Source: Nitrospirota bacterium (GTDB taxonomy: Bacteria > Nitrospirota > Nitrospiria > Nitrospirales > Nitrospiraceae). Taken from it: a stretch of 64,000 nt of DNA. Shown here in pieces: positions 1-64,000 of the stretch. The DNA is taken from NCBI GenBank assembly GCA_963701855.1, contig CAVPBK010000006.1, positions 96,001 through 160,000 on the forward strand, in the 5' to 3' direction. A model generated the notes under the pieces. It saw only the letters and a program-made list of their open reading frames with translations, was not told the DNA's origin and ran no database searches. Numbering within the stretch: position 1 is the first letter of the stretch; each line of letters starts with the position of its first letter. Position numbers and translations under genes: made by a program.

Positions 1-2
1 CC

Positions 3-929
3 ATGCGCAACGTCGTCATCATTGGTTCAGGCCCAGCCGGCTTGACCGCCGCCGTCTATGCGGCACGGGCAAATCTCTCGCCCCTGCTCATTGAAGGCTG
101 GCAATCGGGCGGGCAATTAACCACGACGACGGAGGTCGAGAATTATCCTGGCTTCGCCAAGGGCATCATGGGCCCGGAGTTGATGAAAGAAATGCGAGCG
201 CAGGCCGAACGGTTCGGCACGGAGTTCTTGACCGGTGATGTGACAGCCGTAGACTTTACACAGCGACCATTCACAATTACCGTTGACGCTGAGCAGACAA
301 TCCACGCAAAGACCGTCATTGTCGCCACCGGCGCATCGGCTATTCAGATCGGATTGAAGAACGAGGCGCGCCTCACAGGGCACGGCGTCTCAACCTGTGC
401 AACCTGCGATGGGTTCTTCTTCAAGGAAAAGGAACTGATTGTTGTCGGCGGCGGCGACAGCGCAATGGAGGAAGCAACCTTCCTGACTAAATTCGCCAGC
501 AAGGTTTCCGTTGTCCACCGGCGCGACAAACTGCGAGCCTCTAAAATCATGCAAGACCGCGGGGTGAAGAACGAGAAGATCACATTCGTGTGGAACTCCG
601 TCGTCGAAGACATTCTCGGCCATGATGTGGTCATCGGCGCCCGCCTCAAGAATCTCGTCACAGGCAAGACGACGGACCTGCCTTGTGCCGGCGTGTTCGT
701 CGCCATCGGGCACCGTCCCAACACCGCTCTGTTCGCCGGCCAGCTCGCGATGGATGCAAAAGGCTATATTCGAACAGAGAAGGGAACCGCTACTAGTGTC
801 CCTGGTGTCTTTGCTGCAGGTGATGTGCAGGATTCGGTCTATCGTCAGGCTGTCACTGCAGCAGGCTCAGGCTGCATGGCAGCTATCGACGCTGAACGAT
901 TCCTTGAATCAGGGAGTCATACCCTCTAA
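3..929 (+). CDS. trxB: Thioredoxin-disulfide reductase
   Basis: GSGPAG FAD motif, CATC active site, GGGDSA NADPH motif, C-terminal AAGD...YRQA motif. Confidence 0.97.
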
Positions 930-938
930 ATCCCCACG

Positions 939-1110
939 GGATGCTCAAAATGGTCGTCCAACAAGGCCGCAGGCGAGACAAATACCGGAGGCGTACCCTC
1001 CTCTCCGGTAGGTTGAGGATTTTGTCTCGCCGAGAACGAAGCTCGCGGAACCGCATGTCTCGGCGCGCTGGGGCTGGGAGGGTGAGAAGTCTGCCATTTT
1101 CAGCATCCCG
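939..1110. repeat. MITE/REP-like element, family A (reverse orientation)
   Basis: Ends GGATGCTCAAAA ... TTTTCAGCATCC; interior is reverse-complement similar to copies at 3819-3943 and 42283-42408. Confidence 0.7.
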
Positions 1111-1117
1111 ATAAATT

Positions 1118-2296
1118 ATGCGCTGCGCTATCGTCCATTACCACGAACTCGCCCTCAAAGGCCGCAACCGTGAATATTTCGAGGAGCGGCTCGTACGCAA
1201 TATCCAATGGACACTGAAGGACCTCGGCGTCAGACGCGTCGAGAATCTTCGCAGTCGAATTCGCGTGGTCCTGCCTGACACGGTTCCGGACCAGACCATC
1301 AAAGAACGGCTCACACGAGTCTTCGGGATCGCCAACTTTTCACTGGCCCATGGCTTGTCGCTTGATCTCGCACATCCAGATCTTGGGGTGCTCAGCAAAG
1401 CGGTCATCGACTCGCTCCGGTTAGAATCCTTTTCCACCTTCCGTGTATCGGCAAAGCGGGCTGACAAGCGCCTGACCCTGACCTCCATGGAAGTCGCGCG
1501 GGACATTGGCGCTGCCATCTGCGAAGAAACCGGCAAGAAAGTCAGTCTGAAAGATCCCGACCTTACGGTCTATATCGAGCTGCTCTCCAAAGAGGTCTAC
1601 TATGCGACCGAAAAGATTCAGGGGCCTGGGGGAATGCCGGTGGGTGTCAGCGGAAAAGTCGCCTGTCTGATCTCCGGAGGAATCGATTCGCCGGTCGCAG
1701 CCTATCGCATGATGAAACGCGGATGCCGAGCCCTCTTTGTCCACTTCTCCGGCCGGCCGCTCGTCAGCCGTGCCTCAGAAGAGAAAGTGCGCGAACTCGT
1801 GCAACTCCTTACGGTCCATCAATACCGGTCGACGCTCTACGTCATCCCGTTCGGAGAAATTCAACGCGACATTGTGTTCAATGCACCGGCTCCATTTCGC
1901 GTGGTGCTCTACCGACGGGTCATGATCCGCATCGCGCAGGAATTAGCCAAACGTGAGCACTGTTGGGGACTCGTCACAGGTGACAGCTTAGGGCAAGTCG
2001 CCTCGCAAACGCCTGAGAACTTGACGGTCATTGAAGAGGCGGCAGAGCTGCCGATCCTGCGTCCGCTCATCGGCATGGACAAGGTGGAGATCACCGACCA
2101 GGCTCAACAGATCGGCAGTTTCGCCATTTCAATCGAGCCGGATCAAGATTGCTGCTCGCTCTTCACCCCACCACACCCCAGCACAAAAACCAGACTCGAC
2201 GACATTCAGAAGGTTGAACGGGTGTTCGATATTGGCGCGCTGGTGAAGCAGGGCATCGAGAAGGCTGAGCTATCCCAATTCACCTTTCCTCAGTAG
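1118..2296 (+). CDS. thiI: tRNA 4-thiouridine synthase ThiI
   Basis: N-terminal ELALKGRNR, THUMP region, SGGIDS PP-loop, GDSLGQVASQT, DCC. Confidence 0.95.
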   Translation: MRCAIVHYHELALKGRNREYFEERLVRNIQWTLKDLGVRRVENLRSRIRVVLPDTVPDQTIKERLTRVFGIANFSLAHGLSLDLAHPDLGVLSKAVIDSLRLESFSTFRVSAKRADKRLTLTSMEVARDIGAAICEETGKKVSLKDPDLTVYIELLSKEVYYATEKIQGPGGMPVGVSGKVACLISGGIDSPVAAYRMMKRGCRALFVHFSGRPLVSRASEEKVRELVQLLTVHQYRSTLYVIPFGEIQRDIVFNAPAPFRVVLYRRVMIRIAQELAKREHCWGLVTGDSLGQVASQTPENLTVIEEAAELPILRPLIGMDKVEITDQAQQIGSFAISIEPDQDCCSLFTPPHPSTKTRLDDIQKVERVFDIGALVKQGIEKAELSQFTFPQ

Positions 2297-2453
2297 CAGG
2301 GCACTGAAACGGTTCGGCAGCGGCCATGGGGCGTGACTCGCGAGACAGACGAGAAATGCGCGACGTGAACGGATTGGGCTTCCATCTCGGTTGGCCCGTC
2401 TCGCTTGTCCCGCGCCCGCGACGTCCCTTCAACCTACTTTACTCATTGCCAGG

Positions 2454-3002
2454 CTACTGCGCTTGCGCGAGCGCCTTTTCCTTCACGAGTCGGAAATGCG
2501 CTTTCAGATCTCGCCGCATCGCCGCGGCAACCATCCAATCCGGCACCATCATGTCGATCTCAACAAGCAGTTCGAACTCAGCTTTTGTATGAGCCCCGCC
2601 ATCAGCAGGGGTAAGTTTCCAGAACCGACGGTACTGTTTGAAGTCGCCGCCCTTCAATTCTGTCAGTATCCCTCCGGTCGGCAGGATCCTTGTCTCACTC
2701 AAGAGACGCTGTTCTCCTGGGAGCAGGGCATGGCCGATCCGAATATCTGTGAACACCTTACCGTCTTGCTCCCGTGTCTCCACCATCCTCATCCGTCCAT
2801 CGAAAAGATCAGGCCAATGGGCATAGTCGGTTAGTATTCGCTGGATGATTGCCACCTCCACCGGAAAGAAAATCGTGGCCGTCGCCCGTACGCCGCCGGT
2901 GGGTTCTTTACGGACATCCAGCACATCAGGCTCGACCGCACAGCTCCACCCGGACCAGCCGAATACGAGACATCCCACAATGATCATCACACGCCACAAC
3001 AT
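2454..3002 (-). CDS. Exported SRPBCC/START-like (polyketide cyclase family) protein
   Basis: Signal-peptide-like N-terminus; ILTDYAHWPDLF and GDFKQYRRFWKL patterns typical of the SRPBCC fold. Confidence 0.6.
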   Translation of the reverse strand: MLWRVMIIVGCLVFGWSGWSCAVEPDVLDVRKEPTGGVRATATIFFPVEVAIIQRILTDYAHWPDLFDGRMRMVETREQDGKVFTDIRIGHALLPGEQRLLSETRILPTGGILTELKGGDFKQYRRFWKLTPADGGAHTKAEFELLVEIDMMVPDWMVAAAMRRDLKAHFRLVKEKALAQAQ

Positions 3003-3156
3003 GGCACGATTATATAGACTCATTGAGAACCAAGCGAGCACTAACAGTGATCCGCGAGACGTGAATCGTTAAACGTGAAACGTTTGAGAGGGAAAGCGCT
3101 CGGCAGTCCACCTTTCACTTTTTCTTTGGGAATGGCAATGGTGCAAGAGCGGCTCG

Positions 3157-3423
3157 CAGGATGCCCGAAAAGACCACCCGTCTCACCCACCCAACCCCGG
3201 CGGCTACTTCACCCTCTCGCCCTGAATCTGCCAAGACAGCCTCTTCACCCTGAGACACGCCTTGTCCCAAGCAAAGCCGCAGCAGTTTATTACTCGCATT
3301 CAAAAGGGTAGCCTGGACTGGTCCCAAACCGCGCGCATCGAGGGCGCACATTCTAATCGTGCGCACTCTTCGAGCGAAAGGGACCATCCAGGCTACCCTC
3401 TCCATCCTTTTTCAGCATCCTGC
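3157..3423. repeat. MITE/REP-like element, family A composite
   Basis: GCAGGATGCCCGAAAA ... TTTTTCAGCATCCTGC ends; contains the GCGCGCATCGA...CACATTCT-ATCGTGCGC module. Confidence 0.6.
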
Positions 3424-3452
3424 GGAACTTCTCTGTGCTACGATGCGTGACT

Positions 3453-3818
3453 ATGAAACGCTGGTCCTTCCTGCTACTCGTGCTCATCGGCCTGTGGAGC
3501 CTATTAGAAGAGGCTCACGCGCAACCCATGGACGATTCACATGCCACGACAGAACAGTCTTGCAGTTTCGGTATGGCGAAGGGAGAGGCGTCGCAAAGCT
3601 GTCGAGTCCCCTTCCCAACAGGTTGCCTCGTAGCCAATACCCCTGGAACCGACAAACCCTGGACGACCATCTCCAAGGGTGGAAACACATTCTGCCGATT
3701 AGACGAGAACGCCACGGACTGGAAAAGCAAAATCACCGGCTCCTGCACCCGTTGCAAATCCGACCATTGCTCAGCACAGTTTAGCGTCCGCTTCGACTGT
3801 TCCCAACAATTGCACTAG
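3453..3818 (+). CDS. Secreted Cys-rich small protein (8 Cys), unknown function
   Basis: MKRW + hydrophobic signal peptide ending AHA; 8 cysteines in the mature part. Confidence 0.7.
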   Translation: MKRWSFLLLVLIGLWSLLEEAHAQPMDDSHATTEQSCSFGMAKGEASQSCRVPFPTGCLVANTPGTDKPWTTISKGGNTFCRLDENATDWKSKITGSCTRCKSDHCSAQFSVRFDCSQQLH

Positions 3819-3943
3819 CAGGATGCTGAAAAAGTCCGCCAGCTTCGTTCTCGCATCGTTCGGACACTCAACCTACCCCAGAGGATACGCCTCCGGGTCT
3901 TCATTCGCTACAGCCTTGCTGGGCGGACTTTTTGAGCATCCTG
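3819..3943. repeat. MITE/REP-like element, family A
   Basis: CAGGATGCTGAAAAAGTCCGCC ... GGCGGACTTTTTGAGCATCCTG terminal inverted repeats, directly after a TAG stop. Confidence 0.8.
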
Positions 3944-4024
3944 AACTGTATTCTCCTGTTGGCCCAGACGTGACAACCGGTGACGCTCTAGTCTGCCAAT
4001 TTAATTTTTCACCGACGGCTAGAC

Positions 4025-5050
4025 ATGTCCTTGGCTGAAGAGATCAAACGTGAAGCCCTTGCCCTTGGCTTCGATGCCGTCGGTATCAGCCAAGTCACCG
4101 GTAGCGGGCCGCCTTCAGCCTTCAGCCTTCAGCCTGACTCCTCCCTTCCCGACCCCGCTCCCCCGTTACCCCATCACTTGCTCAGCCGTCTCACGAAATG
4201 GCTCCGGCAAGGTTATCACGGCACGATGGCTTGGATGACTCGCGACCCAGCCCGTCGAAGCGATCCGCAGCTGGTCTTGCCAGGATGCCGATCGATGGTC
4301 TCGGTCGGAATGAACTACTACACCGATAATCGTGCAAACGAGCAGCCTGGAATGGGACGCATCGCCCGCTACGCCTGGGGAAAGGATTACCATGCAGTGA
4401 TGAGCCAGCGGCTCGCGCAACTCGAAGCGAAGATCGCAGCCCTGGCGCCCGGCGTGACCACAAAGGCCTATGTCGATACCGGCCCGATCATGGAAAAGGC
4501 CTGGGCGCAGCAGGCCGGCCTCGGCTGGATCGGAAAACATTCAAATCTCGTCTCGTCCGAATCTGGCTCCTGGCTTCTACTCGGGGAGATTCTGACGACC
4601 CAGGATCTGAAACCGGATGAACCGGCCACAGATCTGTGCGGAAGCTGCACCCTCTGTATCCAAGCTTGTCCGACAGGCGCCATCGTCGAACCCTATGTCG
4701 TCGATGCCAGACGCTGTATCTCATACTTGACCATCGAACTGCGCGGCGGGCGCGAGGTCATCTCCGACGAGCTCGCCTCTCAGATGGGCAATCGCATCTT
4801 TGGCTGCGACGATTGCCTAGACGTCTGTCCCTTTAATTTGAGAGCAGACCCAACAAGTGAACCAGCCTTTGCTCCCACGCCCTTGACTCTTACTCCCAGC
4901 CTCGACCGTCTGGCTCAGATTGGCCAGGAACAGTTTTCGACCACGTTCAAGGAGAGCCCTCTCAAACGGGCCAAACGAAGCGGGCTTCTTCGCAACGTAG
5001 AGATTGCACAAGAGAATCTCACCCGACAGACAGGGGGCCGGATATCTTAA
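4025..5050 (+). CDS. queG: Epoxyqueuosine reductase QueG
   Basis: ARYAWGKDYH, DTGPIMEK, CGSCTLCIQACPTGA and GCDDCLDVCPFN Fe-S motifs. Confidence 0.95.
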   Translation: MSLAEEIKREALALGFDAVGISQVTGSGPPSAFSLQPDSSLPDPAPPLPHHLLSRLTKWLRQGYHGTMAWMTRDPARRSDPQLVLPGCRSMVSVGMNYYTDNRANEQPGMGRIARYAWGKDYHAVMSQRLAQLEAKIAALAPGVTTKAYVDTGPIMEKAWAQQAGLGWIGKHSNLVSSESGSWLLLGEILTTQDLKPDEPATDLCGSCTLCIQACPTGAIVEPYVVDARRCISYLTIELRGGREVISDELASQMGNRIFGCDDCLDVCPFNLRADPTSEPAFAPTPLTLTPSLDRLAQIGQEQFSTTFKESPLKRAKRSGLLRNVEIAQENLTRQTGGRIS

Positions 5051-5119
5051 CTGCCCCCTTTTTTCTTGGCCGGAAGAGGAGTAGGCTATTTCCAGTACTT
5101 AGCAGGGAGGTTTGAACAC

Positions 5120-6478
5120 GTGCATCCTCCGGTCCTGCTACTCATCTCGGCCGATCCCCACACCAGACCGTTGCTGGAACAATCCCTCGACGACCGACGC
5201 GCCACCATCCTTGTTGCCCCAACAACCGAAGAAGGCCTGCGCATCCTGAAAGACCAAGGAGACCTGGCTCTCGTCGTATGTGACGAGAGCCAGGGACGGA
5301 TTGCGAGCCAGGTGATCCTCTCTCAGTCCAGACGCACCGCTCAGCACCTCCCCGTGATCATCCTCGGAACAGACGGATCGGCCAAAGCCGCAGTCGAGGC
5401 CTTGCACCGTGGCGCCACCGACTACCTTGCACAACCGGTCACGATGAAAGATCTCCTGACTGCCATCCACAAAACTCAGGTCTTCGAAACACCAAATCTC
5501 CAAGTACGGACGGAGCGACCCTCAGCATTCGATCAGATCATCAGCCGGTCGCCTCAGATGAAACTGCTCAAACATCTGGCAACCGAAGTTGCCCAAACCG
5601 ATGCGACGACCGTCCTTATCACCGGTGAAAGCGGCACCGGCAAAGAACTCTTTGCTCAGGGCATCCATGCTGCCGGCCCCAGGTCCAAAGGCCCGTTCGT
5701 AGCACTCAACTGCGCCGGCATTCCCGAACACCTCCTCGAATCGGAATTGTTCGGTTATCAGCGCGGCGCCTTTACCGATGCGAAGCAGACCAAACCGGGA
5801 CGATTTCAACAAGCGGAGGGCGGCACACTCTTCCTTGACGAAATCGGTGAGATGAGTCCCTCCGCGCAGGCGAAGCTCTTACGGGTCCTGGAAAATCACC
5901 GGGTCGATCCGCTCGGCGACACACACAGCATCCATGTCGACATTCGCGTAATCGCTGCCACGAACGAAGATTTACCGGCTCAGATCAAAACCGGACGGTT
6001 CCGCCTAGATCTGTACTATCGGCTGAACGTCTATCAACTGCGCATCCCGCCGCTCCGCGAACGGCCAGAAGATATCGAGCCAATCCTGACATCTTTCCTA
6101 GAGATCGCCCGCCGCGATCATGGCTGTCGCATCAAAGGCATTACCCCAGCCGCGCTGGCCATCTTGCAGACCCACGACTGGCCCGGCAATGTGCGGGAGC
6201 TGCACAACGTGGTCGAAGGGCTCACCATCACATGTAAGACCGAGATGATCCAGCCGGACCACCTTCCTATTTCTGTGCGAGACATCCAGTCGGCAGGATC
6301 GAACAGAGAGATCGAGAATACATCGCTCCTGGCCTTCGGCCTCTCGGCTCAGGAGATGGAAAAGAAACTGTTAAAGGAAGCGCTGCAGCGCACAGGCGGC
6401 AACATTTCCGAAGCCAGCCGACTCCTCAAAATCACGCGCAATACGCTGCGATATCGCATGGCAAAATATCAGCTCTAG
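5120..6478 (+). CDS. Sigma-54-dependent Fis-family regulator with receiver-like domain
   Basis: Receiver-like N-terminus, GESGTGKE Walker A, GAFTDA, FLDEI, WPGNVREL, C-terminal HTH; GGGAGG RBS before GTG 5120. Confidence 0.93.
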   Translation: MHPPVLLLISADPHTRPLLEQSLDDRRATILVAPTTEEGLRILKDQGDLALVVCDESQGRIASQVILSQSRRTAQHLPVIILGTDGSAKAAVEALHRGATDYLAQPVTMKDLLTAIHKTQVFETPNLQVRTERPSAFDQIISRSPQMKLLKHLATEVAQTDATTVLITGESGTGKELFAQGIHAAGPRSKGPFVALNCAGIPEHLLESELFGYQRGAFTDAKQTKPGRFQQAEGGTLFLDEIGEMSPSAQAKLLRVLENHRVDPLGDTHSIHVDIRVIAATNEDLPAQIKTGRFRLDLYYRLNVYQLRIPPLRERPEDIEPILTSFLEIARRDHGCRIKGITPAALAILQTHDWPGNVRELHNVVEGLTITCKTEMIQPDHLPISVRDIQSAGSNREIENTSLLAFGLSAQEMEKKLLKEALQRTGGNISEASRLLKITRNTLRYRMAKYQL

Positions 6479-6606
6479 CAGGTTGTTGAAAAACAGGGGA
6501 GGGGTACTATGGATGGTTCCTTTCGCTCGCAGAGTGCGCACGGTGAGGGACCAATCCAGGCCATCCTTAGGAGAATGAGCCCTCGCATAGGATCCCCGTG
6601 TGCGTG

Positions 6607-6846
6607 TTCATCAATTTGTCCGGGACACCACAACCATCGCTCACCGTAGCCAAAGCAGCGAGAACTCTCACCATCTACAGTGTGGTCTTTCTTCAAGCCG
6701 CATTTGACTTTATTATTATCGCTTTCGTAGCCTTCCTCGCAGTAAAGCAAGTCAACCGCTTCAAGAAGGAAACGCGTCCAGCACCACCAGCAGGGCCGCC
6801 ACCAAGCGCCGCTCCTGCGACGAAATTTCCCACGATGTGGGAATGA
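6607..6846 (+). pseudogene. mscL: 3' remnant of large-conductance mechanosensitive channel MscL
   Basis: FINLSGTP...FLQAAFDFIIIAFVAFLAVKQVNRFKKE resembles the MscL periplasmic loop and TM2; N-terminus and TM1 absent. Confidence 0.7.
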
Positions 6847-6896
6847 GAAGATTCACACGATAGATGACCCGCGCAATGCAGAAGGAGGAGATCATC

Positions 6897-7649
6897 ATGC
6901 AGACATTCAAAACCGCCATCCTGGTAACAAACTTGGCCGCTCTGGCAGGCTGTGCGAACTGGGATAAGAGCCCCATTTGTCCTAACACTCACGGATGGCA
7001 GGCTTGGTCTGACAGTCGTTGCAATGCCGACAACGCATCGAAGGATATGGCCGCCGGCGTCCAGGCTGGGGCAGGAGACGAAGATACGCTTGCAGCCGAC
7101 CTTGCCGCAGCTAGGCAACGGAATGCCGAACTCGAGAGGCAGCTGGCTGATCGAGACAAGGAACTAGTTGGACTGCGCGGCGAACTCTCTTCCGAGATGA
7201 CGAAACTGAAAGCAGCTCAGCGTAGATTGATCCCGGCGCTTCGTCCTCAGATCGAGAAGGGTGACATCACCGTCGATCTTAACAATGAGCGGTTGTTGAT
7301 TAACCTGGCTTCCGGCTATCTGTTCGGGTCCGGCCAGGATGTACTAAAACCAGCGGGCGCAGATGCACTGAAGCATGTCGGGGCGGTCTTGAAAGATTTC
7401 CCAGAGTACAAGGTGGCGGTGGACGGTCATACCGACAACGTGCCAATCGGGGGCATACTGACGAAGAAGTTCCCCACGAACAAGGAGCTCTCTGAGTCCC
7501 GTGCGGCCAATGCGGCGAAGGCGCTGATCGAAGGTGGCCTCGGCACCGCGACGACGCATGGGTATGCAGACACCAAGCCGGTTGAACCGAACACGACCGA
7601 TTTGGGTCGGGCGAAGAACCGCCGCGTCGAGGTTCGCGTCACGAAGTAG
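6897..7649 (+). CDS. OmpA/MotB-family peptidoglycan-binding lipoprotein
   Basis: LAGC lipobox, coiled coil, GHTD, NKELSESRA, AKNRRVEV; AAGGAGGAG RBS. Confidence 0.9.
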   Translation: MQTFKTAILVTNLAALAGCANWDKSPICPNTHGWQAWSDSRCNADNASKDMAAGVQAGAGDEDTLAADLAAARQRNAELERQLADRDKELVGLRGELSSEMTKLKAAQRRLIPALRPQIEKGDITVDLNNERLLINLASGYLFGSGQDVLKPAGADALKHVGAVLKDFPEYKVAVDGHTDNVPIGGILTKKFPTNKELSESRAANAAKALIEGGLGTATTHGYADTKPVEPNTTDLGRAKNRRVEVRVTK

Positions 7650-8136
7650 CGCTTCCCACAGGAGAACGACGACGGGGGCCTCTCCATACCCGAGAAGCTC
7701 CCGTTGCCTCATGAGCCATTTTCACCCGTAAAAAAGAGGAGAGCTGAGAAAGTCGTCTTGAAATCTGAGGATTGATCTTCCACCGCGCGCGACTTTCTCA
7801 ACAGCCTGCAGAAACGTTTCCCTGCGCCCTAAGCATGCCAACCATAGAAGTTCTGCTCTGCCGAAACAGTATTCCCGCAGCCTACTACGATACTGAAACA
7901 AGCCCCCAACTTCGTCTCATCTCAACAGAATTCTCAACGTAGACGGCAAGGCTTATACAGAGCCAGTTCACAGCTACCTTGCTATCTACATTCTCGCGTA
8001 CCTTTCTGCCCAGCCTGTTGGAATCTTCTATCCATAGAACCGCGAGTGGACCATGGCAAGTTATTGATTTGTGGCTCCAGCTTGGGCCAACAGGCGGGGC
8101 TTCATTCTTGCTCAACTGCTCATCCAGGATTTTTGT

Positions 8137-9129
8137 ATGCCCAATGCACAGACGCGAAGAACGGAGGATTCGAGCATGGAACAACCAAGGTCCGCTCTTG
8201 ACCACTATAAACGCGGTCGTGTGCTCAAGCACGCCCACATGTTCGACCAAGCGCGCGAAGAGTTTCTGCACGTGGTCAGTGACCCTCAGTATGCCGGCAA
8301 CGCCCATGTACAGATCGCTATGTGCTTGCGGGCGACGGGGCGCTATGACGAAGCCGTCGAGGCATTCCGCCAAGCCCTGGAAGTGGGCACGTTCTCCTCC
8401 AAAGAAAAAGCGCACATCCTGTACTTCCTGAGACTCACGTTGCAGGCACTCGGTCGATACGCCGAAGCGCTGGAGGCCTATGGCTGGACCAGAAATGAGG
8501 CCCCCGGGTTCCAGGACGTGGCGCAGCGGATTAAACATCTGCTCGCAGGAGGACGCGGCCTGCTCCCCCGGCGTCGACCGGCTGCTCAGTCCGTAGTTGG
8601 AAACATGCTCAAACTTGAGGAACAACTCACGCCTCAGGTGCTGAATCTGCTAGGACAGGCCTGGACATCATTCGGCCAGTATGCGGATAGATTGGTGACC
8701 CGAGGGGACCAAAAACAGAGCCCCAGTTTCCGAGATGTGGGCCCCTCCAGTGGAGAACGAGAGCTCACGTCGACACGATGCAGTCCACCAGCATCCAGGG
8801 GTCGGAAGAGAAACACACGTCGGCACGTTCGCGTCGCAGTCCGATTGCAGAGCCACTTTTCATCAAAGAGTCAGAGAGTGGACGGTAAAGGAGAGCTGCG
8901 AGACCTCTCCCTTGCGGGCTGTCGCGTCACGAGTCTCGTGGCTGTCCCCGTGGGAGCCGAATTGGAGTGTTGTATCTTCTCGCAGGACGCAGACAATCCA
9001 TTCACCATCGACGGCGCAACGGTGCGCTGGAGCCGTCCTCAGGAATTCGGCTTGGCCTTCACCAAGATACGTCCGGGCGTACAGAGGCAAATCGCGCAGC
9101 TGTGTAGAGAACGGGTACCACTAGAATAG
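8137..9129 (+). CDS. TPR repeat + C-terminal PilZ domain protein
   Basis: TPR-like helices (GRYDEAVEAFRQAL, GRYAEALEAY); RRHVR and DLSLAG c-di-GMP-binding motifs. Confidence 0.8.
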   Translation: MPNAQTRRTEDSSMEQPRSALDHYKRGRVLKHAHMFDQAREEFLHVVSDPQYAGNAHVQIAMCLRATGRYDEAVEAFRQALEVGTFSSKEKAHILYFLRLTLQALGRYAEALEAYGWTRNEAPGFQDVAQRIKHLLAGGRGLLPRRRPAAQSVVGNMLKLEEQLTPQVLNLLGQAWTSFGQYADRLVTRGDQKQSPSFRDVGPSSGERELTSTRCSPPASRGRKRNTRRHVRVAVRLQSHFSSKSQRVDGKGELRDLSLAGCRVTSLVAVPVGAELECCIFSQDADNPFTIDGATVRWSRPQEFGLAFTKIRPGVQRQIAQLCRERVPLE

Positions 9130-9206
9130 AAGAGCTTGGGATGACGCAACGCAGTGGGCCTTTCGGCAGATGGCCGTGGACCGGCTAAACCAGTACGACA
9201 ACATCG

Positions 9207-9373
9207 GGGAGCTGCACAACGTAGTCGAAGGACTTACCATCACATGTAAGAACGAGATGGTCCAGCCGAACCACGTCCCTGTCTCTGTGCGAAGATCTGG
9301 ATTGAACGGAGAGATCGAGAAAACAGCGCTCCTGGCCTTCGGCCTCTCGGCCCAGGAGATGGAAAAGAAACTG
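9207..9373 (+). pseudogene. Diverged partial duplicate of the 3' part of the sigma-54 regulator at 5120-6478
   Basis: GGGAGCTGCACAACGT...GGAGATGGAAAAGAAACTG aligns with 6195-6370 (ELHNVVEGLTITCK...LLAFGLSAQEMEKKL). Confidence 0.85.
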
Positions 9374-9899
9374 CTGCGACCTCGTTGTATGGCTTGTTTG
9401 AACACCCTCACTCGAGCATGCGGACCACCAGAAGCGTACTGAACGATATGAATGTCAGCCACAGCCCACGGTCAAACCACCTGGCAGGATCTCGTCCGAT
9501 TGCACGGGGCGCGCCTCTCTGATGTCGAGTCAAGTAGCGACCTCGTTTCGCACACCTTTTGCACCTCGTCATGTCGCCATCAAAGTACTATCCGACTGTC
9601 TCTTTCGAACAAACCACTGCTTTCCAAGAAGTCCTGTATTCCAATAAAGTAACGAGCGGAATCAGGGACTTTTCGAAGCTCTTCGTCTAGAAAGAGATAC
9701 TGCCCATTATTCTCAGAAAACTGGAGAACACCGTCCCCGAACGACCTATCAATGTTTGATCCTATGATCCAAAAACCTCGTTTGGGACTGCCATCTAAGA
9801 GGACGGCTCCCCAACCCGTTAACTCATGATCAGCAGCTGTCTTTTGCAATTCCTCAACATGCGTTCGTAGTACGCCCCAAGAATTTGACGAAGCGATTG

Positions 9900-10535
9900 T
9901 TATGCTCTCGGTGGAACAAGTGGCCCCTCATCCATGATGGCTGAATGCAAACGCAAGAACCAGTCGTATTGTTCGGCATGGATCGGATGCAATTCCCGTA
10001 ACTGGAGAACACGCATGCCGGCCGACTGACCCCACACAACGTTACATGGGTGGACTAGTCGAGTATCATCAAAGTGCAGCAAAGCGCGATGCTGATTCGG
10101 AACGTCCCGAGGCCACCAACTGTCGTCAGTAACCACGCTCTCATCGAGCGCGACACACGGGAAGGTAGTCCGCTTTTCAGTCTGCACGGCCTTGACTAGT
10201 GCCTGACTGACCACTTGCAGGCGGCCTTCTCAAGATTTTTCGATATGGCGCTCGAAGCCGACGCCCCCTCGTACAAGGAGGTCATTGAACAATGTCTGCA
10301 TCACCCCCCCCTGAACGGCCTCAATCAAGCGTGTTAGTTGAGGCGACGCCATGACGAAAGCATCTGAAAAGACACGAAGGGAAACGTCCTGCCTCAGCAT
10401 CTTAATAATGGCAGTGCTCTCAATCATCTTGTCGTAAACTTTGACAATTCCATCAAAGTCCGCTTCGACGAGGCTAGAGAATCCTAGTACATCAATAAAC
10501 GCGACATACTGTTCGGCATTCTCCATGTGCGGCAT
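9900..10535 (-). pseudogene. Class III nucleotide-cyclase-like gene interrupted by an in-frame TGA
   Basis: YVAFIDVLGF, FSD, LVRGGV and SQALVKAV motifs; ORFs 10230-10535 and 9900-10214 share a frame, separated by TGA at 10230-10232. Confidence 0.65.
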
Positions 10536-10604
10536 TCAAACAAGGTTACAGATGATCCGTCCAAGCTCGCTCATTCTCTCCTCAGGAATGAGGACTGATT
10601 GATC

Positions 10605-10745
10605 TTCCACTGTGCGCGTTCAACGAGGGCCTTCTGTTTCTTCACTTTCTCCAGAGGGGGCAGGCAAACCGTCCTTCACTGCGCGCATCGAACGAGCACA
10701 TTCTTATCGTGCGCGTTCTGCGAGCAAGAAGGATGGGTGCCTGCT
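10605..10745. repeat. Dispersed intergenic repeat, family C
   Basis: TCACTGCGCGCATCGAACGAGCACATTCTTATCGTGCGCGTTCTGCGAGCAAGAAGGA recurs near 26703, 47287, 47483 and 3330. Confidence 0.8.
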
Positions 10746-10748
10746 CCC

Positions 10749-11768
10749 TCACCCTCCCATCGTCAGCACCACTCGGAACCGCGCCTTGCCGCTCAGCATG
10801 CGATCGTAGGCGGTCGCGGCTTGTTCGAGCGGGAAGGTCTCGACCATGGGACGAATGCCGGTCAGCGCACAGAAGTTCAGCGTGTCTTCCGAATCCCGTG
10901 CGGTCCCGGATGGCCAGCCCTGAATCGACCGTCTCGGACCAATGAGTTGAATGGGCGTGACAGTAATGGGGTCGGCTGATGCCCCCACTACCAGCAACTT
11001 GCCACCGACACCGAGTCCATCGATCAGCTCCGACATCGATTTGCTGTTCGGAGCGGTGGCCAGAATGACCGAGGCGCCGCCAAGCCTGGTCAATTCGTTT
11101 GCTGCGTTGGTCGTGTCTGTGTCGAGATAGCGAGCAGCGCCTAATTTCAGCGCCAACGCTTCCTTGTCTTGGCCCCGCCCGATCGCCACGGTGCGAAAGC
11201 CCATCTTACTGGCAAACTGAACGCCGAGATGCCCCAGTCCGCCCAGTCCCTGCACCGCCACCAGGTCGCCAGCTTGCGCACCGCTGTGGCGCAAGCTGTT
11301 GAAGGTCGTGACGCCAGCGCACAGAATCGGCGCCGCCTCGACCGGCGAGAGAGCGTCTGGAATTGCGGCAACAGCTTCGCTCCGGGCAATCATGTATTGG
11401 GCATACCCGCCATCTTCCTGGAATCCCGTGACCTGAAAATTCTGACAGCCCATGAAATCCCCACGGCGACAGGAGACGCATTGTCCGCAATGTCCGCCGT
11501 GCCACCCCACGCCGACCCGTTGGCTCTTCTTCCAAATCGTCACACCAGGTCCAACGGCATCGATCACACCGGCGACCTCGTGCCCCGTCACTCGTGGATA
11601 TTGCAGGCCAGGCCAGTGCCCTTCCTTCACAAAAACGTCACTATGACAGACGCCGCAAGCCTGTATCTTGATGCGGACGGTATGAAGCCCCGGCTCCGGC
11701 ACCTGCCGATTCACGGTTTCGAACGCGCCGCCCGGACCGCTAACTTGCACCGCAGTCATCTGTGACAT
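10749..11768 (-). CDS. Zinc-dependent alcohol dehydrogenase (MDR family)
   Basis: GVCHSD, GHE, CxxCxxC structural Zn site, GLGGLG; GAGGAGG RBS before ATG 11768. Confidence 0.93.
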   Translation of the reverse strand: MSQMTAVQVSGPGGAFETVNRQVPEPGLHTVRIKIQACGVCHSDVFVKEGHWPGLQYPRVTGHEVAGVIDAVGPGVTIWKKSQRVGVGWHGGHCGQCVSCRRGDFMGCQNFQVTGFQEDGGYAQYMIARSEAVAAIPDALSPVEAAPILCAGVTTFNSLRHSGAQAGDLVAVQGLGGLGHLGVQFASKMGFRTVAIGRGQDKEALALKLGAARYLDTDTTNAANELTRLGGASVILATAPNSKSMSELIDGLGVGGKLLVVGASADPITVTPIQLIGPRRSIQGWPSGTARDSEDTLNFCALTGIRPMVETFPLEQAATAYDRMLSGKARFRVVLTMGG

Positions 11769-12185
11769 GACTGGCCTCCTCGGGTTGGATTGCACATGAA
11801 TAATAAACACGACGCGCGAGTCATGGAGCGCGGGTGACAATTCTTGCGCGTCGCGCTCATCTCACAATTCTCGCGTATCTCAACGTTCTGCGCAGGGTGT
11901 GCTCTGGTTATCCGACGAGACTAGCGCCGTCGTGAGCGTGGGATCGATCGGGAAATCAATCCTCACTCCGCTGCCTCCTTCTTTCCATCCAAAATGTCGA
12001 GTCACGCAACGACCCCTTTGACCTTCGCAATCGACTTCCTAAACTGAACGATTTGCGAACCGTATGATTCGAGCTTTCACACCAAAAGACTCCTAGTTCA
12101 CAATCAACTGTTTTTGAACACTACCCTAGAGGAAAAAAGAAGGCTCCGGCTTCTTCGATCGTGGATGTTCGAGGCCACCCACGAA

Positions 12186-13352
12186 TTACTGCCTTACACT
12201 TATCTCCAGTCTCTCCCCATCTCGCTCAACGGTCACAAGAAGGGGAAGTGATATCGGATCCGTCCAATTTCCTAATGGCTGACCATTCAACGCTAGAATC
12301 TGATCACCTGGTTTGAGTCCTGCCCGAAAGGCCGGGCCCCCTTGGAGAAGACCGAGCAGCCGCATCCCCTTTCCGGGCCAGCTATAGTCAGCGACCACCC
12401 CCAGAGGATTGTCGCCAAACGCCGCCGCCAGGGCTGCTAACCCATAGGCTGTGGCTTCTTCGACCACAAGACGACGGACAACGGGGTATGACTCATAGAA
12501 CCGACCTGTGGTTACCTCTGCCACAGAGGGACTGTTTGTCGACGATGCGATCTGGCGAAAGACCGTGATACCGCTCTCCACCTTAAGAAGCCGAAGTTCG
12601 AAGGACGCGGACATTGGCTCGCCAGAGCCCGATATGGCCAGACGATAGGTCAGCAGACTGTCCGCACCGACGAGTTTACCCACGCGAATCGTCGTATCTT
12701 CATCAACTCGCCCGGTATATTGAATGCCAACTTCATCGAGAACCGTTCGCAAATCCTCCCGTTCCACAAGCACCAAATCCCGATGTTGTGTGCGCAAAAA
12801 ATTTAGCGTCAGATCAAGCCATGAGATGACTCGGTTATCTGTTGTTCCAGCGACCGGCAAAACCGCCAGTCGCTGTGGCAGCGGAGAGATGGTGGGAGGC
12901 ATGAACACAGGAATCACGGAAACCTGCAACCCTCCCCTCACGAGAGCTTTTATCGACCGAGATCCCTCCGGTCTCGTAGCCTTCCCACAAACTTTCCAGG
13001 CCAAAGAACGAACGACATCAGGCGTACCCCACATGCAAAGCTGATTATCCTGTAGCACCACGTAATAGGGGTTGGCAGGCTCTGCCGGGAAATAGCAGTT
13101 GGGAAAGAATGGACAGTGCAACAGGTACCCCATCCACTCGCCTTTCGGATAGAGCTGGTACTCCCATATGGCTTGCTGTCCATCATCCTGGACCACACGG
13201 TCAGGTTTCCCCAAATTCTTCAATACTTGCTCTTTCGGCGTAGATACGGCCAAACGGTCGTCAAGTTTTCCTGCATCGTACATGTAGGGGAGAAACACCC
13301 CGCAGCCGGACAGGGGAAGCAACAACATGAGACAGAACAGTGCTCGCTGCAT
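12186..13352 (-). CDS. Lipoprotein with SmpA/BamE-like, CsgG-like and PDZ regions
   Basis: LSGC lipobox; KEQVLKNLGKPD; LVEREDLRTVLDE...VGKLVGADSLL; GPAFRAGLKPGDQILALNG. Confidence 0.7.
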   Translation of the reverse strand: MQRALFCLMLLLPLSGCGVFLPYMYDAGKLDDRLAVSTPKEQVLKNLGKPDRVVQDDGQQAIWEYQLYPKGEWMGYLLHCPFFPNCYFPAEPANPYYVVLQDNQLCMWGTPDVVRSLAWKVCGKATRPEGSRSIKALVRGGLQVSVIPVFMPPTISPLPQRLAVLPVAGTTDNRVISWLDLTLNFLRTQHRDLVLVEREDLRTVLDEVGIQYTGRVDEDTTIRVGKLVGADSLLTYRLAISGSGEPMSASFELRLLKVESGITVFRQIASSTNSPSVAEVTTGRFYESYPVVRRLVVEEATAYGLAALAAAFGDNPLGVVADYSWPGKGMRLLGLLQGGPAFRAGLKPGDQILALNGQPLGNWTDPISLPLLVTVERDGERLEISVRQ

Positions 13353-13581
13353 GGCGCTTTTCCCACTGCCGTATGGAATGCGGAAGGTTTTCTCAAAGGG
13401 GGCTGTCTTCAAGTTAGCCATAAGGAACTTGTTATTGGAAGCCGTGAACGCCAGCCAGATGTGGCCGGTACCCTTGATCAATCCCGGGTTGAGTGTCTTG
13501 CTCTTCGTGCTCAGAAGAGCGGAATCGCCCCATACATCCATCTAAACCCTTGCTACCTCCTGGCCCTTAGGGAATCGGCTC

Positions 13582-14436
13582 TCACCGTCCTTCGCTGGGT
13601 GGCTCCCCAGGATTGATGAGGATGGGGGCCTTCAGTTGGTCCGGCAAGAGAATCAGTTTGGAATTGGGGCTGTCATACAATTTGTACCGAAGATAGGCTG
13701 GTGTGAGTGTATGTGAGATGGTCTCCTGCGCCTTGGCTTGTCCGACGGCCCGGATACGGTTCCCTTCTGCCTCACCTTCGGCCCGAATTCGAATCGAATC
13801 GCCCTCGCCTTTCGCCCGTGTGCGGGCAATCTCGGCATCCTTGGACGCGATAGTCAGTTCGAATTCTTTTTGTTCCTTCTCCTGCTCCTTCGCCTGTTTC
13901 TGCTCAATCGCGCGCAAGACAATTGGCGGAAAATCGACATCGGCCAAGGCGATACTATGGATTTCCAAGTGACGTCCTTTGAGCTTTTCGACCACCACCG
14001 CCTGAATCTTGCTCGCAATCTCCGCGCTCTTCTCCGGCACCGTCACCATGGTATAGCCGGAGACCACGCTCCGCACCGTGGCCATAAACTGGGGTTTGAC
14101 AATCCGCGGATAGAAGTCCGGACCCATTTCTTGGGCCAAAAAATACAGCTCCTCCGGAATGGGCCGGAGGATGATGGCCGCCTTGATGAGCACCTGCAGA
14201 TCATCCGCGCTCAAGGCATCAATGTCCTCGGTAAAGCTCTGCCACCGAATATCGTAGAGGTACACGCTATTCCAGGGCGCCTGGAAGTAATACCCGTCCT
14301 TCAGTGTTTCAGTGGAAAGCCCTTGGGAGAACGGACGCCAAGACAACCCGCGTTGGCCTGGTTGGACGGTGGTGCCGCAGGCCGTGGTCAGCAGCAGTCC
14401 GACGAGCACAAGACTCGTCATAGTTGGGCGTGTCAT
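13582..14436 (-). CDS. SPFH/prohibitin (band 7) family protein
   Basis: VQPGQRG, APWNSV, VRSVVSGYT, AE-rich coiled-coil tail AEGEAEG; GGGAGGA RBS. Confidence 0.88.
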   Translation of the reverse strand: MTRPTMTSLVLVGLLLTTACGTTVQPGQRGLSWRPFSQGLSTETLKDGYYFQAPWNSVYLYDIRWQSFTEDIDALSADDLQVLIKAAIILRPIPEELYFLAQEMGPDFYPRIVKPQFMATVRSVVSGYTMVTVPEKSAEIASKIQAVVVEKLKGRHLEIHSIALADVDFPPIVLRAIEQKQAKEQEKEQKEFELTIASKDAEIARTRAKGEGDSIRIRAEGEAEGNRIRAVGQAKAQETISHTLTPAYLRYKLYDSPNSKLILLPDQLKAPILINPGEPPSEGR

Positions 14437-14473
14437 AGATTCCTCCCGGTACAGCCACGCCATGCGTGGCAGG

Positions 14474-14830
14474 TTAGTAACCTCGTGATCGTGTCGACTG
14501 ATTGGACGAATGCCCCCCACCCAGTTCCAGGTGCAGATCGGCGAGCCGGTCCTGTTCACGTGCAGCGTCTTCGTAGAACTGAACTAAGAGCCGTGTGCCT
14601 GTCACCCATTCAGACTCCGGTCCGAAAAGCCGCTCATAGGCCACAATCGAACCGGTCAATGCCTCGGCCTGTTGGCGTGACTCCGCCGCCTGGCGGCTGT
14701 AATAAGCCGCGATTGCCCAGTGGTCTTGGCCGGGATCGCGCGAGGCGGGATCCAGCAGAGTAGTGGATCTTCCGCTGCAACCAGATTGGAGGAAGATGGC
14801 GAGAAACACAATGAGGATGGCTGTATGCAT
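14474..14830 (-). CDS. Small lipoprotein, unknown function
   Basis: Hydrophobic N-terminus ending SGC, helical mature region, GGAGGAG RBS; co-oriented with the SPFH gene. Confidence 0.65.
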   Translation of the reverse strand: MHTAILIVFLAIFLQSGCSGRSTTLLDPASRDPGQDHWAIAAYYSRQAAESRQQAEALTGSIVAYERLFGPESEWVTGTRLLVQFYEDAAREQDRLADLHLELGGGHSSNQSTRSRGY

Positions 14831-15334
14831 CGTGGGATCTCCTCCGTCATCCCCAAAGGACGGTCACTGGGCGAGAGGCACACGTGGTTGAAGGAACCTG
14901 ACCGCCACGGAAACGCTGACCGAACGGCACTGTGATTATCGCATTCGCATCCGCTTCAGCACAATATGGGAAACTCTGAAAGAGGATCGGTTCTGCACCC
15001 GCCCCAGCGCCGAGAAACGCTTCTGGAGCCATTTCTTTTCCCAATGTGCGGAGGGTGAACAATCGTGGCCAGACAGTGCCACGTTCACGATTCAGCCTCA
15101 GACTGGAATGGGAACCCGGAGACGAGACAGAAGCCCTTGCTCCAGCGCCTCTGCTGCATTCCTGGATATTCAGACGAAAGGCATACGGACCAGAGGCTAG
15201 GGGGCAATTAGAAAGAGTGCCTCTCCTCTCGCCTCGTGCCCCTCGCCCTTCACCAGATCTCTATGCAATTTCACAACGAACCGTCATGATTACTACGAGA
15301 TCCGTATTGACTTACTGAGCCCGCTCAGAACACT

Positions 15335-16321
15335 TCAATGGACGTCTTGACCAGTCCTGAAAAAATCAATGATCGCCTTATTGTTTCCCGGCCATTCAGG
15401 ATGCGTTCCCGTTCCTTCGCAGTAGCGTGTTGCGACATTGTTCTTACACCCCCTGTACGTTACACAGCCCTCAGCGTCTTTTACAAGACTTGTAGCATCG
15501 CAACCATTACAGGCAGCCCACCATTGTATTGCTTCGTTACCATATCCTGGGAACAGGGTGTCATGACTACTGTGCATAACCAAAACGGGAAGCGGGTTGG
15601 GACATTGATAGGCTTTCAAGTCCTCAGCCCTGATACCCGCCGCACTCGGAGCAATCGCCGCTGGAATATGTTTGGTGCCATTGATAAAGGCTATGGCCAT
15701 AGCCGTAGTCCCGCCATCAGAATGACCGGTGAGAAAAATCCGTTTGTTGTCGATACACCATTTCTTTTCGATCAGTCCAGGTATTTCAGCAAGCTCCTCG
15801 ATCGTTTTGGGAGTCATTGTGTGGTGATCGGCATAGGCCACAATAAAACCTGCCGCCGTCGCCTCTTGCGTAAGATGCACAAAGTCTTCTGACTCATATC
15901 GATTTGTCCGCGCCGGCGCATAGACCATAAGTAACGGATGGGCAATGTTTGAATTGTAATTGACCGGCGTTTTAACCATATAGCGAATACCGGCTGATGT
16001 CTTTTCATCATTGCTGGCACCTGCATGACCGGGTTTTGTTCCTGGGTCGCAGTACTCTGTATCATTGTTGACTGTATACAAAGCCTCCCCGAGCATTTTG
16101 CCACGATTAACGGCTTCAGTATCATTCCTTCCAGCATATCGAATCGCACCCGCGCCGATAACACCCATCAGCAATACGCCTATTGCTACGGCAACAATAG
16201 TTGTTCGGTTGAGCTCTTTCTTCCCAAAGCGCACCCACTCCGGCTTCACGATACCGATAACTAACAGGGCGACCGAAAGGACAATCGTCACACTGAAGAT
16301 CATTGGAAACATTGCGTTCAT
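15335..16321 (-). CDS. Membrane-anchored PHB-depolymerase/esterase-like alpha/beta hydrolase
   Basis: CIDNKRIFLTGHSDGG nucleophile elbow, H..D and H.WPG triad-like motifs, two N-terminal TM segments. Confidence 0.8.
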   Translation of the reverse strand: MNAMFPMIFSVTIVLSVALLVIGIVKPEWVRFGKKELNRTTIVAVAIGVLLMGVIGAGAIRYAGRNDTEAVNRGKMLGEALYTVNNDTEYCDPGTKPGHAGASNDEKTSAGIRYMVKTPVNYNSNIAHPLLMVYAPARTNRYESEDFVHLTQEATAAGFIVAYADHHTMTPKTIEELAEIPGLIEKKWCIDNKRIFLTGHSDGGTTAMAIAFINGTKHIPAAIAPSAAGIRAEDLKAYQCPNPLPVLVMHSSHDTLFPGYGNEAIQWWAACNGCDATSLVKDAEGCVTYRGCKNNVATRYCEGTGTHPEWPGNNKAIIDFFRTGQDVH

Positions 16322-16399
16322 CAGTTGTACTCGCTTCTTTACGTATGAGCGGCTTCGGGGTCAGCAACTGTCCTACCGGTCAAGCCTGCCAACCCACAT

Positions 16400-16555
16400 C
16401 ATCCACGAAGGTTTACTACAACCGCCGATACGACGCTGCGACAAGTCTGACGGCAGGCTGCGCTCACCGCAGTCAGACGTCAGAGCCAGTCCCCTGGCCT
16501 CCGCGCGCCTGTCGCGTGTGACGACTGCGCGATTTCTGGGCAAGCCGTCATGAAG
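16400..16555 (-). repeat. Degenerate copy of palindromic MITE family B
   Basis: 16497-16554 is reverse-complement similar to TTCATGACGGTTCG...GAAATCGCGCAGTCG...ACAGGCGCGCGGAG of the 61532-61748 element. Confidence 0.65.
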
Positions 16556-16659
16556 ATTTTGATTCGTGGCGGATGTGACCGCAGAGAACTCACAAGCCGC
16601 GGCTGATGTGTTCGATCACCTAACATGTGGCGTCGTGTCGGATTGTGTCATCAGCTGTA

Positions 16660-17022
16660 TCAACGTCTCTTCAACAAGGCCCGAAACTCTTCCGGTATGG
16701 GCATGGACCTAAACGGATGAACATACGCACCGCCGGTATTCCCCACCGGCACCCAAATGCGTGAAAATAGCAACGCACCGATAATCCTCGCCACTTGACC
16801 GCTCATCTCTATTGGGTCCTGGCGTCTCCAGCCGACCTTCAGCATCCACCAATGCGCGTTCGCATGCGCGAATGCGAACGATTGGCTCAGGATATGCGCG
16901 CGTTCTAGGTGATAAAACGCCCTGTCCAGGTTATTGCCAGAGTAGTGCTCGGCTGCAGCATGCATCTCCTTCTCGTAGGCTTGTCTTCGTTCTGCGTGCA
17001 TTCTTCTACCCCTGGCAATCAA
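16660..17022 (-). CDS. DUF3703-like protein
   Basis: AFYHLERAHILSQ, H...H..ML, P.GNTGGA and MPIPEE motifs. Confidence 0.8.
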   Translation of the reverse strand: MIARGRRMHAERRQAYEKEMHAAAEHYSGNNLDRAFYHLERAHILSQSFAFAHANAHWWMLKVGWRRQDPIEMSGQVARIIGALLFSRIWVPVGNTGGAYVHPFRSMPIPEEFRALLKRR

Positions 17023-17129
17023 CCAGACATTGATGCCGAGAAAACTTCGGGCTCATTTACGAGCCGACTCTCGCGAATTACTCAGCCTTGGAAGCGTTCA
17101 AGGCACGGCTCAGAAACGTCTGTTTTGAA

Positions 17130-17585
17130 TCATTTTGTCGTGTCCGATGCCTGATGTTTTTCGGGTCGGATAAGATTTGGCTTTCCCTCTTCACCTATGA
17201 AGACGACCAATAATCTCAATGGTACTTCTCCTAAATTCTTTGCGCTATGCACGATGTTTACAACCTCCAGAAACCCGGTCCCGGCCTTAAATGTTTGTCG
17301 AGCGCCATCCTCAAATTCCACCGTCATTATTCCCTCAAGGACATGGACATAGGTTGGGGCCGAATGTATGTGGCGACCGTTTTCCTTTCCCGGTTGGATT
17401 TCGACCAGGACCGAAGCCATTTCTGCATTCTCAGTTTTGGGGTATTCAATCTTTTGGCCGCCGATCGTTGAAGAACTCTTCATCACAGCGGTGACTGTGA
17501 CATCTTGTGGCTCCGCCCACGCTGAGACGGTCGTTTGGACAAAGACCGTGATCAAGAAGATCGAGAAAATTGTTCTCATCGTCAT
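17130..17585 (-). CDS. Exported cupin-domain protein
   Basis: Signal peptide; HIH...VLEG...E....H cupin metal motif; GGAGG RBS. Confidence 0.85.
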   Translation of the reverse strand: MTMRTIFSIFLITVFVQTTVSAWAEPQDVTVTAVMKSSSTIGGQKIEYPKTENAEMASVLVEIQPGKENGRHIHSAPTYVHVLEGIMTVEFEDGARQTFKAGTGFLEVVNIVHSAKNLGEVPLRLLVVFIGEEGKPNLIRPEKHQASDTTK

Positions 17586-17639
17586 ACCTCCATTGCCATG
17601 TACTTTCGAACCGGGGAGAGGATATGTCCAACGCTCTTG

Positions 17640-17812
17640 AAAGCGGCAGTAAGACATCACTCAACGTCACTATCTCAATGAGCCGAGACTCCCCTTCAAC
17701 AACGGGAATGGTACCACAGTGACGGCACATCATTTTCATTACGGCCGACCGAACCGTATCTGTCTTCTTGGACGTCACGAGACCAGTTGACATGCTCGTG
17801 GACAATAGCCAC
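17640..17812 (-). pseudogene. CBS-domain protein remnant
   Basis: MSTGLVTSKKTDTVRSAVMKMMCRHCGTIPVVEGESRLIEIVTLSDVLLP is one CBS repeat; start region appears frameshifted after an AGGAGG RBS; no second repeat. Confidence 0.6.
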
Positions 17813-17891
17813 CTCCTGCTCACAATGCCACGACGACCGGGCCAGGTCACCGGCTTCCGACGAACGTTCGGCTCGTTCACGAGCAAAACAA

Positions 17892-17929
17892 CACGGGCGA
17901 CCCCGCACCATAGTAGGAGGTCGCCCGTG
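17892..17929 (-). terminator. Putative intrinsic terminator downstream of amoC
   Basis: CACGGGCGACC / GGTCGCCCGTG stem followed on the minus strand by TTGTTTTG. Confidence 0.5.
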
Positions 17930-18009
17930 GATGGCACTGAGGACACCAACAGCCTCTTTCTTCTAACCGGCCAGGTTTGTGGCCAGCTCACAGAAGCTGA
18001 CTGAAGGAT

Positions 18010-18810
18010 TTAGTACGGGATCACGTGCAAGCAGTCCTTGCTCTCGTTGTTCCAGACCACATCGCACAGGTTCGACATGCGCGCCACGATCTGCGCTGCC
18101 ACGCCGCCCGTGCCACCGAACAACCCGCACCAGCCCAGGGTCACAAACCCCCAGTGCAACGGCGCGGCAAAGAGTTCATCGACAAACCAGAACGCATGCC
18201 CCCACTCGTTGAGTCCCACGTTGGGCAGAATCATCATCGGCCCCACAACCGCCCCCACCAAGGGGAACGAGACCGCCTTGCTGAACTGCGGCAGTCGGGT
18301 CATGGCATAGAGATACCAGGATACGCCACAGGTTATGTACAACGGGAAGGTGAAGTAGAAGGCGATGATATGGCTCGCAGTAAAGCTCGTATCGCGGATG
18401 ATCACCTGGTGCCATGACGCATCCTGCTCAAGGGTGTAGCTCCCTGCCCAGTATACGCCAAACACATACACCGCGCCCCACATCATGAAGTAAAAATACC
18501 GCTTGAGTTCCGTCTTGGGATCCACGTTCGCCACGTTGCGATCCCGTGTGCTCCAAATCCACCCTATACAACTGGCCGAGAAGATGATGTTGGAAATCAC
18601 GTTAAACCGCCACAGGCCCATCCAGACGGTCTCGAACTCCGGCGTCATGGAGTCCAAACCGTGGGAATAGCCGAAGACGCGCTGAAACACGACCTCGGCA
18701 CCCACTGCCGTCAACATTGCGAACCAACCAATCTTAAGAGGCCTGGAGTCGTACCAGAGCGCCATATCATATCCGAGGTTGCTCTCACCGAATGTAGCTG
18801 TTTTTGCCAT
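18010..18810 (-). CDS. amoC: Ammonia monooxygenase subunit C, stand-alone copy (comammox Nitrospira-like)
   Basis: [64 protein letters not shown]; no amoA or amoB adjacent. Confidence 0.96.
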
Positions 18811-18954
18811 GTTCTTAACCTCCCTTCATATACTTAAGGACCACCTTTGTGGGTTGGTCCTGGACGTCTCTTCGAAAGATCTTGCCCACTATTTCCACCT
18901 CCTCCTTTCTATGAGATCCACACGGGCAACCGTCAATCCATGGCGACGTAAATG

Positions 18955-18970
18955 AGCAATTCACATTCCA
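18955..18970 (-). promoter_or_regulatory. Putative sigma-54 (-24/-12) promoter for amoC
   Basis: Minus strand TGGAATGTGAATTGCT = GG-N10-GC with TTGC, about 145 bp upstream of the amoC start. Confidence 0.65.
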
Positions 18971-19077
18971 GCAGAGATCTCGCATGACTTCGCCATCGAT
19001 GATGCTGAAAATCATCGGAGTGAGCGATTTCGTTCGAGAATTTCTGCAGCAAACAAAATGACGTGCCGAAGACGAGC

Positions 19078-19112
19078 TGCTGAATTATCAGCACGGTGCC
19101 GAAAAATCAGCT
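19078..19112. promoter_or_regulatory. Tandem palindromic activator-binding sites upstream of the amoC promoter
   Basis: TGCTGA-ATTA-TCAGCA-CGG-TGCCGA-AAAA-TCAGCT; the same motif pair occurs at 21737-21770. Confidence 0.7.
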
Positions 19113-19569
19113 TTCACTCGGAACACTCACAGGGGCTATGTGAGAAGCCAGGCAATGAATGGCGAGAGGTATCGAGCTTCTGTATTTAGGCCGGAAAAGT
19201 TTTCCGTTTCATACCAGGACCGATTGACAGGGTGGATGAACGAACACAACGTGGCGTGACGGCCGTTCTTATTCTATGTGCCGGTGCATGACGTCCAAGA
19301 TAGAGGCTTACGACACCCGTTGATAGTCAGGCTAGTGATTTTTGACGAGCATCGGGCGTATTATTGATCTCCTGTGATATGATCGAGACGCTACTATCTC
19401 CGTCGGTTGAGTGAGGTGCGCATTCGGCGACTCTCTGTTGAAGACTTGCCAGGAGCTTATGCTTCGCGCAATGACGGGACGAGAGAGAGTTCGCCAACAG
19501 GGCGACGGCCAGCCCAGCATCCCCTTTTGCTGGTCGTGACGGAACCTGCGTCTATTCAGGAGAGGACAT

Positions 19570-21580
19570 ATGAAACCCAACCTTCACAATGAAACCACTC
19601 AGTGGTCGGCCACGCCCGATGACCTCTCTCATTCCGATATTGAAGACCGTACAGGGGCCGAGACATTGCTTGCCGGAGAAAATCGCCTACTCGAGATGCT
19701 CGCCACCGGATGTACGCTCACGGAATTTCTTGACGCTTTGTGCCGACTCATCGAAGAGAGCGCGAGCGGAACTCTCTGTGGGATTGTGCTGGTAGATTCT
19801 ATCGGCAATCGGCTACAGCATGGTGCAGCGCCCAGCCTTCCTCTCAGCTACAACGAGTCGATCCATGGCAGACCGGTGAATCTCCTATCAGGTCCCTGCG
19901 CCATGGCGGTCTCTCTCAAAGAACAAGTGATTGCCGCCGATGTCGCGTCGGACACAAGATGGGATACATACAAATGGCGTACTCTGGCAATGGCACATGG
20001 GCTGCGGGCCTGTTGGTCCACGCCTATCTTGTCATCCAATGACACAGTATTGGGCGCCTTCGCAATCTACTCGCGCGAACCTGGTAGCCCTAGTGCGTAC
20101 CATCAACACCTCATCGGACAGATCACGCATCTGGCGACGGTAGCTATTGAGCATAAGCATAGGGAGGAGAAGCTCCGTCAAGACGAACGGGAGCTTCGGC
20201 GCATCACCGACGCCATCGATCAACGCATTGCTGTCCACGGGCCTGATGGAAAAATACTCTATGCGAACCGAGTGATGCTCGAATATAGCGGCCTGAGCAT
20301 GGAAGACGTCATGGCGGATGACTTTCGCGCACGGCTCGCTCATCCTGATGATTTGGAGCGATCACGGGTCGAGCGCCAGCAGGGGATCGAACGCGGAACC
20401 CCGTTTGAACTTGAGTTGCGCGCTCGCCGCAAGGACGGACAGCACCGCTGGTTTCTCGTCCGCTATAACCCGTTCCGGGACGATGAGGGACGGATCATTC
20501 GCTGGTATTCGACCGGAACCGACATCGACGACCGTAAACGAGACGAAGAGAGGACTCAAAAAGAAAACTTGGCATTGCGCGAAGAGATCGATCACTCTTC
20601 GATGTTCGAGGAAATCGTCGGTTCGTCGGAACGTCATCCGCAACATACTGAAGCAAGTCACCAAAGTGGCACCGTCGGATTCCACGGTACTCGTGCTGGG
20701 TGAGACCGGGACGGGGAAGGAGCTTATTGCCCGGGCCATTCACAAGCGCTCGAAACGGTCGTCCCGGGCGTTTATTACCGTCAATTGCGCGGCGATCCCC
20801 GCGTCGCTCATTGCCTCTGAGCTGTTCGGACACGAGAAAGGCGCGTTTACGGGTGCGATGCAACGGCGTCTCGGGCGATTTGAACTAGCCGATGGCGGGA
20901 CGATCTTCCTTGACGAAATCGGGGACCTACCGGCCGAGACTCAAATCGCTCTCCTGAGAGTCCTGCAAGAGGGAGAAATTGAACGGGTCGGCGGCAGCCA
21001 ATCGATTTCTGTGGACGTGCGCGTGCTGGCCGCCACGAACCGCGACCTGAAGGAGGCCATGGCGGCAGGCACATTTCGTCAGGATCTCTTTTACCGGCTG
21101 AATGTCTTCCCAATTCAGGTTCCCGCGTTACGCGAACGGATAGACGACATCCCGTTACTCGTCAGCTACCTGATTGAGCGCTATGCGAAGAGGGCCGGGA
21201 AACAGATTAGGAACATACAGAAAGAAACCCTGGAGTTATTTCAAGCATACGACTGGCCCGGCAACATTCGCGAGCTACAGAATGTCATCCAGCGAGCTAT
21301 CGTGCTGTGCGAGAACGAAACATTTTCCGTCGACGAGACCTGGCTGAAACGGGAGAAGCGCCGGCTGTCGGGGTCGGTGATTCCCTTAGGCGCCACGCTC
21401 GCCGAGCACGAAAAAGAAATTATTGAAGCTGCGTTGACGGATTGCGGGGGGCAGGTTAGCGGCCCAACCGGCGCCGCGGCCAAGCTCGGACTCCCAAGGC
21501 AGACACTTGAGTCGAAAATCACGGCCCTGGGAATTAACAAGCATCGGTTCAAGACCCGACAAGCCGACCATGCACGATAA
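19570..21580 (+). pseudogene. GAF-PAS-AAA+ sigma-54 activator (FhlA/NifA-like), frameshifted near 20630
   Basis: GAF (GPCAMA, ACWSTPI), PAS ([17 protein letters not shown]), FEEIVGSS in one frame; [23 protein letters not shown] and HTH continue in another frame after one extra base. Confidence 0.85.
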
Positions 21581-21736
21581 AAAGACCGTACGTTGTTTGC
21601 TCGCCAACTGTAAGAGCCGGTCTCTCGCGAATTGTTCCTTCTGGTTTAGACAGCTCCTCTGATTTCGTCCCCTCCCACCGCCTTCAACCCAATCGGTTCG
21701 GAGAATTAGAACGTCCCCTAATATTTCTGCCTCATT

Positions 21737-21770
21737 TGCCGATCATTCAGCAAATGCTGAAATTTCGGCA
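21737..21770. promoter_or_regulatory. Tandem palindromic activator-binding sites
   Basis: TGCCGA-TCAT-TCAGCA-AA-TGCTGA-AATT-TCGGCA. Confidence 0.7.
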
Positions 21771-21812
21771 GTTGCTTTCACGCCAAGTACAAGCATCTCA
21801 ATCGTTTACAAC

Positions 21813-21828
21813 TGGCCTCTTCATTGCA
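21813..21828 (+). promoter_or_regulatory. Putative sigma-54 (-24/-12) promoter for the STAS-like/ftsH arm
   Basis: TGGCCTCTTCATTGCA = GG-N10-GC with TTGCA, 36 bp before the next ORF. Confidence 0.7.
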
Positions 21829-21863
21829 CTAGTTTTATATCGTTCAGGTCGCAGAGGTCACAG

Positions 21864-22130
21864 ATGACAATAAAGTTTGAAAAAGAAACCCGCCGTCTCA
21901 AGACGATGATTTGTCTGAGCGGTCGGCTGCAAGCGAGACATCTGGAGGAATTGAAGAGGCAAATGGAAGGAACTCGGTCGCGAATTGCGCTGGACCTCAA
22001 CGGAGTGACGCTCGTGGATGTCGAGATAATTCGATTTCTGAACGCCTGTGAGAAATGCGGTGTCGAGCTCCTCAATTGCTGGCCGTACATACGGGAGTGG
22101 ATGATCTGTGAGAAAGGCAGGGAAGGATAA
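21864..22130 (+). CDS. Small STAS-like protein
   Basis: LSGRL...LDLNGVTLVD...IRFL pattern; GAGG RBS; directly after the sigma-54 promoter. Confidence 0.65.
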   Translation: MTIKFEKETRRLKTMICLSGRLQARHLEELKRQMEGTRSRIALDLNGVTLVDVEIIRFLNACEKCGVELLNCWPYIREWMICEKGREG

Positions 22131-22183
22131 GGCGATGCAGTTCAGACAACCACAATCAGCCCATATAAAAGGAGGGAATTCCA

Positions 22184-22300
22184 ATGCCAAATATTACTGT
22201 TCAAAATGGAGATCACACCATGAAGCACATCATTTTCTTCATTCTTGGTGCCGTGATTCTTATTGGTCTGGTACTGGCTACTGGTCTCCTCAGACCCTAA
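22184..22300 (+). CDS. Putative 38-aa single-TM micropeptide (or frameshifted secreted protein)
   Basis: AAGGAGG RBS; MPNITVQNGDHTMKHIIFFILGAVILIGLVLATGLLRP*; not in the ORF track. Confidence 0.4.
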   Translation: MPNITVQNGDHTMKHIIFFILGAVILIGLVLATGLLRP

Positions 22301-22466
22301 AACCGAATGCTACGGCTTTGGCGGATGCCCAGACCATGCGACAGATTCCTTTGTCTCAGCCCGTCAGCAAGAAGACCAAAGAGAACACGTCAAACAGAAG
22401 CGTGAGCGCAACAACCCCAATCCTTCGATCCACCTAGGATCGTGACAGAGAGAGGAACTAATTGCG

Positions 22467-24287
22467 ATGCCAGTGAATAAAAAAATATCCTTTTCGGTCC
22501 TGTGTGTCTTTCTCACGATTGGGGCAGTCATGTTCGTGCACAATTTCATCACGCCCATGCAGATGCTTGAAGAGCTTCCGTATAGCGAATTTAAGGCGCT
22601 CCTGGCGGACGGCAATGTGGCGGAGGTCACGGTCACTCGTCAGTCATTGCTCGGGAAACTGAAGCCGGAAGAAGGATCAAAAGAACCGAAGCTGTTTACG
22701 ACTGTCCGGGTTGAAGATCCTGATTTAGTCAAGGAACTCAACGTACGCAACGTCAAGTTCACCGGCATGATTGAGAATACGTTCTTGCGAGATATCATGT
22801 GGTGGGTCATTCCTGCGCTAATCTTTGGCGGTATCTGGTTTTTTGTGATTCGGCGCCTCGGTCAGGGGCTTGGACAGGGTCAAAAAGGGTTCATGACCGT
22901 GGGGAAGTCGAAGGCGAAGATCTATGCGGAGAAGGATACGAAAGTGACTTTCGCGGATGTAGCCGGCGTGGAGGAGGCGAAGGAAGAACTGGGCGAGGTG
23001 ATTGATTTTCTCAAGACGCCGGAAAAATTCACGCGTCTCGGAGGAAAGATTCCGAAAGGCATCCTGCTCGTCGGTCCGCCTGGAACCGGCAAGACGCTCC
23101 TGGCTCGCGCTGTGGCAGGAGAGGCAGGCGTGACGTTTTTCAGCATCAGCGGGTCCGAGTTTGTGGAAATGTTTGTGGGAGTGGGGGCCTCCCGCGTGCG
23201 AGATCTGTTCGAGCAGGCGAAGATCAAGGCACCCTGTATTATCTTCATCGACGAACTGGATGCGTTGGGAAAAGCCCGTGGGGCAGGACCCATGGCGCAT
23301 GAGGAGCGTGAACAAACCCTGAATCAGTTGCTGGTCGAGATGGACGGCTTTGATCCCCGCATCGCCGTCATTCTGATGGCGGCGACCAATCGGCCTGAAA
23401 TCTTGGATCCTGCACTGTTGCGGCCAGGCCGGTTCGACAGGCAAGTCTTGGTCGATCGCCCGGATAAGATCGACCGTCTGGCCATCTTGCGCGTTCATGC
23501 CAAGAAGGTAACCCTCGGTCTCGATGCGGACCTCGAGGTGATCGCTGGGATGACCCCAGGATTCTCAGGCGCCGACCTCGCCAATATCGTCAATGAAGCA
23601 ACGCTCTTGGCTGTGCGCCGGAATAAAGGGCAGGTGGGTCTCCCAGAATTGCAGGAAGCGGTGGAGCGGGTCGTCGCCGGGTTGGAGAAGAAAAACCGAG
23701 TCCTCAACAAGATGGAGAAGGAACGCGTCGCCTACCATGAAGTGGGCCACGCCTTGGTAGCGTTGTCGTTTCCTGGCTCAGACCCGATACAGAAGATCTC
23801 CATCATTCCTCGCGGGATTGCTGCCTTGGGTTATACCCTGCAGCTTCCGACGGAGGATCGCTTTCTGATGGCCAAGACGGAGTTGGAAAACAAAATTGCC
23901 GTCTTACTCGGAGGGCGGAATGCGGAAGAATTGATCTTCGGCGAGGCCTCCACGGGCGCACAGAACGACTTGGTCAGGGCCACGGACATTGCCAAGAGCA
24001 TGGTCAAATCCTACGGGATGAGCGAAAAGCTAGGCACCGTTACCCTGAATCGTGAACGCCAGCCTCTCATCATGCAGATTCAGGCGCCTCAGGAAAAAGG
24101 CGACTACTCTGAGGAGACCGCCCGCGAGATCGACTGTGAAGTGCGCCGTATCATCGACGAGCAATACGATCGCGTGAGATGGCTCTTAGCTGAAAAGAAA
24201 CGCGCACTCGTAGAAGGAGCAAGAGCCCTGCTCGATCGCGAGGTAATCAGTGGTAGTGAGCTTAAAGTCATCATGGACAATCACTGA
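22467..24287 (+). CDS. ftsH: ATP-dependent zinc metalloprotease FtsH (probable paralog)
   Basis: Two TMs, [17 protein letters not shown] motif (RPGRFDR), HEVGH zinc motif. Confidence 0.96.
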
Positions 24288-24390
24288 AATGCAACCGCAC
24301 ATATGCAGATGCTCGAAATCCTAGCAGGAAGAACAGCGGGAACGCCGCGAAGTGTCAGACGCAAGACCCCATCAAGAAAGGAGACATGTA

Positions 24391-24633
24391 ATGAGGTGCG
24401 CACGCTGTGATGGATTGATGGTGCATGAGACGTTTGAAGACCTTATAGGACTCGGGTCAGGTGACCATGAGTATGCCGGATGGCGCTGCATCAACTGTGG
24501 GGCGATTGTCGATCCCGTGATTCCTGCACATCAATGTCTCACGTCGCAGACAGCAGCGACTAATCCGGCATTGCACGCTGTCTCCTTAGTCTCAAGGGCC
24601 AGACCCAGCAGAAGCAGACGATCAACATGGTGA
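24391..24633 (+). CDS. Small zinc-ribbon protein
   Basis: MRCARCDGLM...WRCINCGAIVD; AAGGAG RBS. Confidence 0.7.
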   Translation: MRCARCDGLMVHETFEDLIGLGSGDHEYAGWRCINCGAIVDPVIPAHQCLTSQTAATNPALHAVSLVSRARPSRSRRSTW

Positions 24634-24882
24634 TCCAATGATACCCGATAACCACGCAGAGATACGGAGACCGGTTTCTTCTACTCGTTTGGATGGCGCC
24701 GCAGCTCTGCACGGCGTCTCCCGCTGAGGTGGGCAGGCCTCTCCTTACACCCCGGAGGGGCCTGTCTCTTCAGTGAACAATCAGAAGCGGATGACAAGAA
24801 TGAAGGAGCGGGACTGTCGGAAGTGATGAGGAGGGCAGCATGGACCAGAATTTAGCAAGGTCCCAAAACAGGGAGGTTGGCC

Positions 24883-25464
24883 ATGATTAAGCAAATGACA
24901 CGAGCAGGTTCTATGGTGCTCCTTCTTGTTGCCACGCTGCACCTCGGCTTAGCCGCTGCGCATGGAGGAGCGGATTTGGAATTAGACCCTTGCGTGCGCT
25001 GGGTCGGTGAAAGCGCAGTGCATTTCAGTACCTACCAGCCGCAGTATGAACTGAAAGCTCAATACTGCACAGACATTCCCAAGACAGGCGAGACCTTCCT
25101 GGTCGTGGACCTCGTGGACCCGGCATTGCGTAACGTGCCGGTCGGCATGCGAATCGTGAAGGGGAACGGAAACAATGAGGCAGAAGTTCAGACGGTGGCA
25201 GACTGGCGTCCAAGCCATCACCCGGCCGGAGTAATCAGTGGAGAAACCAATCTGGATGAGGGTCTGTACAGAGTCATCATTACAGCGGAGGGGCGGAATC
25301 CTTTGCGCTATCAGTATCTCTTGCGTGTACAGATGATCGATTATCAGAAGTTGGTGAATTCCGTGGTGGTACCACTGCTCGGCGTACTGTTATGCGCCTG
25401 GCTGGGGTACAAGCTCCTACGATCGAAGTGGCTGCGGAATCGGTGGGCAGGCGTCCGTTCGTAG
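24883..25464 (+). CDS. amoD: AmoD/AmoE (PmoD)-family periplasmic copper protein with C-terminal TM anchor
   Basis: Signal peptide then AHGG; D.C...G...HFSTYQPQ, YCTDIP.TG.T.LVVDLVD..LR..PV signature; C-terminal TM; GGAGG RBS. amoD vs amoE not resolved. Confidence 0.8.
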   Translation: MIKQMTRAGSMVLLLVATLHLGLAAAHGGADLELDPCVRWVGESAVHFSTYQPQYELKAQYCTDIPKTGETFLVVDLVDPALRNVPVGMRIVKGNGNNEAEVQTVADWRPSHHPAGVISGETNLDEGLYRVIITAEGRNPLRYQYLLRVQMIDYQKLVNSVVVPLLGVLLCAWLGYKLLRSKWLRNRWAGVRS

Positions 25465-25524
25465 GAAGCCGGGCGCTCCAGCGCGCGAGCACATGGTTCA
25501 CCATTTCAGAGTAGGAGGCTGACA

Positions 25525-25764
25525 ATGGCTATGCAATTTCTGAAACTTTCTGGCCTGCGCTTCGTGACATCGCAAACCGACACACCTTTGAAAAAGAAAG
25601 GCAAGATTCCCTGGTATGTCTACTTTATCGGAGCCGCAATCTATACCGCTCTTGCCGGTTGGCTGTTCGCGGAATCGTCTCCTCTGGCATGGATTTGCCT
25701 CATCAGCGCGCCGGTGGGGTTTTTCTATGCCTGGGGAGCCTGGAAAAAAGAGAAACAAGGCTAG
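25525..25764 (+). CDS. Small two-TM membrane protein
   Basis: AGGAGG RBS; two hydrophobic segments flanked by Lys clusters. Confidence 0.6.
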   Translation: MAMQFLKLSGLRFVTSQTDTPLKKKGKIPWYVYFIGAAIYTALAGWLFAESSPLAWICLISAPVGFFYAWGAWKKEKQG

Positions 25765-25942
25765 AGGTACAGTCTAAACCCTGTGCGACAACGAGCCCGA
25801 CTATGGTGCGATGGACAGAATCCACTCCTTAATAAGCCCGGTTGCCGAGCTGAGGTCGCTAGAGAGCACTGGATCGAAAAAAGACGGCCAATGGCCAACT
25901 GCTCCAATCAAGCGGAGACGTCATGGATGAGGAGGAAATCTG

Positions 25943-26593
25943 ATGGAATCATTGATGGACACTCTTGTCGACCGTCGGGCAAACAACAATGCGGGTCTTA
26001 TACCGTTCCCCGCTCCAACCTATGCGCAAGCTCGCTGGTTCTTCGGCGGTTTGGTACGCGCCATGTATCGACTCGAGGTGGTCGGCGCCGAGCGCCTCCC
26101 CATCACCGGGCCTGTGGTGTTCGCACCGAATCACGACTCGTTGCTCGACGGAATCGTCCTCGGAGCAGCGATCTCAAGGGAACTCCGTTTCCTCGCGAAG
26201 GCAGAGCTCTGGCAGTCCCGACTGCTTGGGTGGATGCTCGACGGGCTCGGCGCGATCGGGATTACGCGTGGTTGCGGCGACCACCTCGCTCTCGCTCGGA
26301 TGCGGCAGGCGCTCAACGCAGGACAGGCTGTTGCAATCTTCCCGCAAGGCGCCGTTCGCGGCGACCGCGTGTGGCACCGGGGTGCCGCGCGCATGGCGCT
26401 CGTGACGGGCGCGCCTCTTGTGCCGGTCCGCCTTGTCGGCACAGCACGGGCTCTCTCACGGGACAGAATCGGCTTCCCGCGGTTGCGAGTCATCTTCGGA
26501 GAGCCTATCAAAGTCATGCGGGAGCAGGAAGAGCCGATTGCGGCGACAAAGCTGACCGAGCGGTTACGAATCGCGGTCGAATCGCTGACCTAG
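25943..26593 (+). CDS. Lysophospholipid acyltransferase (PlsC family)
   Basis: NHDSLLD (HX4D), FLAKAEL, IFPQG motifs. Confidence 0.88.
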   Translation: MESLMDTLVDRRANNNAGLIPFPAPTYAQARWFFGGLVRAMYRLEVVGAERLPITGPVVFAPNHDSLLDGIVLGAAISRELRFLAKAELWQSRLLGWMLDGLGAIGITRGCGDHLALARMRQALNAGQAVAIFPQGAVRGDRVWHRGAARMALVTGAPLVPVRLVGTARALSRDRIGFPRLRVIFGEPIKVMREQEEPIAATKLTERLRIAVESLT

Positions 26594-26702
26594 TCCACCT
26601 CTCATATTCTGAGCATACGTCTCCCGCAAGTACGAGAACGCCTCAGCCCAGATCCACACCCTCCCTCATCCATCAATCATAAGAGAGTGGTCAGATTGTC
26701 GT

Positions 26703-26761
26703 TCACTGCGCGCATCGAACGGGCACATTCTTATCGTGCGCGTTCTGCGAGCAGGAAGGAC
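26703..26761. repeat. Dispersed intergenic repeat, family C
   Basis: Near-identical to 10676-10733. Confidence 0.8.
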
Positions 26762-26975
26762 ATCTGGCCGCGCCCGCTCTTCTAACCATCACGAACAGAT
26801 CCTAACGACGACCTGCGATAGAAAAGACACTCCTCCCTTCTTTTACTCGAATGCTGCCCGTTCCTATCCGCTCTCGCTCATCCTCGCACGCCGCATCTGC
26901 GACCTCTCAAGACTCCACCTACATGACCGATAGCACACACATCCATTCACAGAATCAATCGAACACGAGGGCTCC

Positions 26976-27659
26976 ATGCTCTGCTGGTCACCATCGATAC
27001 AAACGAGCGCCTTCCTCACGGCATTCTTGCTGGCGATCTCACTCTATGAAGGGCAGGTATACGGCGCCCCGCGGGAGCAATTAATTCCCATCTTGGGCGT
27101 AACCACGGGCCAAAATCAGGTCGGCACGGTCTCCTATGTGAGGGTTTCGTTCGACGAACGGCAAGACCAGGCAGGACTGATGCTGCACTTCCACCCGACA
27201 CCGGGACGATTCTCGCACATGGCCCAGACTTCAATCGAACAGGCGATCAGACGGAGCGCGCGATCCCTGGGCATCTCCACCGACTCTTGGACGGTCAAAC
27301 TCTCCATTCCCTATGAAGGCATGACGATCTACGGGGACAGTGTGTCAGCGATGGTGAGCCTCAGCGTCGCGGCCATGGCACAAGGCAAGATGGTACCGAC
27401 CGGCCACGTACTGACGGGAACGATCACTCCCGAAGGTGAGATCGGCCCGGTCGGATCTGTCCCGTTAAAAATACAGGCGGCAAGGGCAGCGAAACTCCGC
27501 CGAGTCGTGGTATCCAAGCAGACACCTGCTACCGAGAGTACAGGGAGCCTTCCGGTCTCGATCCAGGTATCGACGGTGCAATCGGTCCCAGAAGCCTTGG
27601 ATGCCCTCACCGACTCATCGCCCGCGAATTCAGCTATCACCGAAGGCGAACCACGGTAA
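26976..27659 (+). CDS. Exported S16 (Lon C-terminal-like) protease-domain protein
   Basis: IYGDSVS catalytic-Ser motif, LTGTITPEGEIGPVG, K in PLKIQAA; no ATPase domain. Confidence 0.75.
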   Translation: MLCWSPSIQTSAFLTAFLLAISLYEGQVYGAPREQLIPILGVTTGQNQVGTVSYVRVSFDERQDQAGLMLHFHPTPGRFSHMAQTSIEQAIRRSARSLGISTDSWTVKLSIPYEGMTIYGDSVSAMVSLSVAAMAQGKMVPTGHVLTGTITPEGEIGPVGSVPLKIQAARAAKLRRVVVSKQTPATESTGSLPVSIQVSTVQSVPEALDALTDSSPANSAITEGEPR

Positions 27660-30045
27660 CTCCATCTCCGCCTTCTGCCCGATCTCCCGCACGGAACTCC
27701 GCCACATAGGGTGAGTCTTTCAAGTAGTCTCGCAACGACACTTTGAGTTTCCCCGTGCCATGGCCATGAATGATGCGCAGAAACGGCGCGCCAGCCATCG
27801 TCGCACGATCCAGCGCTGCAACCACGTCGTCCAAGGCCTCGTCCGCCGCCTTCCCTCGAATATCTAAAACCGTCTGTTCATCCAGTCCCAGCCCGCCATT
27901 TGACGGGAACCGGCGTGGGCTCGATGGTGGAACTGGCTTCGACGATGCCGCCTGCCCCCGTGCGAGGCCAACAAGATTCGCCACTGTGGCCAGCACTTCC
28001 CCCTCCCCCACCTTCACCCTCACACGCTTCTTCCCTTGTGGCGTTTCGAGCAATGTGCCGGTCATGCCGAGCCCGCTGATCTCGACCTGATCCCCCACCC
28101 CCAACTGCGCAAGCGGAATCGGCGTTCCAGCCGGAGCCAATTCGACTCTCGTCTGCGCCTCGAGTTCGAACAACCGCTGCTTCGCTGCTTTGGCTTTGAT
28201 CAATTTCTGCTCGCCCTTGACGGCATCTACCGTGGCTTGCACTTCAGCTCGCGCGCGACTGAACTGCTCACTGAGTTTTCGCTTAAGGCCCTTCTGCGCT
28301 TCCCGTTCTGTGTCCTTCAAATGAGCCAACTGTGCCTTCGCTCGTTGCTCAGCCTGTTCTGCTTCACGTCTGGCTTCGACAGCGCGGGCCAGGTCGTCAG
28401 TCAACTGCCGCTGCGTGACTTGTAGATGGTGGAGCATCGTTTCCATGACTCGGTCGTCTTTATGGAGCTTCAGTCTCGCCTCATCCAGCAAGGCCCGGTC
28501 CATCCCCAACCAACCGGCAATCTCAAGCGCAGACGATCCACCAGGCACCCCCATGAAAAGTCGATAGGTCGGCGAGAGCGTCGCGACGTCAAATTCGACC
28601 GCGGCGTTTGCGAAGCCTGGCATCGTGTGGGCCAGGGCCTTCAGTGAGCCGTAGTGCGTAGTCGCGACGACTTTCATCCCCAGCGTGGCCAGCCGACAGA
28701 GTAACGCTTCGGCCAAGGCCGCTCCTTCTGTCGGATCGGTCGAGGTGACCGGTTCATCGAGAAGAACCAACCATTGCCGCGGGGCGCCATGTGGGTCGCT
28801 TCTGCGCTGACGGTCTGTTTCATCGAGCAGCTGAATCATCTGAGTCATGTGTGCAGAAAAGCTGGACAGGTCACGAGCCAAGTCTTGGGCATCGCCGATA
28901 TCGGCATAGATGTCGGGGAAAATTGCCATCTCGGACTCCGCGTCACAGGGCAGGTGCAATCCAGCCCGAACCATCAAGGCAAAGAGCCCAACGATCTTCA
29001 GGGTCACAGTTTTCCCGCCCGTATTGGGACCGGAGATAACGAGCACATGAATCAATTCATCCAAGACAATATCGTTGGCAACCACCTGTTCTTTCGACAG
29101 CACGAGCAAGGGATGTCTGGCACGCAGCAACCGTACGCGTCCTTCTGCGTTGAGATCGACTGGATGCGCCTTGAGTTGGCGGCCAAACGATGCCCGTGCC
29201 GAAATACCGTCAAGCACGGCCAGCGCTTCGAGCCCCGCCAGCACAACCTCGGCTTGTGCGGCGACGAGGGCGGACAACTTACGGAGAATGCGGTGCACTT
29301 CCCGCTCAATTTCAAGGTCAGCCACTTTGATCGAATTGTTCAGCTCAACGAGTTCACGCGGCTCGATAAATACCGTCGCTCCGCTGGCCGACACGTCATG
29401 GACGATCCCTGGAACCCGTCCCCGCATATCGGCTTTCACCGGAATAACATAGCGGCCTTCTCGCTGAGCAAAGTACTGTTCTTGGAGAATGTCCTCATAA
29501 CGGCGCGACTGGAGCATCTGATTTACTTGATCGCGCATCTGCTGTTTGAGCCCCTGTGCCTGATGGGTCAATCGACGCAACTCCGGTGTCGCCGATTCCT
29601 TAATCGAGCCGTCAGGATGGATCGCTGCATTCAGTGCGGTTTTTATAGGCCGCCACTCCTCCACCGATTGCAGCGAGTGCGCGGCGGATGCCAGCGCGGG
29701 AGCGTCATGCTGATGCCGCCTCACAAAACTGCTATTCTCCTCCAACAATTCCAGGACTATTGCGGAATCCCGGAGTTCATGAACCTCCAATACTGCCCCT
29801 TTTTTGGCCCGGGCGAGCGGATCCCGAATATCCGGAAATGCCATGGCCGGCAGGGCCTCGCCGGATGCTTGTAGCTGTCCCATCTCCGTCGTTTCCTGTT
29901 GGCGCCGCTGTGAATCCTGGAGGCTGGTCGCCAATTCGAGGGTGCAACAACGCGCCGCTCCCATCGTAGATCGAGCGTGTCCGGCAAGTGCCTCAAGCAG
30001 TCTGGACCACTCCAGCACCTGCATGGTCTTTTCGAAGAGATTCAC
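27637..30045 (-). CDS. mutS2: Endonuclease MutS2
   Basis: ARHPLL, ISGPNTGGKT, LSSFSAHM, TTHY, C-terminal Smr domain IIHGHGTG. Confidence 0.95.
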   Translation of the reverse strand: MNLFEKTMQVLEWSRLLEALAGHARSTMGAARCCTLELATSLQDSQRRQQETTEMGQLQASGEALPAMAFPDIRDPLARAKKGAVLEVHELRDSAIVLELLEENSSFVRRHQHDAPALASAAHSLQSVEEWRPIKTALNAAIHPDGSIKESATPELRRLTHQAQGLKQQMRDQVNQMLQSRRYEDILQEQYFAQREGRYVIPVKADMRGRVPGIVHDVSASGATVFIEPRELVELNNSIKVADLEIEREVHRILRKLSALVAAQAEVVLAGLEALAVLDGISARASFGRQLKAHPVDLNAEGRVRLLRARHPLLVLSKEQVVANDIVLDELIHVLVISGPNTGGKTVTLKIVGLFALMVRAGLHLPCDAESEMAIFPDIYADIGDAQDLARDLSSFSAHMTQMIQLLDETDRQRRSDPHGAPRQWLVLLDEPVTSTDPTEGAALAEALLCRLATLGMKVVATTHYGSLKALAHTMPGFANAAVEFDVATLSPTYRLFMGVPGGSSALEIAGWLGMDRALLDEARLKLHKDDRVMETMLHHLQVTQRQLTDDLARAVEARREAEQAEQRAKAQLAHLKDTEREAQKGLKRKLSEQFSRARAEVQATVDAVKGEQKLIKAKAAKQRLFELEAQTRVELAPAGTPIPLAQLGVGDQVEISGLGMTGTLLETPQGKKRVRVKVGEGEVLATVANLVGLARGQAASSKPVPPSSPRRFPSNGGLGLDEQTVLDIRGKAADEALDDVVAALDRATMAGAPFLRIIHGHGTGKLKVSLRDYLKDSPYVAEFRAGDRAEGGDGVTVVRLR

Positions 30046-30052
30046 CGATACC

Positions 30053-30328
30053 TCAAGGGAAAATTCGTCGCGCTAGGAGCCTGTCTGACATTGCCTTCGT
30101 GACGAGACGAAGGAGGGCCAGGCAGATGCGCGGCCACAGGCCACGAAAAACCGGAGGCGTATTCACTGGAATACGGTGAGGATTTTTCGAGGCCGAGAAC
30201 AACATAGATGCCTGGCCATCATTCGCCGCAGTAGAACGGTCAATGTCGGATAGGCTCCTAGGATCGACGAACTCTAACGAACCCGGCGACAGAGACGCAA
30301 GGCACAGGTCCGTGAGCGGCGCACTCAT
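30053..30328 (-). CDS. Hypothetical protein upstream of mutS2
   Basis: ATG start with GAGAGA; co-oriented, ending 8 bp before mutS2. Confidence 0.4.
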   Translation of the reverse strand: MSAPLTDLCLASLSPGSLEFVDPRSLSDIDRSTAANDGQASMLFSASKNPHRIPVNTPPVFRGLWPRICLALLRLVTKAMSDRLLARRIFP

Positions 30329-30370
30329 TCTCTCGGCATCCCGTTGAGGTGGCAGGGGAAACTGCTGTGA

Positions 30371-31501
<1,131 letters not shown>

Positions 31502-31586
31502 GTACCACTGAGGTCAAACCGACCTCAGCCCGATTCTGTTCCATGCTGACTCCTATTTCTGGAATGACCGATTTGACGGAACCGCA

Positions 31587-32786
31587 ATGAGACTGCGCAA
31601 ACAAACGCTCGACGACGTCGTGCTGCGAGACAAGCGTGTCATCATCCGGGCCGACTTCAATGTCCCGTTGGACGATTCGCACCAAATCACCGACGATACC
31701 CGCATTCGTTCGACCCTGCCGACCATCAATCGAGCCATCGACGACGGCGCCAGGGTGATCCTCTGTTCGCATCTCGGCCGACCGAACGGAAAATTCGACT
31801 CCACATATAGTCTGGCCCCGGTGGCAAAACGCCTGGGACGGCTTATGGGCAAAGACATTATATTTGCACCCGATTGCATCGGCCCGGCAGTGGAAGCTCT
31901 TGTCGCCAAGATGAAGCCTGGCGACGTTCTTCTCCTTGAAAACCTCCGATTCCATAAGGGGGAAGAGAATAACGACGACGCCTTTTCGAAAGCGCTGGCG
32001 GCCCTTGGCGATGTCTATATCAACGACGCGTTCGGCGCTGCACACCGGGCTCATGCCTCCACCGTCGGCATCACCAAATTCATTCCCGCCTCGGCCGCCG
32101 GCTTCCTCCTCAAGAAGGAAATCGAATACCTTGAAGGGGCCGTCGAAAACCCCGTTCGGCCCTTTGTCGCCATTCTCGGCGGGGCAAAAGTGTCGGGAAA
32201 GATCGGCGTCATCGAGAATTTGGGCAAGCGCGTCGACAAAGTCATTATCGGCGGCGGCATGGCCTTTACCTTTTTAAAGGCGAAGGGACTGGAAATCGGC
32301 AACTCGCTGGTCGAAAACGACATGCTGGACTTGGCCAAAGGCATCGAGGACCATGCCCTTTCCCGCGGCGTGAAATTTTACCTGCCGGTCGATTGTGTCG
32401 TCGCGGCCAGCCGCGAGCCCGGGGCGGAAACAAAGATCGTTCCGGTCCAGGAGATTCCGAATGGCTGGTACGCGCTCGACATTGGTCCGGCCTCCGTCAA
32501 ACTCTTCAACGAAGCAGTCCAGAACGCAAAGACCATTCTGTGGAACGGACCAATGGGGGTATTCGAAATCGATGCCTACGCACGAGGTACCCTTGCAATG
32601 GCTCACGCGGTCGCCAATGCCTACGCCCTGACAATCGTCGGCGGTGGCGAAACGGCTTTGGCCGTGCATCGAGCCGGCGAATCTGAAAATATGTCGTTCA
32701 TCTCGACCGGCGGCGGCGCCGCGCTGGAATTGCTCGAAGGCAAACAACTCCCGGGCTTGACGGCCCTCCCGGATCGAGTCGTGTAA
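31587..32786 (+). CDS. pgk: Phosphoglycerate kinase
   Basis: RADFNVP, SHLGRP, LLENLRF, ISTGGGA. Confidence 0.98.
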   Translation: MRLRKQTLDDVVLRDKRVIIRADFNVPLDDSHQITDDTRIRSTLPTINRAIDDGARVILCSHLGRPNGKFDSTYSLAPVAKRLGRLMGKDIIFAPDCIGPAVEALVAKMKPGDVLLLENLRFHKGEENNDDAFSKALAALGDVYINDAFGAAHRAHASTVGITKFIPASAAGFLLKKEIEYLEGAVENPVRPFVAILGGAKVSGKIGVIENLGKRVDKVIIGGGMAFTFLKAKGLEIGNSLVENDMLDLAKGIEDHALSRGVKFYLPVDCVVAASREPGAETKIVPVQEIPNGWYALDIGPASVKLFNEAVQNAKTILWNGPMGVFEIDAYARGTLAMAHAVANAYALTIVGGGETALAVHRAGESENMSFISTGGGAALELLEGKQLPGLTALPDRVV

Positions 32787-32840
32787 TCGCCTCGTCATTG
32801 AGTGCATCCCCTTCTACCACCTCTGAGTATCGAGACACCT

Positions 32841-33611
32841 TTGCGCAGACCCCTCATCGTCGGCAACTGGAAGATGAACAAGACGGCCTCGGAGGCTGCG
32901 GCCTTCATTCGCGACCTCCGCGAACGAGTACCTGCATCGCCTCACGCCGACATAGTCCTTGCGCCGCCCTTTACGGCCCTCGAATCGGCCCGCAACGCCT
33001 TGGGCCCCTCCTCTTGGATCAGCCTCGGCGCACAAACTTTACACTGGGAAACGCACGGGCCCTTCACGGGGGAAGTGTCCGCTCCGATGTTGCGCGATCT
33101 TGGCTGCCGTTATGTGATCGTCGGCCACTCTGAACGTCGCACGCTCTTTGGCGAACAAGATGATCATATTCAGAAGAAGGTCCGGGCGGCGTTGAAGCAC
33201 AGGCTCTGCCCGATCCTGTGCGTGGGAGAATCGCTGGCGGACCGAGAGGCGGGGCGAACGGAGTCGGTCATCACAGCTCAACTCAACAGCAGCCTGGCAG
33301 GACTACCCACACAGGATCTGGCGACCATCACGATCGCCTACGAACCGGTTTGGGCCATCGGCACAGGACAAGCTGCCACTGCAGAGCAGGCCGTGGCCGT
33401 GCATCGCTCGATCCGGCTGTTCATGGAGACCGAATGGAATAGTGAAGCGGCATCGGCCATCAGAATCCTGTACGGTGGAAGCGTCACGCCCCAGAACATC
33501 GAGTCGCTTTTAATTTTGGACGCGATCGACGGGGCTCTAGTGGGTGGGGCTTGTCTCAACCTCGATTCGTTTGCTACAATCATCAGTCGTGCTCAGATAC
33601 CGCGTGCCTAA
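32841..33611 (+). CDS. tpiA: Triosephosphate isomerase
   Basis: GNWKMN, GHSERR, AYEPVWAIGTG, YGGSV. Confidence 0.97.
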   Translation: MRRPLIVGNWKMNKTASEAAAFIRDLRERVPASPHADIVLAPPFTALESARNALGPSSWISLGAQTLHWETHGPFTGEVSAPMLRDLGCRYVIVGHSERRTLFGEQDDHIQKKVRAALKHRLCPILCVGESLADREAGRTESVITAQLNSSLAGLPTQDLATITIAYEPVWAIGTGQAATAEQAVAVHRSIRLFMETEWNSEAASAIRILYGGSVTPQNIESLLILDAIDGALVGGACLNLDSFATIISRAQIPRA

Positions 33612-33625
33612 TTGATCGGAGTGCC

Positions 33626-33988
33626 ATGTATATCTTCCTCATTATCATCCATATCTTGGTCTGTTTTCTCATGGTCGGCGCAATCCTCTTGCAATCAGGA
33701 AAGGGAGCTGAAATCGGTGCATCCTTCGGGGGCTCCAGCCAGACCGTCTTCGGTAGCCGTGGACCCGCGAATTTTTTGAGCAAGTTCACGGTCGTCGTTG
33801 CGGCCATCTTCATGCTAACGTCGCTCAGTCTGGCTATGCTCGCCAAAGACCGGAACTTTTCTTCCACAGTGATCGATCTCAACAAGAAAGAATCTCCTCA
33901 GGCCGCCCCTGAAACCCCGTCGGCTGCGCCGGCAGCCCCAGCCGCTGAGAGCCACACTCCAAGCGACACTTCTTCCGGCAAACACTAG
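33626..33988 (+). CDS. secG: Preprotein translocase subunit SecG
   Basis: ILLQSGKGA...FGG.SQTVFGS motif, two TMs, follows tpiA. Confidence 0.95.
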   Translation: MYIFLIIIHILVCFLMVGAILLQSGKGAEIGASFGGSSQTVFGSRGPANFLSKFTVVVAAIFMLTSLSLAMLAKDRNFSSTVIDLNKKESPQAAPETPSAAPAAPAAESHTPSDTSSGKH

Positions 33989-34004
33989 CAGGCAGTTGAA
34001 ACGG

Positions 34005-34115
34005 TCCGCCTGTCTGTCTTGTTTATTTGATCTGTCTTGTTTTTTTGGTTGAACGAGACGAACAGACGAACCAATCAACCAGTAAACAAGACAAACCAGA
34101 TAGACCAGTCTGTTC
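34005..34115. repeat. Low-complexity inverted 9-bp-period repeat, family D
   Basis: TCTGTCTTG/TTTATTTG tracts followed by complementary AACCAGATAG/ACAAACCAG tracts; similar at 43200, 44835, 52290, 56595 and 63390. Confidence 0.6.
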
Positions 34116-34178
34116 TCACAGGTGTCAAAAATGCCGCGTCGGGATGTACGTGGGAGAGAGAAACGACTCAGCGTCTTA

Positions 34179-35093
34179 CTAAATTCTGGTGAGCCACGCT
34201 TCGTGGGAAGGATCCTCCCCACGCACGATGGAAAAGAAGGTCTTCTGCAGAGCTTGCGTAATCGGACCTGGCGTTCCAGTTCCAATGCGGCGGTTGTCGA
34301 TCTCCCGGACCGGCGTCAGCTCAGCAGCGGTCCCGGTCACAAATACTTCATCGGCAATATACATGTCATCGCGTGTGAACCGCCCCTCCACTACAGGGAT
34401 ACGCTTCTCCCGCGCCAGATCGATGACGGAACTTCTGGTAATGCCGTCGAGGATTGAGGTGAGCGGCGTAGTTTTAATCTGCCCTTTCCGCACAATAAAG
34501 ATATTCTCCCCCGTCCCCTCGGACACATACCCCTCGGTATCGAGCAAAATGGCTTCATCGTATCCGTCCGCTTTCGCTTCCCGCTTCGCGAGAATCGAAT
34601 TCACGTAGTAGCCGGAAATCTTTCCTCTAGTCATCGAGACATTGACATGATGGCGAGTAAACGACGATACGCGGGCCCGCATCCCATTCGCGAGCGCATC
34701 ATCCCCGAGGTAGGCGCCCCAAGTCCAGGCCGCGATGGCCAGCTTAATTGGGTTATCGCCTGGATAGACCCCCATCGCTCCATGCCCGATGTAGACGAGG
34801 GGGCGGATATAGCAGGCTTCCAGCTTATTCACTCTGACGGTTTCCACGATGGCCGCTGCGACCTGCTTCTTGTCGAAGGGCATCTGCATCATGCCGATAT
34901 GGGCGGAATCGAACAGCCGATCCACATGTTCCTGCAACCGAAAAATTGCGGAACCGGACTTTCCCTTGTAACAGCGAATCCCCTCGAACACAGCCAGCCC
35001 ATAATGGAGCGAATGGGTCATTACATGGATTTGCGCGTCCGCCCAATTGACGAACGAACCGTCCATCCAAATCTTTCCTTGTGGTTCAAGCAT
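34179..35093 (-). CDS. ilvE: Branched-chain amino acid aminotransferase
   Basis: HSLHYG, FEGIR, EGTGENIF, ILDGITR, GTAAE. Confidence 0.95.
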   Translation of the reverse strand: MLEPQGKIWMDGSFVNWADAQIHVMTHSLHYGLAVFEGIRCYKGKSGSAIFRLQEHVDRLFDSAHIGMMQMPFDKKQVAAAIVETVRVNKLEACYIRPLVYIGHGAMGVYPGDNPIKLAIAAWTWGAYLGDDALANGMRARVSSFTRHHVNVSMTRGKISGYYVNSILAKREAKADGYDEAILLDTEGYVSEGTGENIFIVRKGQIKTTPLTSILDGITRSSVIDLAREKRIPVVEGRFTRDDMYIADEVFVTGTAAELTPVREIDNRRIGTGTPGPITQALQKTFFSIVRGEDPSHEAWLTRI

Positions 35094-35215
35094 AGGCAAT
35101 GCGGGCGAACACATGAAACATCGAGCGGTGGAATCGGAATATAGCAGCGGGCTCGAAGAAGCGTCAAGCAACCGGGCGCGGCATGGCCCACGGCAAGAAT
35201 GAAGAAGGGGGACGC

Positions 35216-35602
35216 TCAGGCAGGTAACTGAGGGGCACGAATCTGTTGGCTCAATGCATCGGTGATGTGCTTTACGGCTAATGGACTAAGGTGGACAAAG
35301 TTCAGACCGAAATCATATCTATTCACCCACCGAACCGTTGCTCGTTCAATCTCTATCGGCGGATCATCGTCCGCAAACGTAACGCGTAATGCCAAATCGA
35401 GTCCTAGCTTGACCTCATGGTCACCTTGGACACGCATTCCCGATTGAGACAGATTGGTCACGATACCTTTTCCAACACATTCCCCACTGAGATAATAGAG
35501 CGCTAGCCAGGTAGGTATGCGACGATAGGGACGGAGCACGAATCGAACGCGTTCCGGCTTGGAAGGACGAGGCTTCGGTGATGCAGCCATCATTAGCTCC
35601 AA
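35216..35602 (-). CDS. PilZ-domain protein
   Basis: RPYRR, NLSQSG, VRWV...FGLNF. Confidence 0.8.
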   Translation of the reverse strand: MELMMAASPKPRPSKPERVRFVLRPYRRIPTWLALYYLSGECVGKGIVTNLSQSGMRVQGDHEVKLGLDLALRVTFADDDPPIEIERATVRWVNRYDFGLNFVHLSPLAVKHITDALSQQIRAPQLPA

Positions 35603-35805
35603 TCCATAAATGGCTCAACAATAAGAATGCCAGCATACGCCCAGAAGCCGGAGCAGGATACCCCTACATATAGGCTAACCCGAATGAGGGAGGGGCGCCG
35701 GCGTACCCCCCGAGGCGAAATCTTAGAGAAGAGGCGTCCCTTTACCTTGACAGGCCTCAAATCCATATGTTACACAGTCATCTTCTGTAATGGAGACAGT
35801 GGCTT

Positions 35806-36120
35806 ATGTACGCAATCATTGAGACAGGCGGCAAGCAGTATCGGGTCGAACCTGGGTCATTGGTCCAGGTGGAATCCCTTCCTGGCGAGGTCGGGGGAAC
35901 AATTGAAATCGGCCAAGTTCGGTTGGTTCACGGTGAGAATGGCATGGTAGTCGGACAACCGTCGGTCAAAGGGGCCACGGTCAAAGCCGAGATCATCGCC
36001 CAAGATCGAACCCGCTCCATCACCATATTCAAAAAACAACGGCGCAAGAACTATCGACGGACCAATGGCCATCGCCAGGGCTTTACCAAATTGCGCATTA
36101 CCGGTATCGAAACGGCTTAG
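35806..36120 (+). CDS. rplU: 50S ribosomal protein L21
   Basis: MYAIIETGGKQYRV, GHRQ. Confidence 0.98.
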   Translation: MYAIIETGGKQYRVEPGSLVQVESLPGEVGGTIEIGQVRLVHGENGMVVGQPSVKGATVKAEIIAQDRTRSITIFKKQRRKNYRRTNGHRQGFTKLRITGIETA

Positions 36121-36132
36121 TGAGGATCAGTC

Positions 36133-36396
36133 ATGGCAACAAATAAAGGCGGCGGATCGACTAGAAACGGGCGCGATAGTAATCCGCAATATCTTGGGGT
36201 CAAGGCCTACGGTGGAGAAACCGTGAAGGCCGGATCAATTTTGATCCGTCAACGAGGGACAAAGTTCTTCCCCGGTTTCAACGTGGGCCTCGGCAAAGAC
36301 CATACCCTCTTCGCCCGCATCACAGGGATCGTGAAGTTCGAACGCGGTCGCGGACGGCAGAAGATCAGCGTCTACTCCGCCCCCGCGATTTCATAG
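36133..36396 (+). CDS. rpmA: 50S ribosomal protein L27
   Basis: [23 protein letters not shown]. Confidence 0.98.
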
Positions 36397-36526
36397 TACA
36401 TTCTTTTCCTCTTTTCTCGTCACAGCTTCGTTACCCGTGAGGACTCCCGGCATGACTATACGTGCAACGGGATATTCCTCGCAGGTAATGATCTCACAGC
36501 CTTCACACTGAAGAAACGGTGCGCCA

Positions 36527-37552
36527 ATGTTTGTCGATGAAGTTCGTATCCGTATCACAGCCGGTCGAGGCGGCGACGGATCATGCAGTTTTCGACGCGA
36601 AAAGTTCGTGCCCCGCGGCGGGCCGGACGGCGGCGACGGAGGCCACGGCGGCAATGTCGTGTTTGAAGCGTCGCCTCGCATGACCACGCTCCTCGACCTC
36701 CGGTACCAAAAACACTACGAAGCAGAAGTCGGTCGCCAGGGAGGCGCTGCCAATTGCTCCGGGCGAACCGGCGAGGATGTGGTGGTGGCCCTTCCTGTCG
36801 GCACCGTTATCTTCGATGATCAGACAGGTGAGGTGCTGGCCGACCTGGTCACCCCTGGACAGCGGTTTGTGGCAGCTCGCGGAGGCCGAGGAGGGCGAGG
36901 GAATAACCATTTCGCGACCTCGACCAACCGCACGCCTACGAACTTTGAAACCGGCACCGAAGGCGAAGAACGGTCGCTCAGACTTGAACTAAAACTGTTA
37001 GCCGATGTCGGACTTGTGGGCTTTCCTAATGCCGGAAAATCGACGCTCATCTCCACAATCTCGGCGGCACGGCCGAAGATCGCCGACTACCCTTTCACCA
37101 CCCTGACGCCGAATCTGGGAATCGTCCGCTGGGGAGAAAAAGGAAGTTTTGCCGTCGCAGACATTCCGGGGATCATCGAAGGCGCCCATGAGGGCAAAGG
37201 GCTAGGACTCCAGTTTCTCCGACATATCGAACGCACGTCGTTTTTGCTGTACATGATCGACGTGTCAGAATGGGCCCCCGAGGGGCCGGTCAAGAGTTTT
37301 GAGGTCATGCGTCAGGAATTGGCCGCCTACGATGAGCCGATCATCACGCGCCCCTTCGCGGTGGTCGCCACGAAGATCGATGTGGTTGGAGACGGCTCGC
37401 GCATGCGCGAGTTGCAGAAGTATTGTAAGCGCCATCGCTATACGTGTCTCCCGATCTCTGCCGCCACGAGAGAAGGGTTAACAGAACTCGTCAGCTATGT
37501 GGGACAACAGGTTGCGCAACTTCGAGTCATACCATGCGAGATCAGCTCATAA
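36527..37552 (+). CDS. obgE: GTPase ObgE
   Basis: FRREK.VPRGGPDGGDGG, GFPNAGKST, DIPG. Confidence 0.97.
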   Translation: MFVDEVRIRITAGRGGDGSCSFRREKFVPRGGPDGGDGGHGGNVVFEASPRMTTLLDLRYQKHYEAEVGRQGGAANCSGRTGEDVVVALPVGTVIFDDQTGEVLADLVTPGQRFVAARGGRGGRGNNHFATSTNRTPTNFETGTEGEERSLRLELKLLADVGLVGFPNAGKSTLISTISAARPKIADYPFTTLTPNLGIVRWGEKGSFAVADIPGIIEGAHEGKGLGLQFLRHIERTSFLLYMIDVSEWAPEGPVKSFEVMRQELAAYDEPIITRPFAVVATKIDVVGDGSRMRELQKYCKRHRYTCLPISAATREGLTELVSYVGQQVAQLRVIPCEISS

Positions 37553-38655
37553 AACAAGCCACCCGCATCGTCATCAAAGTCGGGAGCAGTCTCGTCGCAT
37601 CCCGAGAGACCGGACTACGCCCCGAACGGATCGATCGACTCGCGGATGAAATCGCAGCCATCCGGTCAGGCGGGCGTGAAATCCTGATCGTCTCCTCCGG
37701 CGCGATCGTCTCCGGCATCAAGAAATTGGGTCTGACGGAATACCCCAAGAGCCTCCCGGTGAAGCAGGCGGCTGCGGCGGTCGGCCAAAGCCGGCTCATG
37801 TGGGCCTATGAGAAATCCTTTGAGCGGCTCAACGTCAAGGTCGCACAGATCCTACTGACACACCACGACCTCGCCGATCGTCGGCGCTTTCTCAATGCAC
37901 GCCACACCCTGACTGCGCTGATCGGATTTGGCGTCATCCCCATCATTAATGAAAACGATACGGTTGCTGTAGATGAAATCCGCGTGGGAGACAACGATAC
38001 TCTGGCCGCTGAGGTGGCCCATCTGGTCGACGCAGAACTACTGATTATCCTGTCCGATATCGACGGCTTGTTTACGGAGGACCCGCGCAAAAACCCTGCA
38101 GCCACACTGATTCCATTAATCCCGGACATTACCGAAGAAATTGAGCGGCGAGCCGGTGTCTCCAGCTCTTTCGAAGGAACCGGAGGCATGGCCACGAAAG
38201 TCCGGGCTGCCAAGAAAGTCAGTGAGTACGGAGTGGCCACCTTGATCTTGAACGGACAAAAAGCAGGCCTCCTTCCGCACGTATTAGCCGGAGGCCCTGG
38301 CGGTAGTCTCTTCCTTGCGAAGGAACGTCGCTTTACCAGCCGCAAACATTGGATCGCCTTCACCCTCAGGCCGCGCGGAACCCTGACGCTCGACCCCGGA
38401 GCCGTCGAGGCGCTGGCCCGACGGGGCAAAAGCTTGCTGGCTTCAGGTATTCTAGATGTCGGCGGGTCGTTCGATACGGGAGATGCGGTCAGCTGCCTCG
38501 ACCAGGACGGCAAAGAGTTCGCCAAAGGACTCGTGAACTTCTCCTCCGACACCTTGGCACGGATCAAAGGGCTCAAAACGACCGAGATCCAGCAGCAGCT
38601 CGGCCCACAGGAATACGAGGAAGTTATTCATCGGGACAACCTCGTCATTCTCTAG
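37534..38655 (+). CDS. proB: Glutamate 5-kinase
   Basis: IKVGSS, NENDTV, GDNDTLA, GTGGMATK, PUA domain. Confidence 0.97.
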   Translation: MRDQLIKQATRIVIKVGSSLVASRETGLRPERIDRLADEIAAIRSGGREILIVSSGAIVSGIKKLGLTEYPKSLPVKQAAAAVGQSRLMWAYEKSFERLNVKVAQILLTHHDLADRRRFLNARHTLTALIGFGVIPIINENDTVAVDEIRVGDNDTLAAEVAHLVDAELLIILSDIDGLFTEDPRKNPAATLIPLIPDITEEIERRAGVSSSFEGTGGMATKVRAAKKVSEYGVATLILNGQKAGLLPHVLAGGPGGSLFLAKERRFTSRKHWIAFTLRPRGTLTLDPGAVEALARRGKSLLASGILDVGGSFDTGDAVSCLDQDGKEFAKGLVNFSSDTLARIKGLKTTEIQQQLGPQEYEEVIHRDNLVIL

Positions 38656-38671
38656 ACCAGAGCGCTGAGTT

Positions 38672-39415
38672 ATGATGTCACCAAATTCTGAATCTCAGCC
38701 CTCAGCACCCGGCACTCAGCACTCTGGTCTACTTCGTCTCGGCCTCCTCGGCGGCAGTTTCAACCCCGTGCACAACGGTCACCTGACCATTGCACGCCAG
38801 ACACGCGAGGCCCTCGGACTCGACCAGATTCTCTTCGTTCCCACAAGTCTGCCTCCCCATAAGCCAAACGGCAGCCTGGCGCCGGCCCAAAACCGCTATG
38901 AGATGGTTCGCCTGGCCATCGCCTCAGACCCCTCTCTCGCCATCTCAGATGTGGAAATCCGGCGGCCAGGCAAATCCTACTCCATCGACACCATTCGCCT
39001 GCTGCAGCAAGAGTATGGCGCGAAGACCCAGCTCTTTTTTTTGATCGGGCTCGATGCTTTCCTGGATTTTCCCTCCTGGCGTGACCCCCTGACACTGCTG
39101 AAACTCTGCTCATTCGTCGTGCTCTCCAGGCCAGGCCTATCGTTTCGTTCCCTCTCAACCGTCGCATTGCTACCACCGATTCCCTACCCCTCGCTGGCAG
39201 ACCTCGATGCGGAACGGATTTCACGAATCGAAGCCCAAATCGGAACACAAAACTTGATCTGTCTCAAACTGCTGCCCTCCGCGGTCTCCGCATCGGACAT
39301 TCGTTCACGAATCCGTCAAGGGCTCCCGGTGGCAAATCTGTTGCCGCCCTTAGTGGAATCTTATATACTCCACCATCATCTCTACCAAGAGGACCGTAAT
39401 CGCACGAACAGCTAG
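38672..39415 (+). CDS. nadD: Nicotinate-nucleotide adenylyltransferase
   Basis: GGSFNPVHNGH, PPHK, SASDIR. Confidence 0.95.
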   Translation: MMSPNSESQPSAPGTQHSGLLRLGLLGGSFNPVHNGHLTIARQTREALGLDQILFVPTSLPPHKPNGSLAPAQNRYEMVRLAIASDPSLAISDVEIRRPGKSYSIDTIRLLQQEYGAKTQLFFLIGLDAFLDFPSWRDPLTLLKLCSFVVLSRPGLSFRSLSTVALLPPIPYPSLADLDAERISRIEAQIGTQNLICLKLLPSAVSASDIRSRIRQGLPVANLLPPLVESYILHHHLYQEDRNRTNS

Positions 39416-39443
39416 GTCCACGGCCCTCGCCATTGCCCGGGCC

Positions 39444-39824
39444 ATGCTCGATAAGAAAGCCACCGACGTTCTCGTCCTCCAGGTAGCGCCGTTGACCTCC
39501 GTTGCCGACTACCTGGTCATCGGCTCTGCGGATTCGGATCGACAAGCGAGTGCCATCGGAGATCATATCGACGGTATCCTTTCTCGCTCCGGCTCTAAAC
39601 CGCTGGGCGTCGAAGGCATGCGGTCATCCCAGTGGGTTCTGATGGACTTTGGCGATGTCATCGCCCATATTTTCAGGCAGGACATACGGAAGCATTATGC
39701 ACTCGAACGGTTGTGGGCCGATGCAAAACGCATCGCCATCCCGGGCAAACCGCCGGTCACACAACCAGCCGCGACCCCAATGCCCGTGAAGCGGAAAAAG
39801 GCGCCGACGAAAACAAAGGCCTAG
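39444..39824 (+). CDS. rsfS: Ribosomal silencing factor RsfS
   Basis: DKKA.D, WVLMDFGDV, YALERLW; follows nadD (true start may be upstream). Confidence 0.92.
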   Translation: MLDKKATDVLVLQVAPLTSVADYLVIGSADSDRQASAIGDHIDGILSRSGSKPLGVEGMRSSQWVLMDFGDVIAHIFRQDIRKHYALERLWADAKRIAIPGKPPVTQPAATPMPVKRKKAPTKTKA

Positions 39825-39828
39825 ATCG

Positions 39829-41229
39829 ATGCTCCGACTGCTCACCACCATCTTCCTCGTCAGCGCCGGAATCTTCCTCTACAGCTATGCACGCGAGTTG
39901 AATCCGGGGGCAGTCACAGTCCGAACCAGTCCCTCCCTCCAGTTTGAACTGAGCCCCGTCACGCTCGTCGTCTTTTCTATGGCAGTCGGTGCTGTGCTCG
40001 TGGCCTTGGCAGTCGGCATGCGGCAAACCGCCCACGTCATCGGCAACTGGCGCAGCACGCGGCTGTTGCGGCGCAAAGAAAAGATCGATGCGCTCCATCG
40101 TGAAGGCACCCATGCCATCATGTCAAAACGCACCGTCGAAGCCATCGGCCTGTTCGAACGGGCGCTGGCCATGGACCCAAATCGTGTCGACTCACTGCTC
40201 TGGCTGGGAAACATTTACCGTGTAGAAAACAACTTCGCTGAGGCGATCCGCCTCCATCAACGAGCGAATCGCGTTGACGAGCGCAACATTGAAATTCTGC
40301 TGGAATTGGCCAACGACTTGGAGGGCGCCAAGCGCTATGAGGACGCCCTACAGACCCTGCACAAGATGCTCAAGGTCGAACCGGATAACCTCACCGCGCT
40401 CATCCGCAAGCGCGATCTGTTGATCAGGCTCGAAAAATGGAGCGAGGCGCTCGAAATCCAACATCGTCTCCTGAAGGCCAATCTGCCTGAGACTGAACGC
40501 AAGGCCGAGGCCCGTCTCCTCACTGGCTGCACATACGAGGTCGGGCGTCAACTGCTGGAACGAGGCCATCCCGATAAGGCACGGCGCTATTTCCGCGGCG
40601 CCATTAAGAAAGACCGGACATTCTTGCCGGCCTACGTCGGCATCGGCGAAATCTTGATCCGCGAAGGCAAGACCAAACAGGCCGTAGAAATTCTCAAGAA
40701 GATCTATGCCAAAACCCGCAGTAACATCATCCTGCACCGACTCGAAGAACTCTTTCTCGAACAGGGCGAACCCAGCGAAATTATCCGTGTCTACCAGGAG
40801 GCCCTCCGGCAAGACCCGAATAACCCTGCCCTGCAGTTCTATTTAGGCAAGCTCTACTACCGACTAGAAATGGTCGACGAAGCCTTCGACATCCTCTCGA
40901 CCGTCGAAGGAGTACAGGACCAATTGGCCGATTACCATAAGATCATGGCCAATCTCTATTTGCGCAAGCAGCAGATGGAGGAGGCCGTCGCCGAACTCAA
41001 GAAAGCCCTCCATTTCAAGAAACGTGTGGTCGTCCCCTATGTCTGCACCGCCTGCAGCCAAGAGTCGACCGAATGGTCTGGACGCTGCCGTCGCTGTGGA
41101 ACCTGGAATACATTGGTCGCACTGCCTTTGCCGAACGACGGGCAGGCGGTCCCCGGTCAAGATAGCAGCCCCCTCCCAGTCTCAGCAGTTCCCTACCAGG
41201 GCATTGCTTCTCCCTTCGAAACCGTGTAG
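39829..41229 (+). CDS. LapA/LapB-like TPR protein with C-terminal rubredoxin motif
   Basis: N-terminal TMs, many TPRs, YVCTAC...W..RCRRCGTW. Confidence 0.8.
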   Translation: MLRLLTTIFLVSAGIFLYSYARELNPGAVTVRTSPSLQFELSPVTLVVFSMAVGAVLVALAVGMRQTAHVIGNWRSTRLLRRKEKIDALHREGTHAIMSKRTVEAIGLFERALAMDPNRVDSLLWLGNIYRVENNFAEAIRLHQRANRVDERNIEILLELANDLEGAKRYEDALQTLHKMLKVEPDNLTALIRKRDLLIRLEKWSEALEIQHRLLKANLPETERKAEARLLTGCTYEVGRQLLERGHPDKARRYFRGAIKKDRTFLPAYVGIGEILIREGKTKQAVEILKKIYAKTRSNIILHRLEELFLEQGEPSEIIRVYQEALRQDPNNPALQFYLGKLYYRLEMVDEAFDILSTVEGVQDQLADYHKIMANLYLRKQQMEEAVAELKKALHFKKRVVVPYVCTACSQESTEWSGRCRRCGTWNTLVALPLPNDGQAVPGQDSSPLPVSAVPYQGIASPFETV

Positions 41230-41301
41230 GTTTTCTACCTGACGTACGCGCAGCCATCCGCATTGCAGTCAAGACAACCTCTACAGATGATGGAGCCTCC
41301 C

Positions 41302-42348
41302 ATGGTGGTCGACTATCAGGATTTCGCTGCCAAAGCCTTGCGCGACGAGACGCTGACCAGAAGCGAATGCCAGGCCGTTCTCGATACTCCTGATGAGCAA
41401 TTACTGGAACTCCTCCAAGCCGCCTTTACCGTCCGATCCCGTTATTTCGGCAAAACCGTTCGCCTCCAGATGTTGCAGAACGCCAAGAGCGGGGCCTGCC
41501 AGGAAGACTGCCACTACTGTTCCCAATCTGCGATCTCCACCGCCCCCATCGAGCGCTATAACCTCTTGCCGCAAAAAGAGATGATCGACGGAGCCCGGCA
41601 AGCGGCGGCCTCAAAGGCCCAACGCTATTGCATCGTCATCAGCGGTCGGAGTCCCTTGGATCGAGAAATCGACGAAATCGCAGGAGCCGTCCGTTCGATC
41701 AAGCAGGAGATTCCGATTCAGATCTGCTGCTCGCTGGGCCTCATGAATGAGCAACAGGCCAAGCGACTGAAGGCGGCGGGAGTCGATCGGGTGAACCACA
41801 ACTTGAACACGAGCGAAGCCTTTCACACCTCTATCTGCACCACGCATACCTTCCAAGACCGGCTCAGCACCATCCGAAACGCCCGAGCGGCAGGATTGGA
41901 AATCTGCTCCGGCGGGATCGTGGGAATGGGAGAGAAAGACGAAGACCTCATCGACCTAGCGATGGCCCTAATCGAGGTAAAGCCGGACTCAATCCCGTTG
42001 AACACACTCCATCCAGCGACAGGCACACCGCTAGAAAACTGTGATAACCTGACTCCTCAACGCTGCTTGAAAGTGCTCTGCCTGTTCCGATTCCTGCACC
42101 CACGCACAGAACTCCGCGTGGCCGGAGGCCGCGAACACAATTTGCGCAGTCTCCAGCCGTTGGCGCTCTATCCAGCCGATTCCATCTTCGTGAACGGCTA
42201 CCTCACAACACCAGGCCAGCCAGCCCCGGAAGTCTGGGGCATGATCGAAGATCTGGGGTTTAAGATCGAAGTGGACTACCAAACGGCTGCTGAAAAAGTC
42301 CCCCAGCTTCGTTCTCAGTCGCTCGAACCCCTCAACGTACAGCACTGA
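41302..42348 (+). CDS. bioB: Biotin synthase
   Basis: CQEDCHYCSQS radical-SAM motif, NHNLNTS, CSGGIVGMGE. Confidence 0.96.
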   Translation: MVVDYQDFAAKALRDETLTRSECQAVLDTPDEQLLELLQAAFTVRSRYFGKTVRLQMLQNAKSGACQEDCHYCSQSAISTAPIERYNLLPQKEMIDGARQAAASKAQRYCIVISGRSPLDREIDEIAGAVRSIKQEIPIQICCSLGLMNEQQAKRLKAAGVDRVNHNLNTSEAFHTSICTTHTFQDRLSTIRNARAAGLEICSGGIVGMGEKDEDLIDLAMALIEVKPDSIPLNTLHPATGTPLENCDNLTPQRCLKVLCLFRFLHPRTELRVAGGREHNLRSLQPLALYPADSIFVNGYLTTPGQPAPEVWGMIEDLGFKIEVDYQTAAEKVPQLRSQSLEPLNVQH

Positions 42349-42408
42349 GTACGCCTCGGGGTCCGAGTCTCCCTGCGGCCTCGCTGAACGCCTTTTTGAG
42401 CAGCCTGC
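42283..42408. repeat. MITE/REP-like element, family A, overlapping the bioB 3' end
   Basis: GGCTGCTGAAAAAGTCC.CCAGCTTCGTTCTC ... TTTTTGAGCAGCCTGC, collinear with 3819-3943. Confidence 0.75.
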
Positions 42409-42482
42409 AATCTCTCTGGTCAGCAAGATTTTGGAGGCACTTCCAGGTGCGGAAAGATCAACGGACGAAAAAGAAATACCCA

Positions 42483-42620
42483 ATGGACAGCAAACAGTTT
42501 TCTCAAGCCGTCATGCGCGCACTCAGGAGAGCCGCCAAGGTGGCTCGCAAAATCGCACGAATGCATGGCACGCCGATCTACGTGTGGGAAAACGGCAAGG
42601 TCGTGGCGAAGAAGCCGTGA
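42483..42620 (+). CDS. Small basic protein, putative antitoxin-like
   Basis: ALRRAA...[17 protein letters not shown] resembles small partners of zeta-toxin-like ATPases (recalled, unverified). Confidence 0.4.
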
Positions 42621-42654
42621 GTAGGAAACGGTTCCAGCCACCCATCTCTCTCTC

Positions 42655-43025
42655 TTGAGGGAGGGATTGTCGCGCTCGATCGCGGCCATCGCATCGTCAA
42701 CCAGCGTGCCGATAGCCGGCTGCGGGGCGTTCGCTTTGAGATATGACCAGTGCGCTTCCTTCGGCACCCAGAAAATGCTGGCGGCTTTGTATTCGTCGGG
42801 ATCTTCAGGGTCAGCACCCTTCTTGCGCTGCGTTTCGAGCTCGGCATGCTTCGCCTCAAAGGCATCCGAGATCTACTTGAGGAAGATCAGGCCCAGGACG
42901 ACGTGCTTGTACTCCGCCGCATCCATGTTGTTGCGGAGGCCGTCGGCCATCTGCCACAGCTTGGCCTCGAAGCCGAGATTGGCGCCGGTCTCAGGCTTAG
43001 AATCTGCTTTCCTCTTGTTTGCCAT
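42655..43025 (-). pseudogene. hsdM: Type I restriction-modification methyltransferase (HsdM) 5' remnant
   Basis: [42 protein letters not shown]...[12 protein letters not shown]...[19 protein letters not shown] at 42873-42875; truncated. Confidence 0.88.
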
Positions 43026-43249
43026 TGATGGCATTGCTCCTTGTTCTGCTGCACGATCCGCGCACCACTGCCCACACGAAAACTCTGAGTAACTTTGGTG
43101 GCCGAAGAATACGCTTTTTACGGTGTGAAATCACCCGCCTTTCAGGGAAGGTGAGACGTGACAGGTGAGCGTTGTGCGTGAGGGGTGAACGCGCGGACGG
43201 TTGGACTGGTCAGTCTTGTCTATCTCGTCTGTCTGGTCTGTGAGTAGCA

Positions 43250-43389
43250 GGCGAAACGACTTCAGCTTCGTGTTCGTCGGCAAAGAGACGGACGTGTTAT
43301 TTCTCCGGGAGCGGCTTTCCCGGCTTGAGAAGGTCGCGTTTCCCAGCGTCAGAGAGGTCGTATTCCTCGCTGTCCTATGGACGTGCCAT
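43250..43389 (-). pseudogene. Probable DNA methyltransferase (type III Mod-like) 5' remnant
   Basis: Manual translation MARP*DSEEYDLSDAGKRDLLKPGKPLPEK*HVRLFADEHEAEVV resembles the Mod N-terminal GKPLPEKYRF.LF.D..EVELVW pattern. Confidence 0.5.
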
Positions 43390-43409
43390 ACACGATGATC
43401 CCTACTTCT

Positions 43410-44498
43410 TTACCTAATCCGGCTATTACCCTCTTTATTGCCCTCTTTTAAGGTTACTACCCTCTTTCGCCATTTTGCTCCTGGCCCGCGACCCAGGCAC
43501 TCGATTCGCCCGGCAGCCTTCAACTCGCGCAACAAGAGGCGGATCATGTCGCGGCTCACGCCGGGACACAGCCGTTCCACATCGGTGATGCCAAATTCGC
43601 CGCTGATGGTTTCAATGGCGTGTTCAACCATTTCGGTTTTTGCGCCTCGCGGGCTTGCCATCCGGCCGACTCGTTCTTCAAATTCCTTGCACGCGCGCGT
43701 GAGAATGTAGAGCAGAAAATTCATAGTCGGCCACGGATCGTGTTTACCCTCGTGCCAGCGCTGGGAACTTTGTTCGAGGACTTCGTAGTAACGCTCTTTG
43801 TTGTCCTCAATGATGCGCTCAAGGCTGATGTAGCGCCCGGCCTCGATGCCGCAATGGTAGCAGGCGAGCAAAAATAGCAGACGCGAGGTGCGGCCATTGC
43901 CGTCGCGGAACGGATGGATACACAGGAAATCGAGGTTCAGCGCGGCAGCGAGCACCAGCGGGTGCACCCATTTCTCACGCACGCCGCGCTGCCAGAGGTC
44001 GATCATCTCGGCCATCGCCCTGGGTGTGTCCTTCGCGGGCAGCGTTTTGAATCGGATGCGGCTACGGCCATCGGCATAGGTCTGGATGATGTTCACGTCC
44101 TTTTCTTTGTACGCCCCGGCATCCCAGATTTCTCCGCGCGACAGTTTGTGGAGCATTTTGATGGTGGCGTCGGAGATGGACAGCTTCGCGCCGTTCTCAT
44201 GGATGAGCTTCAGCGCGTCACGATAGCCGCGCACTTCTTGTTCGTCGCGGTCGCGCAAAGCGGGCTTGCCGAAGACGAGCGTGGCGATACGAGACTTGTC
44301 CACCTCCACACCTTCGATTCGGTTGGAAGACACAGCGCTTTCGATGAGCGCGTGTTCGCGCAATATCTTAAGTTTCTGCGGCGACTGGCGGGTGAACAAT
44401 TCCTGCTTGCCACGCGCCTCGGCAAGATCGGTCAGATACCACGTCGTCTGCGTGGGCAACGTGAGCGGTTCGGCGGCAAGTTGACGGAGCGTCATCAT
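43410..44498 (-). CDS. Fic-family protein with C-terminal winged HTH
   Basis: SSNRIEG, intact HPFRDGNGRTSR motif. Confidence 0.93.
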   Translation of the reverse strand: MMTLRQLAAEPLTLPTQTTWYLTDLAEARGKQELFTRQSPQKLKILREHALIESAVSSNRIEGVEVDKSRIATLVFGKPALRDRDEQEVRGYRDALKLIHENGAKLSISDATIKMLHKLSRGEIWDAGAYKEKDVNIIQTYADGRSRIRFKTLPAKDTPRAMAEMIDLWQRGVREKWVHPLVLAAALNLDFLCIHPFRDGNGRTSRLLFLLACYHCGIEAGRYISLERIIEDNKERYYEVLEQSSQRWHEGKHDPWPTMNFLLYILTRACKEFEERVGRMASPRGAKTEMVEHAIETISGEFGITDVERLCPGVSRDMIRLLLRELKAAGRIECLGRGPGAKWRKRVVTLKEGNKEGNSRIR

Positions 44499-45243
44499 GG
44501 TTTGCTCTTGTACTCCGTGAAACTCACGGCGAGCACGGCGAAATTTCTCGGCGCGTACGGCGAGTTTGCAAAGTGAGGGTGAAGCGACATTGGGATTTCA
44601 GAAGGCTTTGGGGCACAAGAGTAATATGAGATTGGGTCTTAGAATCATACATTCATCCAGAGATCGTAGGCATCACTGAGTGTTCCGTCCGAGATATTCG
44701 CAAGCAGACCAGGACTCGATGCAACCTTTTGTCCCGCAGGATACCCTTTTCCCCATGTGAAATCACCCAGCCTTTCAGGGAACGTGAGACGTGAAAGATG
44801 AACCCTTTGTCGTAAGGGGTGAGGGTGACGGTGGTTGGTCTGGTCTCTCTCGTCTGTCATGTTGATCGGACCACAAGCACCAGAGAAACCAGATAGACCA
44901 AATGAACAAGATAGACGAGTGCGCTGTCAACTCAGCATATAGCGTTCTGATTTCTTGGTCCCGTTGCGTTGGACCAGCCCTGCTTCGGGGACGGAAACAG
45001 TTAGTCAAGGATGAGTCAAGTTATGAGTCAACCTCTGAGCAATAAGAGAGCTGGTATCCGGAACCAACATCGCCTAGGAATCTGCGTGTAGAGAGAGCAC
45101 CGAAATATATCCGGAACGGGACGGCTCTCACTTGTCTTGCCACAGGATCACTCCCTAACGGCCACGCGAAACCTTTGTCTTACAACGCAATTATAACCCT
45201 ATTGCGTTGACACCCGTTTGTTTCTTGCTACAGTTTGAACACG

Positions 45244-46554
45244 ATGCTCACCATGAAATGTCCCGATTGTCAGGAGGACCTTATTCAGGTTCCGACAAGC
45301 CATGGCCCGGGGCTCGATGTCTGTTCCTCTGGACATGGACTCTGGCTCGATGTGGGAGAGGTGAATTTTTTCGTGGAGGATTACATCTCACTGAAACGGG
45401 CGATTGGTGACACGGGAGGCGTCGCGGTCAGGACAGAGACACTGTGTCCTCGATGCGGGAATCACATGGAGTCTGAGACGGTATCACACACGTCCTTCCT
45501 CAGCTGCGATTCCTGTCGCGGGTGGTGGCTACCTCACGGAAGCCTCAATCGTCTGAATGAGACCTATCGAGGCGCGGCGGTTCCGATCCAGATCCATGAA
45601 GCTGCGCTGTATACACAAGCTGCGGCAAGACATCGTGCGCTCAACGACACGTTTCACAATCAACCCAAGTTCAATGCGACACGCTCCAACCCCCAAGGCC
45701 TGTGGGTCTGGGTCCTGTTTTTCGGGCTCGCCTTCGCAATCGGAGGGATCATCTTCGTCTCTGGGATCGGTAAAACCATGAGAACCACTCAGTGGAGTCG
45801 GCCACCGGACCAACTTCTCTTATACTTGGTAGCTGGCACTGTGGGAGGATTCGGACTCTTCGTCTACGGATGGAAGGTTCGCCAACGGAAGCGCTTGATC
45901 GAAAGCATTCCGACCTCGACGATTCGTTCACTGGCCATGGGGTTGGTCGAGATTGGTGGGCAAGCACAGCCAGAGGGAAATCTTCTCTCCGCACCCTTCA
46001 GCGACCTTCCCTGTGTGTTCTTTTCCTATGCCGTGGAAGAGCATGTCGGGTCCGGGAAACATGCACGGTGGGAGACCATTGCGAAAGGCACTTCGGAGCA
46101 GCCCTTTATTGTACGCGATACAACCGGAGAGGTGCTCGTCGTACCCCTTGGCGCCGAGCTGATCTTGCCGGATGGGCGCACTTATCGAAACGATTGGCTC
46201 AGAGAATTGCCCCCCACTGCCATCGCCGGATTGAATCGACTGGGAATTTCGACCGAACGCTGGATAGGGAGCAAGACATTACGGTGCCGAGAAGCATCTA
46301 TTCAACCGGAAGAGCACGTCTATGTTCTCGGGACGGCCCTTGAACAGTCCGGCACAAAAGAACTCGTTGAGAACTCCGCTCGTCTGTATATCGGGAGCAG
46401 CCAAGACCATGAGTTCATTATCTCGGATCGAAGCGAAAAGGACTTATTGTCCCGATTGCATTGGCAGATGTTGGCTTATGGAGCAGGGGGCCTGGCACTG
46501 GCTGCAACCTGTTTGATCGTCATCTTCAGATACTACCTGACAACCGTGTCGTAA
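45244..46554 (+). CDS. Double zinc-ribbon + TM + GIDE-like domain membrane protein
   Basis: CPDC..C...GLWLD.GE and CPRC..C..C.GWWL ribbons; IESIPTSTIRSLAMGLVE, F.VRDTTG.VLV, FIISDRSE. Confidence 0.75.
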   Translation: MLTMKCPDCQEDLIQVPTSHGPGLDVCSSGHGLWLDVGEVNFFVEDYISLKRAIGDTGGVAVRTETLCPRCGNHMESETVSHTSFLSCDSCRGWWLPHGSLNRLNETYRGAAVPIQIHEAALYTQAAARHRALNDTFHNQPKFNATRSNPQGLWVWVLFFGLAFAIGGIIFVSGIGKTMRTTQWSRPPDQLLLYLVAGTVGGFGLFVYGWKVRQRKRLIESIPTSTIRSLAMGLVEIGGQAQPEGNLLSAPFSDLPCVFFSYAVEEHVGSGKHARWETIAKGTSEQPFIVRDTTGEVLVVPLGAELILPDGRTYRNDWLRELPPTAIAGLNRLGISTERWIGSKTLRCREASIQPEEHVYVLGTALEQSGTKELVENSARLYIGSSQDHEFIISDRSEKDLLSRLHWQMLAYGAGGLALAATCLIVIFRYYLTTVS

Positions 46555-46578
46555 CGTCAGACCAAAAGGAGCGCGCCC

Positions 46579-47166
46579 ATGAATACCACTTTACTGATCG
46601 GAAGCCTGCTCGTGATCGGAATGAGCGTACTCGTCGCCTATGTGATCGGCGTTTATAACATGCTGGTCCGGCTTGCCAATAACATCGACAAGGCTTGGTC
46701 GAATATCGATGTCATTTTGAAGCAGCGGCATGATGAGCTTCCCAAGCTTGTTGAAGTCTGTAACAGCTACATGACGCACGAGCGGGAAACGCTGGAATCC
46801 GTCACCAAAGCCCGTACTGCCTATAGCACAGGGGTGAGTATCGACGACAAGGCACAGGCGGAAAATCAGATCATCGGCGCCTTAGGAAAACTCTTTGCCG
46901 TGGCCGAACAGTATCCGGATCTGAAAGCCAATCAAGAATTCTTAGCCGTTCAACAACGCATATCGGCGCTGGAAAACACCATTGCCGATCGGCGCGAGTT
47001 CTATAATGACTCGGTCAACCTGTACAATATCGCTATCGAGCAAATCCCTGTGATCTGGGTGGCGCAGGAAGTCGGATACGGAGCGCGGCCATTGTTGACA
47101 GTGACGCTGGCCGATCGCAAGGACGTGCCGCTCGCTTTTGCCAATCGTACGGCCATGGCGGCGTAG
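46579..47166 (+). CDS. lemA: LemA-family protein
   Basis: YN.LV, AWSNIDV.LKQR.D, AVAEQYPDLKAN, R..YNDSV. Confidence 0.93.
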   Translation: MNTTLLIGSLLVIGMSVLVAYVIGVYNMLVRLANNIDKAWSNIDVILKQRHDELPKLVEVCNSYMTHERETLESVTKARTAYSTGVSIDDKAQAENQIIGALGKLFAVAEQYPDLKANQEFLAVQQRISALENTIADRREFYNDSVNLYNIAIEQIPVIWVAQEVGYGARPLLTVTLADRKDVPLAFANRTAMAA

Positions 47167-47215
47167 ACACACCATCGGCTGATAGGGGTAGTAAGAAGTA
47201 GCACATCCGTTCGTC

Positions 47216-47530
47216 CCCACTGTGCACGTCCAACGAGGGCCTACTGACCTTCCCCTCTCTGCCTAAGGGGAGCAGCCAGACTATCCTTCAGTGCGCGCAT
47301 CGGACGAGCACTGTTTTATCGTGCGCGTTCTGCGAGCAAGAAGGATAGTCTGGCCGCTCCCCTCTCGTCCCTCCAAGCTTGCTCGTTTTCCATTTCCAGA
47401 GTAGCGGCCTGGTTTGGTCCTCCACTGCGCACATTTCTTCTTATCAACAACCATCACTGAGTGAGGCCACCCCTGTTGGTCCCACTGCGCCCGTCGAGCG
47501 AGCACATTCTGATCGTGCGCGCTCCGGGAG
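47216..47530. repeat. Cluster of family C intergenic repeats
   Basis: Matches to 10605-10745 at 47216-47345, plus a further copy at 47483-47528. Confidence 0.75.
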
Positions 47531-47551
47531 CACCGGACCAATAGGGTGGCC

Positions 47552-50170
47552 TCACTCCTCCCGCAATCCATCCATGACCGGTTGCCGTGCAGCCCAGCGC
47601 GCCGGCCAGTAGCCGGCTACCAGAGCAGCCGTGAGTGCGAGTCCTACGGCTTGCAGAATGACTCCACCCGGAACCGTCATCTGGATCGTCCAGCCAAATG
47701 ATTGTTTATTGATCACGTGGATGAGCAGCAGAGCGAGCAGCAAACCTCCCGCAACGCCCAACGCAGCCCCGATCAATCCAAGATACGCCGCTTCCCACAG
47801 AACTAATCGCTCCACTTGCCTCGTGCTGGCGCCGATCGCCCGCAACGTGGCAAACTCACGTCGCCGCTCCAACACGGCTGTCACCAAGGTGTTTACAATG
47901 CCGAGCACGGCCACTAGCACGGCAATGGCTTCAAGGACATAGGTTAAAACGAAGGAGCGGTCGAAGATCTCGAGGATCTCATGCCGCAACTCGCGGTTCC
48001 GGATTACCAACGGTGGAAGCGTCATTCCATCCATCCCGGCGACGTGTGTCACAATCGACTGCCTTACTCGCTCGACATCGGCCCCGGCAGCCAGGTAGAC
48101 GGAAAATACCGTTACCCGATCGTCGTGCCATTGTTGCTGATACCATGTTCGATCCATCACCATCTTCCCGCCGTCGGTCGCGTAATCGTAAAAAATTCCC
48201 TCGACGGACACGGCAGTTGGTCCCGCCGGCGTCGTGATCGAGACCTTGTCCCCCTCGCGAAGCCCTAGCCGATTTGCCAACACTTCCGATAGGAGGGCGC
48301 CTCCGTTCTCGGCGGCTCGCCGCAGGGCCGCACTTGAATCTCCATGAACCATCAGATACCGGCTGCGCTGCGCATGGAGCCGAAGATCTCGTGACACCAA
48401 CGCCACCGGCTGACCCGCAACGTCCACATACACATCACGATAGGTATCGACCGCGGCAATGCCGTCAATCGCCGACAGGGTTGAACGCCAGGCCCCCGGC
48501 AAGGCACGCGAGGCCTGCCCAGACTGCTTCCCCTGAAGCCAGGATTGTGGCGCCACGATAAGATCGGCCATCACGGTTTCATCCACCCAGAACTCGACCG
48601 TGTCACGAAAACTGCGAACCATCACGACGACACCGATCATGATCGACAATCCCACCATCAACGCCGACACCGTCACGGCATTCCGGCCCGGATGCCGCGC
48701 CGTCTGGTCTGCCACAATGAGCCGGAAACTTCCCCCTAGCATCATCGTCTTGCTCTCCCGGCGAAGATGCCGCCAGCCCAACACCTTGATACAGATCGGC
48801 GCAAGACAGGAGAGGGCCCCTAAGAGACAGACCGTCGCGAAATAGCCAAAGAGCGGCAGGTCTCCAACTGGACCCATCAGCGAGCAGAGGCCTGCCAGCA
48901 CCAACAACCCAAGGCTGATCCACCCCCACAAGCCTGCCCTCAGCTGCTGAGTCGATTCATAGCCTCCCGGCGCCAAGGCGCGAACTGTCACAGTCCTTCC
49001 TGCTTCCACGCTGGGACCCAAGGCTCCTACCATCGAAACCACCGTCCCCAGCAAAACTCCTTTCGCTACTGACGTGAGGGTCAGCATGTCCATCGACAGG
49101 ATCAGCCCACTGGACGTGACCGGCGCATAGAGGTCTGAGACCGTTCGGCTGACGAGCGACACCAAACCCATAGACAGCCATACCCCGCCTAGACCTCCCA
49201 AGAGCCCGCCAAGCAGACCGAGCAGTCCCGCCTCCATGAGAAATAAGCCTGCGACCCGCCGCTCCGTCATGCCGAGCGCTCGGTAAATGCCTATCTCGCG
49301 CCTCCGTTGTGCCACAACAAAGGCGATCGTGTTGTAGATCAAGAACACCCCAACGAGCAGCCCGACCCAGCTCATGACCGAGAGATTGAGCTGGAAGGCC
49401 CAGACCATGTTTTCAACTTGCTTCGTCCGTTGTGCCGGTCGTTGCACAATGAGATGGGGAGGAAGAACCGCGCGCAGGGAAACGATGATGTTGTCGAGCG
49501 GTCGGTTGGGCGTCGTCACCAACTCGATCCGATCCAGCCGCCCGATCGATCGAAACAACAGTTGCGCCGCGGCAATATCCATCACGGCAAGCCGATCCCA
49601 GAGGGACGTGCCTGCCGCTTCGTGATGAATGAGCCCTGCGACTCGCAGCCGTACGACGCGCCCTCCCGTCATCACCTCGATGACACTACCAACCCCCAGA
49701 TTCCAGTCTGCAGCCACCTGACGGCCAAGATACAGCGCGTCCGGAGCCAGAAGCGCCTCCAGCGCCACGTCGGCATCAGCCTGCGAAACCCGAAAGCCAC
49801 GCGCTCCAGCCTCCGCAAGTAGATCCAGTCCCAATACCTCAAGCGCCTGGCCACGCATCTCCCCCTGGGCAAATACGACCGACTCTTCAATCACCGGAGC
49901 AGCGCTCACCACCCCCTCGACCGCACGAACAGCCGTAATCGTGGATTCATCCACTCCGAGATCATGGCCTGCAATTTCCAAGGTGGCTGGGCCGGCTACC
50001 GTCGTGACCGCTTGCTCGAAGGAGCGCAGGACTTGAATATTCGCCGTCCCAATGGCCACCGAGGCCAGCACCCCCAGTGCCACTCCAGCGATGCTGAGCA
50101 GGGTGCGAAATGGCCGCTGGAAGGCATGGGCACGAATCAGGGCGCGATAGAGCCTAAGTGGTATAATCAT
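47552..50170 (-). CDS. ABC transporter permease with duplicated MacB/FtsX domains
   Basis: RRREIGIYRALG and RRREFATLRAIG motifs, INKQSFGWTI (AttF/G-like). Confidence 0.9.
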   Translation of the reverse strand: MIIPLRLYRALIRAHAFQRPFRTLLSIAGVALGVLASVAIGTANIQVLRSFEQAVTTVAGPATLEIAGHDLGVDESTITAVRAVEGVVSAAPVIEESVVFAQGEMRGQALEVLGLDLLAEAGARGFRVSQADADVALEALLAPDALYLGRQVAADWNLGVGSVIEVMTGGRVVRLRVAGLIHHEAAGTSLWDRLAVMDIAAAQLLFRSIGRLDRIELVTTPNRPLDNIIVSLRAVLPPHLIVQRPAQRTKQVENMVWAFQLNLSVMSWVGLLVGVFLIYNTIAFVVAQRRREIGIYRALGMTERRVAGLFLMEAGLLGLLGGLLGGLGGVWLSMGLVSLVSRTVSDLYAPVTSSGLILSMDMLTLTSVAKGVLLGTVVSMVGALGPSVEAGRTVTVRALAPGGYESTQQLRAGLWGWISLGLLVLAGLCSLMGPVGDLPLFGYFATVCLLGALSCLAPICIKVLGWRHLRRESKTMMLGGSFRLIVADQTARHPGRNAVTVSALMVGLSIMIGVVVMVRSFRDTVEFWVDETVMADLIVAPQSWLQGKQSGQASRALPGAWRSTLSAIDGIAAVDTYRDVYVDVAGQPVALVSRDLRLHAQRSRYLMVHGDSSAALRRAAENGGALLSEVLANRLGLREGDKVSITTPAGPTAVSVEGIFYDYATDGGKMVMDRTWYQQQWHDDRVTVFSVYLAAGADVERVRQSIVTHVAGMDGMTLPPLVIRNRELRHEILEIFDRSFVLTYVLEAIAVLVAVLGIVNTLVTAVLERRREFATLRAIGASTRQVERLVLWEAAYLGLIGAALGVAGGLLLALLLIHVINKQSFGWTIQMTVPGGVILQAVGLALTAALVAGYWPARWAARQPVMDGLREE

Positions 50171-50333
50171 CTAGAACGAGAGAGCGGTAATAGCAGAACG
50201 ACACATCATGGATGAGGGCCTGAAGACAAATTGAATCGCCCGGGCCGGTAACTGAGCCCTGCACAAATTGGTCGTTTCGTTTACAGTCAAACAGACCTTT
50301 GCTAGACTCGCGTGAGTCGATAATAAGAGGTCA

Positions 50334-50609
50334 TTGATGGGCATGCGAACAGCTCTGAATCGAAAAGTCCAGCCCCTACAGGAGGAGATCGACACCGAAC
50401 TCCTCACACCTCGGCAGCGTGATATCCTTCGCCTGGTGTCGATCGGGCACACGAACCGTGAGATTGCGCAGGTGCTGGATATCAGCGTGCGCACGGTCGA
50501 AGTGCACCGATTCAACTTGATGCGACGGTTGAACGTGCGAAACGTGGCGCAACTACTGCGACGATCTCTGCAGTTGGGTCTCCTTGCCAAGACGTTCGGG
50601 GCCAAGTAG
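50334..50609 (+). CDS. Stand-alone LuxR-type HTH regulator
   Basis: LTPRQ..IL...G.TNREIA..L.IS.RTVEVHR. Confidence 0.9.
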   Translation: MMGMRTALNRKVQPLQEEIDTELLTPRQRDILRLVSIGHTNREIAQVLDISVRTVEVHRFNLMRRLNVRNVAQLLRRSLQLGLLAKTFGAK

Positions 50610-50610
50610 C

Positions 50611-51537
50611 CTATAACTCCTTCAGCTTGCCCCGGCAGTCCTCCAACTTCGCATACCCCTTCTTGCTGAGCTGAGCCGCCAGTTCCGTTTCCAATCGGCC
50701 AAACACGTCGATCCCTTCCTCGACCAACACCGTCCCGATCTGCACGGCCGACGCGCCACACAGCATATGTTCGAAGGCATCCACGCCGTTGACCACACCG
50801 CCGGTCCCGATAATCGACATGCGTCCTTCAAAGATTTTCCAAAAAGCCCGCACGTTGGCCAATGCGACCGGCTTGATGATCGTGCCACCCAGTCCACCGA
50901 ACCCACCCTTAGGCTTGATGACGACCGCCTCGTGCTCAGGATCGACGACGAGCCCGTTCCCGACCGAGTTAATCAGGTTGAGAAAATCGACCCCGCAACG
51001 GCCAATTACCTTTCCCATTGCTTGATGATGGGCAGGATCGAAATAGGGAGGCAGCTTGACTCCCATCGGAACCGTGATCACCTTACGAACCCGCCTCAGC
51101 AGGCGCTCGGAGGCTTCGACGTCATATCCGATCTGAGGTTTGCCTGGAATGTTGGGACAAGAGAGATTGATTTCGATCAAGTCCGGCTTCACCGCATTGA
51201 TCGTGGCCGCAATCGTCGTGAAATCGTCTTCACAGAGACCTGCCACACTGGCGATAACCGGCTTTCCAAGTCTCTTCAATTCAGGAATGAGTGCGGCATA
51301 CGCCTTGTATCCGAGATTGGGCAAGCCCATGGAGTTGATGGACCCGCCGGGAAATCCAACATACCGGGGTGTCGGATTGCCGTCGCGAGGCTCAACCGTC
51401 ATCGACTTGGTGACGATGGCCCCGGCCCGAGATCGACCGAGAGCCAGCAGTTCGTCACGCGTGACACAGAGCGCTCCCGAGGCATTCATGAAACAGCTGG
51501 GAAATCGTACACCGGCAATGGAGGTCGACAGATCCAT
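50611..51537 (-). CDS. pyrD: Dihydroorotate dehydrogenase, class 1A-like
   Basis: MNASG, NSMGLPNLG, NLSCPNIPGKPQ, GVKLPPY, GGLGG, GTGGV. Confidence 0.93.
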   Translation of the reverse strand: MDLSTSIAGVRFPSCFMNASGALCVTRDELLALGRSRAGAIVTKSMTVEPRDGNPTPRYVGFPGGSINSMGLPNLGYKAYAALIPELKRLGKPVIASVAGLCEDDFTTIAATINAVKPDLIEINLSCPNIPGKPQIGYDVEASERLLRRVRKVITVPMGVKLPPYFDPAHHQAMGKVIGRCGVDFLNLINSVGNGLVVDPEHEAVVIKPKGGFGGLGGTIIKPVALANVRAFWKIFEGRMSIIGTGGVVNGVDAFEHMLCGASAVQIGTVLVEEGIDVFGRLETELAAQLSKKGYAKLEDCRGKLKEL

Positions 51538-52253
51538 CACGCGACCACCGTGGTAGGCTCGCGCTGCGTTCTCGTCATAAGCCGCCCATCCTTCATGGCC
51601 CAAATATAATCTGCCGCCGCAGCAGCCTCGGTGCTGTGGGTGACCAACAGCACGGTTTGGCAGAAGCGCTGAACGAGCGACCGAAGGAGAACGATGATCT
51701 CGGCCCCATGCTGGGAGTCCAAATTGCCGGTCGGCTCATCGGCAAGAATGATCTGGGGCTGATGCACAATCGCTCGCGCAATCGCCACACGCTGCTGCTC
51801 TCCGCCCGAGAGCTCGCTGGGGCGATGATGTCGTCGTGCGGTCATCGAGACCAACTCGAGCACCTCCTCGACGCGAACCTGGACCGATGTCCCTCGTTCC
51901 CCGCGCAGCAACAAAGGAAACGCGACATTCTCCGCAGCCGTCAACCCGGGAATCAAATGGAATGATTGGAAGACAATCCCGACTGTCTCCCGCCTGATCC
52001 TCGTCCAGTCATCGCTCGTGAATCGACTGGTTGAACGCCCTCCGAGGAGGATATCCCCTGAAGTCGGCACATCCAATCCGCCAACCAGATTAAGCAGCGT
52101 ACTTTTCCCGCAGCCGCTGGGACCGATAAACGCACAGAACTCTCCCTTTCCCACTTCAACAGAAACCTTATCGAGCCCTGTGATGCGGTCGCCACCCCGC
52201 TCATAGATCTTCGACACTTGGTCGAATGTCACCATCGTGATCTGCTTCTCCAT
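51537..52253 (-). CDS. ABC transporter ATP-binding protein (LolD/MacB type)
   Basis: [27 protein letters not shown]; its TGA overlaps the pyrD ATG. Confidence 0.93.
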   Translation of the reverse strand: MEKQITMVTFDQVSKIYERGGDRITGLDKVSVEVGKGEFCAFIGPSGCGKSTLLNLVGGLDVPTSGDILLGGRSTSRFTSDDWTRIRRETVGIVFQSFHLIPGLTAAENVAFPLLLRGERGTSVQVRVEEVLELVSMTARRHHRPSELSGGEQQRVAIARAIVHQPQIILADEPTGNLDSQHGAEIIVLLRSLVQRFCQTVLLVTHSTEAAAAADYIWAMKDGRLMTRTQREPTTVVA

Positions 52254-52441
52254 TCGTATCCAAACCTGTAGAATAGGCAGGCGCGGCAGGCTGATCTGAT
52301 TCATCTGGTTTGTTTTGTTCGTTTGGTTAATCTAGTTCAACCAAACAGACCAAACAAACCAGAGAAACCATCCATTTTCGCGCATCGCTCGCGCCTATCC
52401 TGCTGCCTTCGTATATCACAACCATTTACAGAGCAACAACC

Positions 52442-52470
52442 TTGACAGGCGCGGCACATTCCCATAGAAG
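52442..52470 (+). promoter_or_regulatory. Sigma-70-type promoter candidate for comF
   Basis: TTGACA-17-TAGAAG. Confidence 0.5.
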
Positions 52471-52508
52471 AAGCGCACGGACTCGTTAGTTGGAGCGTTT
52501 CCCCTGCG

Positions 52509-53330
52509 ATGTTACGTGAAGACACACAGGATCGACTCGTCGGGTGGTGCCGTCAGGCCCTCCGTTTTGTGTTGCCGGTCGAATGTATCACCTGTGGCCG
52601 GTCCCTCAGCACTGATCCGGTGCCCTTCTTCTGTACCGCGTGTTGGCACACCATCCGCCCGCTCCAGCAGCCAGTGTGTGCCCGCTGCGATCAGCCGTTT
52701 GTCTCGCCGGCGGCCACGGCCTATACCCCGAACCACCAATGTCAAGACTGTATAGAACGGCCGCCGGATTTTGAACGGGCCTGGACCCTTTTCCCCTATC
52801 TTCCGCCACTGCGGGAAGCCATCTGCGCATTCAAATATCGAGGCAAACATACATTGGCGCGGCCACTCGCGCGCCTGATGATCAGCGCCCTGCCAAGCGG
52901 GATCGATGTCGATGTGATTATTCCTGTACCCTTACACCCGGCCCGCTTACGATCGCGTGAATTTAATCAATCGTTGCTGCTGGCCGATCAGCTCAGCCAT
53001 CACTTAGCCCGGCCAGTTTTAACCACGAACCTCGCCAGGATCGCCGCCACTGATCCCCAAACCACATTAACGCGGCAGGCACGGTTGCGAAATCTACGGA
53101 AAGCGTTTGAAATCCGTAGACCGCAGGACCTCGCGGAGAAACGCATCCTCCTCGTGGACGATGTCTTCACCACTGGTACGACGTTGAACGAATGCGCGAA
53201 GACTTTAAGAAATGCCGGCGCCGGGCCAGTCTTTGCCCTGACGCTGGCCAGGACGGTCGATACGGGGCTGGTGCCGGATCGTCTCTTTGCCGAACAGGCT
53301 CAACAGTCCCTGACGACCATGGGAATATAA
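52509..53330 (+). CDS. comF: ComF-family protein
   Basis: Double zinc ribbon, PVPLH, REFNQS, LLVDDVFTTGTT. Confidence 0.92.
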   Translation: MLREDTQDRLVGWCRQALRFVLPVECITCGRSLSTDPVPFFCTACWHTIRPLQQPVCARCDQPFVSPAATAYTPNHQCQDCIERPPDFERAWTLFPYLPPLREAICAFKYRGKHTLARPLARLMISALPSGIDVDVIIPVPLHPARLRSREFNQSLLLADQLSHHLARPVLTTNLARIAATDPQTTLTRQARLRNLRKAFEIRRPQDLAEKRILLVDDVFTTGTTLNECAKTLRNAGAGPVFALTLARTVDTGLVPDRLFAEQAQQSLTTMGI

Positions 53331-53333
53331 TCG

Positions 53334-53678
53334 ATGCCGTTATACGAATACCGCTGCCTCGACTGTAAGAAGTGCAGCACAGTCCTTGTATTAAGCCTGG
53401 CCAAACAGGCGCCGGCAGCCTGTTCCCATTGCGCGAGCGCACGAGTTGAACGAATCTTGTCTCGATTTGCCTCCCCGAAATCCGAAGAGGCTCGCCTTGA
53501 CGCTTCTTTGGACCTCAATAATCTTGCGGGACTCGATGAAAACAATCCACAGAGCATGGCTCGATTCATGAAAACAATGGGCAAGGAGATGGGCGAGGAT
53601 CTCGGTGACGATCTCTCAGAAGCAATGGAGTCGGATGAGACCGGCTCTGTAGAACCGGATAACACTGGCAGCCTATGA
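53334..53678 (+). CDS. FmdB-family zinc-ribbon protein
   Basis: MPLYEYRCLDC...CSHC. Confidence 0.85.
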   Translation: MPLYEYRCLDCKKCSTVLVLSLAKQAPAACSHCASARVERILSRFASPKSEEARLDASLDLNNLAGLDENNPQSMARFMKTMGKEMGEDLGDDLSEAMESDETGSVEPDNTGSL

Positions 53679-53730
53679 CAGGAATTGTCATGTATTTTCA
53701 CTTGACAGATCGTTCGAGTTTGCCTACCCT
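53675..53730 (+). promoter_or_regulatory. Palindromic operator plus sigma-70 promoter upstream of the HTH gene
   Basis: ATGACA-GGAAT-TGTCAT (53675-53691); TTGACA-17-TACCCT (53702-53730). Confidence 0.55.
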
Positions 53731-53788
53731 GACGACAGTGTCCGGAGCCTCATGAGGCATATGGATCTCTATCGAACCAGGTTTTTCA

Positions 53789-53986
53789 ATGGCCAAAGAG
53801 CCCAAGAGCGAGCTGATGACGGCAGAGGAGACCTGCCACTATCTCAAAATCACCCCTCGCACACTCTATCGTTATCTACGGAGCCGCCAGATTCCCGCCT
53901 TCAAGCTTGGAAAAGAATGGCGCTTCGTACGCTCGGATCTGGAACAATGGATTCGCGATCGCACCAGAACCACGTTAGCGTCGTAA
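53789..53986 (+). CDS. Excisionase-like HTH DNA-binding protein
   Basis: LMTAEE...YLKI..RTLYR....IPAFKLGKEWRF. Confidence 0.88.
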   Translation: MAKEPKSELMTAEETCHYLKITPRTLYRYLRSRQIPAFKLGKEWRFVRSDLEQWIRDRTRTTLAS

Positions 53987-54002
53987 AGGACAACCTACAT
54001 TG

Positions 54003-54443
54003 ATGTTCGCCGGTGAATATCTGTGCAAAGTGGATGAGAAGGGGCGGTTTATCGTCCCCTCGCCGATTCGTGAGCAGATTGAGTCTGAGGGACAGGCCGT
54101 CGTCTTCCTCAAGGGCCCCGAGGAATCGACGCTCATCTACTCCATGAAAGAGTGGGAAAAGGTTCTCGAACGGACGAAAGCCACGCTCGATGAAGACCAG
54201 AGTCGCCTGTTCATGCACTTCGTCGTGTCGGAAGCCGGCACATCGGAAATCGACAAAGCCGGACGCATTTTGATTCCTAGCCGGCTCAGAAAAATTATTC
54301 CGTTGGATGAGGACCAGGAAATCATTTTGGTTGGTTTGTACCATCGCATGGAGATCTGGAATCCGAGCACATGGCGCCGGTATATCGGCCAATCCGAAGA
54401 GCGATACGAGCAGAATATGTCCAAGATCCTCAACCTCCTGTAA
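54003..54443 (+). CDS. mraZ: MraZ-family transcriptional regulator
   Basis: Two AbrB-like repeats: VDEKGRFIVP and IDKAGRILIP; MEIW. Confidence 0.85.
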   Translation: MFAGEYLCKVDEKGRFIVPSPIREQIESEGQAVVFLKGPEESTLIYSMKEWEKVLERTKATLDEDQSRLFMHFVVSEAGTSEIDKAGRILIPSRLRKIIPLDEDQEIILVGLYHRMEIWNPSTWRRYIGQSEERYEQNMSKILNLL

Positions 54444-54454
54444 CCCTGACGCGC

Positions 54455-55033
54455 ATGCCTACGTTTCAGCGCCCGCCTCGGATTCCTTCCTCTCCACGGG
54501 CCGTTCGTATGACCTCCTACCGGAACCCGGACAAGAAGGCCGCGGTGTCACGTATCGCACCGAGAACAACTCCAAAGTCCCGTATGCCTGGAATCTCCCC
54601 ATCACCGCATCCACCGACAGAACATTATGCGGTCGCCTTGACCCTCCCTGTGCCTCCCAGCGTGAACCATCAATATGCCACAGTGAACGGACGACGATTA
54701 ATCTCTTCCGTTAGTCGTGCCTATAAGGCCCAGGTAGGGCAACTTGTGTGGCTGAAGTTGGCGCAGTCCTCTCACCGAGCTGCCCTACTTGCACGGCTCC
54801 AATCAGAGTGGCTCACCCTCTCCATCCGATTCTATTTTACCTCGGCCCTGCGACGAGACGTCGATGGCGGGCTCAAGATCGCGCAGGACGCCCTCTGTGA
54901 AGGGCTCAGCATCAACGACAACCGCATCGTCGAAACCCACCTCTACAAGCACGTCGATAAGAACAATCCTCGAATCGAGATCTCTCTTTCAGCCTCATCT
55001 GCTCCCGAGGTTAATCCAATCTTCACATCGTAG
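54455..55033 (+). CDS. RusA-family Holliday junction resolvase-like protein
   Basis: PPSVNH, RRDVDGGLKIAQDAL, NDNRI. Confidence 0.8.
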   Translation: MPTFQRPPRIPSSPRAVRMTSYRNPDKKAAVSRIAPRTTPKSRMPGISPSPHPPTEHYAVALTLPVPPSVNHQYATVNGRRLISSVSRAYKAQVGQLVWLKLAQSSHRAALLARLQSEWLTLSIRFYFTSALRRDVDGGLKIAQDALCEGLSINDNRIVETHLYKHVDKNNPRIEISLSASSAPEVNPIFTS

Positions 55034-55121
55034 CCTCCCTTCTAAAAACTGTACCCTAAAGTATTTCCTCCATCTTGCCGAATAGAGAACACCATTGCCT
55101 TGCCCAATACGCAAACAAAGC

Positions 55122-55280
55122 TCCACAATCTTTATGGCACTAAGTCAAGACCGGAACGGGGACACCTCTCTGAGCCAACACGCCCTCACAACCTGCGCAC
55201 TCTCTCTTCTGATTGGGAAGACCTTTAACTTTAATCCGCTTGAACTCCGCGAATTGGCAACAGCCGCAGTTTCATGAATC
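55122..55280 (+). pseudogene. Remnant of a paralogous HD-GYP gene
   Basis: IFMALSQDRNGDTSLSQHALTTCALSLLIGKTFNFNPLELRELATAA aligns with TFMAMSHGRHLDASFNNHSLAVCTLATIIGQALGYDLMKLHELATGA of the downstream gene. Confidence 0.65.
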
Positions 55281-55356
55281 GTGCAGACTGCTCGGATTCA
55301 AGATCCGAGTATGGCGAACCGATAGGGGATCGTCGGCTCTTGCCCGATCCCACTTC

Positions 55357-56592
55357 ATGATCGATCGGTGTGGAATGCGCAAACGTATCCCTCTGCATCA
55401 ACTTCAGGTTGGAATGTATGTGGCAGGGATCGACTGCTCGTGGTTCCGTACCCCGTTTCTGAGACACCGATTTCTGGTTCAAACCATCGAGCAGGTTGAA
55501 CGTTTGCGGCGATCCAATATCCACGCCGTGGATATCGACTCCTCCAAAGGACTCGATGTGACGTCCTTCCCGATAGCCGAAGCGGCTCTCCACACGATTG
55601 GCTTACAGACCTCCATCCAAATAGCCCCGGTCCAGGATGCACCCCGTTCAGTTGAAACACTGCGCCAGGAACTCATAACGGCCCAAGAGACGCGTGACAA
55701 ACTGATTCAGTCGGTCAAAACCGTCTTCGACGAAATCAGTAAAACGGGCGCCGCAAGGCCAGAACCGGTCAACGAAGCCGTACAGGAAATCACCATCGTC
55801 ACGCGAACCCTCAGCACCCACGCCACATTCATGGCAATGAGCCATGGACGGCATCTCGATGCCTCCTTCAATAACCATAGCCTCGCCGTCTGCACACTGG
55901 CAACGATTATCGGCCAAGCTCTGGGATATGATCTGATGAAGCTCCACGAGTTGGCGACCGGTGCGTTACTGCATGACATCGGGTTGTTTCAACTTCCCCG
56001 CCATCTATTCCGCACATCGACTCCCCTCTCCGGTGAAGACCTGGCAGCCTTTCGCCACCATCCACGGCTCGGCGCCATTGCGATTGAGTCTCAACGCGAG
56101 TTCCCCCAGACCGTCCGCCGAATCGCTGCTGAGCACCATGTCACACTCGATGGGCAAGGCTATCCCGCTGAAACATCGGCAGGCTCCACAGCGGAAGCAA
56201 GTCGCATTGTGATGATCGCGGATCGATACGATGAGTTACTGACCGGATTCGGAGGGCTCCAACCGCGGCCTTCTCACACAGCAATTCAACAATTATTTCA
56301 AGAAGGAGAATTCGGCCGTCTCGACCTTCATCTCGTGTCCCTGTTCATCAAGCTGGTTGGCATCTATCCCGTCTACAGCGTCGTGGAGCTCAATACGAAA
56401 GAACGGGGAATGATCATCGCGATTAATCCCACCACCCTGCATCAGCCGATCCTCGTGTTAACCTATGACGAGACAGGCAACCTATACCGAAATCCGCTCA
56501 CGATCGATCTCTCCAACCAGAACCAGCCTCCCATGCGGTCTATTGAACGTGTGGTCATATCAAAATCAAGGGAAGCAAGTCGCGCAGCGTAA
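55357..56592 (+). CDS. HD-GYP domain protein with DUF3391-like N-terminus
   Basis: LQVGMYV..ID.SW..TPFL, LLHDIG, HH.TLDGQGYP, GIYPVYSVVELN. Confidence 0.88.
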   Translation: MIDRCGMRKRIPLHQLQVGMYVAGIDCSWFRTPFLRHRFLVQTIEQVERLRRSNIHAVDIDSSKGLDVTSFPIAEAALHTIGLQTSIQIAPVQDAPRSVETLRQELITAQETRDKLIQSVKTVFDEISKTGAARPEPVNEAVQEITIVTRTLSTHATFMAMSHGRHLDASFNNHSLAVCTLATIIGQALGYDLMKLHELATGALLHDIGLFQLPRHLFRTSTPLSGEDLAAFRHHPRLGAIAIESQREFPQTVRRIAAEHHVTLDGQGYPAETSAGSTAEASRIVMIADRYDELLTGFGGLQPRPSHTAIQQLFQEGEFGRLDLHLVSLFIKLVGIYPVYSVVELNTKERGMIIAINPTTLHQPILVLTYDETGNLYRNPLTIDLSNQNQPPMRSIERVVISKSREASRAA

Positions 56593-56763
56593 CTAGGCTG
56601 TTATTTGGTTTTTTGGTTCATCTTGTTTATTTTGTTGAACCAGACCAGCCAGGTTTGTCCCAGACGTGCATACATTCGAAGTTCTGCTGCGCCAAAATGG
56701 TTTTCTCACAACCTGCTAAGGCCCTGTGCTGGACAAGAGTCACCAGATCTCCAAGACCTTCGC

Positions 56764-57999
56764 CTATTCGTACCGGAGCGCTTCAATAGGATTGAGGCGA
56801 GCAGCCTTGTTGGCAGGGTACAATCCGAAGAACAGGCCCACCACGAGTGAGAAGAAGAACGCGAGGACGATAACGTTGCCGGAAATGATGGTCGGCCAGC
56901 CGGCAATCAGCGTCGTCAACTTCGCCCCGGTAATCCCCAAAGCGATCCCCAACACGCCTCCCACCAGGCTCAGCGTCATGGCTTCGATCAGGAACTGCAT
57001 CACAATGTGCCGGCGTTTCGCCCCCACCGCCATGCGGACACCGATCTCTCTCGTCCGTTCCGTCACGGACACGAGCAAGATATTCATAATGCCGATCCCG
57101 CCGACTAACAGGGACACCGAGGCAATGGCGAACAACATCATGGTCAGGGTTTCACTGGTGCCTTCTTGAACCTTCCCGATATCGACCTGCGTCCTGATCG
57201 TAAAGTCGTCGTCCTGCTCCGTCTGAAGCCGGTGCCGCGCCCGCAACACCTCTCGAATCTGTTCTGCAGCCATCGGCAAATCCTCGACCTGATCAGTCGA
57301 GCCGAACATCGCCCCGACGGACCCAATAAATGACGTCCCGAACACCTTCCGTTCTGCCGTGCTGAAGGGGATAAAAATCACATCGTCTTGGTCAGACCCT
57401 TGCGCAGACTGGCCTTTCGGCGAAAGAACTCCGATGACACGGAACGGCACGTTCTTGATGCGAATCACTGCCCCCACCGGCTCTTCGCCTGGCTCAAACA
57501 GATTCCCCACGATAGTTTGGCCGATGAGCGCAACTCGGGCGGCGCTATCCAAGTCAGTCTGAGTAAAGGGGCCTCCACTCGTAAAGGACCAATCACGAAT
57601 CGTCAGATAACTCGGTGAGATGCCGTTGATCGGTCCGTTCCAATTCCGGTTCCCATAAACAATTTGCATGACATCGCGCTTGGCCCATCCGGTATCGGCC
57701 AGTAAAGGAATGCGCTTCTTCAAGTCCAAGGCGTCGGACACCGTAAGTGTCACGGCGCTCCCCTGACTCCCTCGTACGCCGCTCGCAGAAGTCACCCCAG
57801 GAAAGATGACAATGACGTTCGTACCCATCGTCGCAATCTGCGCTTGCACGGCCCTCTTGGCGCCTTCGCCGATACTCACCATTGCAATGACCGCCGCCAC
57901 ACCGATAACGATCCCGAGCATCGTAAGACCGGCACGCATCCGATTCCGAGCTAAGATCCGCAACGCGGTCAGAATGGTGAGCCACACAAACGCCGACAT
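56764..57999 (-). CDS. MacB-like ABC permease
   Basis: LTMLGIVIGVAAV, GGIGIMNILLVSVTERTREIG, PIEALRYE. Confidence 0.93.
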   Translation of the reverse strand: MSAFVWLTILTALRILARNRMRAGLTMLGIVIGVAAVIAMVSIGEGAKRAVQAQIATMGTNVIVIFPGVTSASGVRGSQGSAVTLTVSDALDLKKRIPLLADTGWAKRDVMQIVYGNRNWNGPINGISPSYLTIRDWSFTSGGPFTQTDLDSAARVALIGQTIVGNLFEPGEEPVGAVIRIKNVPFRVIGVLSPKGQSAQGSDQDDVIFIPFSTAERKVFGTSFIGSVGAMFGSTDQVEDLPMAAEQIREVLRARHRLQTEQDDDFTIRTQVDIGKVQEGTSETLTMMLFAIASVSLLVGGIGIMNILLVSVTERTREIGVRMAVGAKRRHIVMQFLIEAMTLSLVGGVLGIALGITGAKLTTLIAGWPTIISGNVIVLAFFFSLVVGLFFGLYPANKAARLNPIEALRYE

Positions 58000-58004
58000 C
58001 TAGC

Positions 58005-58265
58005 AGCCCTCATTATTCATGACGGTTCGTCGCGAAATCCCTGAGCCGCGTCGCGAGACCAGCGCGCGGAGCCCGGGGGACTGACACCCTTCCCCGCGTC
58101 CGCGCGTGGTGCCTGTCCCTGTTCGGACGGGGACAGGCGCCAGGAAGAAGGGCGCCTGTCCCCACAAGTACGGTGAGGGGCCGAGGAGCGAGCCCGCTGG
58201 TCGAAGGCTCGTCGTAGCAGCGGATCGGCGATTGTAGTAGAAGCGTTCATGATTAATGCGGGCTA
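58005..58265. mobile_element. Palindromic MITE family B with nested insert
   Basis: AGCCCTCATTATTCATGA ... TCATGATTAATGCGGGCT terminal inverted repeats; extra GGGGACTGACACC...GCGCCTGTCCC segment relative to the 61532 copy. Confidence 0.7.
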
Positions 58266-58988
58266 TACCTCAACTGGGCTGGGCATTGGCCGCGCTTTGG
58301 TTACGCGGTCGCTTAACACCTGTCCGTCTTTAATCACAATCTCTCGGGCCGCATAGGCCGCAACATCAACCTCGTGCGTCACTAAAATAATTGTAATCCC
58401 TTCATCGCGGTTCAGCGTATCCAGGACTTTCATAATTTCCTGGCTCGATTGGGTGTCCAGGTTGCCGGTCGGTTCATCGGCAAGAAGCAACGAGGGCGAT
58501 GTGACCAACGCTCGTGCAATCGCCACACGTTGTTGCTGCCCTCCCGACAATTGGGTGGGATAATGGTGCTCTCTACCCTGAAGCCCTACCCGCCCTAACG
58601 CCGCTGCCGCTTGCGCCCGTTGTTCTCTGAGCGAGAGCCCTCGATAGAACAACGGAAGCTGCGCATTTTCGAGCGCGCTGGTTCTGGGAATGAGATTGAA
58701 GCTCTGAAAGACGAACCCGATCTGTTGATTGCGGATGCCGGCCAATTGATCGGGCTTCAGGTTACTTACCTCTATCCCGTTCAGCCGATAGCGCCCCTTC
58801 GTCGGTTGGTCGAGACAACCTAGAATATTCATCAGGGTGGACTTGCCGGAGCCGGAAGACCCCATGATGGCAACAAACTCACCTTGTTCAATCGTGAGGC
58901 TCAGACCGCGCAAGGCTTGGACTTCCATGTCGCCGACACGATAGATCTTCCACACATCCTCACATTCGATCAGCGAGCCCATAGACAT
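58263..58988 (-). CDS. MacB-like ABC ATP-binding protein
   Basis: [34 protein letters not shown]. Confidence 0.95.
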
Positions 58989-59130
58989 CCCTCGATCTGA
59001 CCTGGTTTTTTCTTTACCACTTCAAAGCACTGGGCAGGGTCGAGGTGCTTTCTCCTGCGCGAGGCCAACGAGCACCTTCCATGGTGTGTGCTGTCTGAGC
59101 ACAGAAAGCACCCGCACCCTGCCCACCCCC

Positions 59131-60414
59131 CTACATCCCACGATTGCGCGAGGAGCCCCGCTGGCCGCCGCTCCCAAATCCTGGAGGCAGGTCGCTCCCA
59201 CTCCGGTCGCCTTTGGGTCGCTCAATCCCCACGACTACAAGTGCGCCTTCAGACAAGCCCTCCGACACAATCTCCGTTGCCAAACCATCAGAAATACCCG
59301 TTTGGATCTGCATAGACTCTAGTTCTCCCGACACGCCCTGCATCCAAACGGTTCGACTAAGCGCCGTGGCTCCCCTGCCGGCGCCCGCTGCCTGCTCTAC
59401 GCCCTTCCCTTTGCTCGGCGTGCCGCTGGACGTGGAGCGATCGGCAGTGCCCGCTGTCGGGGGTGTAAATCGCAACGCGGCATTCGGTACTTTGAGCACG
59501 GCGTCTCGTTGAGCCACAACGATGGAAACGTTCGCGGTCATCCCAGGCTTCAGGCGGAGATCCTGATTATCGACACTGACCACCACGTTGTAAGTCACCA
59601 CATTTTGCACATTGATCGGTGCAAGACGGACCTGACGGATCGTGCCTGAAAATGGATACCCTGGATATGCATCGACTGTGAAGGTGGCCTCCTTCCCTTC
59701 GGTGATCCCCCCGATATCCGACTCACTGACATTGGTGTCGACTTGCATCTTCGTCAGATCGAGTGCGATTAAAAAGAGATTCGGTGTGGCAAAACTAGCT
59801 GCAATCGTTTGACCTACCTCCACATTTCTGGCGACTACGATCCCGTTCACCGGCGAGCGAATGACGGTGTACTTCAAGTCTAACTCTACAGCATTCAACG
59901 CTGCCTCAACCTGTTTCACTTGCGCTCCCGCCACGTTCATCTGCGCCTCAGCCGCCTGGAAATTCGTCGCAGCGACGTCGACATCGTTCTGAGAGACGAA
60001 CTGCTGCGCCACCAACGATTTCACCCGGTCCAGTTCACGCTTGCGTTGAGCCAGGTCGGTTCTGGCTCGTGCGACATTCGCTTTCGACATTTCAAGATTG
60101 CTGACAGCTTGATCGCGACGAGCTCTGAGCGGTTCCGGATCGATGACGGCCACGATATCGCCGGCTTTGACCACCGAATTGAAATCAGCATGCAGGCTCT
60201 TGATCATGCCGGACACTTGGGTCCCAACCTGAACTGAGACGACAGGATTGATCGTTCCTGTCGCAGTCACAAGTGAAATTACGGGGCCTCGCTCAACCGC
60301 GGCACTCCGATAGCGAACAGGGGTTTTACGCTCTCCATTGAAGAAGACATAGCCTCCAATGGCCAGCCCGACCGCCAGAACACTCATGATTAGGATGGCA
60401 CGGCGCATCGACAC
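59131..60414 (-). CDS. MacA-like periplasmic adaptor (membrane fusion protein)
   Basis: VGTQVSG, IRSPVNG, VSESDIG, LKPGMTANV. Confidence 0.93.
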   Translation of the reverse strand: MSMRRAILIMSVLAVGLAIGGYVFFNGERKTPVRYRSAAVERGPVISLVTATGTINPVVSVQVGTQVSGMIKSLHADFNSVVKAGDIVAVIDPEPLRARRDQAVSNLEMSKANVARARTDLAQRKRELDRVKSLVAQQFVSQNDVDVAATNFQAAEAQMNVAGAQVKQVEAALNAVELDLKYTVIRSPVNGIVVARNVEVGQTIAASFATPNLFLIALDLTKMQVDTNVSESDIGGITEGKEATFTVDAYPGYPFSGTIRQVRLAPINVQNVVTYNVVVSVDNQDLRLKPGMTANVSIVVAQRDAVLKVPNAALRFTPPTAGTADRSTSSGTPSKGKGVEQAAGAGRGATALSRTVWMQGVSGELESMQIQTGISDGLATEIVSEGLSEGALVVVGIERPKGDRSGSDLPPGFGSGGQRGSSRNRGM

Positions 60415-60504
60415 CTTCTCCTATTCCTTCGCCTACTTGGTATGCATTGTATCAACAAGGTTGCGGGGGAAGCATCAAGCTGAAACAGCCTCCTTATGGC
60501 TTCG

Positions 60505-60544
60505 TAAAAACGAACAGGCCGTCCGCCACTCGGCGGACGGCCTG
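60505..60544 (-). terminator. Intrinsic terminator
   Basis: CAGGCCGTCCGCC/GGCGGACGGCCTG perfect stem followed on the minus strand by TTCGTTTTT. Confidence 0.8.
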
Positions 60545-60570
60545 CCAGACTCCCCGGGCTATAGCTCCGA

Positions 60571-61275
60571 TCAGGGACTGACGCTGATCCGCTCCTTGAT
60601 CAAATCAAAGGTTTCCTTGGGCACCACGTTCTTGGCGACCAATTCACCCTTCACCCGGTACGGACGATTCGTCACAATGCGGTCTGCCACGTCTTTGGAT
60701 AGGCCGAGCACGAGCACCATATCACCGGCAGATGCCTTATTGACGTTCATAGAGGATGCGATGGGCTGAGGGGCTGTCATCGCCGGGGAAGCCGGCGCCC
60801 CTGAAGGAACGGGACTCACGGACGGCGCGGAAGGCGCCGAGGCTCCTGTCACGGAACGCGATTGATCTTTCAATTCTTTTTGATATCGAGCCACCAGGGA
60901 TTTGAGCGTCTCGTTATGCTGCTTCACATCCTCATATTCATGACGCAAAGCCCGATTCTGGAACGTGAGCTGCCTCACAGAAGCTTCGAGTTCCTTGGTC
61001 CGACCTTCGACACTGCCTCGTTCCTTGTCACGGCCATGTTGAATGCGCTCAAGCTCATCGTGGGCGACCTGAGCTTCGTTCCCAAATTTCATATTGAGAT
61101 CTTTGAGCGTCTTGACTTGCTGTTCCAAGGCATTCTTTTGTGCGCGGACCAGAGCCAACTCGGACCTGGCCGAATCGGTGTCGACCATCGCCTCCTCGTA
61201 CTTCTTTTGACTGACACAGCCGACCATTGAGACTGCGCCGATCATGACGATCGCCGCCATCCACCATGACTTCAT
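60571..61275 (-). CDS. Lipoprotein with long coiled coil and C-terminal helix-hairpin-helix (ComEA-like) domain
   Basis: VGC lipobox, heptad region, Pro/Ser linker, NVNKAS...GL...A.RIV.NRPY. Confidence 0.75.
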   Translation of the reverse strand: MKSWWMAAIVMIGAVSMVGCVSQKKYEEAMVDTDSARSELALVRAQKNALEQQVKTLKDLNMKFGNEAQVAHDELERIQHGRDKERGSVEGRTKELEASVRQLTFQNRALRHEYEDVKQHNETLKSLVARYQKELKDQSRSVTGASAPSAPSVSPVPSGAPASPAMTAPQPIASSMNVNKASAGDMVLVLGLSKDVADRIVTNRPYRVKGELVAKNVVPKETFDLIKERISVSP

Positions 61276-61531
61276 GCGTACCTCCCCTCCCACTGAACGT
61301 GGTATCTGCAACAGATGTCGATTACCCCTCTCATATCCAACAGGCCTGTCGGAATATGAGAGGGCAGTACGGCACCTATACGTACAATGCTGTGTTTATG
61401 CCAAGCCTGTCATTTTGTCAACACATTAACGGGTCCTCCGCCACCACAAAATTGTCGTGCGAGGGTGCAGCGAATCTTCTACCTGCTTGACGGACTGTCC
61501 TCACTTTGTGAATATGCCCGAGACTCACCGT

Positions 61532-61748
61532 CTAGCCCGCATTATTCATGACGGTTCGTGGCGAAATCGCGCAGTCGCCAAGCGAGACAGGCGCGCGGAG
61601 CCGTGAGGGAGGGACGCATACTTGAAACAGTATGTTGACCGGCCGAACGGCGAGCCCGCCTGCCTGGACGCTGGGCCAACCGCGTCCAGGCTTGTCGTAG
61701 CGGCGAATCCGCGATTGCAGCAGAAGCGTTCATGAATAATGCGGGCTA
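61532..61748. mobile_element. Palindromic MITE family B
   Basis: TAGCCCGCATTATTCATGA ... TCATGAATAATGCGGGCTA perfect 19-bp terminal inverted repeat. Confidence 0.75.
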
Positions 61749-61776
61749 AACACAATCTATCTCGGAAAGACATTGC

Positions 61777-62655
61777 ATGAACGAATGGGGTCCTGGTCTC
61801 GCGACGATCTTAGGTATCGTGGAGGGGCTGACAGAGTTTCTACCCGTTTCATCGACCGGCCATTTGATTCTCGTCGGCCACGTCCTAGGATTCGAGGGAG
61901 ACCTCGCTGCCAGCGCCGAGATTTCGATCCAACTTGGCGCCATCCTGGCCGTCATCGCCTATGAACGGCACAAACTCCTGTCCATGATCGGGCAAGCCGG
62001 ACGGGAACAGCAGGACGTCTCCGCGATGATCCGGACACGTGGGACGACCCCATGGTCGACAGTCCTACAAAACTCCTGGGCAACTCACCCAAATCTCTGG
62101 TTTCTCATCGGACTGGGTCTCGCCTTCTTGCCTGCCGCCGCGATCGGATTTCTCACCCATAGCTGGATCAAAAACCATCTCTTCACTCCGCAAACTGTGG
62201 CTGCTTCCTCCATCGTCGGGGGCCTGATTATTCTCGCAGTCGAAGCGCGCCGTGACCAGGCAAAGATCCACCAACTCGAACAGGTGAGCCTGACATCCGC
62301 ATTCTGGATCGGCATGGCTCAGTGCGCCTCATTACTGCCCGGCATGTCACGATCCGGCTCCACGATCATCGGAGGACTCCTCGTAGGACTGGATCGAAAA
62401 GTCGCCACGGAGTACTCGTTCTTTCTCGCACTTCCAACCCTCATCGTCGCGACCTGCTATCAAATGTGGAAATCCCGGGACGTCTTTAGGCAAGACGACT
62501 ATCTGGCTCTCGGGATCGGAATGCTCGTGTCATTCGTCGTTGCTTGGATTGTGATCGCGGCCTTTCTTACGTTTGTGAAACGCCATACACTCCGGCCGTT
62601 TGCCTATTACCGTATCCTTATGGGCATCGTCGTCTTCTATATCTTCGGCTTCTAG
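61777..62655 (+). CDS. uppP: Undecaprenyl-diphosphate phosphatase
   Basis: EGLTEFLPVSSTGH, PGMSRSGSTI, EYSFFLA. Confidence 0.96.
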   Translation: MNEWGPGLATILGIVEGLTEFLPVSSTGHLILVGHVLGFEGDLAASAEISIQLGAILAVIAYERHKLLSMIGQAGREQQDVSAMIRTRGTTPWSTVLQNSWATHPNLWFLIGLGLAFLPAAAIGFLTHSWIKNHLFTPQTVAASSIVGGLIILAVEARRDQAKIHQLEQVSLTSAFWIGMAQCASLLPGMSRSGSTIIGGLLVGLDRKVATEYSFFLALPTLIVATCYQMWKSRDVFRQDDYLALGIGMLVSFVVAWIVIAAFLTFVKRHTLRPFAYYRILMGIVVFYIFGF

Positions 62656-62875
62656 CAGGATGCTGAAAAAGGAAGGAACGGGTGGCCTGGTCGTCCTCCA
62701 GCTTGCGGAACGCGCACACTCGAAAGGTGCTCGTTCGGCGCGCGCAAGCGAGGGTCGACCAGGCCACCCGTTAGAGATAGTGTGAAAGACCGCTGCCAGC
62801 CTTGCTTGCGGAACGGCGCGTCTTGGCGCGCCGGGGTGGGGTAGGTGAGAAGTCCGGCCTTTTTGAGCATCCTGC
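62656..62875. repeat. MITE/REP-like element, family A composite
   Basis: CAGGATGCTGAAAAAGG ... CCTTTTTGAGCATCCTGC, directly after the uppP TAG. Confidence 0.75.
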
Positions 62876-63109
62876 CAATGTTTGCCTACTGCCCAACCGT
62901 GCAGACCGTAAAGTTTCCCATACACCTGTAGTTTTACTCCCGCACTGCCGGCACAATGCCAGCAGGTAATTGGACAGGTACTTAGGATTTCAGTTATTCT
63001 ACAACCGCTTTTGCCCAGTAATCGGTCTTGTGTGAGCCCCATGACTGGGAAAGTAATCAGCCTGATCGTATTGCTATTTTTGATGCACGACAAAGGAGGA
63101 TATCTCACA

Positions 63110-63379
63110 ATGGCTCATTCTCAATCCGACACAGTCCATGTCTTCGATACGTGGGTGAAGGGTACGAAGCGGCTGCTGCACTTTGACGTGATGACGACTG
63201 ATGAGGCGACAGCGCTGACGCTCGCCAAGCAGCATCTGGCCAGCATTGGGGAGGGCGACGTGCCGGTGACAGTGAAAGAATGTCAGTTCTGTCACACTGA
63301 ACCGCTCGTGATGTTTTCCCCCGAACAACAGCGGCAATTTCGCGAGCAAGGCGGGTTCATCATCACCCTCTCGACCTGA
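63110..63379 (+). CDS. DUF2024-like small protein
   Basis: HVFDTWV, HFDV, ECQFCH; AAGGAGG RBS. Confidence 0.8.
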   Translation: MAHSQSDTVHVFDTWVKGTKRLLHFDVMTTDEATALTLAKQHLASIGEGDVPVTVKECQFCHTEPLVMFSPEQQRQFREQGGFIITLST

Positions 63380-63513
63380 GCGCGCGCGAGGGTTGATTTG
63401 GTTCATCTGGTCTGTCTGGTTCATCTGGTTAGTTTCGTTCAACCAAAAAACCAGACAAACCAAACAAACCAAATAACGGTTTTCTTACGCTGACGGGCTT
63501 TTTCAGCATCCTG

Positions 63514-64000
63514 CTATGAAGCTGGTGGAGACTCGTGAGGCAAGAGGGGCACATCTTTCTTCTCAAAGGCGAAATGAATGATCAAGAAGACGACCCCCAC
63601 GCTGATCGCCGAATCGGCGACATTGAAAGCCGGCCAATGGTAGGAGTCCACATAGACATCGAGAAAATCGATCACCTCGCCATACCGTAATCGATCGATC
63701 AAATTCCCGATCGCCCCTCCAAGAATTCCCGCAATACTGAGCTGCCCCATCCAATCTTTCTTCGGCAACCGGAAGAGAATCGTTCCTAGTAGGGCCAGAG
63801 CAAACAGCGATGTGACCCCGAAGAACACCATGCGAAATGCGTCGCTGCTACCGGCCAGCAATCCAAAGGCGGCGCCGGGATTACGGATATAGGTCAGGCT
63901 GAAGAGATTGGGAACGATCGGAATGGATTCATTCAGTCGCATCGACTGCACGATAGACAGCTTCGTCGCCTGATCGATCGCGACGATCGCGCCGGCCAGC
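63514..64000 (-). CDS. lspA: Lipoprotein signal peptidase (5' end outside the window)
   Basis: NPGAAFG, GAIGNLIDR, VIDF, WPAFNVAD. Confidence 0.96.
   Translation of the reverse strand, partial: LAGAIVAIDQATKLSIVQSMRLNESIPIVPNLFSLTYIRNPGAAFGLLAGSSDAFRMVFFGVTSLFALALLGTILFRLPKKDWMGQLSIAGILGGAIGNLIDRLRYGEVIDFLDVYVDSYHWPAFNVADSAISVGVVFLIIHFAFEKKDVPLLPHESPPAS

Follow-up and report, generated by a model that had tools for sequence, protein, structure and literature searches.

We propose that a stand-alone amoC and the genes divergent from it in comammox Nitrospira form a sigma-54 regulon that conditionally exchanges, assembles, or quality-controls an AmoC-centered part of AMO, a reading to which we give roughly an even chance. 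The locus lies at positions 17130 to 25764 of the window, the whole 64,000-nucleotide stretch of DNA analyzed here, which belongs to an assembly that is 97% complete (15 contigs, 4.3 Mb). All elements listed in an initial annotation of this region were recovered (Table 1): a lone amoC, a divergent GAF-PAS sigma-54 activator, a complete ftsH, a zinc-ribbon gene, an amoD/pmoD-like gene, and a STAS-like gene, whose ORF is present but whose STAS label is weak, with a Pfam score under the cut-off. To these can be added a cupin gene, the remnant of a CBS-domain gene, an ORF of 38 codons, and an ORF for a 79-aa membrane protein. The amoC gene does stand without local amoA or amoB, each of which occurs once in the genome, both on another contig (C5).

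Table 1. Features of the amoC-ftsH island (window positions; strand "." where the feature has no orientation)
Feature	Positions	Strand	Basis or remark
Secreted cupin-domain protein	17130..17660	-	Downstream of amoC; Pfam Cupin_2, 48 bits
CBS-domain gene remnant	17641..17811	-	tblastn and blastn
Stand-alone amoC (island copy)	18010..18810	-	Pfam and NCBIfam, above cut-offs
Sigma-54-type -24/-12 box (GG-N10-GC), amoC arm	18955..18970	-	~145 nt upstream of amoC start
Tandem pair of 16-base inverted repeats TGCYGA-N4-TCRGCW, amoC arm	19078..19112	.	Putative activator sites
GAF-PAS-AAA+-HTH sigma-54 enhancer-binding protein	19570..21580	+	Pfam domains; two frames in the assembly
Tandem pair of the same TGCYGA-N4-TCRGCW repeat, STAS arm	21737..21770	.	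Upstream of STAS-arm promoter
Sigma-54-type -24/-12 box, STAS arm	21813..21828	+	36 nt upstream of STAS-like start codon
STAS-like protein, 88 aa	21864..22130	+	Pfam STAS_2, 23 bits, below 29.2 cut-off
pep38, unannotated 38-codon single-helix membrane peptide ORF	22184..22300	+	AGGAGGG 7 nt upstream
ftsH paralog A1	22467..24287	+	TIGR01241, 783 bits vs cut-off 600
Zinc-ribbon protein	24391..24633 (core; ORF can start at 24352)	+	CxxC...CxxC conserved
Conserved double hairpin	24695..24775	+	Between zinc-ribbon and AmoE-like genes; RNAalifold
AmoE-type PmoD-family protein, 195 aa	24877..25464	+	PDB 6CPD (PmoD) match, E 2.3e-8
79-aa hydrophobic protein (small79)	25525..25764	+	Last gene of the conserved array

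Both arms of the island carry the features of a predicted sigma-54-dependent promoter, namely GG and GC doublets 10 nt apart and upstream candidate activator sites, here paired repeats ~45-140 nt from the -24/-12 box. The box is kept in 21/21 amoC arms and 28/28 STAS arms, and so is the repeat pair, with no more than one mismatch per site in the 21 amoC arms. Within the 4.3-Mb genome the repeat occurs at 11 distinct places, four of them in the island as its two pairs, and no further pair was found anywhere in the genome. Each arm's box is likewise unique, and the other three amoC copies have neither box nor repeat. Across the window, matches to the sigma-54 consensus are at chance level (5 found vs 5.4 expected); the case for the boxes rests on their conservation, not on this count. 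The paired motif and the -24/-12 boxes are common to both arms at every locus examined, comparative evidence that gives good support to the sigma-54 control suggested in the initial annotation. In two other genera, this repeat and a box also stand ahead of the STAS gene, with related activators alongside. A gene for the sigma factor itself, rpoN, is present in the genome. Against the proposed regulon, three species retain promoter and repeats with the activator missing. Sigma-70 promoter and terminator consensus counts did not exceed those of shuffled sequence and neither support nor break a single transcription unit. An Rfam search over 16500-26500 gave zero matches. Contigs from RNA libraries (X17, X18) cover pieces of all the genes at 90-95% likeness, which cannot prove transcription, and library depth on amoC and the ftsH AAA core, being a sum over many organisms, was left unused.

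The candidate regulator has the architecture of an enhancer-binding protein (Pfam GAF_2, PAS_3, Sigma54_activat [PF00158, 243 bits], AAA_lid_14, and HTH_8), with a GAFTGA loop in its translation and an ORF that is intact once base 20630 is removed. This extra base is absent from the contigs of both DNA runs that cover the site (X1 and X4), and in all relatives examined the activator lies in one open frame (e.g., 669 aa with the same domains in L039), so that the frameshift is most likely an assembly error. Like activators of the NifA/NorR/FhlA types, the protein combines an AAA+ domain bearing GAFTGA with a Fis-type HTH, an N-terminal GAF domain, and paired inverted repeats upstream, but it has an added PAS domain and does not reach the equivalog cut-off of any named NCBIfam regulator. 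The PAS domain weakly resembles LOV-type PAS structures (E ~1e-5 or weaker), and no flavin-Cys motif was seen there.

The island AmoC is a regular family member (PF04896, 347 bits; NF041641 [AmoC_BACT], 337 vs cut-off 319; TIGR03078, 331 vs 280.6). The genome has four amoC genes; the island copy shares 89-93% identity with the others and 92.9% with the operonic one. In the tree, island copies are not monophyletic and share 88-98% identity with other copies, so this AmoC is neither a specialized nor a divergent isoform. The singleton amoC3 of Nitrosomonas is described as responsive to heat and oxidative stress as well as starvation, and as linked to recovery from such damage (PMC13058606, PMC6311188), and in N. 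europaea as sigma-32 controlled and 67.5% identical to amoC1/2 (PMC13058606). As that gene is described, the island copy resembles it in being a non-operonic amoC with a regulatory region separate from amoCAB. It differs in its sigma-54-type box and candidate activator sites and in its 93% identity to the operonic copy; the marked divergence of the AmoC3 type is not found here, nor is a separate island clade. Our literature search returned no report of FtsH, a PmoD-type protein, or a small-protein operon coupled to amoC3. For comammox, AMO inhibition is reported to raise amoC transcripts (bioRxiv 10.64898/2026.09.02.748776). Behind the island amoC, the CBS remnant matches the first 57 residues of a 150-aa CBS protein encoded after an amoC copy on contig C15 (63% identity by tblastn; 75.7% over 144 nt by blastn). 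The cupin gene adjoins amoC in some relatives only (L053, L077, L086, and partly L080), and its product is ~31% identical to the cupins encoded after the STAS gene elsewhere, in other genera.

Synteny of amoC, activator, ftsH, and the amoD-like gene, compared over species representatives of the genus, is conserved; these are related species, hence the counts that follow are not independent. Among 20 loci anchored on an ftsH like that of the island (paralog A1), the STAS-like gene lies upstream in 19 and the activator in 18, the AmoE-like gene follows downstream in 18, and a divergent amoC is present in 16, with the contig ending before its place in two more. Because the arrangement recurs in many species, it is not a chance neighborhood. 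Twenty ftsH loci gathered across the family had none of the island's neighbors and proved to be A2-type contexts. Ten further loci were anchored on the activator in genomes without A1: nine keep the array from the STAS-like gene to small79 with no ftsH, the contig of the tenth ends just after the STAS gene, and in four of the ten amoC is not beside the activator. In the activator tree, ftsH-less loci nest among ftsH-bearing ones, so that ftsH has been lost more than once, and the module can do without FtsH.

A1 has FtsH_ext, AAA, and Peptidase_M41 domains and intact catalytic motifs (GPPGTGKT at 203 and DE at 262 for Walker A/B, and HEVGH at 424), and its insertion point is constant, between pep38 and the zinc-ribbon gene. 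It forms a monophyletic clade (100% SH-aLRT) nested among the A2 copies of the genus, and 10 of the 15 fixed A1/A2 differences fall in residues 11-33; such differences cluster at the N-terminal tail and within the first membrane helix. Relatives carry type B in the order tilS-hpt-ftsH-folP, A2 as a second copy, and A1 as a lineage-specific third, A1 being ~50-53% identical to type B; the housekeeping context thus belongs to type B, and the island gene, as clade A1, is not the housekeeping copy. A1 was found in 23 genomes (21 others with a match of ≥93% identity, G292 by synteny, and the source genome), all of them amoC-positive, as are 52/85 genomes genus-wide.

A second comammox genus offers a comparison. 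There, in 5/5 complete genomes, an extra amoC or amoC-amoA is followed after 0.1-0.3 kb by an additional ftsH of the B type; the order amoC-amoA-ftsH was seen in 5/6 loci fetched, with an AmoE-like gene alongside in 3/6. These loci share with the island an extra FtsH paralog directly beside extra AMO subunit genes, but the FtsH lineage is different (~76% identical to type B and ~50% to A1, and across the deep A/B split from A1 in the tree) and ftsH is co-directional with amoC-amoA. The fetched stretches had no match to the island's activator, STAS-like, or 38-aa peptide genes. The amoC-FtsH linkage of this second genus is independent of that in the island. In photosystem II repair, dedicated FtsH paralogs remove damaged D1. 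The likeness to the island is one of analogy only, an extra paralog beside the housekeeping FtsH and a damage-prone membrane oxidoreductase subunit with spare copies, and the linkage in the island differs in being genomic and regulatory.

An alternative hypothesis, which we regard as unlikely but still worth weighing, is that the island is a copper or envelope-stress module, supplying a PmoD-type copper protein to the periplasm along with small membrane proteins, in which FtsH acts as a general membrane protease and amoC is induced only as one of several copper-dependent clients. The AmoE-like protein resembles the PmoD/AmoD/AmoE family described by Fisher et al. 2018 (PMC6189053) in its signal-like N-terminus, two-Cys periplasmic domain, and C-terminal helix; C39 and C64 are invariant in its alignment, H49 is conserved, and the N- and C-termini are hydrophobic. 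Its sequence shares 66% identity with the product of the gene that opens the amoE-D-D-copCD-amoCAB cluster on C5. Members of the family are reported to bind copper and their genes to lie near copper-handling genes, and near some lone pmoC genes (PMC6189053). A copper role would also suit a paralogous unit in the same genome, in which a 3xGAF activator, zinc ribbon, AmoE-like gene, and methyltransferase stand beside TetR and RND efflux genes, as well as the A2 ftsH of a close relative, whose neighbors encode a P-type ATPase, a VIT1 protein, a CopD-like protein, and a multicopper oxidase. However, all aligned island copies read Cx7AxH, with Ala for the Met of the published ligand motif, where operonic paralogs retain the CuA-type Cx7MxH and Cx8MH; the island copy also differs from the family in belonging to a sigma-54 operon rather than following amoCAB. 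Moreover, amoC has its own promoter and repeat pair in every one of the 21 loci, and the second genus ties its extra ftsH to extra amoC, mostly as amoC-amoA, and not to copper genes.

Somewhat less probable still, in our estimate, is a loose neighborhood without common function, in which a cassette of changing cargo came to lie beside a duplicated amoC and the inserted ftsH is a general stress protease. In other genera the activator-STAS cassette is predicted to drive unrelated genes, of the cupin and NmrA-like kinds. It is older than its AMO cargo, and the regulator is thus not specific to AMO by origin. Such variation between genera is what a loose neighborhood would produce, as are the loss of ftsH or of amoC adjacency in some lineages and the ease with which amoC copies move or convert, to which the CBS remnant and the lack of monophyly among island copies both point. 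Against it, all 21 loci keep the repeat pair and box before amoC, with none elsewhere in the genome; at least 15 species have retained A1 at ~94-97% identity, its motifs intact; and in the other genus amoC came to be linked with another lineage of FtsH.

That the island ftsH is simply the cell's housekeeping FtsH is highly improbable: although it is the only gene in the assembly with both AAA and M41 domains, relatives hold type B in its tilS-hpt-ftsH-folP context plus A2, the closest relative's 20-kb type B region (hem, ribF, tilS, folP) has no match in the assembly, the sequences flanking that relative's A2 fall at contig ends (C1 and C6), and the assembly, at 97% completeness, is in 15 contigs, so that gaps account for the absence of both copies.

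Of the readings weighed, the inferred exchange or quality control of AMO subunits has the best support. Under this hypothesis, the GAF-PAS activator would bind the repeat pairs that flank its own gene and switch on two promoters, one firing leftward into the spare amoC and the other rightward into the genes for the STAS-like protein, one or two 38-aa peptides, FtsH A1, the zinc ribbon, the AmoE-type protein, and the 79-aa protein. New AmoC and accessory membrane parts could then be supplied while the extra FtsH clears damaged or unassembled ones, with AmoC or AMO as its presumed substrate. The initial annotation had cast the island as an inducible replace-and-repair module, and this mechanism holds up in part. 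Conserved synteny, a non-housekeeping ftsH, and regulatory motifs common to both arms speak for it, and it gains weight because another comammox genus has an independent amoC-ftsH linkage; it is limited by the losses of ftsH, a non-divergent AmoC, the older cassette, and an AmoE-like protein lacking the Met of Cx7MxH.

We further speculate, tentatively, that an extra FtsH was wired to spare AmoC genes independently at least twice (A-type in this genus and B-type in the second). AmoC would then undergo a D1-like cycle of damage and replacement, here switched on by the GAF-PAS protein, and the co-induced 38-aa, 79-aa, and AmoE-type proteins would be unrecognized AMO-associated membrane helices. 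These three could be of the same kind as the unassigned densities of the comammox AMO cryo-EM map. The proposed active site of AMO lies in AmoC. The enzyme is readily inactivated and is not known to have been worked with successfully outside the cell, and for the extra amoC copies, ubiquitous as they are, a role is known from only one study, in Nitrosomonas. As two comammox genera reached the amoC-FtsH linkage through different FtsH lineages, protease-mediated AMO turnover becomes a concrete, testable hypothesis. The locus offers a promoter pair, a candidate regulator with putative binding sites, a protease paralog usable as a substrate trap, and three small membrane proteins to seek in AMO preparations. 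The hypothesis matters for nitrification inhibitors, for recovery from starvation, and for how comammox bacteria persist in soils and water treatment.

In the rightward arm, the STAS-like gene is the first behind the promoter in every locus variant, and its product is 75-94% identical across 24 sequences. A relative's copy also scores under the STAS_2 cut-off (25.9 bits), PDB profile matches to antagonists are at E 0.16 and 1.3, and the AF2 model is all-helical at a confidence too low for fold search (pLDDT 66.6). The pep38 ORF, single here and in two tandem copies in most relatives, occurs in all locus variants, always at 38 codons, with 15 variable columns at the second codon position vs 26 and 26 at the other two. 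A complex prediction of AmoA, AmoC, and the 38-aa peptide scored 0.00 and, run with no controls, is evidence neither way. The zinc-ribbon protein has a conserved core of ~63 aa and is matched at least 12 more times in the genome, and its Atlas look-alikes are Nitrospirota hypothetical clusters without a Pfam family. The double hairpin that follows it has 27 pairs by RNAalifold, five with double-sided change, with no Rfam match and no T-run after it. The 79-aa protein, which matches no Pfam or NCBIfam family, is kept at the same place in the loci examined and has one 78% paralog elsewhere in the genome.

The cluster around the stand-alone amoC of the window is real. It is a sigma-54 regulon that is conserved and confined to comammox, and some of the species also have a dedicated FtsH paralog in it. 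ORF calls and family scans upheld the genes named in the initial annotation. Behind the activator, the order is an STAS-like ORF of 88 aa, a complete ftsH, a zinc ribbon (CxxC...CxxC), a PmoD-family protein of 195 aa (AmoE-like) and a 79-aa hydrophobic ORF (small79). The annotation had listed neither small79 nor the membrane-peptide gene pep38; the latter is kept in all locus variants at a constant length of 38 codons and occurs as two tandem copies in most relatives. The STAS label also proved weak: the 88-aa ORF exists, but its Pfam scores fall below the cut-off, its PDB matches are insignificant and its structure model is of low confidence. The zinc-ribbon protein is one member of a multi-copy family, which occupies at least 12 other places in the genome; its look-alikes in the Atlas are hypothetical Nitrospirota clusters without a Pfam family, and several orthologs in relatives carry a stop or are truncated. 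A conserved double hairpin separates the zinc-ribbon and AmoE-like genes, with no T-run 3' of the hairpin and no matching Rfam family.

Features located in the window, with coordinates in window positions
Feature	Position	Strand	Remarks
amoC	18010-18810	-	Scores beyond AmoC cut-offs
GAF-PAS-AAA+-HTH sigma-54 activator	19570-21580		Divergent from amoC
pep38	22184-22300		38-codon ORF; single-helix peptide; Shine-Dalgarno sequence upstream
Zinc-ribbon gene	24391-24633
Double hairpin	24695-24775		27 predicted pairs

Both arms of the cluster, leftward into amoC and rightward into the STAS-like gene, carry the same regulatory signature. A GG-N10-GC box lies 36 nt ahead of the STAS-like start (kept in 28/28 loci) and another approximately 145 nt ahead of amoC (kept in 21/21), and upstream of each box stands a tandem pair of 16-base inverted repeats, TGCYGA-N4-TCRGCW, with 18-19 nt spacing. 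Allowing at most one mismatch per site, the repeat pairs occur in all 21 amoC arms and all 28 STAS arms. The motif is found at 11 places in the 4.3-Mb genome, of which 4 are the island's two pairs, and no pair occurs in that genome outside the two arms; as the motif was derived from the island itself, this count is not an independent test, and the key result is that the two arms match one another. Within 400 nt of the genome's other three amoC copies, the box and the repeat are both absent. The genome encodes rpoN. Related activators occur in two other genera, with an AAA+-HTH part approximately 80% identical to that of the island. Behind them come this same repeat, a box nearer consensus, a STAS-like gene and, after it, genes for a secreted cupin and an NmrA-like protein (loci L102, G074:C22, and L104, G185:C1; L102 additionally has an alpha/beta hydrolase). 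Because the same cassette precedes cupin and NmrA-like genes there, the activator-repeat-box-STAS cassette predates its AMO cargo. These cassettes support assignment of the repeat to the activator family, and the recurrence of the STAS-like gene within them suggests that its product is part of the regulatory circuit.

The initial annotation had proposed synteny across genomes as a check, and the cluster is indeed conserved among species of the genus. Across 20 loci from other species anchored on an ftsH of the island type (A1), the STAS-like gene lies just upstream of ftsH in 19, the activator is present in 18, the AmoE-like gene lies downstream in 18, and a whole or partial amoC diverges from the activator in 16, with the contig stopping before the amoC place in 2 more; these species counts come from related genomes and are not independent. 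One locus (G289) lacks all of the neighbors and another (G299) has a different upstream side. The loci also have their flanks in common: band-7, an ORF of 118 aa and an esterase at one end, acyltransferase and mutS2 genes at the other. In two loci (L051 in G287 and L052 in G292), an insertion of approximately 1.8 kb occupies the interval between activator and STAS-like gene, flanked by duplicated activator 3' end, repeat and box, and amoC is reduced to a short fragment. A second set of 10 loci came from genomes that lack A1 and was anchored on the activator instead. Here the same array occurs without ftsH in 9, the tenth contig stopping just after the STAS-like gene; pep38 is present in all 10, and amoC stands beside the activator in 6 and is not there in 4. 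Since the array persists without ftsH, its core is the activator plus the genes for the STAS-like protein, pep38, the zinc ribbon, the AmoE-like protein and small79; the insertion point of A1 ftsH is between pep38 and the zinc-ribbon gene. On the activator tree, loci lacking ftsH are nested among loci that carry it, and well-supported branches force at least three changes; given the single origin of A1, a single gain of ftsH followed by several losses is probable.

The reading of the island as a specialized module would be undermined if its ftsH, the sole copy in the genome's assembly, were the only housekeeping gene. This is not so, as relatives carry two further types: B, the tilS-hpt-ftsH-folP copy, and A2, a second copy. 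Across the family, most genomes carry an ftsH approximately 53% identical to the island gene (type B) plus another at 66-86%; within the genus, identities to the island gene are 93-97% for A1, 83-88% for A2 and 52-53% for B. Two genomes flagged as unpublished (G053 and G006), neither of which contributed sequence to the analysis, may be counted in the family-wide tallies. The type B copy of the closest relative is part of a tilS-hpt-ftsH-folP-glmM run, next to hem and ribF genes. This 20-kb region (L067; tilS-hpt-ftsH-folP-hem) has no DNA match anywhere in the window's assembly (97% complete, 15 contigs), and the flanks of the relative's A2 map to the last bases of two contigs (C1:210403-210578 and C6:1629420-1632501), so that the absence of A2 and B is best explained by assembly gaps. 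The relative's A2 ftsH itself stands amid P-type cation ATPase, VIT1-family, CopD-like and 1622-aa multicopper-oxidase-domain genes (L057, G330:C1:51000-70999).

In a quick maximum-likelihood tree, the A1 sequences (17 rows) formed one clade with 100% SH-aLRT, nested among the A2 copies of the genus's amoC-bearing genomes, and B formed a separate deep clade; a second tree repeated this. Given this nesting, A1 is a recent, lineage-specific third ftsH paralog. Another 21 genomes of the genus have a match to A1 at 93% identity or above; with G292 (assigned by synteny) and the window's own genome, this gives 23 A1 genomes, all of which have amoC, compared to 52 of 85 genus-wide. A1 retains intact Walker A, Walker B and HEXXH motifs. 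Fifteen sites are fixed differently between 17 A1 and 12 A2 sequences: 10 in residues 11-33 (N-terminal tail and first membrane helix), 1 at residue 58 and 4 at 568-587; the AAA+ core and the protease's catalytic core contain none. In one locus (L042, G285:C22, 9317-12004), the A1 frame extends to 896 aa, with residues 312-606 present twice and adjoining a run of N, likely an assembly artifact.

A linkage of this kind recurs in a second comammox genus. In all five complete, amoC-rich genomes sampled (L108-L113), picked for completeness and not for ftsH position, an extra amoC is followed after 0.1-0.3 kb by an extra ftsH on the same strand. In 5 of 6 loci the two are separated by a divergent amoA, and an AmoE-like gene adjoins 3 of 6. 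These extra ftsH copies are approximately 76% identical to type B, whereas the true hpt-ftsH-folP copies in those genomes are approximately 86% identical to it; the deep A/B split places the extra copies with B. Given this placement and that of island A1, two distinct FtsH lineages have come to be linked with extra amoC genes, one in each genus. Two of the second-genus genomes carry near-identical additional ftsH copies elsewhere (L115, L119). In three species of the window's own genus (L106, G286:C75; L107, G303:C58; L047, G299:C101), the STAS operon directly follows the 3' end of a type-B ftsH, which hints at further FtsH linkage. These junctions are homologous (87-94% identical to one another), and the activator is truncated or lost while repeat and sigma-54 box are retained.

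Of the AMO-related cargo, the 195-aa protein matches PmoD of PDB 6CPD and has the two conserved Cys of the family and hydrophobic ends; its spacing is of AmoE type, with Ala replacing the Met of Cx7MxH in all aligned island copies. Operonic PmoD-family paralogs retain Cx7MxH and Cx8MH. The genome has four amoC genes and single copies of amoA and amoB, both on contig C5, where amoCAB stands behind three PmoD-family genes, copC, a copD-cytochrome c fusion and an IS1595 transposase. This transposase gene (L012, 8488-9408) separates copD from amoC in the amoE-D-D-copCD-amoCAB cluster. The initial annotation had called for an AmoC tree. The island protein is 89-93% identical to the genome's other three copies, and island copies do not form one clade among 30 AmoC sequences from six genomes, so the island gene is a spare copy and not a distinct isoform. 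Together with a CBS-gene remnant behind the window's amoC that matches the gene after another amoC copy on C15, these observations indicate turnover or gene conversion of amoC copies. Elsewhere in the genome, a paralogous unit (L014, G000:C6:1078000-1094000, approximately 6484-11471) comprises an 864-aa 3xGAF sigma-54 activator, a zinc-ribbon ORF, an AmoE-like gene (64% identical) and a methyltransferase, and adjoins TetR and RND efflux genes. Its spacer ahead of the AmoE-like gene is 76% identical to window 24656-24849.

We propose that the cluster could serve AMO subunit exchange or quality control, the best-supported, as yet unproven, role. This reading is strengthened by the convergent amoC-FtsH linkage in the second genus. 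Three observations count against it: either FtsH or the adjacency of amoC can be lost, the spare AmoC is unspecialized, and the regulator cassette has other cargo elsewhere. Literature searches linking comammox, ftsH and amoC in the library consulted matched only an unrelated Nitrosospira transcriptome, those on comammox amoC with sigma-54 or FtsH with ammonia monooxygenase in Nitrospira found nothing relevant, and the accessible portion of a 2026 AMO review does not mention FtsH. A 2026 preprint (bioRxiv 10.64898/2026.09.02.748776) describes two unassigned membrane helices in comammox AMO and higher amoC transcripts in comammox under allylthiourea.

The activator is split over two frames in the window's assembly. 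One base, at 20630, is missing from the contigs of both public DNA runs covering the site, one of which differs from the window at a single other letter in 276. Once this base is removed the frame is continuous, and orthologs in relatives are single frames of approximately 670 aa with an identical domain set. As the best-matching public contig may derive from the window's own source sample, the split probably reflects an error of assembly and not a pseudogene.

Follow-up and report, generated by a model that had tools for sequence, protein, structure and literature searches.

Extra amoC copies of ammonia oxidisers tend to be viewed as interchangeable spares, and neither the reasons for keeping them nor the regulation of AMO genes in comammox bacteria is well understood. 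The locus described here, from a clade B comammox (complete-nitrifying) Nitrospira, raises the question of what controls one such copy, a stand-alone amoC that shares its surroundings with an activator gene and ftsH. Features are listed in Table 1 by position in the window, which is the whole analysed stretch of 64,000 nucleotides, while C4, C5 and C6 denote contigs of the genome assembly. The original prediction had placed four 16-bp palindromic sites in two tandems, each near a -24/-12 box, and the positions of all four sites and of both boxes were confirmed. The four-site consensus TGCYGA-N4-TCRGCA also fits, with one mismatch in TGCCGAAAAATCAGCT, and the distance between the amoC enhancer and its box, first put at about 110 bp, measures 107 bp.

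Table 1. Positions of predicted regulatory elements and genes at the locus.
Feature	Position	Strand	Remarks
Genes behind amoC: CBS remnant, cupin, DUF3703, 328-aa PHB-depolymerase-like hydrolase	15335..17991	-	profile matches
Stand-alone amoC, 266 aa	18010..18810	-	first long gene of left arm; PF04896 E=6e-104
Leader ORF, 24 aa	18815..18889	-	own RBS, ends at amoC RBS; starts with GTG here but with ATG in most relatives
Predicted sigma-54 -24/-12 box TGGAATGTGAATTGCT towards amoC	18955..18970	-	TGG-N8-TTGC; putative start near 18944
Invariant TTTCAGCA between enhancer and amoC promoter	19003..19010	-	unchanged in 20 rows
Left tandem enhancer	19078..19112	.	pair of 16-bp palindromes 3 bp apart; 107 bp to amoC promoter
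Left palindrome 1 TGCTGAATTATCAGCA	19078-19093		
Left palindrome 2 TGCCGAAAAATCAGCT	19097-19112		1 mismatch to consensus
GAF-PAS-AAA+-HTH sigma-54 activator (FhlA-like)	19570..21580	+	Pfam; about 669 aa when intact
Right tandem enhancer	21737..21770	.	two palindromes, 2-bp gap, 42 bp from right promoter
Right palindrome 1 TGCCGATCATTCAGCA	21737-21752		
Right palindrome 2 TGCTGAAATTTCGGCA	21755-21770		
IHF-type site	21796..21808	+	directly upstream of -24 element; 1 mismatch to WATCAA-N4-TTR
Predicted sigma-54 -24/-12 box TGGCCTCTTCATTGCA towards right arm	21813..21828	+	predicted start near 21839
STAS-like small protein, 88 aa	21864..22130	+	PF13466 E=9e-5 (under cut-off); commonly the first gene after a short-type promoter
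Hydrophobic ORF, 38 aa	22184..22300	+	homologue at 68% in L169
ftsH membrane protease	22467..24287	+	TIGR01241 above cut-off; optional member
Small Cys-rich ORF	24391..24633	+	Nitrospirota-wide family; matches only unnamed clusters
PmoD/AmoD-family copper protein	24877..25464	+	PmoD 6cpd E=2.3e-8; both invariant cysteines

Single exact copies of TGCYGA-N4-TCRGCA occurred five times in the genome versus 4.3 expected (other spacer lengths gave 1-9), and since single sites are thus at background frequency only the tandem counts as evidence. Tandem pairs with at most one mismatch per site and a spacing of 16-24 bp numbered four versus 0.014 expected, so that the predicted excess over background held for tandems but not for single sites; five control offsets in the same genome gave no pairs. 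A scan with a weight matrix trained on 180 sites from other genomes recovered exactly the same four tandems, and all four have a TGG-N8-TTGC box behind them, at 42, 95, 107 or 108 bp (chance about 1.7% each). Five weaker tandem matches were rejected: four come from a single coding sequence present in repeated copies, which by eye looks like an IS110-like transposase gene, one is unexplained, and the weight matrix recovers none of them.

Enhancer and box columns are more conserved than the flanks on both arms. Invariant arm columns numbered 21 of 24 in the left enhancer (20 aligned rows) and 19 of 24 in the right enhancer (27 rows), the latter compared with 13 of 242 background columns. All 8 core columns of the amoC box are invariant (20 rows) versus 92 of 372 background columns, as are 7 of the 8 in the right box (27 rows). 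The -24 elements of the two boxes, TGGAAT and TGGCCT, deviate from YGGCR, the -24 consensus of sigma-54 promoters (PMC12403871). A search for a sigma-70-like promoter upstream of the stand-alone amoC found none. With WATCAA-N4-TTR as the IHF consensus, 38 of 58 unique short-type gaps had an IHF-type site at offset 25-26, 13 of them an exact one, versus 1.3 (0.09 exact) in shuffles; five IHF/HU-family genes are present in the genome. On the amoC side, TTTCAGCA aligns with TTTCAA/TTTCAG-N4-TTA of related long-type promoters and may be either a degenerate site for IHF-type bending or an additional, third half-site for the activator.

The same arrangement extends well beyond this genus. Among 80 motif loci from many phyla, 51 contain TGG-N8-TTGC at a distance of 20-170 bp, versus none at control offsets, with distances clustering at 41-45 and 106-110 bp, and a bEBP gene is located within 41 of the loci. 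Judged by these patterns, the tandem is a predicted generic enhancer for two FhlA-like activator classes in several phyla, where the module accompanies unrelated redox genes (dehydrogenases, reductases), cupins and efflux pumps. A literature search for TGCYGA-N4-TCRGCA as a described motif returned only unrelated eukaryotic papers.

The gene between the two promoters belongs to the FhlA-like GAF-PAS-AAA+-HTH activators, but it does not form one ORF in this assembly, where an extra base near 20630 splits the frame. Near-identical contigs of other samples lack this base, which is probably a sequencing error, and the activator is intact in 21 of the 22 relatives in which it was seen whole. Its dN/dS values of 0.10-0.18 indicate purifying selection. 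The C-terminal HTH is intact, as is the GAFTGA loop, given in the passages available from PMC3162934 as a criterion for sigma-54 activators. The best NCBIfam match is FhlA, with the AAA-HTH part scoring 363 bits, below the cut-off of 830; we rejected an assignment to FhlA itself because the score is under the equivalog cut-off and the targets are not formate hydrogenlyase genes. Searches for a sensor ligand with the GAF/PAS part (PDB, homologues, Atlas) gave only generic PAS/LOV-like and GAF matches. The rpoN gene is intact (C4:154266-155741; TIGR02395 over cut-off, no stops). Taken with the footprinting of conserved columns, the spacing, the IHF-type site and the GAFTGA and HTH elements, this supports the predicted sigma-54 control of the stand-alone amoC and an enhancer that it shares with the right arm.

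Gene content on the right arm was compared among 44 related genomes, which were picked for having the activator or the promoter and are not independent. The right arm was present in 39 of 39 relatives where it was visible, as was the STAS-like gene (39/39), which occurs in other phyla too. The PmoD-family gene was found in 34 of 34, whereas ftsH was in 19 and missing from 17 of 36 visible right arms. The right-arm copy is the only ftsH found in the present assembly. Fixed cargo is thus the STAS-like gene, the Cys ORF, which has many paralogues in the genome, and the PmoD-like gene; roughly half of the loci also carry ftsH. The original proposal that amoC and the ftsH arm form one regulon is supported by the enhancer design common to both arms, but its constant partner is the PmoD-family gene rather than ftsH. 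The right-arm PmoD-like protein is 65% identical to the product of a gene adjoining the amo accessory cluster and has a Cx9HxnC motif with no Met, unlike the CuA-forming Cx7MxHxnC. The complete amoC-activator block with both promoters was retained in 25 of the 44 genomes; five had the activator and right arm without left enhancer or amoC, one had the left promoter without amoC, and one had only an enhancer-like site. Contigs of relatives in run X15 cover amoC, the activator and ftsH; such contigs are uninformative about start, strand, level or amoC copy.

On the left arm, amoC and the genes downstream are presumably co-transcribed, and the PHB-depolymerase-like hydrolase lies behind amoC in most long loci. 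A leader frame of 24-27 aa was seen in 14 of 20 rows, with no start found in five and a different frame in one; it is possibly vestigial. The genome has four amoC copies, and the stand-alone AmoC is 89-93% identical to the three others, all of which, amoCAB included, have sigma-70-type boxes and no tandem site. The check proposed with the original prediction, a genome scan that includes the main amoCAB and hao (C5:125749), gave no tandem at either; only the stand-alone copy would thus be under this switch. Among 30 amoA loci in relatives, the amoC 5' end was visible in 11, of which seven had TTGACA-N18-TAATCT/TACTCT, two another sigma-70-type box, one neither and one a sigma-54 promoter. Two apparent sigma-54-driven amoCAB operons were rejected: in G051, the assembly is probably mis-joined across the amoC repeat, since the usual copD-IS1595-amoC stub is also present at a contig end, and the case in G004 is an N gap. 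G011 suggests that a sigma-54 promoter may even have taken over amoCAB in some lineages. We also rejected a specialised AmoC lineage: the sigma-54 copies do not group in a single clade, and in five genomes they share 93-99% identity with the amoCAB copy of their own genome, so that no specialised protein is involved. Homogenisation of AmoC copies is patchy.

In general, a bEBP binds upstream and, once IHF has bent the intervening DNA, uses its AAA+ domain to open the closed complex of sigma-54. Applied here, dimers of the FhlA-like GAF-PAS activator would occupy the paired TGCYGA-N4-TCRGCA sites of the two divergent sigma-54 promoters that flank its gene; IHF would bend the DNA and the activator's AAA+ domain would open the closed complex. 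The leftward transcript would carry a spare, catalytically complete amoC, and the rightward one the STAS-like gene, often ftsH, the Cys ORF and the PmoD-family copper protein, with the activator gene outside both. Since the main amoCAB is under a sigma-70-type promoter, the sigma-54 amoC unit would be an inducible add-on. We consider it probable that this is a sigma-54 regulon inducing spare AmoC, the PmoD-like protein and FtsH for AMO upkeep; the switch would most likely supply AmoC for replacement, together with an accessory for copper handling and a membrane protease, under redox or envelope stress. A more specific version, which we offer tentatively, is an 'AMO repair' regulon of clade B comammox bacteria: one sensor-activator would co-induce replacement AmoC (the subunit in which the conserved copper sites lie) along with FtsH and a copper carrier of the PmoD family, allowing damaged AmoC to be broken down and exchanged while the rest of the enzyme is kept; a sister activator, which has a PmoD-like gene of its own, would share the enhancer code, and the promoter may have taken over amoCAB in lineages such as that of G011.

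Both sigma-54 promoters could be real and yet respond to separate signals, or be under both activators, if the amoC promoter were read mainly by a paralogous multi-GAF activator (C6:1086879-1089470 region, HTH LGMKRTTLQSK). This protein adjoins the same motif, so the reader of the amoC site may be either one, and it is intact here (607 bits against the FhlA profile, cut-off 830) while the neighbouring activator is frameshifted. Moreover, the 107-bp amoC enhancer-to-box segment can be aligned to the promoter of the paralogue itself (alignment score 88 versus 28.8 +/- 6.4 in 2000 shuffles), and amoC promoter DNA matches promoters adjoining the paralogue in many genomes. Half-site composition nonetheless fits the class of the neighbouring activator: TGCTGA/TCAGCA arms account for 32 of 44 positions in amoC sites, 73 of 184 in short-type promoters and 3 of 80 in long-type promoters. 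The amoC promoter is linked to the neighbouring activator in 28 loci, and G002 (94% complete) and G084 (99%) keep both with no match to the paralogue HTH, although draft genomes can miss genes. We therefore regard control mainly by the paralogue as unlikely; the amoC promoter is, as far as alignment can tell, a copy of the paralogue class's promoter that would since have drifted, or been retuned, towards the half-sites of the neighbouring activator.

Slightly less likely still is a general redox or envelope stress regulon in which a spare amoC landed behind a ready-made promoter with no AMO-specific maintenance role. The cargo of the module in other phyla, the absence of amoC from the left arm in 7 of 44 genomes and the patchy homogenisation of AmoC copies would all suit it, but 25 genomes retain the amoC linkage, even where left-promoter identity has fallen to about 73%. 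Further, the PmoD-family gene is always on the right arm and its family is reported, in the passages available, only from CuMMO genomes (PMC6189053), and within the genus nearly all genomes that have the activator are amoC-positive (40/61 amoC-positive versus 1/24 amoC-negative genomes). It is highly improbable that the palindromes serve as repressor operators, form hairpins or match by chance, with amoC transcribed from another promoter: single sites at background frequency, non-consensus -24 elements and a weak terminator-like stem score for one palindrome are outweighed by the tandem statistics, the constant distance to GG-N10-GC boxes in different phyla, the conservation, the IHF-type site and the failure to find a sigma-70-like promoter of the kind seen at the three other copies.

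The proposed AMO upkeep regulon has partial counterparts in known systems. MmoR is a sigma-54 activator adjoining the soluble methane monooxygenase genes (a di-iron enzyme operon) and likewise stands beside a monooxygenase gene, whereas the target here is the gene for just one subunit of a membrane-bound copper monooxygenase. E. coli FhlA and HyfR share the GAF-containing AAA+-HTH activator, paired palindromes, IHF-type site and -24/-12 box; the present system differs from FhlA in its GAF-PAS sensor and in its targets, amoC, the PmoD-like gene and ftsH. Nitrospira fhlA has been assumed to target formate hydrogenlyase genes (PMC5596200). In the passages available, amoC3 of Nitrosomonas europaea is described as a singleton for stress and starvation recovery, sigma-32 controlled and 67.5% identical to AmoC1/2 (PMC6311188, PMC13058606). 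It resembles our gene as a non-operonal amoC, separate from amoCAB, with an alternative sigma factor; ours differs in its predicted sigma-54 box, dedicated activator and higher identity to paralogues, and is neither strongly divergent nor a separate lineage. Methylocystis SC2 and Rockwell have a monocistronic pmoC beside ftsH, for which membrane quality control was proposed (PMC3794950); this is also a lone xmoC linked to ftsH, but the genes are directly adjacent, with no regulator described in the passages available, whereas here they lie on opposite arms of an activator and ftsH is optional. The PmoD family, confined to CuMMO genomes in the portions available, has some members near lone pmoC genes, and its Cx7MxHxnC class forms CuA while the Cx9HxnC class reportedly does not (PMC6189053). 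Our protein is homologous to PmoD/AmoD/AmoE, but is of the latter class and under a predicted sigma-54 promoter outside the amo operon. Sigma-54-driven amoC was not evident in the titles, abstracts and passages searched.

The amoC copies of this genome differ by promoter, not by protein, three being of sigma-70 type and one of predicted sigma-54 type with a named activator and a defined candidate site. Their unique 5' UTRs could serve to tell the copies apart in metatranscriptomes of clade B populations from soil and groundwater, and the tandem is a candidate for the motif bound by two FhlA-like activator classes that are widespread but uncharacterised. The promoter design common to the spare amoC and the neighbouring copper-accessory and membrane-protease genes points to a dedicated on-demand switch for AMO maintenance.

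The sequence elements of both promoters predicted around the activator gene were confirmed, with four TGCYGA-N4-TCRGCA palindromes in two tandems and two sigma-54 boxes (TGG-N8-TTGC) lying exactly at the positions in the table below. The genome scan proposed in the original prediction gave a divided answer: the lone palindrome occurs at background frequency (5 sites in the 4.3-Mb genome vs 4.3 expected), whereas the tandem (at most one mismatch per site, 16-24 bp apart) was found four times genome-wide vs 0.014 expected, and was absent at five control offsets in the same genome. A weight matrix search based on 180 sites from other genomes recovered the same four tandems and no others. Each has a TGG-N8-TTGC box beside it, at 42, 95, 107 or 108 bp; by chance, a site anywhere in the genome would have one in about 1.7% of cases. 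The genome contains an intact rpoN gene and five IHF/HU-family genes.

Positions of the promoter elements, genes and related features (window coordinates unless a contig or extracted locus is named)
Feature	Position	Remarks
328-aa PHB-depolymerase-like membrane-anchored hydrolase	15335-16321	Accompanies the module; follows amoC in most loci, adjoins the PmoD-like gene in others, and lies directly downstream of the left promoter in relative G081
Second strong RBS and 24-25 aa leader ORF	18815-18900	Ends at the amoC RBS; resembles the leader of the sigma-70-type amoC copy at C15:60074
Left box	18955-18970	Minus strand, towards amoC
Left tandem	19078-19112	
Activator gene split	near 20630	
Right tandem	21737-21770	
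Right box	21813-21828	Towards the ftsH arm
ftsH	22467-24287	No other ftsH was found in this assembly, which is 97% complete; it also gave no match for the canonical housekeeping-type ftsH that one relative has (locus L112)
Small CxxC-type ORF	24391-24633	Unnamed Nitrospirota family, >10 paralogues in the genome; members occur downstream of both promoter types
Other tandems, each with a sigma-54 box	G000:C6:1086765 and C6:1079041 (L003:14766, 7042)	
IS1595-family transposase-like gene	L002:6488-7408	Between copD and the amoCAB promoter; in relatives too

Conservation was examined in 44 genomes of the genus selected for holding the activator or the promoter; they are kin, so that the counts are not independent. 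The left arm was complete in 25 of these, with enhancer, box at 103-110 bp and amoC, while it was cut by N gaps in 2 and by contigs stopping after the promoter (1) or before the left arm (9); the others had a promoter without amoC (1), only an enhancer-like site (1) or no left arm (5). The right enhancer with a box at 42-43 bp and the STAS gene was present in all 39 visible loci. Further along this arm, the PmoD-like gene was constant (34 of 34 visible) and ftsH occurred in 19 of 36. Invariant columns made up 19 of 24 palindrome-arm and 7 of 8 box core positions in the right-arm footprint (27 rows; background 13 of 242), and 21 of 24 and 8 of 8 in the amoC-arm footprint (20 rows; background 92 of 372), the palindrome substitutions being mostly exchanges of TGCC with TGCT or TCGG with TCAG. 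The exact tandem was found in 36/61 genus genomes and 19/222 other family genomes, again non-independent kin, and the reversed control gave 0. CG24A, CG24C and CG24E, described as clade B comammox (bioRxiv 10.1101/138586), carry the same module with proteins 76-93% identical. Right-arm promoters or whole modules are duplicated in L272 (G040:C59), L269 (G004:C29), L174 (G009:C16) and genome G077, and in G040 a second STAS/PmoD-like arm faces amoC. At L175/L202 (G011:C149) and L164 (G051:C9) the sigma-54 promoter precedes a full amoC-amoA-amoB with the sole amoA of the draft; the junction in G051 is likely a mis-join, and in the G011 draft no copy of the usual sigma-70 upstream region was found.

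The activator has the domain order GAF-PAS-AAA+-HTH with a GAFTGA motif, and is FhlA-like with a score under the FhlA cut-off; Nitrospira fhlA genes have been assumed to control formate hydrogenlyase (PMC5596200). Its split in this assembly is likely an assembly error, since base 20630 is missing from contigs of three other DNA samples, and one of these contigs has a single other difference from the window in 276 bases; less probably, it is a mutation private to the strain. Among the 22 related loci in which the gene is wholly visible (7 partial loci excluded), 21 have it as an uninterrupted ORF of 662-793 aa, and the sole exception, L014, is broken at another place. Median dN/dS values (77 pairs from 13 orthologues) were 0.10 for GAF, 0.18 for PAS and 0.10 for AAA+HTH. 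The activator was found in 40/61 amoC-positive vs 1/24 amoC-negative genus genomes, and beyond the genus there were HTH matches of only 62-72%, in 6 of 191 genomes. At the sequence level, the activator is flanked by two conserved promoters of sigma-54 type that share one kind of enhancer; it is tied to both and nearly confined to the comammox members of the genus.

The genome contains four amoC genes, one amoAB and hao. The product of the stand-alone amoC, the left neighbour of the activator, contains DxxxH-x12-H and NxxxH-x13-H, which we take to be the copper-ligand patterns of PmoC. By eye, the remaining three amoC copies have TTGACA-type boxes, and no tandem was found at them; the amoCAB box is common to 7 of 11 amoA loci with a visible amoC 5' end. 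The right arm consists of the STAS-like gene, a 38-aa ORF, ftsH, a Cys-rich ORF and a gene whose 195-aa product matches PmoD (6cpd, E=2.3e-8). This product shares 65% identity with a protein encoded next to the amo accessory cluster and has the Cx9HxnC motif, a class of the PmoD family in which CuA is reportedly not formed (PMC6189053).

The motif is generic and extends beyond the genus. A scan of species genomes gave at least 120 stretches, and 80 of the matches listed were fetched with flanks, from Nitrospirota, Acidobacteriota, Deltaproteobacteria, Gemmatimonadota, Verrucomicrobia, Gammaproteobacteria and others, some overlapping or repeating genus genomes. A box lay 20-170 bp from the motif in 51 of the 80 and a bEBP gene within the locus in 41, and none of the control windows 1 kb off, which short loci lacked, contained a box. 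The distances concentrate at 41-45 bp (short-type), paired with activators of HTH LG(L/I)PRQTLESK, and at 106-110 bp (long-type), paired with multi-GAF activators of HTH LGMKRTTLQSK. An IHF-type site (at most one mismatch) occurs at offset 25-26 in 38 of 58 unique short-type gaps vs 1.3 expected. By eye, short-type modules in other phyla precede reductase, dehydrogenase, cupin and AraC-type genes. The two C6 tandems are found downstream of a long-type paralogue, an intact 3xGAF activator of 864 aa. The genes that come after them encode a Cys ORF, another PmoD-like protein, a methyltransferase, TetR and two sets of RND efflux components, an arrangement repeated in many clade B genomes.

The 107-bp middle of the amoC promoter can be aligned to the promoter of this paralogue (score 88 vs 28.8 +/- 6.4, 0/2000 shuffles), and its DNA matches promoters adjoining long-type activators in many genomes; further long-type copies very similar to it occur in L160, L163, L165, L166 and L167. 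TGCTGA/TCAGCA half-sites occupy 32/44 positions in amoC promoters, 3/80 in other long-type and 73/184 in short-type promoters, and a long-type HTH had no match in genomes G002 and G084, though both keep the amoC promoter. We infer that a long-type promoter was captured and retuned to the neighbouring activator; there may also be cross-talk. The AmoC proteins encoded downstream of this promoter do not form one clade in a tree of 37 copies, in which many forks are open. In five genomes they share 93-99% identity with the genome's own amoCAB copy; this copy is defined by its promoter, not its protein.

By established bEBP biology, the activator would bind the enhancer, IHF would loop the DNA between enhancer and box, and the activator would drive ATP-dependent opening. 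The neighbouring activator probably drives both arms, in line with the single regulon of amoC and the ftsH arm that was originally proposed. Literature searches, with subscription journals poorly covered, found neither a sigma-54 amoC promoter nor a description of the motif. In N. europaea, a singleton amoC3 has been described as induced by stress under sigma-32 control, its product having 67.5% identity to AmoC1/2 (PMC6311188, PMC13058606). A lone pmoC adjoins ftsH in Methylocystis, with quality control speculated (PMC3794950), and the promoters of methane-metabolism genes in Methylosinus sporium are mainly of the RpoD type, with an RpoN motif at nitrogen genes (PMC12403871). The amoC-activator feature is real and conserved, a switch of conventional design on an unreported target, and the regulon may, tentatively, serve the upkeep of AMO under stress.
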